NCBI GenBank assembly: GCA_050575255.1
Contig: JBNZDD010013683.1
Location: 771,877 to 835,876 of the forward strand
Length of the DNA stretch: 64,000 nucleotides
Direction: 5' to 3'
DNA from: Harriotta raleighana
Taxonomy: Eukaryota
Part shown: piece by piece, positions 1 to 64,000 of the stretch
Layout: every line of letters starts with the position of its first letter
Position numbering within the stretch: position 1 is the stretch's first letter
Made by a program: the position numbers and the translations under genes
Notes under the pieces: generated by a model
The model's database searches: none
Told to the model about the DNA's origin: nothing
The model's input: only the letters and a program-made list of their open reading frames with translations

Positions 1-452
1 GGAGGGGAAGGCAGGTGATCAATAGTACGATCGAAGAGGAGGGTCTTGAGGCGGGACTTGAAGGTGGTGAGCGAGAGGCTAAAGGTGAGGACTGGGATCT
101 TGAATTGAATCCTCTGAGTGATGGGAAGCCAGTGGAGTCAGGCGAGAATGGGAGTGAAGAGGTCGCAATGCTTGGTGCAGAAGATGTCATGAGCTGCAGA
201 GTGCTGGATGTTCTGCAGCTGGGGAGGCTGACAAGCAGGGCATTGGCATAGTCGAGCCTGGACGTGATGAAGGCATGAATGAGAGTTTCAGCGGTCTGAA
301 GAGTGAGGCAGTGATGCAGTTGGATAATGTTGTGAAGGTAAGGGAAGGCAGAGTGGGTCATGGCATGGATGTGGGGGAGAAAAGACTGTTGAGGATCGAA
401 TAAGATACTTAGCTTCCTGACAGCCAAAGGATGGAAAACACAGGCAGAGGGG
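1..452 (-). mobile_element. L2 (LINE2) retrotransposon 3' fragment, decayed ORF2 C-terminus
   Basis: Reverse strand of 241-300 translates QTAETLIHAFITSRLDYANA, the typical L2 ORF2 C-terminal motif; homologous to the copy at 52280-52822; runs off the window start. Confidence 0.9.
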
Positions 453-629
453 GAAATGAGACACAATAATAAGGAACCAGGCGCAAGACTTAAACGTTCT
501 GCTCTCTCAGTGCGTAAAATTTGTGCACGAGTGTGAAGGACTTGTCTGAAACTGTGAGGAAACTGGAGCATTCTGTTTCCGCGTGTCGGTGCTGGCATCA
601 TGGAGGATCATAGGGCAATGCAGTCAAAG

Positions 630-1335
630 GCACTTGTCTCTGAATCTCGCTTAATTCAGTGATGGGGCTTGGAGGGACATCAATCAATCAAAATTACATT
701 TTTATAAAGACTTTCACATCGGGAGGACATGCCAAGGCGCTGAACAGTCAAGTAAGGATCAGACCAAGGCGGGAGGGGTCGGGGGAAGGAAAGTAGGAAA
801 ATTGACTATATTTGTGGGCGAAACGTGGCAGCCAAATTGCGCACAGCAGTGTCCCACAAACAGTCATGGAAGTGGGGTCAGGGGAGAAAGGGGGAAAAGA
901 ATGTAAGGGGGAGAGAGAGGGGAAGGCGGGGGTGGGGCAAAGTCAGGGAAGAAGAGGGGGACAAAGGGGGGGCAAGGAAAGAGAGGGAGGGAAAGATGGG
1001 GTGGGGGGTCTCGGCTCGCAGGATACTGGGTAGCGCCTGCAACAAAAAAAAAATCTCCTTTCTTCCTTCTCGATGGCTGCAGGGGGCTTGAAGGAAAGCG
1101 AATGATTTGAGCAACTCTCTAGCAATGCTCCAGCGACCTGAGAAATGTACTTTGACACTAATGATTGACTGATACCCGCAGAAGCATCAGTAGGGGGTGT
1201 TTAAAGCGCCGGTGGCACAGAAGGCGGACGCTGCAGTCACCTTCACCGGCACTGGTGAGGCGAAATTACTAAGGACGTGACACTCGAAATCTTGTTTGCA
1301 CAAATCATGCCAGGCACCGCTCGCTGAATCTCAAT
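630..1335 (-). pseudogene. PIF/Harbinger transposase remnant (N-terminal half), split by a SINE and a purine tract
   Basis: Minus-strand frames read RFSERCL/HDLC..ASPVPVKVTAASAFCATG..GISQSLVSKYISQVAGALL and, past the insertion, SLQAPSLN; DNA is visibly homologous to 32850-32975. Confidence 0.75.
681..870 (-). mobile_element. SINE 3' half with L2-type tail ending in (TTGA)n
   Basis: SINE body (tgtgggacactgctgtgcgcaatttggctgccacgtttcgcccacaaatatagtcaatt on the reverse strand) joined to ttgactgttcagcgccttggcatgtcctcccgatgtgaaag..ttgattgattga; same structure at 15555 and 44395. Confidence 0.85.
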
Positions 1336-1694
1336 CTATAGCAACATTCAACACATGGTTTCCTTTTGTTCCTTGCAAAACTGAAAGCCATTAGCACGTT
1401 TTTTTTTTTTCTTTTTAGCAATTTGTTTTGCTGTGCAACCGACGGGCCCCATTACATATTCCGTACTTGTCCTTAATGCCGTGAAAAATGTAATCTAAAT
1501 AAACCCAAAAGCAATTAACTATTAGTGGCTACAAATTGCCTTCTAAAGTAGCATATGTGGTGTAATGTGTCACACACCGGTTCATTAGCATACACGCGAA
1601 TATGGTGCCATACCGCGGCATTACATAAATAATGAGCAGGTGATGAATAAGACAGCATAAAATGGAAGGCGTAAGATGAACAAAGTGTTTCTCT

Positions 1695-1812
1695 ATTTTA
1701 AGCAGCTGCCTACAAACACGCAGCCCCTGCACTTTGCAGTGAATCCTGTGAGGCGCTAGGAGACGTCTTCGTGCCGTGAAAGGCCCTGCCTCAAATGGAA
1801 GGATTATTATTT
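1695..1812 (+). mobile_element. SINE 3' tail fragment
   Basis: gtgaggcgctaggagacgtc..gtgaaaggcc..tcaaatggaaggattattatt matches the family tail. Confidence 0.7.
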
Positions 1813-1877
1813 AGTAAAACAAGATCTTGTTGCAAACTTAGACCCAAACACTGCATGAGAGCTACTGCCCGCTTACA

Positions 1878-2295
1878 ACGGCAAAATTATGTTTGTATAG
1901 CGCCTTTCATGTCAGGAGGATGTTCCAAGGACGCTGGGCAGTCAGTGTTTCAGACCCGAGCTGGGGTCAGGATTGGGGAGGAAGGGAGTGACCAATGGCA
2001 CTGTTGAAGAGGACGATCTTGAGGCGGGATTGGGAGGAGACTAGGGAGGGGGCGAGGCGGACGGATTGCGGGATGGAATTCCAAAGGTTGGCGGCTGAGT
2101 GTTCGAAGGCTCACCCCCATGGTGGGGCTGGTTGGTTGGGGGACATGGATCAGGCTGGAGCCCCCTGAGCAGAGGGAATGGATAGAGATGGTAGGGTGTT
2201 AGGAGGTCACAAACGTTGTAATGGGGGTGGGTTGCAAGGCGATGGAAGGCTTTGAAAGTGAGGACTAGGATCTTGAATCCTCTGTGTGATTGAAT
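1878..2295 (-). mobile_element. L2 3' fragment
   Basis: Minus-strand FKILVLTFKAFHRLA motif (ORF 2041-2328) plus L2 tail gcgcctttcatgtcaggaggatgttccaagg. Confidence 0.85.
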
Positions 2296-3267
2296 CCTCT
2301 TTTTACTGGAATAGAATACACTTAGCACCTAGGTAAAAGTAGTTGCCATGGGAACCTATGAACGTGCACACTTAATCAAAGAAATGGCTAATTATTACTT
2401 ATCTTTAATGCATGTGACCCTTCCATTTATAAATGTAAATTACATTTGAGTTTCAATTAATTGTTATGCTAAGCTGTAATTTTCATAGAGTGAGGACAAG
2501 CCTTCACAGACTGTTTCCCTCTTTAACGTGATCAGTGCTGACAAAGACCAGCTGAACATCAGCCTGTAAAGAAAGGACACCTTTCATCCATGGAGGGAAT
2601 TGACTGATAAGAATTTTGCTGTCTGCTTCCGATTCAAAGCATTTTCTGCAATTGTTCCATAGCTCTCCACAGTCTCCCTACAGTCTTCCTTTCGAACTAC
2701 CGGGGTGAACAGAAGAGCGAGAACTGCACTTCACTGATGTCAATTTTCCATCCAGTGTATGTAAATGAATCCGGTTCAGCCTCAGCACAGACCAGCACTT
2801 TAATCAAAGTCACAAGGATTTATTATTTACAGTTGTCTTGACCTGACTTGAGGACGTAGACACGAAAGGTTGTGAATAGGAAAGGACCAGTGGTAAGATC
2901 GGAAACATTACAATATTGCTTAAATGGTTCAGACAGAAATTATTTTTTAGCATCCACATGTGGCATTTTACTTCTGCTTTCCAGATGGTTTTAGTGGTTC
3001 TTATTGCCTTTATTTACAACTGGTTGGGGGAAAATTCCACAGGATCTTTCCTTGGCTGGTTTCATGAGTTGAATGGAGTCCACTGACTTGATATAGTCTC
3101 AGTTTGCCAGACTGTTTTGTCTTAAAATTGAGGGACATTCTTTAAGTTATCAACAGCAACACTTGCATTTGTTGTTGAAGACGTGAAAAGTGCTATATCA
3201 AAGTGTGAGCAGGATTATTTATTAGTATTAAAAGTAAAGTGAACAGAAATTCTGACAAAAGTGCATT

Positions 3268-3368
3268 AATAATAATAATCCTTGCGTTTGATATACCACT
3301 TTCATGTCTTCTAGATGTCTCAAAGTGCTTCACTGTAAAGTGAATTGTCTATATATTTGTGGGTGAAA
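3268..3368 (-). mobile_element. SINE 3' tail
   Basis: aataataatccttgcgtttgatataccactttcatgtcttctagatgtctcaaagtgcttcac is the reverse complement of the family tail. Confidence 0.8.
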
Positions 3369-3372
3369 AATT

Positions 3373-3450
3373 AACCCAAAACGTTTGCTCATTTTCCTCT
3401 CTCCATGGATTCTGCCTGACCGTCTGCATGTTCCCAGTGACTTCTGTGAT
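3373..3450 (+). mobile_element. Half copy of the Penelope-like palindromic element
   Basis: acccaaaacgtttgctcattttcctctctccatggattctgcctgacc..tgttcccagtgacttctg matches the right arm at 6978-7045 and 14320-14390. Confidence 0.65.
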
Positions 3451-4084
3451 TATCCTGCATTTATATCGTGCCTTCAAATAGGATAGTGTTAAAGAATTTT
3501 TAAAATTAAGTCTTTACTTGTAGGCCGCTTTAATGCAATTTCTGATAAGAACTGGCTTCCAAATTCAGAGTAAATGTAATTATTTTTCACTGCAGGATGT
3601 TAAATTTTTAAATGAAATGGTTTTTGGATTTTGTCTGAATTTCAGAACCCTAGATGTTTGTCGGAGAAGGCTTTGGTTTGTTCTAATCAGTAGTATATTA
3701 TGATTATTATATAGTATGCTCCTGAAACTAACTAATGCATTTTAATAAAACTAAAAACTAAAACTAATAAGAAACATATCTTGGGGTGATCACAAACAAC
3801 CCTTTTTTAAAATAAAAATATGAAAGCTGTAAACAGGGTGAAAATAGCATTGAAACACCACAGTGTTGTGAAGAACGAGCAAGAGGGAGAACGAGATTGC
3901 TGAGCTGCAGGAAGTTGATAATGTGTCTAGAAGGTAGCATGTCTTTTTATAATGCGATTTATCATCATCTCAGGAGTCAGTCATGGTCAGCACAATGCAC
4001 CTCTTGATAACATTGTAAGTTTACAACAGTGGTTGCCTGTCAATGGAGCTTGACGACAACTGTTTAGCAAAGAGCATTAGGCAT

Positions 4085-4200
4085 TTCACTGAGAAAAGTA
4101 GATACGTGCGCTCACTCCAAAGGGAGTTTAGGAGGAGCTTCTTCATGCGGAGGATGACAAGAATGTGGAACTCGTGGATGGAGGCTGTGGTTGAATGAAC
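4085..4200 (+). mobile_element. CR1 LINE ORF2 C-terminal fragment
   Basis: aggaggagcttcttcatgcggaggatgacaagaatgtggaactcg reads RRSFFMRRMTRMWNS, close to the CR1 RxxFFxQRVVxxWNSLP motif. Confidence 0.7.
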
Positions 4201-4214
4201 CAATGCAATGCTGG

Positions 4215-4522
4215 GAGCCTGGCTGCATTGTCTGAATTGCCTTCATTTGGACGAGCCAAATGAAAACCCCCATCTGCAGTTCAGGTGGATGTTTAAGATC
4301 CTAAGCCACTATTTAACAAGAGCAAGGAGTATCTCCTCATGTCCTCACAAATAAATCAGTCTTTCATTTTGTGGCTGTTTATGGGACGTTCCAGCGAACA
4401 ATTGGGTTGTCGCATTCGCCTACAAATACATAGTCATTTCACTCCAAAGTAAAGTGACTGTGAAGCACTTTGGGAAGTCTTCTGAATATGGAAGGTGCTA
4501 TATCAAATGCAAGGATTATTGT
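4215..4522 (+). mobile_element. Deu-domain SINE (SacSINE1/AmnSINE1-like)
   Basis: catctgcagttcaggtggatgtttaagatcctaagccactattt..gagcaaggagtatctcc..tgtcct Deu core, then tail tatcaaatgcaaggattatt. Confidence 0.75.
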
Positions 4523-5199
4523 TAGAAGTACAGTAGTAGTAATAGTGTGCAAGAGCTGTCCGATTACAAGGCTCCAATTTCATCTCGGAGATTAAATTAT
4601 AATTATCAGAAGCTCAAATTTTATAGTTGTAATTTTTGACTTATTCTGGACACTGATTTGAGTCTGTGTTCTTTGAAATAATTCCCAGTCACTCAATTAT
4701 GCTCACAAGGAGCCAGTTCCTTGCTTTGAGAAAGTAAAGCAATGTGATTTCTCTTGATACAGTGCTCTGTGGTAGGTAGGAGGCAGTGTATGTTCATGCA
4801 TTGTCTTGATAGATTTTGCTTCTTGTTATATATAAGCTGCCAACTGTAAGAACTGTTACAATCCATGTAAATTCATGAACCTAGAACCAATTTTATTCAA
4901 GTAATAAGGCAAGCAGGCTACATATTTGTGGAATAAAAACAGGCTGGACCAAAATAATTATGATCGTCTGCTTATAACAGTGAATTGAAAGTGTTCAATG
5001 TAACATTGAATCTCAGATACAAATCTCATGTCTCTCAGAACTCCTTTGTCTCACGCATTACGCCCAACTATTCCATGAAACTATACCGTTGAATTCCTTA
5101 AGCTTCTGAACCTGTTTCCTCCATCGTCCATAGTTAATGACCCTGAGAAGACAGTTGATGATATATTGATGCAATCCTAAACCTGGATTAAAACTTCGG

Positions 5200-5537
5200 T
5201 ACAGTGGTTGGGGGGTTGCTCTGCAGTGACAGAAGTGATGTCATTTGGATGAAGCCTTAAAACGAGGCCCAGTCTGCCTGTTCAGGTGGACATTAAAGAT
5301 GCCATGGTATTGCGTGATAACAAAAGGGAGTTTCTCCCGGTGTCCTGCAAACAATCCCCCAAATAAAATCGTCATTCATCTTCTGGCTGTTTCGGTAAAT
5401 TGCTGTAAACAAAATTGGCCACCCTACTTTCCCACAAAGTACACAGTCACTACACTTTACTATAAATCCATCAAGCGTACAAAGGTATCTTCCCAACATG
5501 ATGGGATGTAATATCAAATGTAAGGATTATTATTAAT
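5200..5537 (+). mobile_element. Deu-domain SINE
   Basis: ggatgaagccttaaaacgaggcccagtctgcctgttcaggtggacattaaagatgccatgg..ggagtttctcccggtgtcctg is the Deu domain; family tail at 5510-5537. Confidence 0.85.
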
Positions 5538-6823
5538 ACAGTAATAGCTGCTTAAGGTATTTTCTAATGATATCATAAAACTTAGGTCACCCGACTCCAG
5601 GAATGAATTGGACAAGTTTCTGAGTAATGTGGACGCTGTTTTTAGTTTTAATTTCTTTGGAATTATGACATTTATTTGGCCTTTATTTCATTCCGATTTC
5701 CAGCAATCGTTTTGACTTCAGTAGTGGCCGACGTCATAATTGGTCAACTTTCAGATGGTAAGGTCGAGAATGAGGTCACTATCAGCGTGCTTCGTGCAGA
5801 CAGCACCTAGTGCATTGCAGGAAGTGATGTCCAGGACGATCTTACAATCTTACAAAGTCAGCCATATTTATGTGTAGAAAGAAAGTTTAAAAGACTAGGA
5901 ATTTCTTCTCCTTGTTTTGGGCAAAATCGGAAAACCCAACAGTCTTTTGAACCGGTTAGAATTGGAAGCCAGCGAGGCTGCATATACATGCGCCTGCAAT
6001 TCAATCTTCAAGTTCAAAATACATCTTCAATGACTCTGTCACGATCAGGGAGTTGGGCCGCCGTTTTCTCTTTACATTTGCACAGCTCAGAAAAGAAATA
6101 GCCGAATGGTGCTTGTTCCCTCTTGGGTGCTTCTGTTAACACTGCATGTCCGAAGCCCACTTGCACCATAGGAGATAGTCTTTGTCTTTTTCTTGTTACT
6201 GCGTGACACTGGTGCTAATGGGGAAAACGGAACAAAAAACACTTTTGCTGCAATAATGTGCAATGTTTCTTTTGCATCTTCACTAAAAAGAATTAAGGCA
6301 ACGATGTGTGGTGCTGAGGGAGTGAAATTCCACCCATGAAGTACTCCCAGGATTTTGCAATAACTTTTCCCTGACAGGTATACAGAGCACATCGCCAATC
6401 TTTGTAAGTGAAAGCATGCTTTTCCCAAGTGTGAGTTATGACAGTGTTTTCCATGAGTGAAATAGCAGCTGGAACATTGTGACTCAGGAGATTTTCTGTT
6501 TAATCTGTGGAAATTCAGCTCCTGGCAAAATCAGGGGGGGCATTTTAGGAGCCCTGCATATTGATGCCATTTACTCAAGATTATATTTATATACATATAA
6601 ATTTCAGATGTGTTGGAATATTAACTTTGTTTCTGTTCAATAATGTACTGAAAGGATTCATAGTCAAACTTCTATTGGTTTGACCAATAACAGTAAGTGC
6701 TTTAGTGAATATACTGAAAAGGGAATTGACTATATATTTTGTGCATGAAACGCAGCAGGCAATTGCGCACAGCAGTGACCCACAAACAATCGTGGATTGA
6801 GTGACCAAGATTTTTGAACTAAA

Positions 6824-7066
6824 AACAAACTCAAAATACTGCAGATGCTGAAATCTGAAACAAAAACAGACGTTGCTGGGAATACTCAGCAGGTCAGGCA
6901 GCATCAATGGAGAAAGGAAAAGTGAGTCAGTGTTTCGGGGTCCACAACTCCAAGTGAGTTCTGACGAAGGGTCATGGACCCAAAACATTGACTCACTTTT
7001 CTTTTCCCCATAGATGCTGCCTGATCTCCTGAGTGTTCCCAGTGATTGAGGTTTTTTTGCTGTTGG
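6824..7066. mobile_element. Palindromic Penelope-like element (PLE)-derived insertion
   Basis: Arms 6876-6944 and 6975-7042 are reverse complements (about 9 differences in 69 nt) around ctgacgaagggtcatggaccc; inverted 5'-truncated pseudo-LTR layout typical of PLE derivatives. Confidence 0.8.
6952..6998 (+). ncRNA. Minimal type I hammerhead ribozyme motif (this copy likely inactivated by CpG decay)
   Basis: Stem I AAGUGAGUU(6952-60)/GACUCACUU(6990-98); core CUGACGA(6961-67); stem II GGGUC-AUG-GACCC; then AAAAC-AUU where GAAAC-GUU is expected. The opposite arm keeps gaccccGAAAc. Confidence 0.7.
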
Positions 7067-7714
7067 TTTTTCTTTGAAGGGAAAGTGATCCGCCAGTCGA
7101 CCAACAACTGGTTTCCTTCTTATTGCTAGGTAAACAGAGATGTGCGGAGTTGGGAAAGTTGCCCAGGTTTCTGCCCACCTGGGTATTGAACCTGAGTCCT
7201 CTTGCAAGGTGAGTGTGTTAACCACTACGCTGTGGGAATCCACTTTAGCCTCAGTGTTGCAGAGTTTATTAGTGACAATTGCTCTGATAGTATGCTGAGC
7301 TCCTGGTGGCTCCCTTTAAACTCCTAGAAAAGTATTTAGACATTTCTGCTGCAGATACCAGAGATTCAGACAATACTGCTGTCACAACACAGGTGTAAGA
7401 ACTGTAATCACTTGAAAAGGTGGGTCCACAAAAACTGAGAAGAATTCATTACATTTTACTCGTAAAATAAACAAATGAGATCAGCGGATGAGCCTGCAAT
7501 AGGAATTCCAGGTTTAGTTCAATGTCACAGATGCAATTTGTAAATTAATTCCCAAGCTTCACCACAGTTTTTTGCAATGGGGACATGCTTTCCTTCGGTA
7601 CATACAGACAGTAATTCAAGTCTGTGTCAGGAGGGTTGAACTTTCTTCGTTAGGCCCCTGAATTTTTCTGGACTGGTCTGCAAAGTGATTGAAGCCCTTA
7701 GCAAACACTGACCT

Positions 7715-7995
7715 GCTTTGTGCCCTCCACCCTATATGGCGTCCTTTGGGCAGGTTAACCTTCAGTCATATTGGCCCCAGCACCTGGAATTCCATCCCAT
7801 GTTTCCTTCAACTCGCTCCCTCACTTCTCCCATTCAAAGCCTGTATCGAGATGTACCCCATTGAGCTCGTTTTAGGTCATCTTCACCCCTCCTCACCCTC
7901 GTCTGATCTCACCCTCCCCCACGCTCGGGTGCCCAGCTAGCAATGTCACCAAGTACCAATGTCAAAGACACTGTAAAAATGTAAATTACATCAAT
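7715..7995 (+). mobile_element. L2 3' fragment, old
   Basis: FSHIGPSTWNSIP..LAPSLLPFKA (ORF 7689-7940) matches the L2 ORF2 end; decayed tail follows. Confidence 0.75.
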
Positions 7996-8911
7996 TTGAT
8001 CCTTATGATTTGCACAAACATTGCTCGCTCACACCTAGCCAAGTAGCTGCAGGCAGCCTTAAGTTTCATTATCTAATCCATTTTGTAAGAGAATACAGGG
8101 CTTCACAATTCAGTGCAGCTGACTGAATTCCTACTTCGGAGAGCGGTTTCCTTATTTTGTGTTCCCCATTCTTACTGCTCTCCTTTGCTTGATATATTTG
8201 TTATCAATTACTCTAGGAGCTGGTGATTTGTGCAGCAAGTTACTAACAAAAAACTTTAGATGAGCTAGAACAGAGATCTTGAGGCCTGGAAGAGCTGGAT
8301 TGTTTGCAATTTGCTTTGAATCCTTCCCACCTCTCCACTTGTCAAAATGTATTCATTGAAAGAGGAAGTTCTTCATCTTTTTTAAGCACCAAGAATTGCT
8401 TTGCCCTCCTGGTAAAAGACATCTCACAGTGGGGTTTCAAGATGTCATGAATCAGCTATTTCCCACAATATGATGTACATGCACTGTGTGTTCTTTTTCC
8501 TTTACACTTTGATTCAGTTATACTGTATTTCTGTCCATCATTTCGCGGAAACAGATCAAACATGCCAAACACATCCAAACACAGCCATTTGGATTGTCTA
8601 CAAAATAGGTGCCTACGTGTGTGTGCCTCTTAGACTAAGACCTAAGACATTGGGAACTGTCTGACTTGATTAATAATTTGTATGGCTTCCTTCATTTTAG
8701 TACCAGAAAGTCATGAGAGACTACATGTATGAGTGTGTTTGTGGGAGGGGTGATATTCCATACTTTTCACACTTCNGATGTGTGTGTGTATGAGTGTGTT
8801 TGTGGGAGGGGTGATATTCCATACTTTTCACACTTCAACAGGTCACAAGTGGTCACAACTGGTCAATGTGAAGCAGATCATTTATTTATTGAGCCATTTC
8901 ATCTTGTGGAA

Positions 8912-9188
8912 CCTGTAGCTCAGTGGATAGAGCACTCACCTTACAAATGTGAGACCTGTGTTCGAATCCAGGCAGCTCAGGATGAAACGTTGGGTGAGTT
9001 TCTCTACTCCACACACCTAATAATAATCCCAGTGGGACACTATTGTGCACAATTGGTTGTGCATTTCACCCACAAATGTACAGTCAATTAGCTTTACAGT
9101 ATATTCTATGAAGCGCTTTGAGACATCTAGAAGATGTGAACAAGCAAGGATTAATCAAATGCAAGAATTATTATTTATTTTATTATTA
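8912..9188 (+). mobile_element. tRNA-derived SINE, near full length
   Basis: A box ctgtagctcagtggatagagc, B box gttcgaatcc, family body and tail aatgcaagaattattattt. Confidence 0.88.
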
Positions 9189-9189
9189 T

Positions 9190-9610
9190 CTCGTCCTTCC
9201 AAAATACCAATGTTACAAGTTCCCCATTGCCCTGCCTTCAACTGCCCTTCCTAGTAATGCATTTGAGCTATTCCTTACCCCCTATGTGAAGAAAGCTTCT
9301 GAGGACTGACCTTAAACTGCCATTTAAAACCCTGAGGCCGTGGCCTCTTCGGGACACCTGAAAATGTCATTTGGATTTGTTTCCTCTTTCCTGTTAAGTA
9401 TCTTATATGCCTCTATAAGGTCCCCTGTGGGATCTCTCTTTTCAAGGTTGAAAAACCGTAGCTTATCTGGTCAGTCCTCCTAGTTTATCCCTCCAGCTCT
9501 GCGGATCAGTCTTTTTCCTCTGTGCCTAATACCTTACAGCTATGAAAACAGAATTGACAATAGTAAGGCCAGTTAACAACCACATAAACGTACTGTGTTG
9601 ACGTCGGGCA
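9190..9610 (-). mobile_element. CR1 LINE ORF2 C-terminal fragment
   Basis: Reverse strand reads ..FNLEKRDPTGDLIEAYKILN.., close to CR1 FSLERRRLRGDLIEVYKIM. Confidence 0.75.
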
Positions 9611-10146
9611 CTGAGTAATACTAACAGATTGTAATGGTATCATTTTAGAAATTAAGATGTAAAATTTCAGGTTCTCACACGGGTAGGTACAGGAACTCAC
9701 TACCAGAATGTCCAAAAGTTGGATTATCACCCCCTCAAAACTCTGCTGGCAGCCACAATACCTGATTTCTAACAATATTGCTTCTTCACAATTTTTTTTC
9801 ACCAGACACTTTAATGAAATAAAGTGCCTTCATTTTGTGAAGGAGATGTCTTGCATGAAATGCACAGGTATTTAAGAATGTGAGATTTATTCGTTTTCAG
9901 TCTTGATGGAATACTACAGGGATTGCTAGTTTTGCAATTAGAATATAAAGAAAAGCATAACCTGCTGCATAATTAATTGAAAATGCAATACGCCTTGCAC
10001 TATAATCAATTATGAAGTGCCATCAGACACACTGAGTATAAACCTGCAATTCCCCAGCCATGGTACATACTGGGGGAAAAGATGGCAGTGCAGTTGAAGA
10101 AATTTTAGATATCTTGCTGATAAATCTGCCTTTGTCTGGGTAGTTT

Positions 10147-10620
10147 TCATAGAATCAAAGAATTATACAACACCAACAAAATTACATTTGCATATCGCCT
10201 TTCACGTCGGGAGGATGTCCCAAGGCAAGGTCAATTTTTCAGACCCGAGCTGGGGTTGGGATGGGGGAGGTTTGAGGGAAAGGAGGGGATTTGGGTTGAT
10301 CGTCGAAGAGGAGGGTCTTGAGGCAAGACTTGAAGGAACCAAGGGAGGGAACGAGGCGAAGGGACTGCAGGAATTTCAGAGGTTAGGGACAGAATGGCTG
10401 ACGGCTCGCCCGTCGATTGTGGGGCAGGTGGATCGGGGGGTCGTGGAACAACGCGGAACACAGAAAGAGGCCATTCTGCCTATTGTGTCTGTACCTGCTC
10501 TTTGAAAAAGAGCTTTCCAAATCAATCCCACTCCACCGCTCGCGCCCCATAGCCCTACAAACTTGTCCTCCCTAAACAAGTGACTACTTCTCTCTTAAAA
10601 GTTGTTATCAAATTGACTTT
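10147..10620 (-). mobile_element. CR1 3' UTR tail interrupted by an L2 insertion
   Basis: catagaatcaaagaattatacaac at 10148 continues as acacagaaagaggccattctgcctattgtgtctgtacctgctctttgaaaaag at ~10458. Confidence 0.75.
10168..10456 (-). mobile_element. L2 3' fragment nested in CR1 tail
   Basis: caacaccaacaaaattacatttgcatatcgcctttcacgtcgggaggatgtcccaaggc tail; frame TCPTIDGRAVSHSVPNL. Confidence 0.85.
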
Positions 10621-13600
10621 TGGTGCAGATTTGCCACAAAATGTGGAGTGAAAGCCTGGGCCAAGTCTGCGCAAATCACAAACAAAGCCCTTTGACATCC
10701 TCCCGACATGAAAGGGCGCTCTACAAATGTAATTTTGTTGTTGTTGTTGTAGTAATTGGACACTGTGCAGTAAACCGCAGTGAAAGAGCAATCACAGATG
10801 TCAGCACTAGAGGGGTCATAAGTAGAATTCCATCTAGCAATTTCTTAGGTTCAATGAAAAGTACAAAATATTTTTTTTCATACAGAAGGCGCTGTGCTGT
10901 GTGCGTAGTTTAGGAAGGAGATAGTTAGTCTTGACTGGTCAGAGTCAAGATCACTGGAATTGCAGGAAAACTAAAATGCTGAAATTGGAAACAGAACTGT
11001 ATCTTGAGCACTTTATCCTTTTTGTTGCCAGGCAGCTTTTGTTCCTGATGCAGACGCCATTCCCTCCTCTCTTTATTTACTTGGTAACCACCCATTTGCA
11101 CATATGTATATGTGTGTGTCTCATGAGAGACTACATGTATGGTGTGATTAATCATTGGAAGATGTGAAAAGCACTATATCAAATGCAAGCATTATTATTA
11201 TTATTATTGTTCACCATTTTGTCACATCAACCAAATCTGCTAAAATATTGCCTTGTACCTAAGCAAATTTATCATCCTTCCTCAGTGTGTTGTGCCTTGA
11301 CCCTTTAAAGCACAGTTTCCTTTATAGAAATATCGCTTGATGTTGGTACAGGCTTGGATCTGCTGAACGCCAGGTTTGTAGAAAACCGACAGTTGCTGTA
11401 GCTCAGGCACATTGTCAGGATGGCACACTCTTGGAATTGTCATTCACTGGGTACTGACCCACAGCACACATCAATCGGAAACCTTGGCTGTTCCAACACA
11501 ACTGAGACTCTGAAGCATCGCTCAGTTGTCCTCAAGACCACAATGCTGGAAATCCTGCTCGTGGCAATGGATCAATGAAGATGGCATGATCTTGTACAGG
11601 CAGCTGGCAGTTAAAAAAAAATGTTAATAGCAAGCTGAGCACATTAAGTTTTTATACGAGATGTGTGCCAGCCAGTCAGCTACATCCTGAGTAATGATTA
11701 ATTAAATTCTGTCAACATCAAAGGCAGCAAATTAAATTCTAAAGTTTGTGTCTGCTCAACTGTACACCAGTCAGTGCATGCATCCACAATACAAAGCGCA
11801 TTTTGGAGAGGTTTTTTCGGGTGGGATATTCTGTTTCACTCTGTCGGAGCGGCTGTCCACGCAGATGCAATTTGCCAAAGGGCCTCACTCTGTGCTGTAC
11901 ACTCTCAAGTCACTTTCAATCCTGTGGAGTGACGCTTCAACATCAGCATCAGACAGAGGAATTACAGCCTCTCGGGAAGGCTGCGTTTTGAACAAAAAAC
12001 CTTGGAATCGATAATTGTGTCGAGGTCAGTTATGGGAGCCTGGGAGGGGTGGAGAGGGGTCACAGCAGTGGGCAACATTTTTCACACTCGAAAATTGCAA
12101 TGCTTAGCACATTTCGTAATGCATTCCATAACATAGATTCTGTTATGAACCTGTATATATTTTTTTAACCCCGCAATATTACCACATCAAAGCACAAATA
12201 TGACAGAATAGTTTTTTTTAACAAATTGAATCATTTTAACACAGGCTTTATTGCAGCAAGTGAAAAGTAGCTGGAGTGGGGACCCTGGTGGTCTCCCTCC
12301 TGTGTGTGATGAAGGCCGTGTGTCTGCTGACTCAGACACAGAACCCCACAACGTTTAGGCTCTGGGAGGTAAAGGGGAGGTCATGTTTCTGGTTTTGATG
12401 GCTTCGTTCTTTGTTGCAATAAAACTGCATCTGTTTATCTGATGTTTCGCTGATGGGATCTTGACCAGCCAGGAAATATTGACTGCAACATATAAATGAA
12501 GACCACAGGGCAGCTCTATATGCAATACTGCTCTACTGTCCTGGAGACATTGTGCTCACATTACACCTATGACCAAGTACAGTACTACTATTTTTCTATT
12601 GTGAGTATGAAAGCCCCATAACTCATCGGCACTGCAGGCATGAAAAGTGACGATATATAATTGTGTGATATTGCTGCTGCGATCTCACCAGACAATGAAA
12701 AATTTCACAAGATTTCATTATTTCTGTAGGGATACAATGCAATCATGTGAGATTTTCTGCCAAGTATGTGACCTGAGGTTTTTTTTTTCCTCTTGTAATC
12801 TTATTTTGAAAATTTAATTCTTTCCATTTTTCTTGGATTTCTAAAGCGTGTCCCATTTCCTGGCTGAGAAACAGTTTACGCTGAAGTTTTGCTGTCATTG
12901 TACTGTAACTAGTTGCTGAGTGTCTGAATTGCAGACCCACGATCCTTCTCTCTAATTTTCACTCTTCTTCTTCTGCACCTTAGTGCACACTAACAGGTGA
13001 AATATAGGTCTCAATGTACAAAGTACTAAGTTGCTCTGTTGATAATACGCTCATCTCTGAGATAGAGACTTCTTGATTCAAGCTATGTGAGGACTCGGAC
13101 CTCACATTGTCCAGATTGATGTTCCAAAGTATTGTTGTGTGTTTGGCAATAATTGAAACGATACAGCAGCCTTTTCTGATATTCTGGCCATTCATATGAT
13201 CGGCCATTCGCATCATGGCTTCTTATGGAAACTAACAATGCACAATATTAGCTGAACCTGATGTCCACACAATATGCAGTCAATACATTTCGCTGTAAAA
13301 CCTCTGAAGTGCCGGAGTACTTTGAGACAATGTGGAAGATGCAATAACAAATGCAAGGATTATTATAGGATTGTTATTCTGTTTTGTGACCATCAAATGC
13401 TAGTGGACAAGCTGAGTATGAATACTTAATTGATTTTCCTAATGAATACATCTCATGTGCACATTTGGTGCACTGCAATTTGATAAATTATTTGGTGGAA
13501 TGGGTCTCTTAAGGAAGATCAAATCAAGCGCTATACTTCAGCTTTGTTCTCTAATTCCTAGGTGGGCATCTTTGAAAGTTTAAAGTCTTTGTCGGAACTA

Positions 13601-14224
13601 TTAGTTTGTTTTATACTCTTATTGTTTGACTGCTGCTGTGTTATTTTATATTATTATTGCATGGCAGTGGTCTGGTTTACTTTGTTTATTACACCAGGTT
13701 CATTTTGGCTGCCTTCTCAGAAATGTTAGCCTCACAAGGTAATGTTTTCTTTTACTTCTTGCAACTCCCGAGGTTTTAGACAAAGTGTTCAAGTCAGATC
13801 TTGCTACCTCTAAAATTTCTGCTCAACACTGCACCAGGACTTTAGAGTTACATCAACCCAAACAAGTGTTCAGGGATTTAGAAGTGTTCCAACTACCTTT
13901 TAAACTTCTAAATGAACATTAGTGCATTATAGCAAAGGTTAGAGATCCAAATTACCTCTTTATATCACACAGGTCAAGATGAAATCTCTCAATGACATGA
14001 TTGATTTTCTCTCTGTCTGATTCTTTTATGATTTGGATACGAAAAATGGGGCTCGTTTGGAAACTCGAGAAACTTGATCCACTTTAAAGAGGACATTAGA
14101 TGTTAGTCAACACAAGCATTTTAACAGTATTCGAATCGCTAATGGCTCAATTATACTGAGAATTTGGCATCAATTCAGTGTGATTATTTATTCTAAACCA
14201 ATGTCAAACATTCACTGTAATCCT

Positions 14225-14400
14225 AAAAACAAGACGCAAAACACTGGAATCTGAAACTAAAACAGAACTTGCTGAGAACACACAGAACTGACGAAGGGTT
14301 CTGATGAAGGGTCATTAGAACTAAAAGGTTGACTCAATTTCCTTTCTCCATTGAGGCTGCCTGACCTGCTGAGTGTTCCCAGTGACTTCTGTTTTTGATT
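14225..14400. mobile_element. Second copy of the palindromic PLE-derived element
   Basis: ggaatctgaaactaaaacagaacttgctgagaacac..ctgacgaagggttctgatgaagggtcattagaactaaaaggttgactcaatttcctttctccattgaggctgcctgacctgctgagtgttcccag. Confidence 0.8.
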
Positions 14401-14749
14401 CACTGTCATACGCCAGATGTTAGAGCTTTGTATTGATAAAGAGTTGTGTTGCAGCTCTCTCACTGCAATAGACACCATGACTAAACACCCTCATGTCCAG
14501 AAACCTTCAAATACAGCAAAAAGACTGTACTTTGCACAACATAATTGGCTTCCAGCAGAAACAAATTGCCTTAATTGTTGTTTTCAGCCTGCAGCAAGTG
14601 CTATGTGCCTCTTACACCTCTGGGGTGAAATCTTATTTCCTGTTGTGAATGGACAGATTTTCTATACAGTTCAAAACCCAATCAAAACCCAGTCAGTTTC
14701 CAGCCGGGAAGAACCTTTCCTCCCCCATTAGATTCTAAGTACTCACCGT

Positions 14750-14862
14750 CTCCACTTTGTCCGCCACCAACGACTTCTCTTCCAGACCCTGCACTGTCAC
14801 TTGCGGTGACCCCCCAGGGCTCTGACCTTGGCCCCCTACCTTTTAATATCCACATGCCCTCG
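14750..14862 (+). mobile_element. LINE (L2-like) reverse transcriptase core fragment
   Basis: Reads TVTCGDPQG..LGPLPFNIHMP, a decayed GVPQGSVLGPLLFNIYM motif. Confidence 0.75.
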
Positions 14863-15554
14863 ACTCCAGTTGTTGTGTGCGGTATCCTTGATATAATGTT
14901 CCATTGAAATGGATTGATTTATAACATGGAAGTATAGAATTTCGGAGCTGACCAAGTTCAGAGGTTCTCATGCTAGAAAGTTGACTGCCAGGTCATCAAT
15001 CTACCGGTGAAGTCAATTTCCATTGGTTACCCATGTGTAGGAGGTGATATCAGTGGCACATTCCTGGCCACTTGTGCAATATGCAAGAAGTGACTAGCAA
15101 AGACACTTTAACCGGCCCCATGCCCCCCACCCACCCCCAAAATTGGACACTTTTTTGCACTTCACTTACCTTGAAGATAATGTACCTGGTCACTGCCAGC
15201 CATCTCACAGGAATGATTTGTATTCATTTTTACAATGTAGGAATCAGAACGCTGTGACGTTCTAAATTGCTACCATTGGCACAAGTGAAGAGATTTTCTT
15301 TTCCAACTCATTTAGTTCCTAGGGTAACCATCTTTAGATATTATNGACCTGGCCATCTCACAGGAATGATTTGTATTCATTTTTACAATGTAGGAATCAG
15401 AACGCTGTGACGTTCTAAATTGCTACCATTGGCACAAGTGAAGAGATTTTCTTTTCCAACTCATTTAGTTCCTAGGGTAACCATCTTTAGATATTATATT
15501 ATGATGCAATATTTTGAACCATTCTTCTTGATATCAAATAAATTCTTTTACTAG

Positions 15555-15694
15555 CGTTTCGCCCACAAATATACAGTCAATTTTTCCTACTTTCCTTCCC
15601 CCGACCCCTCCCCCCTACTTGACTGTACAGCGCCTTGGGACGTTCTCCCGACGTGAAAGGCGCTACATAAATAAAATTTTGATTGATTGATTGA
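15555..15694 (+). mobile_element. SINE 3' half with L2-type (TTGA)n tail
   Basis: cgtttcgcccacaaatatacagtcaat..cagcgccttgggacgttctcccgacgtgaaaggcgctacataa..ttgattgattgattgatt. Confidence 0.85.
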
Positions 15695-16796
15695 TTCATA
15701 TTCCTTCCTACAGATACCGCGCAGCATCCAAACATCACAGGAGGATTTTTACTGCGCAAATGAATTATGTTAATGTGAGCCAACTTCAAATACATGGTTA
15801 TATTACAAAGAGGGATATTCTGGTTAATTTTACACCTACAAAAACAAATTGTAAACTGTCTTCTTTCTCAAATTTGATTTTTTGTCATTTGCAGTTGAAA
15901 GGAATTCAAATCCCACTATGAATGTCTAGAGATTCCCTTGAACCATGCTAAATACTTTTCCATCTGTTATTATCTGCCCATCAAAATCAACCATTCATTT
16001 GCACGAGTTAAAGCCCGTCATCTTTAGAAATGTTCCACGCGGGCCTTCTGAATTACCATTGCGTCTTAAATAGTCTGATGCATCTTAAATAGTTTTTTTT
16101 TACTAAATATCCTTCAAAATAATTGCCTAAAAGGGACTCTTGGTAGAAGGATAATCAACTAATGGTAAAGAATAAACACTGTAGGCAAGTGTTTCTCTTC
16201 TGCGGTTAATTTATACAAGCTATAGTCTTACAAATTGCCATCAAAGATTGCAAATCATCTGGTTGAGCACGAAAGGCAAGCAACAGTCCAAGAGTAGATT
16301 ATTTCGGGGGGGGGTGGGGGAAAGCATTTCAAACTTACCAATTCTTATTGCTATGGAATTGATGTACTGATAGTAAATTCCTCCAAAGCTATCAAAGTCA
16401 CTCTATTGAAATGGATAAATATTGTTTCTTGTGAAAAAAAATCCTTCCACTAAAAGTATCCTTTAGCACATTAAAAGTTAAAAATAACCAGAGAAGCAAA
16501 GATTGTTCTCTCTCCCCGGCAAGGCCTACCATTTTCTGGAAGGCGATTTATCTCAATTTTTCTCTTAAAGTCCAAATGATGGACCAGCACTGTTTCAGTG
16601 ATCTGAAAATTTGTGCTGGTAACTCGGTATTAGTTATTATCAAGTTCCTTAAAGAGAAAGGGGTATTTCAAGTAATGCCAAAATCCACAGGAGGCTTCTC
16701 CAAATAGAATATATCAAACAGCATAGAATGAATAAAAGTCAATTGGCTAACATGTTTCTTTATTGAACAACGTGCAGTTCCCAATTGATTCAATTA

Positions 16797-17110
16797 CATA
16801 GGAACAGGAGTAGGCCATTCAGCCCGTCGAGCCTGTTCCGCCATTTAATTAGATCATGGCTGCTCTGTATCTCTACTAATAGTTTCAATTCTAATTTCAC
16901 CTTATCCCTTAATACCCTGACCTACCAAAAATGTACCGACCTCACTCTTGAAGGTGTGGATGGATCCAGAATCCACTACCTTTTGGGGGAATGAATTCCA
17001 GATTTCCACCACCCTTTGAGTGAAAAAATGCTTCCTGATTTCATCCTTAAAAAATGGCCTGGTTCTAATTGTAAGACTATGCCCCCTTGTTTTGCACATT
17101 TCCCGAGGAA
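16797..17110 (-). mobile_element. CR1 LINE 3' end
   Basis: KTRGHSLTIRTRPFFKDEIRKHFFTQRVVEIWNSFPQKVVDSGSIHTFK (ORF 16902-17204) followed by CR1 3' UTR. Confidence 0.92.
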
Positions 17111-17199
17111 ACTGAATAACAAAGGAAGAACTGTAAAAATAAAACACCTGGCACAGAAGGCAAAATAAAAAAACATGGATTTCATCCACCTTCATTAGA

Positions 17200-17352
17200 T
17201 TCATAGAATCTTATGGCACAAAAGGAGACCATTCGGCCCATCGAGTCTATGCCAGCTCTTTAAAAAGAGCAATTTAATCCCACTCCACAGCTCTCTCCCC
17301 AAAACCTCGTAAACCCATCCTCCCCAAATAAATGTCTACCTCTCTTTTAAAC
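17200..17352 (-). mobile_element. CR1 3' UTR tail
   Basis: tcatagaatcttatggcacaaaaggagaccattcggcccatcgagtctatgccagctc; similar to 10458-10600. Confidence 0.8.
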
Positions 17353-18169
17353 CTAACCTGTTATAAGTCATAAACTACACTCAGATAATGGTTGACTGGT
17401 ATCCCTCAGTGCTGTTATCTTGTTTTGAACATGGGATGATTTTCCCTGGTCATTATAGAATTATACCACTAAAAGCTCCATGGAGATATAATGTTCACGA
17501 GCTTTGGTCTATATTGACACTCCTAAAGCAGTGAACCTTGCTACCCCCAACAACAAATTAAGGTTTCGAATTGGAACATTTGCTAATAGATAACTGAGTG
17601 TAAAGCTATTACAAGCATATATCTAAAGGTAGTTAACACAGTTAGATAGCCACACATATTTCAAATGTGATTGAATGTTACATATAAACACTCCATCTGT
17701 CTCTCTCTGTCTCTCTCTCCATACCTAGGATGTATTTTGTTCAAGCATGTATTTAACAATGCCTGAAAAAGCTCTTCACAATCCTTTCTGTCTCACTCTT
17801 TGTATGTCCTGTTTGCAATTTAAACTAATAGCAGTCATAATGGCTCAACCACATGCATCCAAATCTCATTACAGCAAGCTCTTTTATTCCAAACCGCTCC
17901 ATCTAACAAGCATTTTACCCTAATCCCAGCAGAATTGTTATTGTAGTCAAGTGGGGGAAGTTAAACCCCAGCGCAATGAATCCCTCATAAGAATAATATT
18001 GTCAATTCAGAATAATGAGGTTGGATGCCAATTGAAGTCTCAGATTTCATTAAACAATGTGAGACACTAAGATCCAGTTCAAATTGCACCAGACTTTAAT
18101 TTTAAAGGCTGTCAGCACTGAACCCTATATACACTGTACAATTAATGGATTCTCCTTCAGACAAAATTG

Positions 18170-18290
18170 ATTCCTTGTGGCTGTTTGTGGCACGTTTGCT
18201 GTCTTTTTCCAGGAAATTCCAGGGAAGCGCTTTGAGATATTTCGACAAGTTGATAAGAGTACTGCATCCAAATGCAAGGATTATCATTGT
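18170..18290 (+). mobile_element. SINE 3' fragment
   Basis: gctgtttgtggcac..gaagcgctttgagat..atccaaatgcaaggattatc. Confidence 0.7.
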
Positions 18291-19930
18291 ATTAAACTGA
18301 TTATGAATGCACCTTTATCGATGGTTGAAACAAGTTTGAATGTGAAGCTCCAATTCTGAATTGTTCTATATCGCTAAATGACTTGCTCTATGACAGTCAC
18401 AGAGAGAAATGAATGATGTTGAAATCCTCAAAGCACCTTTTGCTGAATATAAAGTAAGTTAGTCATTCTTGAAGAAGAGCTATTTGCTTGGTAATGAGTC
18501 GCTAAGATTTGATTGTAGGGTGCGCCTAGCTGAATACACACAGTTGCATCTTGATTTAAATGCATCAGTTGGAGACTCAAAATAATTATTTCCAAAAAGT
18601 CTTCAGAATTCTATATCAAATCTATGATTCATTTGACTTTCTCTGGCACTTTTTAGTGTAGTATAATGACACTAGCCCAGCCTTTCACCGTTAAACTATA
18701 CAGTGCTGTCATTTTCTTTTTGTTTAAATATAATTTATTTTTAAATGATACTTTGCTAGCTGCAGAACGGCTCTCAGACCCCATTTATACGTTGCTGCAT
18801 TTCTGAAAATGAATGAATGACATCTAACAAAGGCTCCTTTGGAAGCGTTTTTACTCCAGAACGCTGGTGTCATTGGAATAGTTGTTCCATTATTCGACTA
18901 CTTTTATTTGCTCAGACTCTTCTGAGGCTACATTGTAAGGCTCCCACCCTCTTTTCAAAACCCTTCTCAAATCCAGACTCTTAACTGTGACTTCCATCAT
19001 CTTGCCTTGTTACTCCTGCTGCAAAGTGCTTGGAGAAATTATACCACAATAAAGGGTAATACAAATTTGCACTTTCAAGTATTCTCATATTCAGCAAAAA
19101 GGAGCATGGACCTTTTAACACGTGTATTGCAAAGTCTTATCCTTTGCGAGGCTTCCAATGGCATTGGAGTATTTGGTGTGGGAAGGATTAATATCTGACT
19201 GAATTATACTATCTGCCTTTTGCAATAGATTTGTAAAAAAAAATGTGTTGCAGATAGTGCTAACCATTTAAGATGAAATCAAATCCCAAACTAGTTTTAA
19301 TCTGTTTGTTTGTTTGCCTGCCAAGTTGCTATGGTTATGGAGTCAGTTCCAGGATTGTGCTAGAATGAAAATTCCCATTTCATACTTGCTCGCACATTGA
19401 CATTTGGGATGTGATTCCACCGGATATTTTTAAGAAATAGCAACAAGGCTGCTTGAATTTCTTTAGCAATAGGAAAACAGCAAATGCAAAATATTGTGAA
19501 CTGCTCAAAATACTGTATATCCACTGTTTCACTCAAAGCTACAGAAAAATATTATTAGTTTTGAGATCAGATTCACACAGCTTGGTGCTTCTATTTTCTC
19601 TTGGGCTGTTGCAGTTTGCTACGGTGATTAAAATGGTAATGACGAGTAGTAGAGTTTAATTATAAAATAATTGTTTTTTTTTATCAGAATGTGCTGATGG
19701 AGGGAAGCGGAAATGCACAGGAATGACTGTGTCAGGCTGTGAAAACTGCAACAACCGGTAGACAAATATGAGCCGCTGTTCCTTATCAAAGCACTTGAAA
19801 ACTTGCTGTGCCGTCCTTTACAAATTGTTTCTTTCGAAAAGGTCAACTGACAAGAATGTGAGGGTTCTGGGCAAATAGACGTTTCCACATAGAAATGTCA
19901 GCGAGGGTGTGCAATGAAAGGAACTGTGTA

Positions 19931-20479
19931 CATGTGTCCCCCGCTTAACGAAGGGGATAGGGACGTTAAAACCCTTAGTTATGAGAAAAGTCGTTAAGCA
20001 AGAGGTAGTTTTCCGTGGAAAAAAATCTGTTTGATTTCTAGCGCTAACATTTTTGGTGTACAATACTGTACCAGGGAAGGTCTAAGGTAGATATAACTGC
20101 TATTGAAGGCTACATAACTTTAAATCAAAATATTGTGATAAAATATGAAATGTTAGTTTTGTTTATTTAATGTGTTAAATTTATAATACTTACCATTACC
20201 GAGCGAAAGTTCCCGTACAGGGAAGATGAGGTGAGGAGAAGGGAGTAGGTCTCCAGAGCCTGACAAAACAACAGGCTCTGCATAGTCAGCTGACGTACTG
20301 GTTCATTGGATGATGTCGGTCACTTGAGAAGCTGCCCACGAGAAGCCCGCGAGATTTAAAGTGTGTAAACATTTGTTATTACAAACGCAGCCTTCGTTAA
20401 GCAGAGAAGTGGTACAAATACAAACCTTGGTTATAGCGAAAATTTGTTGACCGAATGTTCGTTCAGCGGTGTCCAACTC
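19931..20479. mobile_element. Tigger/pogo-like (Tc1-mariner superfamily) non-autonomous DNA transposon
   Basis: Left TA|catgtgtcccccgcttaacgaa and right ttcgttcagcggtgtccaactc|TA are imperfect inverted repeats (17/24 matches including TA); internal repeats of cgttaagc near both ends. Confidence 0.7.
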
Positions 20480-20885
20480 TACTTAAAAAAAACATCCTGA
20501 ATTAATTTATGTTGGCCAATGCAATGCACTTTTTGAAATCTGTGGATTCCCTTCATAGTACTTGTAATTTTCTGCCTTTGTTGTTACAATGTCAAATAAG
20601 AAATGACATATACTGAGGCCTAATTTAAAAAGAACAACTTTGTACTTTCCGGCTTCCATTTTTCATGATCATGATCTTATCTTGAACTCAGAACACAAAT
20701 TGGCATGACAAATGCAGCACATTTTGAAGCATGTTGGTATTTATTCTGGGCTTGGAATAACTTGCATTTTTATAGCACGCGCCTTAACAGAATAGCATCT
20801 TGGAAAACTGCACAGTGGTGGAGTTGGAAGCCAAGCAAGAGAGGAGAGGAACAATGCTCATCGATGTGGGATTTACAGATAGATA

Positions 20886-21185
20886 AATAATAATAATACT
20901 CCTTCGCATTTGATATAGCACTTTTCATATCTTCTAGACGTCTCAAAACACTTCACAGAATATACTGTAAAGTAAATTGACTATATTTGTGGGTGAAACC
21001 GCACAGCAGTGTGCCACAAACAGTCATGGATTGAGTGACCAAATTCTCATTGTTCTTTTTTTTGATGGATTATTATTAGATGTGTGGAATAAGGAAACTT
21101 GCCCAAAGTTTTGCCCTGCCTGGATTCGAACACAGATCTCAAGCTTGTAAGGCGAATGCTCTGACCACTGAGTTACAGAACTCCA
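20886..21185 (-). mobile_element. tRNA-derived SINE, near full length
   Basis: Reverse head ctgtaactcagtggtcagagcattcgccttacaagcttgagatctgtgttcgaatccagg; family body and (ATT)n tail. Confidence 0.9.
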
Positions 21186-23239
21186 CAGATAAAGAGACTG
21201 TGAGCCAGAGGAGTAGAGGCAGGAAGTTTGGGAGGTTAGAATTGTAGGGTTGAAGACATGGGTTGAAGATAGTGCAGAGTGGTCGGGAACACGTAGCAAG
21301 CTTGTGGTAGCTTGTCACATTAGTCAGAAAGCAAAATGGGTAGCGTTTCACCATTGTCTTATAAATCTGAACATCAGATGAGAATTTTATACTTTGCTAA
21401 GGTCAGAGTTGATAGAATGATCTCTGAATTGGTCAAAGATCAGCACATTTACGTTCCATTCCCATATGTATTCCAGAAGAGGAGAACTCCTTGATGGATT
21501 ATTTTATCTTCGGGAGAGCACGGTCTTTAGAAGGAGGCTTTTTTAGCGGATAGCATATTATTTTGTTTGAGAAATCTCTGGGGTCTCCCAGAGATGCACC
21601 TTTTGTCCTTTTATATCTCAATGCAATAGAAAAATCCACAGATCTGTCAGCAGATATTCATGCAACGGAAGATGGATGCACTGAACATTTTTTGGCTTTT
21701 AGGTCAGCTTCTTTAGAGACTTCTGAAAAACCGAGTGTTCTTGCAGAGATTTGTTAATCATTTCATTGCCGACGTGCCAACAGTGGGTTCAGATGAACTT
21801 TGCATTTCAGGTGCACTTCCCTCGGTACTGAGTACAAAATTGTGTGTGGGGGGTGGAGGGGGGGGAGGGGAGATAGGAGGCAGAAACCCCTAGTAACTTT
21901 AGATACAAATGAATGTGCTCTTGAAAGAGATGTCCAAATTAATCCCACTCCCCCGTGCTCTCTCCATAGCCTTGCAAGTTTGTACTCCCTGATAGTTAGG
22001 TAATTTCCCATGACGGCCAAAGAACATGGCTCTTCTCTTTATTGCACTGCCAAAAATTGTCGAAGTGCATTTTATATCTGATAAGGTTAAATGCAAACTA
22101 ATTCATGCATGGATTGCAAAGAAAGACAGAGACATTTCCTTAAACTGCTGGACCATTAAATAAATCTAGTTGCTAACATTCCCATCATACTCTAACTTTC
22201 AGTAAAAAAAACTTGTGTAACCTTGTTGTTTGAAGATATGCAATGTCATTTTAGAAAGTTTTGCACACGTAGCGTTTGGAGAGGATAAATCGCATTCAGT
22301 AGGTTTCTGTTGAAGCAGCTGAGACTTACAGCAAAGTGTTCATTTGCTCATCATCTCTCCTTAACCTGGTAGACACCTTCTTTGAATTCCTTGATGTCTC
22401 AGTTGCTCAGCTTACTGCATATGTCACAAAACATAAAATGGATGCATATCAGAAAATGAAGAAGACAGAGCTGTAATTCCACTATAGCATTGAATTTGCT
22501 TTTGTAAAGTGAATTTAAACAATAAAACAACCCACATTTTCCCTCCCTTTCAAAACGTTTACAAATGTATTTTGAGCTATATTTATATGGTGTCCTTATT
22601 AAGAAAATGTAGTGCATTGTCCACAAACTATACTGTCAATTCAATTTGCAGCACACCATTGTGAAGTGCTTTGCGACGTCTCAACAATGTGTTAAGTGCT
22701 ATATCAAATGCAAGCCTCATTATTATTGTTGTTGTCATCATTATTATGCCAATCTTGGAATGTGCATTTTTTAGGCTTAAATTCTTTTCTGACACAGATT
22801 GCACTTACACTATCTACTCTGGGAGATGGGACCCAGCAGGACATGGGACAATTTCCAACTCCTTTTCTGAACATTGCACTCGAGGCCCCTTTATGTTCAG
22901 AGCACTTAAACTTCCAATTCAGCCCTAGTCTGAACGGCAAACAAACATGCGCAGGGCAACAGCAAACCCATTAGTGATAGCTTTTCTTGTCCATCCAGAA
23001 ACATGATCAATTCTTTTTCAACAAACCCCTGCAGATGGCCAGAGAAAATTCCTGAGCTCCATTGAGAGACTTGCGAGGAAATCAAACACCAATACTGCAG
23101 GGGAACATGAGAAACTGTTAACCCTTGCTCTTAACAGAGAATAAATACACAGGAGCCACAGTCATTCCTCGTTGCGAACAAATCTCTTCTCTCCATTGTT
23201 ATTAGGGAATGTAAGCAGAAACCTACTTGTAGTTCAATG

Positions 23240-23525
23240 GGTCTGCTGCATTGTTGAAAGTGCTTTCCTTCAGTGAAGAGAGATATTGAAGTGAGATCTC
23301 ATCTGCCTATTTAGGTGGATACTAAAGATCCTGTGGCACTATTTGAAAAGAGAATGGAAAGTTTCTCCTAATGTCCTAGTCAACAATCCTGAAATTAAAA
23401 TTGGGGCGTTTGCTTCATGGCTGTGTGTGAAACATTGCCATGGGAAAATTGGTTGCCACATTTGCCTACAGAAAATATACACAGTCTCGTAAACTCCTGT
23501 GAAACGCTTTGAGATGTCCTCCCAA
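23240..23525 (+). mobile_element. Deu-domain SINE, old
   Basis: atctgcctatttaggtggatactaaagatcctgtggcactatttgaaaagag..gtttctccctaatgtcctagtcaaca. Confidence 0.75.
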
Positions 23526-23690
23526 TGGTTCAAACAGCAAGGCCTGACGAATAGTCATGAAGTGAATAATCAATTTAGCTGGGGGATTGTTGGCTGGGAT
23601 AGGGACCATTTTAGGTACTGGTGACTGCTTGAAGTGCGAGCTGCAACATTATGATCACAGCTTAATCTCTCTTGACGCAGGGCCATCATT

Positions 23691-23920
23691 CCAGGCAGGT
23701 GAAACCTTGGGCAAGTTTCCTTACTCCGCTCGCCTGATAATAATCCCCACAGAAGAAAAAATAATAAATTGGTCATTTCAATCCTTGACTGTTTGTTGGG
23801 ACACTGCTCTGCACAATCGACTGCTGGGGTTTGCTCACAAATTTACAGTCGATTCTGTGAAGCGCTTTGAGACGTCTAGAAGACGTGAAAAGTGCTATAT
23901 CAAATGAATTATTATTATTA
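23691..23920 (+). mobile_element. tRNA-derived SINE, 5'-truncated
   Basis: gggcaagtttccttactcc..gtgaagcgctttgagacgtctagaagacgtgaaaagtgctatatcaaatgaattattattatt. Confidence 0.88.
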
Positions 23921-24534
23921 TACCCAGTTAATAGAAGTTTAAATGCTAATGGCCAACACTCCTCAAGGTCAGCATTTAGACAATGACGGCAGTTTAATTG
24001 GATGTACAGTATATTTTCAAGGGTAAAATATGATTGTCACAATTTATTCATGGCAATGCAATGAGTATTCAGATGAATATTGAGACAGTTTGAGCAGCAT
24101 CTTAATATCTCAGCTGCAAACACGTGTGCTTAAAATATTGTTACTTGTGACCCAGCCAGCGCCTTGTAAAGATAAATTAATCAATTAGTTTAAGTGGCCA
24201 GAAGTAAGAATGTTCCATCCAGTTCTTGGGCTGAAAAATGTTTTCATTGCATGTCCTGAGTCAGCCTTGGCACTGAAAACGTTTCAGAAAAAAAAGCAGG
24301 CCATCAGCAAACTGTCTGTGCAACATTATGATAACAGCTTAAGCTCTCTTGACGCAGGGCTATCATTCTGGCAGAAATGGTCAATCTATAATGCCTCACA
24401 AGTAGGCCAAGCTGAGAGAAAAACATCATACCAGACCAAATGAGTCAATTACACATTGCAGTCTTTGGAAAGCCCTTTGGAGGTTCTCTGCTTAAGTTGA
24501 GCTGGTTAAAACTTTGAAAGGCTTACAACGAGGC

Positions 24535-24810
24535 AGTCCCAATGGTGCAGTGGATAGAGACACAGCTTATAAGTGAAATATCTCGTTGGATCGAATCCTG
24601 GTCCGTGCTACGTTTGCTGGTCGCCACCTTGTTTACATGTGGAGGGTCAATGGGCCATGAAGTGGTCGTTGGGATATCCTCCCAACTGTGTAAGGTCCTA
24701 TATGAATGCAATGCACTGTTGTTCTACATATATAGTAACCAAGTGGGATACAGTGGCCATCAGTGTCTGTACAATCACAGCCCAGCAAGAGTAGGCTGGG
24801 GATGAGGAAC
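24535..24810 (+). mobile_element. Possible tRNA-headed SINE of a different family
   Basis: A-box-like tggtgcagtggatagag and B-box-like ggatcgaatcc at tRNA spacing; downstream body unlike other SINEs here. Confidence 0.45.
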
Positions 24811-25009
24811 AGAGGCAAAGGCAAATTGGGATAAAACTAGAAAAATAATCAGACATATGGAAATGTTGTTCTTTAAATTGCACAGTTTATCAAAAAGAAT
24901 AACATCAAAGCAAAATGCTTGGTGATATACACTGCAAACTCAGACTTTGTAAGTCACATTGACTCACAAAACTCCAGCTCTGGCTTGGTGACTATGCTGG
25001 AAGCTGTGG

Positions 25010-25113
25010 TCTCTCACTGGAGTGCCAGTCAGATTATAAGCATTCCAAGTCCTGGCATGAAGCTTGAACCTACAATTTACTACCTCAGAGGCGTGACTAT
25101 CACTGAACCAGCC
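25010..25113 (-). mobile_element. Deu-SINE 5' head fragment
   Basis: cactggagtgccagtcagattat..gcttgaacctacaatttactacctcagaggc..cactgaacca is the reverse of the head at 57312-57400. Confidence 0.65.
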
Positions 25114-25285
25114 TAACATTTTAGAGTCCATCAAACATAGACTGCTTCTGTGCTCCTTTTATTCATTGCACTTTATAATCCAATGCCATTTTGTTAGCTG
25201 GATTGTTTAATGAGTGTACTACATTCCTTCCTAAAGCAATCAGCCTGATATCTTTGGACAAGAAATCCAGCATAGTATATTTTGT

Positions 25286-25548
25286 AACAACAACAACAAC
25301 AACAAAATGACACTTGTTTAGCGCCTTTCACGTTGGGAGGACGTCCCAAAGAGCTGAACAGTCAGGTCAGGACCTGGTAGGGGTGGGGGGAAGGAGAGTG
25401 GGAGAGGGGGAAGAGTCAGGGGGGGAGCTGAAGGCGCGATCGAAGAGGAAGGTCTTGAGACCAGCCTTGAAGGAGGAAAGGGAGGAAGCAAGGTGGAGGG
25501 ACTGCGGGATGGAGTTCCAAAGTGTGGGGGCAGAGAGGCTGAAAGCCC
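25286..25548 (-). mobile_element. L2 3' end with (TTG)n tail
   Basis: (caa)n aaatgacacttgtttagcgcctttcacgttgggaggacgtccc..cgatcgaagaggaaggtcttgagaccagccttgaaggagg..ggagttccaaagtgtgggggc. Confidence 0.9.
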
Positions 25549-25552
25549 ATTA

Positions 25553-27901
25553 CAAACCCATAGCCCAATTTCAGAGCTTCCTTGTGTGGGACTCAGTGTA
25601 CTTGATTCTTGTAAAAGCTCTGATATTGTGGATGAGTGATGTCACACCTATCCATATAGGGGGAAAAGACAAGTAAATGGGTGTGAACCGATTGCTCATT
25701 CAAAGCCCCAGCATAGTCATGATACAGTACATTGAAGGACTTTCTTCTGTCCTGTAAAGGTCTACTGGTGTTGTTGGGATTGTAATTGTTTGCTAATCTC
25801 GTGTTAATCCACTCAAATACCATATTTGACTGCAATTGCTTGTGAAGCGCTTGGAGACGTTTCAATGCCAAATCCAATGCAAGATTTATTCGAATCAAGT
25901 TGGCAAATCCTGAGGCACAGAACTCCGGGAACACAAACTGCACGGAGTAAAAAGAGCACAGTAACACAATAAGAAACTGGAGGCTGCAGTCTGCTTGTGA
26001 TCTACTGGGACCTTCTCTCTCATTTCACTATGATACAAAGCACAAATTATTCAAATTCACAGCTGATCGCTATGCACCACAAAAGACCTGATGTGGAAAG
26101 CAAGTTTTGGACGGCGAGCAATTGAATGACAAATTTATTCCACACACATGAAGGAGACCTGCACAAATCACTTACCTCTGTTCTGGTCGTGACTTATTTT
26201 GTTCTCCTCAGATACAGAATAATTCAGTACCATCAAGTATCCTCTATGTACTTGCATGGGCTGCCAGCCAGCCTGCCCATTATATTAAAAAAAACACAAG
26301 CAAGTTTCCTTTTAATAGTGAAGATGGGATTCTACAAAGTTTGTACCACACGGTGACTTAATAGTTTATGACTGGGCTGTGAGCATGCTTGTCCATTAAA
26401 TAGCTCTGGGAAGCCACACACACATGCTTTCTGCTGCAGATTATGTGATTATACTTATGAATGCTGCAAGCACAGCTGCTGTGTACCTTCACATAAATAT
26501 ATTAACAGATAATATAACAAGGAAAGTGTCGCCTTGCTTTCCATGCTACAGTAACTTTTGAACATTGTAATAAAGTTATCCAGTACCATGATGGAGCAGT
26601 GGAAAGACTTAACCACATCTTCTGCCTCCTGTGATTTATGAAGCAACATGCACTTCACTTAAGAACTTATCATACAGAGTGAAATCCTGATAACTCGTCT
26701 CTCCAAGGTGAAAATGTTCAGTGACGNCAAACCCATAGCCCAATTTCAGAGCTTCCTTGTGTGGGACTCAGTGTACTTGATTCTTGTAAAAGCTCTGATA
26801 TTGTGGATGAGTGATGTCACACCTATCCATATAGGGGGAAAAGACAAGTAAATGGGTGTGAACCGATTGCTCATTCAAAGCCCCAGCATAGTCATGATAC
26901 AGTACATTGAAGGACTTTCTTCTGTCCTGTAAAGGTCTACTGGTGTTGTTGGGATTGTAATTGTTTGCTAATCTCGTGTTAATCCACTCAAATCGCATAT
27001 TTGACTGCAATTGCTTGTGAAGCGCTTGGAGACGTTTCAATGCCAAATCCAATGCAAGATTTATTCGAATCAAGTTGGCAAATCCTGAGGCACAGAACTC
27101 CGGGAACACAAACTGCACGGAGTAAAAAGAGCACAGTAACACAATAAGAAACTGGAGGCTGCAGTCTGCTTGTGATCTACTGGGACCTTCTCTCTCATTT
27201 CACTATGATACAAAGCACAAATTATTCAAATTCACAGCTGATCGCTATGCACCACAAAAGACCTGATGTGGAAAGCAAGTTTTGGACGGCGAGCAATTGA
27301 ATGACAAATTTATTCCACACACATGAAGGAGACCTGCACAAATCACTTACCTCTGTTCTGGTCGTGACTTATTTTGTTCTCCTCAGATACAGAATAATTC
27401 AGTACCATCAAGTATCCTCTATGTACTTGCATGGGCTGCCAGCCAGCCTGCCCATTATATTAAAAAAAACACAAGCAAGTTTCCTTTTAATAGTGAAGAT
27501 GGGATTCTACAAAGTTTGTACCACACGGTGACTTAATAGTTTATGACTGGGCTGTGAGCATGCTTGTCCATTAAATAGCTCTGGGAAGCCACACACACAT
27601 GCTTTCTGCTGCAGATTATGTGATTATACTTATGAATGCTGCAAGCACAGCTGCTGTGTACCTTCACATAAATATATTAACAGATAATATAACAAGGAAA
27701 GTGTCGCCTTGCTTTCCATGCTACAGTAACTTTTGAACATTGTAATAAAGTTATCCAGTACCATGATGGAGCAGTGGAAAGACTTAACCACATCTTCTGC
27801 CTCCTGTGATTTATGAAGCAACATGCACTTCACTTAAGAACTTATCATACAGAGTGAAATCCTGATAACTCGTCTCTCCAAGGTGAAAATGTTCAGTGAC
27901 G
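25553..27901 (+). repeat. 1174-bp tandem duplication separated by a single N (probable assembly artefact)
   Basis: 25553-26726 matches 26728-27901; the only difference I saw is aatACcat vs aatCGcat; N at 26727. Confidence 0.95.
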
Positions 27902-28029
27902 TCTTGTCAGGAGTTAGGAGTATGTATAAACATATAACTAAACGTGACCAATAAATTCTCAGTGTGGTGACTTAAGTGATAGGGACAAGTTGAGCCAGGG
28001 TCAAGTTACTGTCACCACAAATTCCATTT

Positions 28030-28178
28030 CAGTTTCGCCCACAAAATATATAGTTGATTCACTCTACAATATATTTTGTGAAGCAATAAAGGGTGTTTGT
28101 GAAGCAATAAAGGGTGTCTACTGTTTGAGGTGTCTCGAAGACGTAATAAGGCGCTTATCAAATGCAAGGATTATTATA
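28030..28178 (+). mobile_element. SINE 3' fragment with internal 21-bp tandem repeat
   Basis: gtttcgcccacaaaatatatagttgatt..(ttgtgaagcaataaagggtgt)x2..atcaaatgcaaggattattat. Confidence 0.75.
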
Positions 28179-28669
28179 TTATGACTAATATTAAGACCAA
28201 ATTCGCTGATGTAAAAAATCTCTCCATCACCGTCTGCCCAATTAATTTCCATGCAACTTTGCTTCAGATAAAGGAAAGTTTGGGAAGAGTATGTATTTAC
28301 TCCCGATTGCTCCATCCCATCACTTCACTTCAGGCACCATGCTGAAACACTGCCTATTACTGCGTCTGAGACATGCAAGACTTTCTGCAACAGTGAGCTG
28401 AGTTATGCCTGATGCTGTCAATTGATGTTGGTGCTATTTTGCTGAGCATGCTGCGATAACACAGATGTTGAAGTGATATTTCTTTAATCTTTCAGCTTGC
28501 TTTATTGAAGTAAATCTTAATGTTACATAATCATAAAACCATCATTGCTTTGTTCTGTGCACAATCCAGCCCGTCCAGGATGTGATAGTAGAATTCCACC
28601 CTTGTTTAAATTATACTAATATGGAAATCATCATTGAAAACAACATTATATACTACATGCTATATGGCG

Positions 28670-28960
28670 AGATGCTGAACTGAGGTCTTGCTTGTCTGTT
28701 TGGGGGTGGGTTAAAGAACCTGTAGCACGATTTGAAAAGGGAAGGAAGATTAACTGCTTTAGCCAAAAATTACACAGGTAAATTGGACATTCACTTCTGA
28801 CCTGTATTTGCAAATCTTTTGTGTGCAAATTGGCTGCTATGTTTGCCTACAAATACTCAGTCACTACATCTGCAGCGAGTAGCCATGATCCGCTCTGAAA
28901 TGATAAACATTATAGCTACTACATCAAATCGAAGGATTGTTATCTTTATTATTTATTATT
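28670..28960 (+). mobile_element. Deu-domain SINE, old
   Basis: gatgctgaactgaggtcttgcttgtctgtttgggggtgggttaaagaacctgtagcacgatttgaaa..gtgtgcaaattggctgctatgtttgcctacaa..atcaaatcgaaggattgtt. Confidence 0.65.
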
Positions 28961-31900
28961 CTAGTAAAAGATGACTTCAACTATTGGACAGTTTACCAGG
29001 TAGTGTATTTGGGATTCAAAGTCCACCTATGATGGCCACAATGCCTATTTATCTTTTCTGCAGACCAGTTATTGTATATTTAGGGTTTCAGAATTGCGTG
29101 CTTTTACCTTCATCCAGCAAGCTTCTCGAATTGAAAGCCACTAGGACTCCATTTTCCCTACTTCTCTTACAGAGCATACTGCAGTCTATCATCTCATCCA
29201 TCCCCACCCATCCGAACGCTAGTTAGACAAATGTATTCTAGTTGGATTGCAACGGATTATCATAGACCAGAGACTATTTGCACCTTCCTCGGTACAGTGT
29301 GTTTATATGCTTCCTGTGTTTTGTTTTGCCAATGATTATACCCTGTGTAAACAAATTGCACTATTAGTGTCAGACCTTGAAGAATTGCTTTCTGCAAGTC
29401 TCTGCAACTTTGACGTGAAGTTTTAATCATGATTATAGAAACCTATTTCAATGTCAGGAAGCAGAGTGGAGTCCAATTAAGGCAGAAGCCTCTTAATAGG
29501 AAGGCCCCCCTGTAGTGAAGAAAACATTATTTTCATCCGCTCCTCTGCAGAGCAGACAGTGAAAAATATACATACTGATCTCGACAGACAACATTCTATC
29601 GCCAAGATTTTATTCTTGTTGTAAATAGAGTTGGAGCCGCAATCTGTTGCTAATGCTGTTGAGTAATGCACAACAGTGTAAGCAGTGCAGAATTATTACA
29701 CCACAGCATTATATTTGGGGTTAGAGGCATGCAAATCTTCTTTAGTATCATGTAGTGTCAGCTAGTTACATTGTTGGAGCTGTCTCTTTGTTTTGTGCTT
29801 TTCCCAGCATTGCTGAGAGATGTTTAAGGTGGTGAATATTGTTTGGTCATTTTAACGTTGGAAGGCCATTCGAGGAAGTTTTAGTTGAAGGTAGTTTTCA
29901 TGGATTGTTAAAGAGTTATTAGCAAACTGAACATTTGGAGTGAAAGAGCCTCTTTGAGGCCACATGAGCTAGGGAGGGGCCGGCTGAATATCATTTGAGA
30001 TCGATGTTGCTAGCATTGACATTGCGTAGTGCATTGGCTGAGTCTGCAGTTATGTGTTAAAGCTTAACAACCTCAGAATAAATTCGAAGCCTGTTTCTAT
30101 GCAGCATCTCAGCTGGTAAATGGTAGCCAGGACTTGTGGCCTCTTCTATAATGACCCACTGAAACCAAGCTGCAAATAATACAGCTGTCCATTTGGTCAG
30201 GTATGGTGGAGGCTTTACACTTGTATCTGCACATCTGATATTTAAAAGAAAATTCTGTAATGAAGGTATGAACCCTTCAATGATCAAAAGAGCCACTGTG
30301 GTTCCTTCACTTCCACATTTCCTGAATTGTCAGCATTATTTTAATTTACATCACCCAATCCAGGCTGAAAGATTCCAACATGTTTCTTTTACAGTCACTT
30401 CAACTCCAAAGCTTTCAATGTGTCAGTATGCTTTATACTGTCAGCCAACCTCAAAGCAAACATTAAGCTCCGTCTCTCTCTGTCTAGTCAACATAAAAAT
30501 CAGCCATCGCTTCTTCAGAACTCTTCAGAACATAATTATAGGTTCCCTTCAGAGCTGCTCTGCAGATCTCAAATGAACCATCTTTAACTTTCTTTTGTGG
30601 CCAAGGTAATTAACCATAAATCTAAATTATTGTACGTTGCCACTGTGTTGCCTCCTGATAAATAAATAGTCACTATGTTTTGCAGACGAGAACACGTAAG
30701 CCTATGCCATCAATTCCAGGAGCAGTCAGAAATGTTGCAGGGCAATGGAAGTTATGCGATTCTCTGAAGTTTAGCTACAGCACCATTGGACACGAGTATA
30801 GCTTCCCGTTGTGAGTATTGTGGTCTCCAGTTAATTCTCACTGCTGTTACTAACTGGTCATTTTGCACGCTCTGTTTCGTACTGTGTTTAATTCATGCAC
30901 ACATAAAGCAAACCATTGCTTGCTTCAATGCTGCCAAATGAGCAAAATGAAAGGCAGAATAAGAAATTAGGGGAGCAGAAACTTGATTTTCTTCAGGTTC
31001 AGGTTAGAGAACACAGAGAAATGAGCACCAAAGTATTTCTGCACAGTGTTATTTTGTACAGGCCATAATAATGAGCTACATACATAGAGTCTCTATGCTG
31101 GTCTTATCAATTTGCAGGCTACTCAAATCATGTCTAGAACTGACGTAGAAACCTCTTCTTAGTATCAAATAAAACTTGTAACTCAGATTCTGAACTGAAT
31201 GAGAACACACACCTATCATATGATTTCTATCTATTACAAGCACACAGATATAACACCCACACATTTATGGGCACTCAAACATTAAATATGGGTCACCTAA
31301 ATGAATAAAAGGGAATGAATCACAATCTGTATACCAGGAAAGAGTTTCATTCTTTGTCAAATAATTGGTAGAAAATATGTCACAACTAAGTAATACATAG
31401 ACAATTCAGGAGTAGAGCTTTGAGGAAACCAAGTGTAATCGTATTACCAAGTCTCCAAATTCCTAGGTGAGTTGTATGTAATTTTTCATACTGGAATCTT
31501 TACTTAATTATACCATGTTTACATAATGGGTTGGTAGTGAATTTTCATTCAATTTATGCTAACAACATTTTTCTGTTGTGAATTACACGCAGGATAATAA
31601 ATGACTTGCTATGAGCTACAAGGCAGTAATTCAATCGAATTGTTCTATGTCAACATAACTTGGAGATTGAATAATTGTCTTCAACCGAATGTGAGACATT
31701 TTCAATTCTTTAAGATGATATAGACAATGCTTTTTTAAAATATTATCTTTTCTTAGCCATTATGCAGCAGGTACTCAGTGCTGCAAACATGAGACATCGA
31801 TGTTGGAAGAAGAGAGCTAAGAGTGACAAAGGATCTGGGGGCAAACCTCATACACATTGCAGTTTTTTCCAACAGTAGTTCACAGTACTTCATCTTAGAA

Positions 31901-32019
31901 GGAATCCCTGTGAATCCACACACGATTGAAGAGAATGGACTGAAAAATAATATTTTCTTTCTTGGCTTTAAGAAGTGCATTCAGTTCCTTAATGCACCAA
32001 CTCAATGTGTGTTGACTAC

Positions 32020-33150
32020 CACAGTTCAAGTCTGAGCACCAGTGATGGTTTTATCGACACAGTCTTGTTCTTCATCACGTTCCTCTTGGATATCTGGCTC
32101 CATCATCTGCTGCCATTGCTGTTATTAATAGCCTGAGATGTTCCCAAGTTGTGTCAGCGGCAACAGAAACACACCATATTCCCAGCCTCCCTTGAGGCAG
32201 TTATTGTGCTCGCCCACACTCATGCCCCTTCCTCCCATCCTCCCACCCACTCCCCACCCTCCCTTATCCCACTCATCCAAGCCATCCATGTTTTACATTT
32301 AAAGTTTCTCAACTATGTGGCTGAGTGCTGCATTGCGGCAGGCTACGCCCAGTGTATCTCGCTGGTGTACATTCTGGTGCACATTCTCAGGAATTGGCAT
32401 AGCGGCTGCTACGCGCCATGATTTCAAACCATAGCCACTATCACCTGTGAAGGCGAGCATGGTGGTAATTAAAAACAACAGACAGAGGAGAACATGAACC
32501 ATGGGATCTGTAAGTTAATGTCTTACCTAGCAGTCCTCCAACCACTCAATTCTCCTTCCGAAACCTGCAGTCTACCCTGAAATTGGCAAAGGTAGGAGTC
32601 GTGGGTGCTGCTAGGGTAATTAGCATTCACATCCGTGATAATATTTTTGGCATCGCACACTACTTGTACGTTGATGAAATGGGAGGCTTTCCTGTTGCAG
32701 TAGATGTGCACACTCTCAGTGGGTGCACAGATGATACATGGGTAAAGTTGATGGAACCTAAGACATTGGGGAAGTCAGGTATAACATAGAATGCCCCTTC
32801 GCTGTTGCTGCAATATGCTGGGAAGCTAACACAGCGATGTCCTCCTGAGCAGCGATTTGAGAAATGACTTTGGACATCGCCGACTGACTCATCCACAGTT
32901 GCTCCGATAGGGGTCTGAAAGGTGCCAGTAGCAAAGGAACTGAGCGCAGCAGTCACCTTCACTGGCATTTGTAGGGCCTAATTGGTGTGAGCCTGACACT
33001 ACACATCATCTCTTAGCTCATCACGGAGGTCATACAGCAATTGCTTATTAAATCTAAATCTACAAAAACAGTAGGTGTCAGGGCAATTAATAAAATGAAT
33101 ACAACATCTATAAATCCTATGGGACACCTCTCGCTTTCCTAATTCCAGCA
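32020..33150 (-). pseudogene. PIF/Harbinger DDE transposase pseudogene, near full length, with one intron
   Basis: Collinear motifs across frameshifts: FRFNKQLLYDL; PVKVTAALSSFATGTFQ; FPNVLGSINFTHV; YCNRKASHFINVQVVCDAKNIITDVNANYPSSTHDS; LLG|DSGYGLKSW; MVCFCCR*HNLG; acidic tail. Confidence 0.9.
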
Positions 33151-34397
33151 TGGCTGTCCCACCAATAGCCGCCAAACATTTCATCCCCTCGACTGCCATT
33201 TACCCCAGTGCAGAATGGAATAGACTTTGGTCGAAGCTGGAGACCTGGAAGATCTTTTTTCTGACTTTAATCATAGTGCGGACTCCAGCGTTGGAGTCCA
33301 AAGACATAAACGCACTTGTGTACAATATCACGTACTATGTTGCACAACAAAAAATGAATTAAGCATGAGTTTCAGAATTGTATCTATGTTACTGCAAATG
33401 GAGCCGGCTCCAAAGTGCACACAATTTTCTGGAGTTGGTTCTTATCCACCTTTAAAATGATTGACTCTACTTCCAGTTTGGGTCCAGATTTTTGTTACAC
33501 TATATTTTGTGTCCTGAAACAGATTCAGCTATTACATGGCAATCAACATCCACTGTAAAGAGAGGGTGAACTCCAGGTAAACTGCATAAACTGAATGCAC
33601 CAATACAAGACTTGGTCAAGAAGATTTGGTTGAACTGATGGAACAGGAGGATTGAGCATTGAGGGAAAGCATTGAGTGATCAACAACAACAGCTTCAATT
33701 TATATAGCGCTCTCCATGCCAGACGGTGTCTCATCCATTGCACTCCTTTTTGGTCAAATTAAGCAGTGAACTTGGATTGAAACAAATCAGGTGAAGTTAA
33801 TGTATACAGCTCTACTTCTGCTTGAATATGTTCAGTGGAAAAGAAAACAAATAGACTTCCTTGGTTTTCAAAAGCTGGAACCATTCACAGCCATTGCACA
33901 CACATGAACAACTCAAGGGAGAACTCAATCTTCTGCTGAAGATTTAAGCTCTTGCCAGATCTTGGCCCACTTGATTTCATCCTTCCAGATCACCTACCAT
34001 CCCCTCATTCACTGCATCAAGCTGCTTTGTGAATGTAAAATAAACAATTAGGAAATCAAAATGTGTTGTTTTGGTGAAGCCTGATTTAGTTCATAAGATC
34101 ACAAGAGAGGTTCAAACAAACAATGCCCTTTATTTTCTTGTAACTATCCTGAAATTGCCTTTTGCAACTCTAAATTTGTATCCCCTTCCTCTGCATCAAA
34201 AATGATTGTTCTGGGTTTATATATTCATTCCCATTGAAAATCGTGTTTAAGGTCCCTTCTGGGACATCCGTTTTGAAGCCTGAAAAAAAACATAGTTTGC
34301 TCGATTATTCTGAACCATTTGAGTAAAAAATACCTCCAAACTAATTAAATCCTGCCTGTCATAGCAAGCAGACCCAAACTGTGAGCCTGGGTAGATT

Positions 34398-34697
34398 CTC
34401 TGTAGCTCAGTGGTTAGAGCACTCACCTTGCAAGCGAGAAACCTGGATTCAATTCTTAGGCAAGTTTCTTTACTCCACACGCCTAATAATATTCCCTCAA
34501 AAATAAACAATAATATAGTGGTCAATTCAATCCATAGCTGTTTGTGGGACACTGCTGTGTGCAATTGAGTGCTGTGTTCGCCTAAAAATATATGGTCAAA
34601 TTCACTTTACAGAATATTCTGTGAAGTGCTTTGAGACGTCTAGAGGACATAAAAAGCGCTACATCAAATTGCAAGGAATATATCATCATTATTATTA
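34398..34697 (+). mobile_element. tRNA-Ala-like SINE, full length (short variant)
   Basis: ctgtagctcagtggttagagcactcaccttgcaagcgagaaacctggattcaattc head (anticodon-loop-like cttgcaa); body; tail. Confidence 0.9.
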
Positions 34698-35111
34698 CTG
34701 CTATGAATGGGTACTGAGACAGGGAACCAAGCAAGACAACCCATTATTAATCAAATGCGAGAATTATTATTATTTAGGTTGAGCATCCTTGGCATGTTTC
34801 AGAAACCATGTATTTTATATCTCATCATCACTTCAAAAATCTCTCTCTCTGAATGAATAAATGAATGAATGAAGGTGCAGCAGTTTTGAGTTAGAAAAGA
34901 TGCATGATTGTTCTTTTTCTTCCTAACTGGCCTCCATGGCTGCGGTATTCAATTTTACTCTAAGATCTAAAATTAAATGATCACTCAACGTTATTTAGAA
35001 AAAGTGTTGTTACAATGACATTTAATGAGAATTGCGTGCATATGGTGTTAACTCAATCCAGTTTGGTTACTTCAATGTCAGATTTTTAAAAAAAATCTCT
35101 TACATGAGTTG

Positions 35112-35480
35112 ATAATAATCCTTGCATTTGACATAGCATCTGTATTTATGTTTGCACATCCCAAAGTGCTTCACAAGGAATTGCTGTGAAACGTATTCTG
35201 TGTATTTTCAGCAAAAGCAGTAGCCAATTTACAAGCAGCGATGTCTCACAAATAACCATAAAGTAAAAGATCTATTTTTATCCAATGGATTGTTGAGCCG
35301 AACATCAGTAGAAACTCCCTTCTCTAATATGGTCAAGAGATCTTAACTATCCAGCTGAACAGCCATACCAGACCTCAATTTGACATCTCATCCGCAAAAC
35401 AGTGCATCTTCAACGCTGAGCTCGTGTCAAGCTAGATGTTTAATTCAAAGTGTCAATGTGGGCCTTGGACACACAACAAA
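35112..35480 (-). mobile_element. Deu-domain SINE, old
   Basis: ataatccttgcatttgacatagc tail; agatcttaactatccagctgaacagcc..agacctcaatttgacatctcatcc is the reversed Deu core. Confidence 0.75.
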
Positions 35481-35585
35481 CAGAGACAGGCTGATACCTT
35501 AGCCACAAAGACCTTGCTAGGATTCAAACCCACAATGTCCTGCTTATTAGGCAGCTACTTTATCCAAATGGTATAATATTAACAT

Positions 35586-35955
35586 GATAATAATCCTTAC
35601 ATTTGATATAGTACTTTTCGCATCCTTTAGACGTCTTAATGCGCTTCACAGAATGTACGACAAAGTGAATTGACTTTATATTTGTGGGAGAAAAGCGACA
35701 GCTGATTGCACACAGTAGTGTCCCACAAACAGTCATGAATTGAGTGACCAAATTATTATTATTTTTATTATGTTTTGGGGGTATCCCCAGAAAGATGATC
35801 CACGAATCAACTAACAACCGGATTCCTACTTACTGTTAGGTAAACAGAGGCATGTGGTGTAAGAAAATCTTCCCAACATTTTGCCCTGCCTGGAAACGAA
35901 CCCAGATCTCTAGGTTTGTTTGCAAGGTGAGTGCTCTGACCACTGAGCTAGAGGA
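35586..35955 (-). mobile_element. tRNA-derived SINE, full length (long variant)
   Basis: Tail at 35586-35650; head tgcaaggtgagtgctctgaccactgagctag at 35921-35951. Confidence 0.88.
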
Positions 35956-37629
35956 CTCTAGCTATAATCTGCTTTCAGTTAGCAACTAACAAAAGGTATC
36001 TAATTTAGTAAACCTAATTAATCACTAAATTGCTGAGATTTGTTGCAATTGATACTCTACTCTGGTTTATGACAGTGGTTATTTTACCGTCAATTTTACA
36101 ACATCATCACAGAAATAGAAGAAACAACAAAGCACAGAGTGAGGTGTGATTTTTATGTAAAGAATATTAACTATTCTGATCAATTAAAGTAAGCAAATAT
36201 CCTCTTCTCAGCTAGTGAATGGAGAAAATGGTTTGCATGAAAGCACAAGTGAAATGATTTTGTTGAGAATCGTGTTTCCGTTCATCCTGGTGTAATAATT
36301 TAATGTTCACTGTTTCAGATATAGAGAAATAAAGGAAAAATGAGGATAATATGTACAAAACTTCAAGAGCTGAACGCAAGAGTCTGCTAATTGGATGAAA
36401 ATTCAACTTTATGACGCTAGAAGCACAGAACTACCAACATAAGAGGAATCACGCAATACTTAAATTTAACGCCAGAAGCATACAATGTTTTGGGCTATAA
36501 ATCTCTACATTTCTGACGTGTTTCACCAGCCAAGTTACATTTAACTGTCTTCTCACTGTTCTGTTTAACCAACCTCCCTGTGTCATGATCAGAGGCTTAA
36601 ACCTCCTGTTCTGATTTTGCATAACTAACCATTGGCATTTATTTATTCTAAACAATATACAGTATATGAAAGGTAATATACAAATGTAATTTTGTTGTTG
36701 ATGTTGCTTCCTTCCAACTTGTACTCTCCTGAAAATTTTTAATAAGGGCCTTAATGCCAGCTCTTGTTTTGTGTAGAGTATTATTTTTAGATGCCACATA
36801 GTGAGTAAATTTATATTTTGAATCTCTCAAATCAAATCCAGTTCCGTTGGAACACTGCAGCACTTACGCAAAAGTTAGGGTCAACTAAACGGTTGGGACA
36901 ATTAAGAAACAAAATACAGTACATCTAGTTTTACAAGTCTGTTACATAATGTTAATTTCAATGATGTTTCTCAATTGAATGACTAGTTTGTTTTTTGCTA
37001 GACAACATTTACCATTAACTGCAATATCAATCAACTACAATTAATTACTTATTTCAAGGTACAATCGATGCACATTCATTGTGCATTTTTGTTGTGGGAG
37101 GAATGGGGCTGATAACTTAAACCTTTAATAGACAGCAGCAATGGCAATGGATAACACAATACAAATGGTGTCTGTGTGCAGTTTGATTGGCGAATATAGC
37201 AATATCACTTGTATGACAAAATCAAATCTAATTTTACATTCAATTATATTCGGGAAATGGTTTAAGGATTTTAACTCACTTAACACAAAATATTCATGGT
37301 GGTGGAGAGGGGCAAAGCCTGTACTAGTGATCGATAGAGGCAGACTCTTTGAAAAACTCCATCACAGCTCTGTGTGGATTTGTGAGCTTTCAAACGTGTT
37401 TTCTATTAGATGTAACAGTCAGTCACCATTATAAACCAGAGTGCCAAAAATTTGCATAGTATTTGGCACCTCTGAAATCATGCAGGATCACAAGACTAAA
37501 AGCATTCAAGAGTTATCTTGTCTCATACAAAATGTCATTTGACACTGACTTGAAAATCATATGTATACATTTGGCATGCAGGGGGATTTATTGATAGACT
37601 GGGTTGCAAATATTGATAGGAAAAAAAAA

Positions 37630-37965
37630 CATGCATTTTCATAGCACCTTATCACATTGAAAGGTCTTGAAGCAATTCACAAGCAATTGCTATTGAGTTT
37701 AATGACTGTTATTGTAGGCAAACATGGCAGCCATTCTGAGCTGGGAAGATCCCATAAACAGCCATGAAATTAATGCATTAACCTATAGGATTGTTGGCCA
37801 GGACACTGGGCAAAAACTCATTTCCTTCCTGAAAAGTTATGGGATTTTGAAAACAGACAGGCTATACCTGGGTTAACAGGATCAACTGAATTAATGCACC
37901 TCTAACAAACACTAGCACTGAAGTGTCAAATCCTAAACTCAGCTTGAATCCACAAACTTCTGACC
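37630..37965 (-). mobile_element. Deu-domain SINE, old
   Basis: tgcattttcatagcacctt..ttgtaggcaaacatggcagcc..ttgttggccaggacactggg..cactgaagtgtc..gcttgaatccacaaacttctgac. Confidence 0.7.
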
Positions 37966-39674
37966 CAATCTTCGCAAGAGTCCCAGCAACCAAAGACTCA
38001 AATGTTTCCAGAAGATGGTAAGATTCTCTGACAAACCTATTTGGATCTAAAATTCATGGAACAACCTGATGGTTTCAATGACTTCTCCCTGTCCTTGTAT
38101 TCCATGCGATATTTGTCAGGTAAGATAATGCAAAATGAATGACAGAATCATAGTGGGAAAACATCAGATATAAGTGCTGTATCTTTTTATATGAGGTGAG
38201 ATTATTTTCCTGAACAATTTCCCCTTGAATTTAAGCCTTGCAATTAGGACCTGCTTTTCGCTTCAGACAAAAGAATTTAAATGTTTTGAACTGTTTAGGA
38301 ATTATCATTCACTGTTACAGTCAGAATGGAAGTAAGACGTGGTGTGAGTATTCTTGTGTTTTATCATGCACACTGCCATACCACATCATATGACAGATAG
38401 TCTGAAAAAATTATTATGTTGTTAGTGTGCACTCATGCTAAAATAACAGTACATATTACATTATCTCTCTTCCGTAGCATTTATTTATTGCCACCTCCTT
38501 CCCAGTCCATGAGTATTATTATCAGAATGTCTTTTTCAACCCAGCACAGATAATTAAGGGACATTAATGATTGGGTTTGAAGCACTTAATAATCCTATAA
38601 TGAACCTTACATTTGATATAGGGCCTTTCATGATGGGAGGGTGTCTCAAAGTGCTTTGCAGGATACATATGCTTTAGAGTTACAATGGGAGAATTTTCCA
38701 ACTTCCAGCATGAAAATTTGACATACAGGTAACTCGATTTACCACTTAAGCAATCACTTAACAGAGACAAAAAGTTTAACCTGATCACTGTTACTTTTGT
38801 TCAGTGATTGTCGTAACTCCTGTTATTTTCCAACACAGAAACATTTCATGTGAAATTCATCTCTAAACAGATGAAATTCTTTCATCATCTCTTTGCCATT
38901 GCCCATCAAAATCACATCAGTAGCCAGGAGCAAATCGACACGTTTCACACCTCCAACACACTTCATTGGTGATTTACATGTGCTGCTCCTACTTATTTAA
39001 TGTATAGCTGTCCTTTCAAAAAAAACAATTAATAGATTGTTACGAAAATAGGAGGAGGATCGATGTATCTTAAGAAAATGTCTTGCAGTTTAATGAATAA
39101 CATATCTGCGAGGGAAAACCAAAGGACCATAATGCTAAATTCTCCGGTCCTCCATCAAACCACATATCACTTGGTATTTGGTTTGTGGTGTGATTTAACC
39201 TATGTAAACAGGCTCTTTACTTGGCCCAGCTCCAGAACTGATGTAAAATAGCGAACACGAAGGTCACATTACTACAGTATTGTAATACAACAAGAGGATT
39301 GAGCACAGTACACAGTCGAGTTACAATGCAAATGTTTGGTTTAATGTGTTGATCCCAGCAAAATGTGTTACTTGGGTATTTAGACAAATGTGATTGTGAC
39401 TTATGATGTGTCATTAGCACTGGTGCTAACTATGAAAGATACATAGTGCATTCTGCTGCTTCACAGGAAATTAATTGTCAAGGTTTTTTTTCTAGATCAG
39501 TAATCAGTTTCTTTTGATTCAATATAGACTTTATTCTTTTGGTGACAATCTAATGTGGGGCAGGTTCGTGGAATAAGACTCACAAAACGAGTTGAAAAAG
39601 AGCGAGTAACGAGATGATGCAAGATGAACAGTCGATCATGGCAAAAAGGGTAATCAATGAAAGAACAAAAAAAT

Positions 39675-40230
39675 GGAACAACATTTTGCATTTATATAGT
39701 TCTGTTTACTTCAGGAGAATATATCAGAGCACTACACAAGGCAGACCAGGCACCCTAGCTGATGGGGGAGGAGGGAAGGCTTTGGAGTTTGAGATAGAAT
39801 TCCAGAGAGTAGGGCAACAAGGCTGAAACCTCACCCATTGGTGGTGAAGCAGATCAGGTCATGGACATGAAACAAGTCACTGTTTTCTGAACAGAGGCAA
39901 TGGCCAGATCGGTAGTTGTGTAAGAGGCTACAGAGGTAAGGTGGGGGAAAGGTCATGGAGGGATCTGAACATGAGGAGCTTGAATTCGAGAGCTTGAATT
40001 TTGGGGAATCTTAAGTTAAACAACAACAACAAAATTACACTTGTATGATGCCTTTCACGTCAGGAGGATGACCCAAGGTGCTGGACAGTTACTGCTTTAG
40101 ACCCGAGCTGAGGACGGGGGGTGGGAGGAGGGAAGAGGAGGATTAGGAGTTGCCGTTGGGTCCATTGAAGAGGAGAGTCTTGAGGTGAGACTTGAAGGAG
40201 GTCATGGAGGGGTTGAGGCAGAGGAACCAT
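39675..40230 (-). mobile_element. Two adjacent L2 3' fragments
   Basis: Older copy 39675-40000 (gaattccagagagtagggc); younger copy 40020-40230 with (caa)n tail and gcctttcacgtcaggaggatgacccaagg; frame SFKSHLKTLLF. Confidence 0.8.
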
Positions 40231-41029
40231 TTTAGGAACAGGAAAAGGCCACTGGGCCCAGCATACTGGTCAGGAAATAGCTGTGGCTGCATTGGCACAA
40301 AGCCATCATGACAGAAGGACAGAAATACTGGTACTGCCAAGACTGGCATGGGCTGCTTGTCTTGAGTATAAGTCTGTTTGTTGCACGAGAAACGTGCCAA
40401 TGAGTCACATCTGGAAGATTTGGGCTCCGGACTATAAATGCCATTTTTTTGTAATCAAATTGCATGTAGGCATTGGTGATTCAGAATCTACACTAGAGAA
40501 GTATACGCTTTTATGAGGAACATATTGTATCCATCTGCTTCGTGGAACAAAACTTGCTCTTCATTACCAAACCAGTTTATGCCCTCCTCATACATCAGTC
40601 CCTATATCACAGTTTAAACTGTGCTGAAGTAACAATTTCTCTTCACCATGCTTTTGGAATGCACATTGTACAGAGAAACCCAGTCACTGAACAGTGCAAA
40701 TGGGTTGAAACCGTATCAGTCACATTCAACGGTTCTTGATGTGTTTAGTGTTCGGCAGTATTTTGTCGGGTTTATTAATCAATCTGTCCTTTTAACTACG
40801 AGTCTTCCCTACGGAGTAATGAGCCGGTCATGTCAAAATATTCATCAAATTTTTTCCCTGTAGAGTTACAATCGTTTGACATCGGGCAAATGTAATCAAA
40901 CTGTTTTACAGGACCATTCAAACAGGGTGAATTACCTCAGAGTGAATTACCTTCAGGAGGTATATTCATTGCAATATTGTCATCCCTTGGGGTTTCTTTG
41001 AGGCATCTCCATCCTGAAACATGGAAACA

Positions 41030-41270
41030 TCATAGAGTTGGAGAATTTTACAGCACACAAGACCATTCGGACACTCATGCCTACCCAGACTATCTGAATC
41101 ATCTAGTTAGACCTACTTCCCCATTTCTTTCTATACTCTTTTAGATTTGTTGTTCTTTTCAAATATTGATTTAATTTCCTTTGGATAAAACTAAGATGGA
41201 TTCTGCTTCACGTGCCAATGTTTGCACGAAGGCATTTTAAGGTTCTACTCATTTTCTAATGACTGTCTTC
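41030..41270 (-). mobile_element. CR1 3' tail, old
   Basis: catcatagag..gaattttacagcacacaagaccattcgg. Confidence 0.55.
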
Positions 41271-41627
41271 CGATCCAGGATTGTAGTCTATTTACCCCAA
41301 ATTTGAACTAAAAAGATCCTTGGATCATTCACTCATTGTGTAACCAGGTTATAGTTCCTGAAAATGTATCTCCACTCGATGAAAAACATTGGAGATGGGG
41401 TGATAAATTCAGATTCAGTCAATACAAATGGAACATTCCTGGATGTATTGAGCAAGCTGATGGAACGCTGTCATCTTGAGGCAAGCAGAGCGATCACTAA
41501 CTGTGTGTTTGACTCAAGACATTAGGAGTTTCTGCTGAATGTATTATGTTCCTAGGAGCTCTTAGCATTTTAAAGAAGAGCCTTTGAGTTAATTGATCTG
41601 AAAGAGATAGATAACTTCACATTCTAC

Positions 41628-41735
41628 AATGAAGGGTCAGATCAGTCACTGAAACGTATCCTTCACTTTCACATGCGTATTTTTCTTGATTTGTTGGGAT
41701 TTTCCAGCAGTTAATTTTTTTTACTTCAAATTTCC
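41628..41735 (+). mobile_element. Decayed copy of PLE-derived element
   Basis: atgaagggtc..ctgaaacgta..ttgttgggattttccagca..ttcaaatttccag resembles the right arm. Confidence 0.5.
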
Positions 41736-44317
41736 AGGGTATTCATTTTATCATTGAGTTATTAACGTCTCCCGACGTGAAAGGCGCTCTATAAATGTAA
41801 TTTTGTTGTTGTATTATTATCAGCTCTCTGTGTGCATGGCAGAATTTTGTAAAGAACAAAGGCGTTTGTAGTCCCATTTATTTTTTATCCATTTCTAAGA
41901 TAGAAACACAAGTTAGGGCTTCTACAGGTTCGTGAGTCCTAACTTTACGCATGAACTGATTTCAGAATTGGATGATGCTTTAGAGATATCTGGAGATAAA
42001 TGTATTACAACTTACAATGGATCTGCACACCCGCTGATGTATGGGATAGATTAGTGAACAACTTACATTCATCATAGTAAGGAGGACATTTAGTGTCTGG
42101 CAGTCCAGTGATGCACAGCGTGTGCCCATATTGACTGGTACTTAGTTAGGGGAGGGAATTATTGCAACAATTCTCATCGTCTGTGCTTCAGAGAGGAGTT
42201 GGACCTTTGAGTTTGATTGGGAAAATCAATTTGCAAAGAAGTCTCTAGCATGGAATGACTCTCAAATTCTTTTTAAAATGTTAGTAATGAACTCTCCAGC
42301 GGACTGAAATTTGACTTGTCTAATGTAGTTGAATGCACATCTCAAGCAGTGGAATCTGAGACACATTAAATGTGTGCTTTACTTAATATGCTGTGATATA
42401 GACCACCGTTAGCACACATTAATGTAAAGTAACTCAGGCAGGGTAATAGTTGGGCACTACCATAGGTCTCAGCACCTCTGAGATAGGGTGAGGAAAATGA
42501 GCCTCTTCTGAGGCCTAGAATTTCACTTAATCTTAACCTGTGAGACCATGTCTAAAATCATGCAGAGTAGCGGAAAATTCTTAATCTTGTAACGTGGTTC
42601 TCTTTTAAAAGCTAAGTTTGGGCTAAATATGAGTTTGAATGTANCTCTTTTAAAACCTAAGTTTGGGCTAAATATGAGTTTGAATGTAAGCGCTTAGAGA
42701 GAACTCTTTCAAGGAAATGCCAGATGGTGATTAACAAGCAAACATAGTGTTAGAAGTTAAAAGTGGACACATGGAATTTGAATTCCAAAGCTTTTCATTA
42801 ACTATACCATTTATTAATGGTTTCACAGTGTGGATTTTGAAAACAATATTGTTGCATTCAGGAAAGTGCAGGACACAAAGATGTAAAATTGCTGTAGTCA
42901 GTTATGGTCAGAGTACCTCCAGATGTTCAGAAATGTGTTGCAAACAGTATGTAAAGCGGATAATGAAGCTATCTCCTATATTTGAGATTATTAGGTTTTT
43001 AAGAAGCCCTAATAGAGCTAAGGTCACAGTTCCACAAAATAAAAAGAAATACTGCAGGTCTCCTAAAATAATAGGGTTACATATTAAATGAAACCTTATC
43101 ATTCAAAATGACATTAAATTTAACGCGGATCAGAGNTTTAAGAAGCCCTAATAGAGCTAAGGTCACAGTTCAACAAAATAAAAACTATGGGAAGAAATAC
43201 TGCAGGTCTCCTAAAATAATAGGGTTACATATAAAATGAAACCTTATCATTCAAAATGACATTAAATTTAACGCGGATCAGAGGACATGATTTTCAAATG
43301 TGGAAAACACATGGATGTATATTAAAAAACAATGAAGGATAAAGATTGTGCTTAGTTCTCCTGGTCTGTCATCACCAGATTCTTTCACAATTGGGCTGTG
43401 CATTTCCATTGAAAGATTGACACAGCTTAAACCAAGGGTAAGGTAGAATATGTGTTTTCAGGGATAAGGATTTTCAGATATAGAAATGTACGGGAATACA
43501 ACCAAATAAAAATAAGAATGTGTTGCCAGTTCCATGCTATGCTGAGGATTATATGTGATGAAGTGAGATTGCACTGTATCTCTTTCATTCACAAAGCACA
43601 GAGAGCGGCGAGTACACGGGTAAGGCACAAACCAAATTCTATCTTTTATATACAGTATATGGAAATGAGAGCATGCGGAGCATGGAACGATTTTGAGGAA
43701 AGTGAGAATTGAAAAATTGTCAGGAAGAATTCACATTTGTGTTGCGAAAGTGATACACAGCCTGATTCATGAGTGAAGTGAGTGCAGACACCAGAGATTG
43801 TCTCATTAATTTGCAGGGGTTCCTGCATTTCCAAATACCAAAAGCAGTCAAAGAAGTCAATTTTGTAAGTAGTGCTTAACAATTGAATGGAAGCTGCCTG
43901 CCTTGGCACCCACACACAAATTCCAGACACTGTTAGCAATGCACTTTCCATTCTTTCCCAGACAAACCTCTGTACTGCCCACCACCCATCAAAGAAACAC
44001 AGATGTTACTCATGCCTGGCTCAGTCGACATTCATACGCTTTTAAATTAACATTTCAGAATCGGGATGAGATATCAACATCGCAATTTCAGGCAGGTGTG
44101 GTCAATCTCTCTGGGCTGTCTGACTACACCATATTTTTAATGTTTATTTGAGCAGCATTCGTCTCCACCTGCCAACACCCTGTGGGTGAAACTGAAAAAT
44201 ATCACATCAAAGAAGGGAATCAGTGCCCAGGTTAATATTTCAAGGTATCTTTAAGGTTTGACAATGACAGAACAGAATCAACAGAACATTAGGTAGTCAT
44301 TTCCCCACACCCATGTG

Positions 44318-44524
44318 ACGTCTTGGGACGTCCTCCCGACGTGAAAGGCGCTCTATAAATGTAATTTTGTGGTTGTTGTTGTAAATGATCTCACCCACAT
44401 ATATACAGTCAATTTTCCTATTTTCCTTTCCCCCCTGCTCTGATCCCTACTTGACTGTTCAGCGCCTTGGGACGTCCTCCTGACGTGAAAGGAGCTATAT
44501 AAGTGTAATTATTGATTGATTGAT
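44318..44524 (+). mobile_element. L2 tail (TTG)n followed by SINE tail (TTGA)n
   Basis: Two consecutive ttgggacgtcctcc(c/t)gacgtgaaagg stem-loop tails. Confidence 0.85.
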
Positions 44525-44776
44525 CGTTAACTCATTAATTTCTAGGTTATATGTGAACAACGAGCTATTTATATGTGGTAGTAAAAAAAAGGCCAGGAAA
44601 GAAGAATCCCTAGACCATATGTCCTAGACTTGTTCATAGAATCTAAAAGGTCATTCATAAAACACGTGCAGGAAAGAATCAGGCTCACCACTATAACCTG
44701 TTCCATGCGAAGGTCCCCACACATTTCAAAATGCCTAAATCTTTTCTTCTGATTGTCGGCAAGAATAACAACAACT

Positions 44777-45003
44777 TGTGGGTCATAAGGAAATAATAAC
44801 ATCAGAGAGACAGGCAAGCAACCTAACATTGACGCAAAGCAGACTTTGGTTTAACATTTCAGGTTTGTGGAGCTGCTGTGATCCAGAAAATGAGACACAA
44901 CACAAAGCATTGGGCTTCATTAAATGAGCTATTGAATAAGAAATTGTTTGGCAATTTGTAATATTATCCCATTGATGGGATTATGACCAAAAAAAAATGA
45001 ATG
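44777..45003 (+). repeat. Left arm of ~227-bp inverted duplication
   Basis: Reverse complement of 48280-48505 with two substitutions and a 1-nt homopolymer indel. Confidence 0.95.
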
Positions 45004-48000
45004 TGACCAAAAAATAGCACCTGTTTTGGGATTGAAGGCACGGCCATCGATGGAGTAAAGGAGGGCATGAGAAACAAACAGGAGGCCAGAACCAGTCAAG
45101 CGAAGGCAGCTGGTATAAGCATATCAGATAGCTTCACAGAATATGTTGTAAAGTGTCGTCGATGTGTACTTGCTCACCCACAAAAGCCACAGTCACGGAA
45201 CCTTACAGAAAATCTTGTGAAGTGCTTTGGGATATTCTCCTAACAAGAAAGGCTGTATGTCAAATGCAACGCTTATTATTATTATTACTTTTTAGGCAAA
45301 GATGACAGCTAATTGTTAGCCAAGATACTGGGAGAAATACCTCTTTTTGGATAGTATCATGGAATCTTTAACATCTGCCTGAAAGGTTTGACAAGCCACT
45401 TTCTGTGACTGCCTTTCATTATGTAACATTTGATGGAGGGAGCAGATTTTTGATCAACTTGTCTGTAGACATAAATGGGAAAGGAAGAGAATTCGTTGAA
45501 GAGACAGCCATAATTCCAATATCGGGCATTAACTAGGACTGAATGGAATGTAAGTGCAATAGAACATAAATGACAAAAACTCCAGAACTGAGTTATATCA
45601 TTGATTCCCAGTTAATTATGCTGCAAGCAAAGTGACATATTTGAAGCAGTAGAGGGATTAGAAGGGGAAGCTTAATTTATATTTCCTGCTCCCAAATCTA
45701 ACTCTAAGCCAGGAGAGCTGAGTAGAATTCTACACAAGTGCAACTAAGTGCAAGCACTGAATTCTATTACTGGATGTTTTTTCTGATGTTAATTCAGAGG
45801 AGCTTGTGTATTAAAAATAGCGTGAGAGGGTTAGTTGAACTGCTCGAGCACTAAATGGATACAGTTTGTGGCGTTGGGTGATTAATGATAATTCATTGTT
45901 ATTCCTAAACAAATTGATTCACATCTGAGTTGCTTATACTTTTCTGGTACAAATTGACATGTTGCCAAAATCCTCCTGGTGTTTCTATCGGGTGATCCCA
46001 TAGAGACCCTGCCCACACATCCCTTCCATGCCCCCACCAGAGCATTGCATTAAATATGTTTTTACCCTGCTTTGTGAAACTGAGAGTTTGAGAGATTGGA
46101 AAATGATTCTTCGGAGGGGCGATGAAGGTGTGAATTTCCTTAACATAGTGCAAAATCCTGCTGCCTCTCACATCCTCCCCTCTTGCCAATATTGCGTTCA
46201 ACACAGTAATTCTGGTTCTTAATTCCAAACTTGGAAAATATGCTGATCATGTCCGATTGAAGGAAAAAAACCACAACACATGTTTTAATGACAGGATACG
46301 TCAGACCTTCAATCAGACCTTCAGGCAGAGCATAGAGTCACTGTACTTGACCATTTGGAATCAGCTAGGGTTTCTCTCAAGGGACATTGTGGAAAAGTGA
46401 ATCCATGCAGTGAGTTAATTAATACCTGTTAGTCAATGGTTGTGCAATAGATTGTATCCAGCAACATCTCTCATTACTGTCGATATGTAGAATCTTCATA
46501 TAATTTTTAAATGGTAGCCGAAAGCGATTCTCTGAATAGGTCAGATAAGAAGATGAACAGAAAGAGAAAAAAACTCACTTCTCTGAAGAACTCTGCTCCA
46601 ATTTGTTTTATATCAGGAAAGACTGTGGAACAGTAATTAGAAGGTGTTGCTTAGGTTCTCTGCTTGCTTTCATCTCCTGAAAAGATTAATGGGCATCCCT
46701 GGGACACCAGCTGCTTTCTATTTATCAAAAGAAGCTGAAAGCTGGCAAAGAGCCAGTCGGCCTGAGAGATGAGGGGCGCTCAAAGCTCAAAATCAGCTAC
46801 CTCGCTGGAACCGTACAAAGGAAAGATCACAATGCACCATCATTCCAACCGTACTCTCCGCAAATCCTTTTCGAGAACGACCTTTGCAGTTGTACTGCGG
46901 AGACACCGTTACTTTTGACTCCAATGTCTCTCAGGTGCAAACCTCTATGCAGTGCTGGAAAAAAAAATGCATCCAGCAGAGTGAGAAGCTATTTCATGTT
47001 TCACTTTTGTTTTGCTCACTCAGTGGCATGGTAGAACTATGATTGAATTACGTATTATAATAAAGTACAGTAACCTTGTTCCACCTTGTCATTTGCCTTC
47101 CAAGGCTGCGACTACTAGCTCAGCCCAGTTTCACATCACTGCTAAATTTCAGTAGGTGAAAAAAAATCATCCTGTATGTCTAATTTTATTCAACAGTAAA
47201 GATGTAAGTTGAAAGTGAAGTTAAAGTTTCTGTAGAATAGATTATAAAAATGCATGGTTGGTGCCCATTTTATTTTATGAATAAGGAAGACCTCAGAATT
47301 GGTGAAATTAGAATACAGTAATAAGAATTTTATAAAGATCTCTCTTATATTTTATGTATGGGTGTGTGTGTGTGTGGATTGTGTCTTATCCATTCCATCA
47401 TGTCTACTGAACTGCCTCACCCCTTTTCTTCCTACACAACTTGGTGTGATCTCATAAATGAAGGATTTTTTATTACTATTACTCTGTTCACAGTTGACTG
47501 ACAGTGCTCGAATGGATACATAGCTTGATGATTCCTTTCAGAAATGATAAATTTGACAGACCACTCTTCCTCTGAAGGGTCAGCGAGTTTACCCAGTGAG
47601 TGTGTGAACCATTGGGACCATGAAGGTTCCTGTTTCCAGTTAGCTGATGTAGAAAAGGGAAGATCAGCCAGGTTTCACCTTGCCGAGATGCTGGAAATGT
47701 GCCTTTGAGTGTGTCTCTTATGCATAGGATCAGCTTTAGCTGTGATGTTCTCACGCACACTTAACGAACCTGCTGATAGTCAAAAGCGCAAAAGTTCACA
47801 ATTGAGTGAACTAGCACATGGTGTTCATGTAACCATACCCCCAGTAAAATAAAATGAGAAATTAAATGCTTTGGGGAGCAAAGGAGAGAAGAGTGAAGAG
47901 AGAAAAAAAAACCTCCTATAATAAATGTGAATCTGCTGCCAAACCTGTCACTGAACACTGTGCGGAAACAAACACCTCATCTTGTAAGTTCCAGAAATAC

Positions 48001-48279
48001 AATCTTACAAGTGATATTAGTCCTGCAAATAACCAGGACACAGCAGTTCTCTGCGATCTGTTTAAGAGAGAGTAGAAGGTATGCATGCTTACGGTACGAA
48101 CATTAGTGGAGAATGATTTATCAAAACTATTGGGAAGATATGAAATCTGCACTAGCTTCAATAACAAATACATTTTCTCTTCCCTTTCTAAAGCTGAATT
48201 AAACACTCCCCAGCCCTGCCAGGCTGGTGACCTTGTGTATTGAAAATAAAGAGCGCTTTGGTTGGTGGCTGCTGCTCAT

Positions 48280-48505
48280 CATTCATTTTTTTTGGTCACA
48301 ATCCCATCAATGGGATAATATTACAAATTGCCAAACAATTTCTTATTCACTAGCTCATTTAATGAAGCCCAATGCTTTGTGTTGTGTCTCATTTTCTGGA
48401 TCACAGCAGCTCCACAAACCTGAAATGTTAAACCAAAGTCTGCTTTGCGTCAATGTTAGGTTGCTTGCCTGTCTCTCTGATGTTATTATTTCCTTATGAC
48501 CCACA
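48280..48505 (-). repeat. Right arm of ~227-bp inverted duplication
   Basis: See 44777-45003. Confidence 0.95.
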
Positions 48506-51049
48506 TAATCCTCAGCACGATTCACAGCTCCTTCTTTCTAATCAAACCCGTTGGCATGAATCACTTTAAGGCACATAGAGATAACCTCACTTCTCACATT
48601 TTCTTTCTCTTCTACTTACTTGCTGGGGTAACTTCAATGTTTCATTGCTCTTGTTTCATTTTTGTCTCGTGTGATTCTGGAAACCAAATTAACTTTCCGC
48701 GTCACTTGTTTGTAGAAATGGCATTGAAACAAAATATAAACTCAATTCAACACTTTGTAAAACTCTGCACACCTTGAAATGTTTACGTTAATAGAATAAA
48801 TCTAGACCCATTGCTGTAATATCATAGTAACATTTGAAGCAACATAGTAACATAGTAACATTACAAACTCTTCCTGACCAACATGAGAAGATCTTAACTT
48901 TTTCCACATTGCATGACTTTAAGTAAGATGCACTACTAATCTCCTTATATGCGTCTTGGCAATGCACATTAACCCACCACAACTAACCCCAGCTTCTTGC
49001 TGCTGACATAGGCACTGATATACATTCTGATCTCCAGTTTCATAAAGTAAGCCTGCGAGCAAGGGCTGGGGTATTGCTGTTGTGGTGTTATAATCCCATT
49101 TATGCATTATAATTGGTTGTGACTATAATGAACCTCAGTGGCATTTGCACCAAAGGATTCTGCAGCAGCTACAGGAAGCAAATGGGTTCGTTTGTTTCAA
49201 CTATGTAATGGGAATTTATTGTACGAGCCAAGGCTTGTTAAGTCATCATTGAAGTTGAGCAAAAATGAAGATTAAATATTTTTGAATAGATGCCAAATGT
49301 TTCAGACAATTAGCAAAATCAATTTCCATCAAATCTTAATTTTAAATTCATCTCTATTAAGCAAAATAAAACTCCCCAAATTATTGTGAAGCATGGAAAT
49401 CTTACATTGCATATATCCCACTTCTTTCTACTTTTGTGCACTGGCAGAGTTTACGAAGAAAGATCCTTTGCCTGATGTCTGATGAGCAAGAAGGAATCAC
49501 GTGAGGTGGGGAAGAGAGCAGGGGAAGTTAAATCAGTTGGGGAAGTGATTTAATTCTCACCAGAATACTGACCATGAACTGACAAAACCCATTTTCATGA
49601 GTTCTCATGTGAATCGTTCGTCAGTGACCGAACAAAGAGGCTATTTATTTATTTTACAGCTACGTGCTGTGGGCCATGAGGATTAATCAACACTTCCGAG
49701 AATTGATTTTACTTGTTACCCTCAATACCCTTCAGCCATGGATGAATTGGCAGGGGGCGAGATTTAAACTCAGCTTCTCCAGCCGGGCCAGACAGTGATT
49801 AATGGTCCTCTGCCATGTACCCCCTAGGAATAAGCTTGAGGTCTGCAGGTTTGCAACACAAAGTTTGCGCATTTTTCTTTACAAGACCATGTCATGAACT
49901 GTAGCTTGCTTTGCACCCCATCCACAAATTCAGATGTTAGCTTAGAAAAGTCCATATGGATGGGGAAACTAAGGGGTTTTGCCATTAAAGGCAAATGAGA
50001 TAAAGTACTAAGGTATTAAAATTAGCAAGCAACACTGCTCTTTGGATTGAGAGTCTAACTGAATGTCTTACTCCGAGGCAAAGTTAACCAACCAAAGAAA
50101 TATTGATGGATGAATTTTATTACTTAGAATCATCAGCAGAACAAAGAAATAAAAAAGGAAATAAATATGGGCTATGTGATGTGATATTTATCACATATCC
50201 CGCTCATTATGTCAGAAGTAGCTTCATTGGCTTTTAGGCTGTGCTTCAATATTCCAATAAGCAAAATTTTATGTTTGATTTAAAATGAACTAAGTGACCA
50301 TTTTTACACATTTAAACCAAATGCCGCGAAGCCAGGGTTATAAATTGTAAATCAAGCCAAAAGCAGTTTTGGAAATGGATCTGAGTGTTAAAAGCAGAAG
50401 TGTTCAATCCATTCCTATTTTGCTATCGCACACTTTAGTTGAAGAATTATTGGTTTGATTCAGTGACAATGTAACAGTGTGTAAATAGGGTGGAATTGAG
50501 GGAGAATGAAAGATCATTAACACAAAAAATGTTTTGCTTGTTGACACCTTGCAAAGGCCATTAAAAAAGAATTGTTGAATCTTGTCAAATCTATAGGATG
50601 ATGTGAGTTCAAAATCTGAACTGCTTGAACAACCTTTGACTTAAGGTGAGAGTGCTACCAACTGAACTAAGCTGACACCTAACATTGTTAATTTAACTTG
50701 CCTCAGTGTTATCCTTTATGTACCTCAGTCAGGATTAATTACTGTTTTGCTGTCACTTTCCTTCTACTGAAGCCAATAAACGGATGGCTTTCTTTTGATG
50801 ATTTTTTAAATATATGAAACAGGATAATGAACAGCCGCTGGCAGTATATCAACTATTCATGATGTTTATTTATTGACAGGATCCATCAAACCTTAGGGGT
50901 CAATTTCCTGATAAATATTGGAGAAGATAAATCCACAGAATATAGATTGAGAAATAAAACTGGTTTCACTAAAATTATGTCAGTGCTGAGGAATAAATTT
51001 GATTTTTTGATCAGAAAAAAAGAAAGGAACAGTAAAACTGCATAGTGGA

Positions 51050-51159
51050 TATAGTACATGGACAGTTCAGGACATTTGTGCATGTGACCCCCAGAAAAGT
51101 GGAAGGTGAACTAGATGGACTTTGTCCTTTTTTTGTCTAGCATTTCTTATGTTCTTATG
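51050..51159 (+). mobile_element. CR1 3' terminus with 8-bp tail repeat
   Basis: gaactagatggactttgtccttttttt..(ttcttatg)x2. Confidence 0.6.
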
Positions 51160-52279
51160 CATACGAGAATCATGTAACAGGGTCCAGTTGAGATATTGAG
51201 ATGTTTTCAACTGAAAACAAATCACTTAATTCAAAGTAAAATGTTGAAGGAAACCTGACTTACACCAAAGCAAAGCAGTGAAGTGCAAAATGAATTGCAT
51301 TTTAGTTTATTAAAACACCACTGTTTTAATACTTTCATCTTGTAGCCCCGCTAATAAACTTACACATGATTCCCATACCCTTTGGGAAACCCAGACTGTG
51401 TGTTTTATTTTAACATTGCAATTGGCAGTCAGTTAGATTTGGTATCCTGGTGCCATTACAAATGTAACAGCTTGTCACACTTTCTGAATGAGTTAAGGCA
51501 AGGAAATAAATATTTGATACTGCTGTGATGAAAGCAGCTCCAGTAATGAGGATTTCCATCGATCAATCTCTTATACCTCTCGTGGCTAGTAATAATTCCC
51601 TTGAACTCAGTTATTGTTAGAGTGAGAAATAGGAATGTAATAGGTGCTAATATTCAACTTCCATTAACTCTTCAAACAGGTTTCCCGTACCGGCAATTTG
51701 AACTCGTATAGTCTAGGCTCCAGTGCAGTACTTGGGGAAGAGGCTGTTTGCTCCACTGTTGGAAGTGCTGACTTTGAATGAGAAGTCAAACCAAGATCCC
51801 ATCTGCCTGAACTTACTTTATTTATCCTCTCTTCACTGAAGAAAGCTGCATGGCCAATATAGATATGGAGATGATGGTATAACAATAAAGTACAAGCTTC
51901 AGAGAAGATATTAAGTCAATTATCATTTATCCAGGGAGGTAAATGATAACGGAGGGAGTAGGTAGGCAGGAGCTGAAGAAAGTATTACAATAACATGAAA
52001 ACGGTGAATATTTACTTTGAATGGATCACAGTACTTTAAAACAAAATCTGACTCCATTCTGTACTCATTCTTGTCAACTGAATGCTTTTAGCTACACTTT
52101 GATGTCAAGTAAATACTTTTGGTGCCTACATTACATACTGTTGCTGTCAGCATCAGCCTGTGTCAAGCAGGATGTTAGTGGAGTTAACTGCAGCCCTACA
52201 TTCTTTGAAAGCATTTCTTTCAGCCCGGAGGTATTCATCCTTCACTGATTTCGCATCATGTGAAGTGGGTTGCTGCTGT

Positions 52280-52822
52280 TACCCCACTCCGCTTTGTCAT
52301 CTTAAGGCTCGACTATGGCAACTGCCTCCTTGTCAGCCTTCCCAACTCTTCCCTCCACAAGCTGCAGCTCATCCGAAACTCTGCAGTTCATGTCCTCTCC
52401 TCAACTAGTCTCCGCAACCCCTTCACCCTCACCCTCGCCAGGCTCCACTGGCTCCTCACCCCTTTGGAGGATAGAAATCCTCACGTCTTCTCTTTCAAGG
52501 TCTTCCAAGGCCTTCCCCCACTTGCACTTCTGCTGACTACCTATCAACCTATCTGCTCCCTCCAATCAGCAGACTCTGGCCTGCTCCATGTCTCTCACCA
52601 GACCTGCCCTACCATCAGTAGGGATTTCAGCCTCTACCTCCACGCTTTGGAACTCCATCCCACAATCCCTTCACCTTGCTTGCTCCCTTGCCTCCTTCAA
52701 GGCCGGTCTCAAGCCCCTTCTTTTTGACCATTCCTTCAACTCCCATTCTCCGACTGTTCAGCGCCTTGGGACTTACTACCGACATGCAAGGCGCTCTATA
52801 AATATAACTTTGTCGTTGTTGT
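52280..52822 (+). mobile_element. L2 3' end (ORF2 C-terminus plus tail)
   Basis: FVILRLDYGNCLLVSLPNSSLHKLQLIRNSAVHVL..LARLHWL..TLWNSIPQSLHLACSLASFKAGLKPLLFD; tail ctgttcagcgccttggg..aaggcgctctataaatataactttgtcgttgttgtt. Confidence 0.92.
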
Positions 52823-55039
52823 TAACGGTAGCTCCACATTTTTCTGTTGAAAACATTAGATTCAGAATGAGGTATTCAAGTTTTGGTCCAACTCCCAACT
52901 GCTCTCGCTACACAGAGAAATTCACGACTGTCTTAAACTCATCTGGCACTTTATGGAGGACACATTATGAGGATCCAGGAGGAAATGATTTATACTCCAT
53001 GAGTGACGGGGAGGAGGGGAATGACCTGAATGTTGAAACAATGAAATACAGTCAATACCCTGAGTGGCATTTAAATTATATCCTACAGGTTTTCATAATG
53101 GATCCTGTTGATATCAAGTATATGTATATATAATTAAAATGAAAAATTAATTGCATGCAGAATTGGGTAAAGTTAATTGGTTGAAGCGGTACAATAAATG
53201 GGTTTAATGGGGCCCTCTTTTCCTTTACGGTTCTGTCTCAGTGTAGCTTCAGGCAGTGCAATTGCTAATCAGCCTGGTGATGCAAGGTCTGGGCTTACAA
53301 AACTCTGAGGTTTCAGTAACAAGGGACCTGTGGCCTTACAAGCCGTCTGCATCAGAAAACATGCTGACCCATTTTCATTGGCAGGTTCCAGTGGATGCTG
53401 GACATGGTTGTGTGAAACAAAGTTCCTATATTAAGACACAGAAATAGGTCAAAAATGAGCACTGAGGGCCAAAGGCAATGCCATATACACTTTCACACAC
53501 ACACAGAAAACTGCTCATTTTGTATCAACCCAAGCAAGGCTGTAATCAAGTGAATACTTTACCAAACGGGGATAACTTCAAATTCTTGTTGGAAACTTGC
53601 TTTTTTTGAAAGTTGCATGTTATTTTCATCTGGAAGTAGAATAGAAATGTCCCGACTTGACTGTTCAGTGCCTTGGGACATCCTCCCGATGTGAAAGAGA
53701 ACAATGGCCCTCCTTAACCAAGTTAAAGTGAAAAACATCTCGCAATAACATCTAATAACATCAGAAAACATGTAAGGAATGTCCCCTCTTAAGCCGATCA
53801 GGCCATGATTAAATGCACCATGTTCAGTTAGCTACGGAGGAGTAGACAATTGGAGATTTCACAGCTTAAATGGCGTCCAATGTTGCCTAAGTGCATTTAT
53901 TTTGCTTTTTCAACACTGTGTTCAGCAAGTGTGATTTAGACAGTTGTAATAGAGACAGGAAGAAAATTGCAACTTCTATTCAAAATAACAGTATGCTGTA
54001 ACCCTGCTTTTCTTCCTGCTCATGTATAAATGTTACAGACAGGAGGAAAATTCAAGCCTTTGTCTCAGGCATTCCTAACATCAATGGATGGGCTAAGTGC
54101 AGCTGCATGCCCCAAACTTCTCTGTCACTTTGAATCATCCTTGTATTTACATTCTTAACTTACTATTTTTTGGAAGATCTTAATTTGCCTCAGTATCTTA
54201 CCACTTTTTTTTATTATTATTAATTATTATCTCGGAATTTCAAACAATTTAAGATGAAAGATTTTCCTTCAGTAATGAAGACAACTTTTGAGTAATGATA
54301 TAAAACACTGTCCTGTCATCTCCCACATATGGTAACTGTAATGGGCAGTCCGTTTCCTGTGTGTCTGTGGGTGCTAAAAGAATTAAGGTTGTGTTGAAGA
54401 ATTTGCTCATTTTTTGTTTTCTCTGAAATGCCAAGAATCTAGACTCAGGAGGAATTGTTCCCTTACACATGGCAACAGTCAAAATAAAGGTCATAGTGCA
54501 AAACCATTTTAATATTTTCCAACACACAAATGTTGCAAAGTGCTTAGCACCATATTCTGTCAAGTGTAGTGACTGTGTGTTTTGTAGGTGAATCGGGAGT
54601 GAGAACTAGCAAAGAAACTCAAAGCACTTTCAATTTTTGTAAGAAAAGTGAAGGAATGTATTCACTTGAGTTGCTTCTATTACCCGAAGCATTGTAACAG
54701 GCCGTATCTTTTAATTTACTGAAGCATTTGCTCCTGTGCTTTCAAAGCATGGCGAGAGAAAGCTGAGCTCCAGATATTTAGTGCAAGATGCTTCATTTTG
54801 ATTACATTAAGCAGCTCTCCTTCGGTGATTTCACGAGTCCTATTCACTGCTTACCAATGTCTAAATGATACATTTCATATTATTATAGTCCACATAATAA
54901 CTTCCTCACCTCAGGCCTACTATCGGGAAAGGGAGTGAGTGGAAACAAGAGGCTGGGATGCAGGGGGAAATAATTAAGTGATTCTCAGTTGAATCAAACT
55001 TACTTGTTTGTTACAACAGGGCCCACATGTCACACCGCT

Positions 55040-55230
55040 GTACAGAAAATCTGATGAAGCACTTTGAGACAGCTCCACAAAGTAAAAATGTGCTGTATCA
55101 AACGCAAGGACTATCCTTTAGGCTCTCAGATGCTCTGATTTTATAATAATAATTCTTACATTTGCTACAGCACCTCTCACATCTGGAAGACAGCATAAAG
55201 CGCTTTGCAGTATATTCTGTAAAGTGACTT
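55040..55230. mobile_element. Two SINE tails in tail-to-tail orientation
   Basis: Plus-strand tail 55040-55112 and minus-strand tail 55145-55230. Confidence 0.7.
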
Positions 55231-57311
55231 TAGCATGAGATGAATAACCAATTTAATTTGTGCAGGAACACTGTGCGTTATAAAGTCAACTTGTCACACT
55301 TAAGATGTGTCAGATGAAATTTATTATTTCAAAATCGAATATTAAAGTTACCACTGTTTATTCCACAGTGGTACAGTGGAAACAGATGCTACAAGTTAGA
55401 AGAACATCTGCTTCTATGTGATTATGGGTTAAGGTAGGTTTTGGAACAGACCATTCCGAGCCTGCTCTTGTATTTTTCCAAGAATTGTGTTTACTGGGTA
55501 AATGTCCACCTATCAGTCTTTCTGTATGCTTAAGAAACTAAAGCTTACCATTGAATTAGCAAGTCTTTACCTTAAAACTGAGGATATATCGGTATTGAGT
55601 TACTATTATCATCCAAAGCCATGTTGCCAAGTTTGTGAACCAATCTAAATTAAGGTGATTCTATACAGTATTTCCAATAGTCAGGTATTTTCATCCACAA
55701 AATACACAGTCACCTCACTTTACAGTATATCCTGTAAAGCTCCATTGCGACATCTCAGTGACAGTGATGAAAGCACTTTATCGAATGCACAGATTATTAT
55801 TAGTATTGTCGTATAATCAGAACAAGTTCAAATCATCACAGCATGCATTTTACATTATTGCTGAAGGGATGACATTTGGGGGAGAAATATAAAAATTCCG
55901 ATTGTCTTGGTCAAAAGTGAATTTGATGTGAAAAGGCGGAGTTTATGAATTGGAAAGGGTGCAAGCCATTTGAGATCCAACTAACACTTTTACTTCTGGC
56001 AAATTGATCAGGTGGAACAGCACTTGAAGTGCAGACCATCCAACTGCACTCCAGGCACCGTACATAGTCATGTTGCCAGAGTCAATCTACTGCTTTCCAA
56101 ACGACTCTCTCTCCCGGAAGCTTTTGCTGCACTGCAGTCTTAATTGATTTATTGACTTATCTATAATGAGTAAAGCAACATGCACCGAACAGCTGCTCGA
56201 CATAACCAGCCGTAAAGCGAACCAAATGGGATGTACGCAGCACAGGGAAAAAAATTACTTTTGTCCATTTCTGTCTGCCAGTCGTACCTTTGCATCTGAT
56301 AAAGAATTGCTACATTGCCACTGTGAGGATGCAGTGCCTTGTCCGACCACCTTGAAGATTCGATTCAATACTGACCACGGTGCATTCACAACGCTGAGCG
56401 AAATTTGGTTGCCACTCAACATTTCCGATAGTTTGGGGTTTATTATTGTGTCTGGGTTAAATAATGATCACAGAGAAGCACAGGGCAATTGGGATGTTTA
56501 TTGGGTGAACAATTCCATTTTCAAGATGTCACACAGCTGCTGCCAGTCTATTTGGGAGCTTGACATGAAATGTTTAAGCCACGTGGATCTTCACACTGAA
56601 GATTCCTTTAGAAAATCACACTGTTTGAATTCCATTGTCATTGTTTTGAAAAATGTGAATTCATTAGTTTTGTATACATTTTGTGAAACTGTTGCTCGTC
56701 AGAACCCTTGATTAACAATGTACCTCACATTAACTAGACATTATTCCCTGCTTAATGATCCGACGGGATAGCAGCAGTGTTCTTGTGACTTTTAGTTAAC
56801 ATTTAGCCTGAAGAAAGTTGGGAATGAATTGATAAACCTGGGCCTGTGTGCTTCTCATGATGTAAAGTTGGTTAAGTGAGATTTTGTGATCTGGTTAAGA
56901 TTTACCAGGTCTGACTAGAGGTAGATCTGGATCATTTGACGAGGGATGCTTCAAACCATTCCAATTGCCTCTGGGGATCTCTGTTGAGTATTTTCAGTTG
57001 ATCTGATCAGGAGAATTGGGCTATGTTACATTGAAAAGAAAGCCATGACCAAATTTGAAGGGGAGCAACCCATTGCCATTCTTAGCCATATTACCAAACA
57101 GAAACAATTAAGTAACGGTAATGAAATGGTACAGTTGTTGTCATGAATGTGAAAAACAATCAACAACAACAATAACAAAATTACATTTCTGAAGTGCATT
57201 TCACATCGGGAGTATGTCCCAAGCTGGTAGACAGTAAAGTGTCAACGAAAGGATCTTCCTTTCATTGAGAAACGCTTCTGTTCAGATATTTCAAAGGCAT
57301 CGTTTGTCATC

Positions 57312-57727
57312 CTGGATTACTCTTGCCTCTGAGTCAGAAGGTTTTCAGTTCAATCCCCACAAAGAGACTTGGAATCACGTAGTCTAAAATGACATTCTAA
57401 TGAAGTGCTGGAGGGTGTTGCATTGTTGGAAGTTTTTGTTCCTTCAGCTGAGACGTTAAACTGAGGTCCCTGTCTGCCTGTTCAGTTGGATGTTGAAGAG
57501 CCCACAACACTATTCGAAAGAGAAGCGAGTTTCTCTTGGTCAACAAATCCCGCCCCCATTAATAATTGTTAATTCACTCCAAGGCTCTTTGTGGGATGGG
57601 ACATTGCCGTGCACAAAATGCATATTCAATCCACTTTATAGTACTGTATATACTGTGAAATGCTTTGAGACATCTCGACAATTGAAAAGGCATTCTATCA
57701 AATGCAAGGATTATTATTAGTATTATT
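57312..57727 (+). mobile_element. Deu-domain SINE, near full length
   Basis: Head actcttgcctctgagtcagaaggttttcagttcaatccccac; Deu core gagacgttaaactgaggtccctgtctgcctgttcagttggatgttgaagagcccac; tail atcaaatgcaaggattattatt. Confidence 0.88.
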
Positions 57728-59606
57728 TTCTTCCAAATGCTGCAGGTTTGCAGGCCACTGCTTGTAATATAGAGAATTCTGACAATATCAGCAGCAAACA
57801 AAATCCTAGCCAGGGATGGATGCAGCCTGATAATTAATTGCTCTATTAAAAGTGATTCACAGATAGCAAGAATGTCAAAAGTGTCAGAGTTGTCTCAGTT
57901 GGATATGGTTCCAGTCTTACCATTCACAAAGTGGGAATTATTTAAGTCAAGTGGGTGGTAACATATATTTTTTGCAATTCCGAAATGTCTGACTTATCTT
58001 CTTTCCCAAAACTGTGACCACAAAGTTTGTAAATAATGGTAAATAATTGAACAGGACCCATATCAGGAGGAAATAGTAGAATTTCCACAAATAGAATTGT
58101 AATTCAGTGTCCTACTGTCTCTTTCAGGCAAACAACAACAACAAAATTACATTTATAGAGTGTCTTTTACGTCAGGAGTATTCACCACCTAATGTCGTAT
58201 CTTTTTGATTTTGTTTGTACCTCTCTGCTTATGAGTTTAGGATCCTCTTTAGCATTTGCATGTGGCCAAATTCTACCTGGGTCCAAATTTACGTTATTCA
58301 TAATGTAGAATTTTATAGGTACCAGAATTTGGCAAATTGTTAAATTCATTCTCAACTTTGGAGTAATTTTTCTGTAGTTTGTAAAAGAAATTCACATGGC
58401 TGGTTTCAAAATGAAACCATTTCGATCCCAGTTTTGTGCTAACCCAATCTTTTTTTTCGAAGGGATTATATGACCTTTCCTCTCTAATGTCATAATCCTT
58501 TTTTGTAGGGTTGAATTTGGAAAAGAACATTGTTTCGATATTAGTGATACAATTACCTGCTATTTAGTAGGTCATTCTAAACAAAATTTGATGAAGTCTT
58601 CAGATAAAATATGTGAATGTACACCTGCCGTAGCATATGAATCTTCTGAACGATCCCATTACTAAAATAAATAACAGTGCAATGCAGTTAGGAAATCAAT
58701 ATGAATTGATTTCTCATTTGACGTTAAACGTGTTCTCTATTGTGTTCATAAAAAAAAGAAAACTATTTTATTGTAAACTAATTACCTTCTCAAATGTGCA
58801 ACTCATACTGTAATAAAATGGCTCCTTATGATAAGACTTGCTGCTTAAAAGGCTCATTTCATCTCTGGGATCTGTATTAATACAGACAGATGGGCTGAAA
58901 CTCTCCTTTCTCTGCAAGGGTCCAGCTAGAAATGAATTTGGGCATTCTCAATTCAGTTCCTACTGTGCACAGGTCCACAGTATGAAACTCTTCACAATTC
59001 AAACCAAGTTAGAAGTACAGTAATATGAAATCTCATTTGGTGAGCGAGAATGACGTGGGAAATCATACATTCCTCACTGGAGCTGTCGGGGTTCTTGTGA
59101 GTTTAAGACCAAGACACACTTTACAGTAATGGAGGGAGTGGTTGCCTTTTGCACCTGGCCCGTCTACAGCAAAATAACAAATAACAAGATTACATTTGTA
59201 CAGCGCCTGTCAGGTCCACTGCTGTCATCAAAATCCTACAACTAATTCCATTCCTTAGAACCGAAATATGTAACTTTACGAACACAAAACAAACCAACGA
59301 ATATCCTGGTTCAATTCCAACATTTAGAACATGATGAGCCAGTTCAGTTCCAAGGAGACCCCACTTACATCCCAACAAGGATGAGAGTCACCNTTGGAGC
59401 CAGTTCAGTTCCAAGGAGACCCCACTTACATCCCAACAAGGATGAGAGTCACCAGTTTGTCATTTGTCAACTGAGGGCTCAGACCTGTGGGATTTCTCAG
59501 TTTGGAATTCTCAATTCATTTGGAACATCTTAAACATGGTGATTGGTTTCCCCATTTGTCGGAGTCCTGGCTGACCCCAAAAATTGTTTAATTGTAGGTA
59601 AGGAGT

Positions 59607-59968
59607 TGTGTAGCTCAGCAGTTAAGGCACTCGCCTCGCAAGCGAGAGATCTGGATTTGTTTCCCGGAGGAGAAAAACATTGGGCAAGTTTCCTTACTCC
59701 ACTTGCCTCTGTTTATCTAGCAATAAGTAGGAACAAGGTTGTTAATTGTTTGGCAGATCGCTTTCCCGTGGGTAATAATAATTCCTTAAAAAAAATTGGT
59801 CACTTCAATTCGCGACTCACGTCTCAGTCTCTCACGTTTGTGAGAGATTGTTTATCAGCAACATTTTGCCCACTAACTATACATTACTGTACTTTACAGT
59901 ATACTCTGCAAAGCGCTTTGAGACGTCACAAAGACATGATCAAGTTCTATATCAAAAGTAAGGATTAC
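59607..59968 (+). mobile_element. tRNA-derived SINE, full length (long variant)
   Basis: tgtagctcagcagttaaggcactcgcctcgcaagcgagagatctgg head; tail gcgctttgagacgtc..atcaaaagtaaggatta. Confidence 0.85.
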
Positions 59969-60564
59969 TTGTGTCACTGCTTGAAAGAACTCGGCAAAGA
60001 TTGTATTTTTATTGTGTTAAGTGGAATCAAAGCAATTCCAAAGTAAAAACAAGTTAAAACCACAAAGTTCACAGCTTGACAAGTAGCTTGATGTACAGTT
60101 ACAGCGAGATACACAGTACACAATTACGATGAGTCTCAACAGGTTTAATAGCTAAGGAAAATGAATAAACTCTTCCTGTTATCTAGAATGTGAATCATTC
60201 GATTGATTTTTTCCAGAATCATAGAATGATTTTTTTACTGTGTTGGGGAGGTGCGGGAAGTGAAAAAATACAGTCATTTCAGATACAGAGAAACCCGCTG
60301 AGTTAACTCATTAGGTTGAAACTGTTTAATGCTCCAATGCCTTTCATTTGTTTCATTTGGATGATGGTGTCTGAAACATTTGTAAACATCTTTATTTGCC
60401 ACCTAGCTGAAAAGAGTATTCATTTGCAACAGTCTCCAAATGATCACATTTGGGAAAATTGGGATGTTACATTTTCAGACAAAATGGCTTACAGATTTAA
60501 CACTGGGTGACATCTCAAGCCACTTACAGGACTGTGTAACTTGACACTCCTATTCTTCAGTACA

Positions 60565-60720
60565 ACACAATAAAAAATGGCATTTATATAGTGTCTTCCA
60601 CACTGGGAGGATGACCCAAGGCACCTGAATGTCCTGGCTAAATTCTCGAGCTAGGATTAGGAGCCCAGGCAGCTGAGCTGGGGGTGGGGGGAACAAGGGA
60701 TGGGCTACAATCGAAAATGA
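60565..60720 (-). mobile_element. L2 3' tail fragment
   Basis: catttatatagtgtcttccacactgggaggatgacccaaggcac. Confidence 0.7.
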
Positions 60721-61339
60721 TGTCAGCGACATATTTTGAACGAGCTGAGGGAGAGAGCAGAGTGAGGATACATCACTTTCTGCTTCAGGCAATCACACCC
60801 CATTTTGCATAATTTAACACTGCCTTCTGTGGAGTCAGAGTAGGAATTCCACTGGAGAGTTAGCTTGACATAAACTCAATGGGCAGAAATACCTCCCCTC
60901 ATACTGACATTTCTATGCTTCTGTGAATGAGCTGGAAAGCAAAATTCCAGACCTGATTGGACAAAAGCCCTCTGGTGACGCAGAAGAAGAAACAATTGAG
61001 ATGCAAAATTGTTTGTTTCTTAAACCTTCTGCATCAATGCGTTTCTCTTGTCTACAGTGTTTCAAAGCGAATCCACAATGATGGTTTATAAATCATGCCA
61101 AGGATTTCTTTAGGGATCTGATGTCTGCAGTGAGGTGGTGTCAGAGGAGGTTGGCTGGCTGCCAGGAATGAACAGAGTCAAAAAGAGATTCACTTTCTTT
61201 ATTTTTAATGAATGTTCTGTTCTGGTTGGAATGAGGTCTCTGATAGTCTGGCAAGACAGATATGATTTTTATTCTAAGCATCTACCAATGCAAAAGATTT
61301 GAGCCAGAGTTGTTGTTGGCAGAGTTATATATCATATAT

Positions 61340-61520
61340 AGTAATAATACTTGCATTTGATATAGTCTCTTTTATCACGTTGTCGAGTCATCTCAAAGGG
61401 CTTCACAGGATTTACTGTAAGTAGAGTTACCGTGTGTATTTTGTCGTTTAATATGGCTGCCAATTTGCACACAGCAACCTCCCACCAATGGCGAGTAAGC
61501 AAGTGACTAATTTTGACTTG
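61340..61520 (-). mobile_element. SINE 3' half
   Basis: taataatacttgcatttgatatag..tctcaaagggcttcacagg..gccaatttgcacacagcaacctccca. Confidence 0.75.
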
Positions 61521-61819
61521 GTAATCCATCATATTGGGGGTCAGTTTTGACAATCTTCAATCTAGTCAAAGGAGCCTCTTGCCTCCCCCTTCCCCGAAAA
61601 TTTTGAAGTACAAATGCATCTGAATGCTTCTATTATACCCTGGTTACTGTTCTCCATTGAGTCTGAATTGATTTCACTTATGAACCTCAGGCATTATTGA
61701 TAGGTGACAATTACACATGATTCATTTATTGGACATAAACAGCAAAGGGCCAGATTATAACATTTGCCTGCTAAATTAACGACTGTCAGATTCTAATTCA
61801 GACCAATTTAATAAATGCA

Positions 61820-61950
61820 CCAGATGTGTTTAAAACTATGAAAGGATTCAGCAAAGTATAGGCTTCATAGGCTGCTTCTACTTGTTAGTGTGTCCCAAAT
61901 AGAAGATTAGTATAAAATACCCAATGGTGGAGGTTAGTTTGAGGACTATC
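61820..61950 (+). mobile_element. CR1 ORF2 fragment, old
   Basis: gatgtgtttaaaactatgaaaggattcagcaaagta reads DVFKTMKGFSKV, close to CR1 EVFKIMKGFDRV. Confidence 0.5.
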
Positions 61951-64000
61951 ATTGTAAACAGACGTTGAAGGTTGCACCTTCTTCCCGACGTGAAAGGTGC
62001 TATACAAATGCAATTTTGTTGTTGTTGATGTTATTTCAGTGAGTGAGATTGCGTAAGTGATAATTCTTGTGTAGTCCTCACAGACAATCGGAAGGTGAGT
62101 GAAATTTTACAATCTTATTGGTACATTCGAAAACTTTCCTTTTGAAAGTGTCCCTTTGCCACTGACTGTGCTTGTTTTCTTTAACGGTTTGAATCAAAGC
62201 CCAAATTAAATTAAATTTCCAACCAATAGCATTAACCTCCAACCTACCCTTACAATAAATCAATACATGACTCAAATAATCCATAGCTTTTGTATAGCTA
62301 ATGTCAATTTTCTTAATTTACACCCAAACTCAGTGAGCATTGGGTTCATGGGGTCATTAACAAAGAGCAAAAGGAAGTTAATTAACTTTTTTCCACGTTT
62401 TCTGCCATTCTATTTCCTTGCCAATTATGTAAAATGCACAGTAAGATAAATATGCATCTAGGGATTACTGTAACAAGCTAAGGTAAAGTCAGTGAGATAG
62501 AGTTTCATAAACCAGCAGGGATGACATGAAAGATCAATAGATCAATGTAGGATTACTGAATTATCTCTTCTTGATCAATCTCAAATACCATTTATACTAA
62601 ACAATATTCAGCCCTGTTTAAGTCAAGTCTCTGCTGCACATGTTCATAGTAGAATAGAGCGAGTAGGAATCAAATGTAAAGTTTTCCCGTTTGTGTATCT
62701 GAAGCCCAACGTTTCACTTTGTTTTCGGTCAGCAACAACAACAAAATGACATTTGTAGAGCGACTTTCACGTTGGAAATTCTTAAGCAGAGTGCCCAATA
62801 CATGCAGAAACTCACCGTTGTGTTTAAGAGTATCCAATCTAGACTATGAGTTCCCTATATGCACGCCACCACACATGGAAATTTTGTTGTATCTGGAATG
62901 GAATACGCATCCTGTTTGTCCAATTCTGGAGAGATGCATTAAAAATCTAGCCTGGTTTTAACACTCAAGACATTATTAAATAAGAACCAGCGGACACAAG
63001 ATTCGAAAGATCTTCAGTAGTATTCCAGAAACTGAAACATCTACCCTGATCCCAGATAACTATTCAGTTGAAATAATATTTTCTCTTGGGGTGTATTCTT
63101 CCAGTTGGAAAACTACCATGTACAGCAGTAGTTTAGGTGGCAATATTTTGCACACCTAAACTACAACACAACTGCAAGCCAACACTGGGATTCAACTCTG
63201 GCAATTATATGTAGCTGTTGAATGAGGATGAATTCAGTACCACATGCATCCAGCCATGCACCAAGTGAACATATTAAAATAATTAAGAACTGTTATGGAT
63301 TGACAGTTTGCCATTGCCACCATCCATCTACCTCCTCCGTCACTATTGCTGCCTTGACAAATGTTAATCCTCATTCCTCGTAATGCATGAGAGTCCGCCA
63401 ATTGGACAGGAAGAAAATGATCGCGCTAAAAATAACAATTTCATTAGTGCTTCTCTGTTCCCCCAGTGAAAATGATCAGCATTGCTGTCCAACTGTTTTA
63501 GGTAAATCCAACTAGGGAAGTGGCTGCCACGGTATGATGGAATGGCTGCACCTGCAGATAAGGTCCCATATGGGCCAAGACGTTTGTACTATTCATTGTA
63601 TAATGTCCCCCCAGTCAGCAAAGCACAATGGATGCATTTTCATATCTTAAAGTATCTCGTGGTGAATAACTCTCACTATAAATCTTCGTTGCGGTTAGGT
63701 TATGCAAAATTCATATGTGGCTTTTCAGAGAGAATTCATACGCATCAGTGGACCAATAATTCAAACATGCAGAGAATGTGTGTATTTCTGCTCAGAGGAA
63801 GGTTGTGAGCTGCGTAGAACTACTTTGTTGACCGTCAGTTCCAACTTTTATAATTTTTCAAGAAGAAGGCAAATTAAACACAGATACATCTATTGCAATT
63901 TTACTTTCATTACAAGGGATACCATTAAATAGTCATGGTGGTATTTAAATAGATTTTTATGGGAGTGCAATTTTTCTACAGCAACTGTGAGCGAAATCAA

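Follow-up and report, generated by a model that had tools for sequence, protein, structure and literature searches.

The palindrome at positions 6824–7066 of the analysed window (the whole stretch of 64,000 nucleotides from Harriotta raleighana) is very probably the end repeat, with its ribozyme, of an abundant Penelope-like element (PLE), present as two head-to-head copies that were likely formed by one insertion event and are likely inactive today. With comparable confidence, it is regarded as the shortest form of an ordinary 5'-truncated head-to-head PLE insertion, and not as a self-propagating mini-element equipped with a switch. The locus is real and was rightly recognised as PLE-derived in the initial annotation, but it is an ordinary decayed insertion remnant.

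Structure of the palindrome and its surroundings

The features discussed below are listed with their window coordinates. For the whole family, a numbering was used in which C3 of the CUGA core is 0, which corresponds to window position 6961.

6657..6822, minus strand: 3' part of an interrupted tRNA-headed SINE-like repeat, the insertion target, delimited by alignment to uninterrupted copies
6826..6946, minus strand: inverted arm, PLE end repeat from about +8/+10 to +131, without the CUGA core
6826..6860, minus strand: optional 30–40 nt PLE 'tail', present here on the inverted arm only
6947..6956, plus strand: junction, the five bases 6952–6956 of which are the reverse complement of 6994–6998
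6952..6998, plus strand: minimal type I hammerhead motif, decayed; the cut site would follow 6989
6957..7059, plus strand: sense arm, PLE end repeat from −4 to about +99, tail-less
7077..7243, minus strand: 5' part (tRNA-like head) of the interrupted SINE-like repeat
3373..3451, plus strand: third copy, a single arm from +16 to +94, without the core
14243..14402, plus strand: second copy, a sense arm from −3 to +100 (14298–14402) preceded by a decayed inverted piece; core damaged
41629..41740, plus strand: remote, much older relative, with GAAACGT kept at 41651 and without the CUGA core and stem II

All hammerhead parts described earlier were found in type I order on the plus strand. Stem I is formed by 6952–6960 with 6990–6998 (9 pairs, the innermost being U-G) and is followed by the CUGACGA core at 6961–6967, an unpaired A at 6968, stem II (6969–6973 with 6977–6981, 5 pairs) and AAAAC-AUU at 6982–6989. 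A loose hammerhead descriptor gave three matches in the 64 kb, of which this motif alone has stems (9 and 5 bp); an Rfam scan of the window with E up to 1 returned no match to a hammerhead model. The opposite arm indeed keeps GAAAC, as had been noted, but it carries ACU in place of GUU and ends before the CUGA core. Compared with the subfamily majority, the inverted arm (6826..6946) differs at 10 of 119 aligned bases and the sense arm (6957..7059) at 12 of 97. The palindrome arms proper, 6876–6939 and 6979–7042, are 88% complementary, and the predicted fold of the 243-nt element reaches −129.7 kcal/mol (z = −13.1), which none of 200 shuffles equalled. The 49-nt motif alone folds only modestly better than its shuffles (z = −2.7, 4/200).

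The element interrupts a SINE-like repeat, uninterrupted copies of which lie at 20890–21200, 35560–35960 and 59560–59960; weak tRNA matches were obtained in sister copies at 8909–8979 and 21111–21182. The claim of at least four copies in 64 kb held for three clear ones (6824, 14243–14402 and 3373–3451), but not for the sequence at 41629–41740, which is no more than distantly related (7.6 bits, E 0.02 within the window). The GAAACGT reported at 41651 is present and belongs to this relative.

The very stable hairpin could also point to co-option of the locus by the host, either for a hairpin RNA (microRNA-like or double-stranded) or for a conditional ribozyme. The Rfam mir-3202 model matches both strands at 6903–7015, and a contig of a related organism covers 6946–7150 without gaps and with 16 differences, which suggests that the insertion is shared with that organism. 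Against co-option, the difference from the relative's contig is about 8% here, as in the flanks (15/222 and 27/267; flanking contigs 7–10%), both arms lie 8–12% from the family, and CpG sites including G12 have been lost. Moreover, among the 63 stop-free frames of at least 90 aa in the window, the 20 scanned, of the longest type, matched no Pfam family, so that no host gene was identified. Co-option is therefore considered very unlikely. The mir-3202 identity itself was rejected, since about 51 bits (50.9) stand against a gathering score of 90 and the match reflects the hairpin; some letter-level likeness was seen in the purine-rich arm. A stop-free frame of 242 codons spans the element (6587–7315, minus strand), has no Pfam match and is probably due to chance. 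Elsewhere in the window, near-perfect local duplications were seen in 25553–27027, 15199–15497 and 44777–48505 (300 nt at 99%, 146 nt at 100%), together with a 220-nt inverted pair at 99% among the same regions; these are recent events or assembly artefacts.

Size of the family and its Penelope-like source

A search of the genome with the window element returned 5701 candidates, 40 of which were scored. The minimal type I hammerhead was confirmed at the level of the family, where it occurs with an intact GAAAC-GUU: the intact 34-nt core has 369 exact matches in the genome and the reversed control has none, while a CpG-decayed core variant has 238. A sample chosen independently of sequence was composed of 65 stretches (695 kb), namely the window with 16 neighbouring and 48 distant 10-kb pieces. 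The family profile detected 20 arms at 17 loci in this sample and nothing in the reversed control; the 14 loci in the 631 kb outside the window give a rough estimate of 24,000 loci genome-wide. For the structural statistics, 120 loci were picked by core (the first 90 of the 369 and the first 30 of the 238 matches), which left 115 distinct copies once duplicates and one contig-end copy had been dropped. Among these, 32 were inverted, 20 ran clearly into the PLE body and 63 were scored as single. The set of inverted copies used below comprises 61 distinct copies, 28 of them picked with the query element.

Loci picked on the intact core often continue upstream into a common body, and the RT plus GIY-YIG partner whose search had been proposed was found there, in broken long copies. 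In L045, L063 and L036, the upstream frame, although broken, contains RT motifs (VKGVAMGT, RYID), a CxxxxCxxC linker (CHCRRCNTC in L045 and CHRRRCKIC in L063) and a GIY-YIG end (VVYC..LYIGE) located about 270 nt upstream of the core. Ten homologues of the RT piece, with 44–58% identity, carry RVT_1 and PF26215, two of them also GIY-YIG, and the RVT_1/PF26215/GIY-YIG domain content was confirmed for homologues P0003 and P0005. The GIY-YIG piece of the family scored E 0.0013 and 19.5 bits in Pfam, below the cut-off of 22.6; Pfam gave no match for two RT pieces of L120, and a comparison of the RT piece with solved structures gave none at E up to 1. The long copies thus contain the single frame with RT and C-terminal GIY-YIG that belongs to an endonuclease-bearing PLE, broken in every case.

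The PLE origin proposed in the initial annotation was borne out by the end repeat, which terminates the RT/GIY-YIG-bearing copies. This hammerhead-bearing repeat occupies the 3' end in 30 long copies, and these end at two fixed points, about +99 and about +131, approximately 35 nt apart. In L326, a piece from +44 to +132 leads into the N-terminal part of the frame, with an ATG near +52 that is in frame with the coding part save for one stop. The 5' piece of L326 and the 3' end repeats of the long copies together indicate that the element carries the ribozyme region at both of its ends. The search yielded no intact autonomous copy: every frame read is broken, and the sole near-full copy inspected (L326) has lost its 5' core. 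By its Zn-finger-like cysteine linker, the element would tentatively fit the Neptune clade; such a motif between RT and endonuclease is described for Neptune and also for Nematis (PMC8557442).

A genome search with the Pfam GIY-YIG model was unsuccessful as a route to the partner: it gave five matches, none like the element, and the partner came from the sequence upstream of intact cores. The matches comprise an exon that is SLX1-like by its motif, a frame resembling bacterial UvrC and an array from another PLE-like family. The UvrC-like frame, uninterrupted over more than 650 aa, lies on a 17-kb contig (L031, G000:C12264:9854-13075) that is likely from a contaminant or symbiont. In the array, three near-identical tandem GIY-YIG pieces (L066-L067, G000:C13463:86595-94081) belong to a PLE-like family and have no DNA match to the element. 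A second PLE family, about 70% identical and with a related end repeat, was seen near the long copies L119, L123, L127, L333 and L334.

Palindromes as probable products of separate insertions

The palindrome had been interpreted as a distinct non-autonomous element. This view was not upheld, as each palindrome looks like a separate PLE insertion product. The 16-nt junctions are different in all 61 inverted copies, and the inner end of the inverted arm ranges in them from −7 to +51. The identity of the arms within a copy amounts to 0.918 (n = 57), compared with 0.871 between copies, and a subfamily marker at +50 agrees between the arms in 53 of 56 scorable copies. The tail is located on exactly one arm in 29 of the 33 non-query copies (11 sense, 18 inverted; Fisher p = 2e-5). 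Direct repeats of at least 8 nt flank 18/61 inverted copies, compared with 5/599 mismatched pairs; at the copy studied here, no target-site duplication was found. The layout of an inverted plus a sense arm also exists in a long form (813 + 1148 nt in L116, about 705 + 1040 nt in L123), and arms of this type, 1–2 kb in total, contain RT and endonuclease sequence. Copies with one fixed structure, junction and ends, as expected of a self-propagating palindrome, did not emerge. Arm-to-arm gene conversion and deletions at the hairpin centre could mimic concordant arms and varied junctions, and this is regarded as the weaker alternative.

The rival explanation, in line with the initial annotation, is a non-autonomous palindromic element whose transcripts are inserted anew by the PLE protein and whose inverted arm acts as a brake on the ribozyme. 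Palindromes are common enough (32/115 core-picked copies) for this idea to be considered, although inverted copies are a minority at that count and single-arm stubs outnumber them. Ten of the 33 query-picked copies have the same G-AGTT or a similar start region, with the tail mostly on the inverted arm, and G occupies −5 in 9 of 16 copies keeping AGTT. Mobilisation in trans is known for rotifer pLTRs (PMC3846280), and the hairpin does exclude the ribozyme fold. However, the junctions differ in 61/61 copies, the arms follow the subfamily within each copy, and the tail occurs on either arm. No majority base is specific to one arm, save for one marker near 50:50, and the same architecture recurs at 1–2 kb in copies whose arms include RT and endonuclease sequence. 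The absence of a recurrent junction, which would speak against such an element, is already largely evident in the 61-copy sample. An independent palindromic element is therefore unlikely.

If the palindromes are insertion products of the PLE, the PLE protein would cut both target strands, and reverse transcription would have two internal start points, lying about 100 and 131 nt past the core. With one start site used per strand, two opposed arms could arise from one RNA, with the tail on one of them. Initiation within the mRNA's 5' repeat would let the enzyme run off the RNA end after 105–135 nt and leave stubs. At the present copy, the cDNA end may have snapped back on stem I and copied five bases, which would give the 9-bp stem; self-priming at inverted junctions was proposed earlier (PMC3846280). 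The anole PLE protein cuts and extends both strands in vitro, has two internal starts bounding the tail, and uses uncut RNA (PMC11167929). The one-arm tail, the subfamily-matched arms and the sharp 5' pile-up described below agree with a scheme in which both strands are primed from a single mRNA by one protein dimer, which runs off the 5' end of that mRNA.

State of the ribozyme

The motif at this locus has the C3-A9 core, the unpaired base, G10.1-C11.1 and helices I and II. It departs from G12-A13-A14 and from the palindromic 15.2–16.2 (A at 6982 and 6987), both of which are intact in the family. The ribozyme described as complete is thus, at this copy, without G12 and G16.2, also in comparison with the published minimal hammerheads (min-HHR). 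The proposed CpG decay was confirmed: the two G-to-A changes, at 6982 (G12) and 6987 (G16.2), affect family CpG sites, and in 28 copies not picked by core the CpG sites including G12 are mutated in 22% of cases (48/217), compared with 4.7% elsewhere. Non-CpG core positions show 4 changes in 266, versus 140 in 2949 at other non-CpG positions (p = 0.012). The somewhat better-kept core could reflect selection in some copies, though some columns of the reference set vary between subfamilies or lie in homopolymers.

The family does not keep the 9-bp stem I, its commonest length being 4 bp; a stem I that is not conserved across copies had been set beforehand as a refuting result. Among 119 intact motifs, stem I has 4 bp in 56, 6 bp in 8, 8 bp in 1 and 9 bp in none. 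The five extra pairs at this locus are made by junction bases that are the reverse complement of +33..+37, and they occur in this copy only. In this sample, which is biased by core picking, the 119 motifs are nearly one sequence; a look for compensatory changes in helices I and II showed single transitions and one swap of A-U for G-C in stem II.

The substitution of G12 by A slows the hammerhead more than 500-fold in the minimal form and about a million-fold in the full-length form (PMC2553840). The change of G16.2 would break the ACGU palindrome needed for the dimer. According to predicted folding energies, the hairpin and the ribozyme fold are mutually exclusive, as had been anticipated: the ribozyme-constrained fold has −103.5 kcal/mol and the hairpin −129.7 kcal/mol, an advantage of 26 kcal/mol for the hairpin. 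The predicted probability of stem I is about 0, also in growing transcripts ending at 6995–7015. Because of G12A, the lost dimer palindrome and the more stable hairpin, this copy is likely dead, and its hammerhead likely no longer works. The suggested regulated off state was not supported, as the folding predictions give the off state alone, with no on state at any tested transcript length, and the inner end of the inverted arm varies from −7 to +51. The hairpin is in all likelihood a by-product of the inversion and not a selected switch.

Relation to known systems

Insertions of endonuclease-bearing PLEs (PMC8557442; PMC3846280) share with the present family the head-to-head inverted 5'-truncated copy, the 30–40 nt tail on one end, the junction palindromes, the first codons inside the repeat and, apparently, the variable target duplications. 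Unlike in those insertions, most copies here are cut down to the last 105–135 nt, and they number in the tens of thousands. The min-HHR of metazoan PLEs (PMC4209133) have in common with the family the type I order, a 4-bp helix I, the unpaired base before helix II, G10.1-C11.1 and the palindromic ACGU replacing helix III. The same source describes opposed min-HHR pairs at distances of 100–700 bp, as well as single motifs, in the thousands, that stem from truncated PLEs. Among the differences, helix II has here 5 bp and a 3-nt loop, compared with 7–8 bp in the Schistosoma motifs (PMC4209133), and H17 is U. The green anole Poseidon element PAc (PMC11167929) resembles the family in its two RT starts, which lie about a tail length apart and 100–150 nt behind the ribozyme, in the cutting and extension of both strands, and in the use of uncut RNA as the main template. 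In contrast to PAc, the family has a Neptune/Nematis-type cysteine linker, and the first ATG in frame is found about 52 nt behind the core instead of at stem II.

Animal non-LTR retrozymes (bioRxiv 10.64898/2026.07.22.740005) are likewise non-coding, PLE-derived and equipped with a type I hammerhead. As they derive from PLE pLTRs and are present in a cartilaginous fish, the stubs could be thought to form such a family, that is, tandem hammerhead repeats giving circular RNAs. Retrozymes, however, are head-to-tail tandem repeats, whereas this locus is a head-to-head insertion remnant and the units at the sampled loci are single or head-to-head. Nor are the starts concentrated at the cut site +29. 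A retrozyme origin is very unlikely.

The locus itself matters little, being one decayed copy among tens of thousands, and insertions of its kind were described between 2013 and 2024. The family statistics do bear on how PLEs form inverted ends and tails.

The 5' ends of the stubs

Among the core-picked copies, 88 of 115 start at most 8 nt upstream of the core, and the other 27 extend at least 14 nt into the body. Starts at the ribozyme head account for 77% of copies, while 6% are predicted from the truncation rate in the body. The ribozyme cut was rejected as the origin of the 5' ends, as only 1/49 and 0/20 arm starts lie within 1–2 nt of +29. A spliced leader was likewise considered as the source of the 9-bp stem, with the cue that the template resembles a branch point, a pyrimidine tract and CAG directly before the TT-core, a layout comparable to that of a Drosophila virilis intron (PMC4209133); it was discarded, as the 88 stubs have no common upstream exon.

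The initiator consensus is YYANWYY, and the template at the pile-up, which reads CC-A-GTTC, fits it. Of 33 stubs keeping AGTT, 22 have the templated C before it, 9 have G, 2 have A and none has T (G versus A/T, p = 1e-4); in a larger, overlapping AGTT set, the counts are 26 for C, 14 for G, 3 for A and 2 for T. An untemplated 5' G has been taken as a mark of the cap in L1 and SVA (PMC4859970). The cap G alone is not an adequate explanation here, as in 10 of 14 cases the G itself has a T before it (p = 7e-4), which is what snap-back on stem I would be expected to give, and the cap reading is therefore not unique.

We tentatively propose, at somewhat less than even confidence, that the stubs are a fossil map of the 5' end of the PLE mRNA. 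Transcription would start at the A four bases before the core, so that the ribozyme would extend from the first capped nucleotide and a 33-nt capped leader would be clipped off; the stubs would be run-off cDNAs of uncut mRNA, with the extra G or TG arising from copying of the cap and snap-back on stem I. Should the pile-up correspond to the start site, the ribozyme would in effect decap the mRNA of its own element. This start-site proposal was not found in the openly accessible literature searched. In Drosophila, the start of Penelope lies 46 nt before an intron, in a different layout (PMC2377424).

Some minor observations were also made on the ends of the copies. The shorter 3' end point falls, within +85 to +101 (window 7045–7062), in a pyrimidine run that directly precedes CAG and resembles a splice acceptor. 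Many stubs scored as single (L178, L181, L202, L245, L286 and others) show a fold-back of 4–8 nt, TCAG-TT-CTGA, at the 5' junction; in 12 of 26 cases, the base after the templated C is T.
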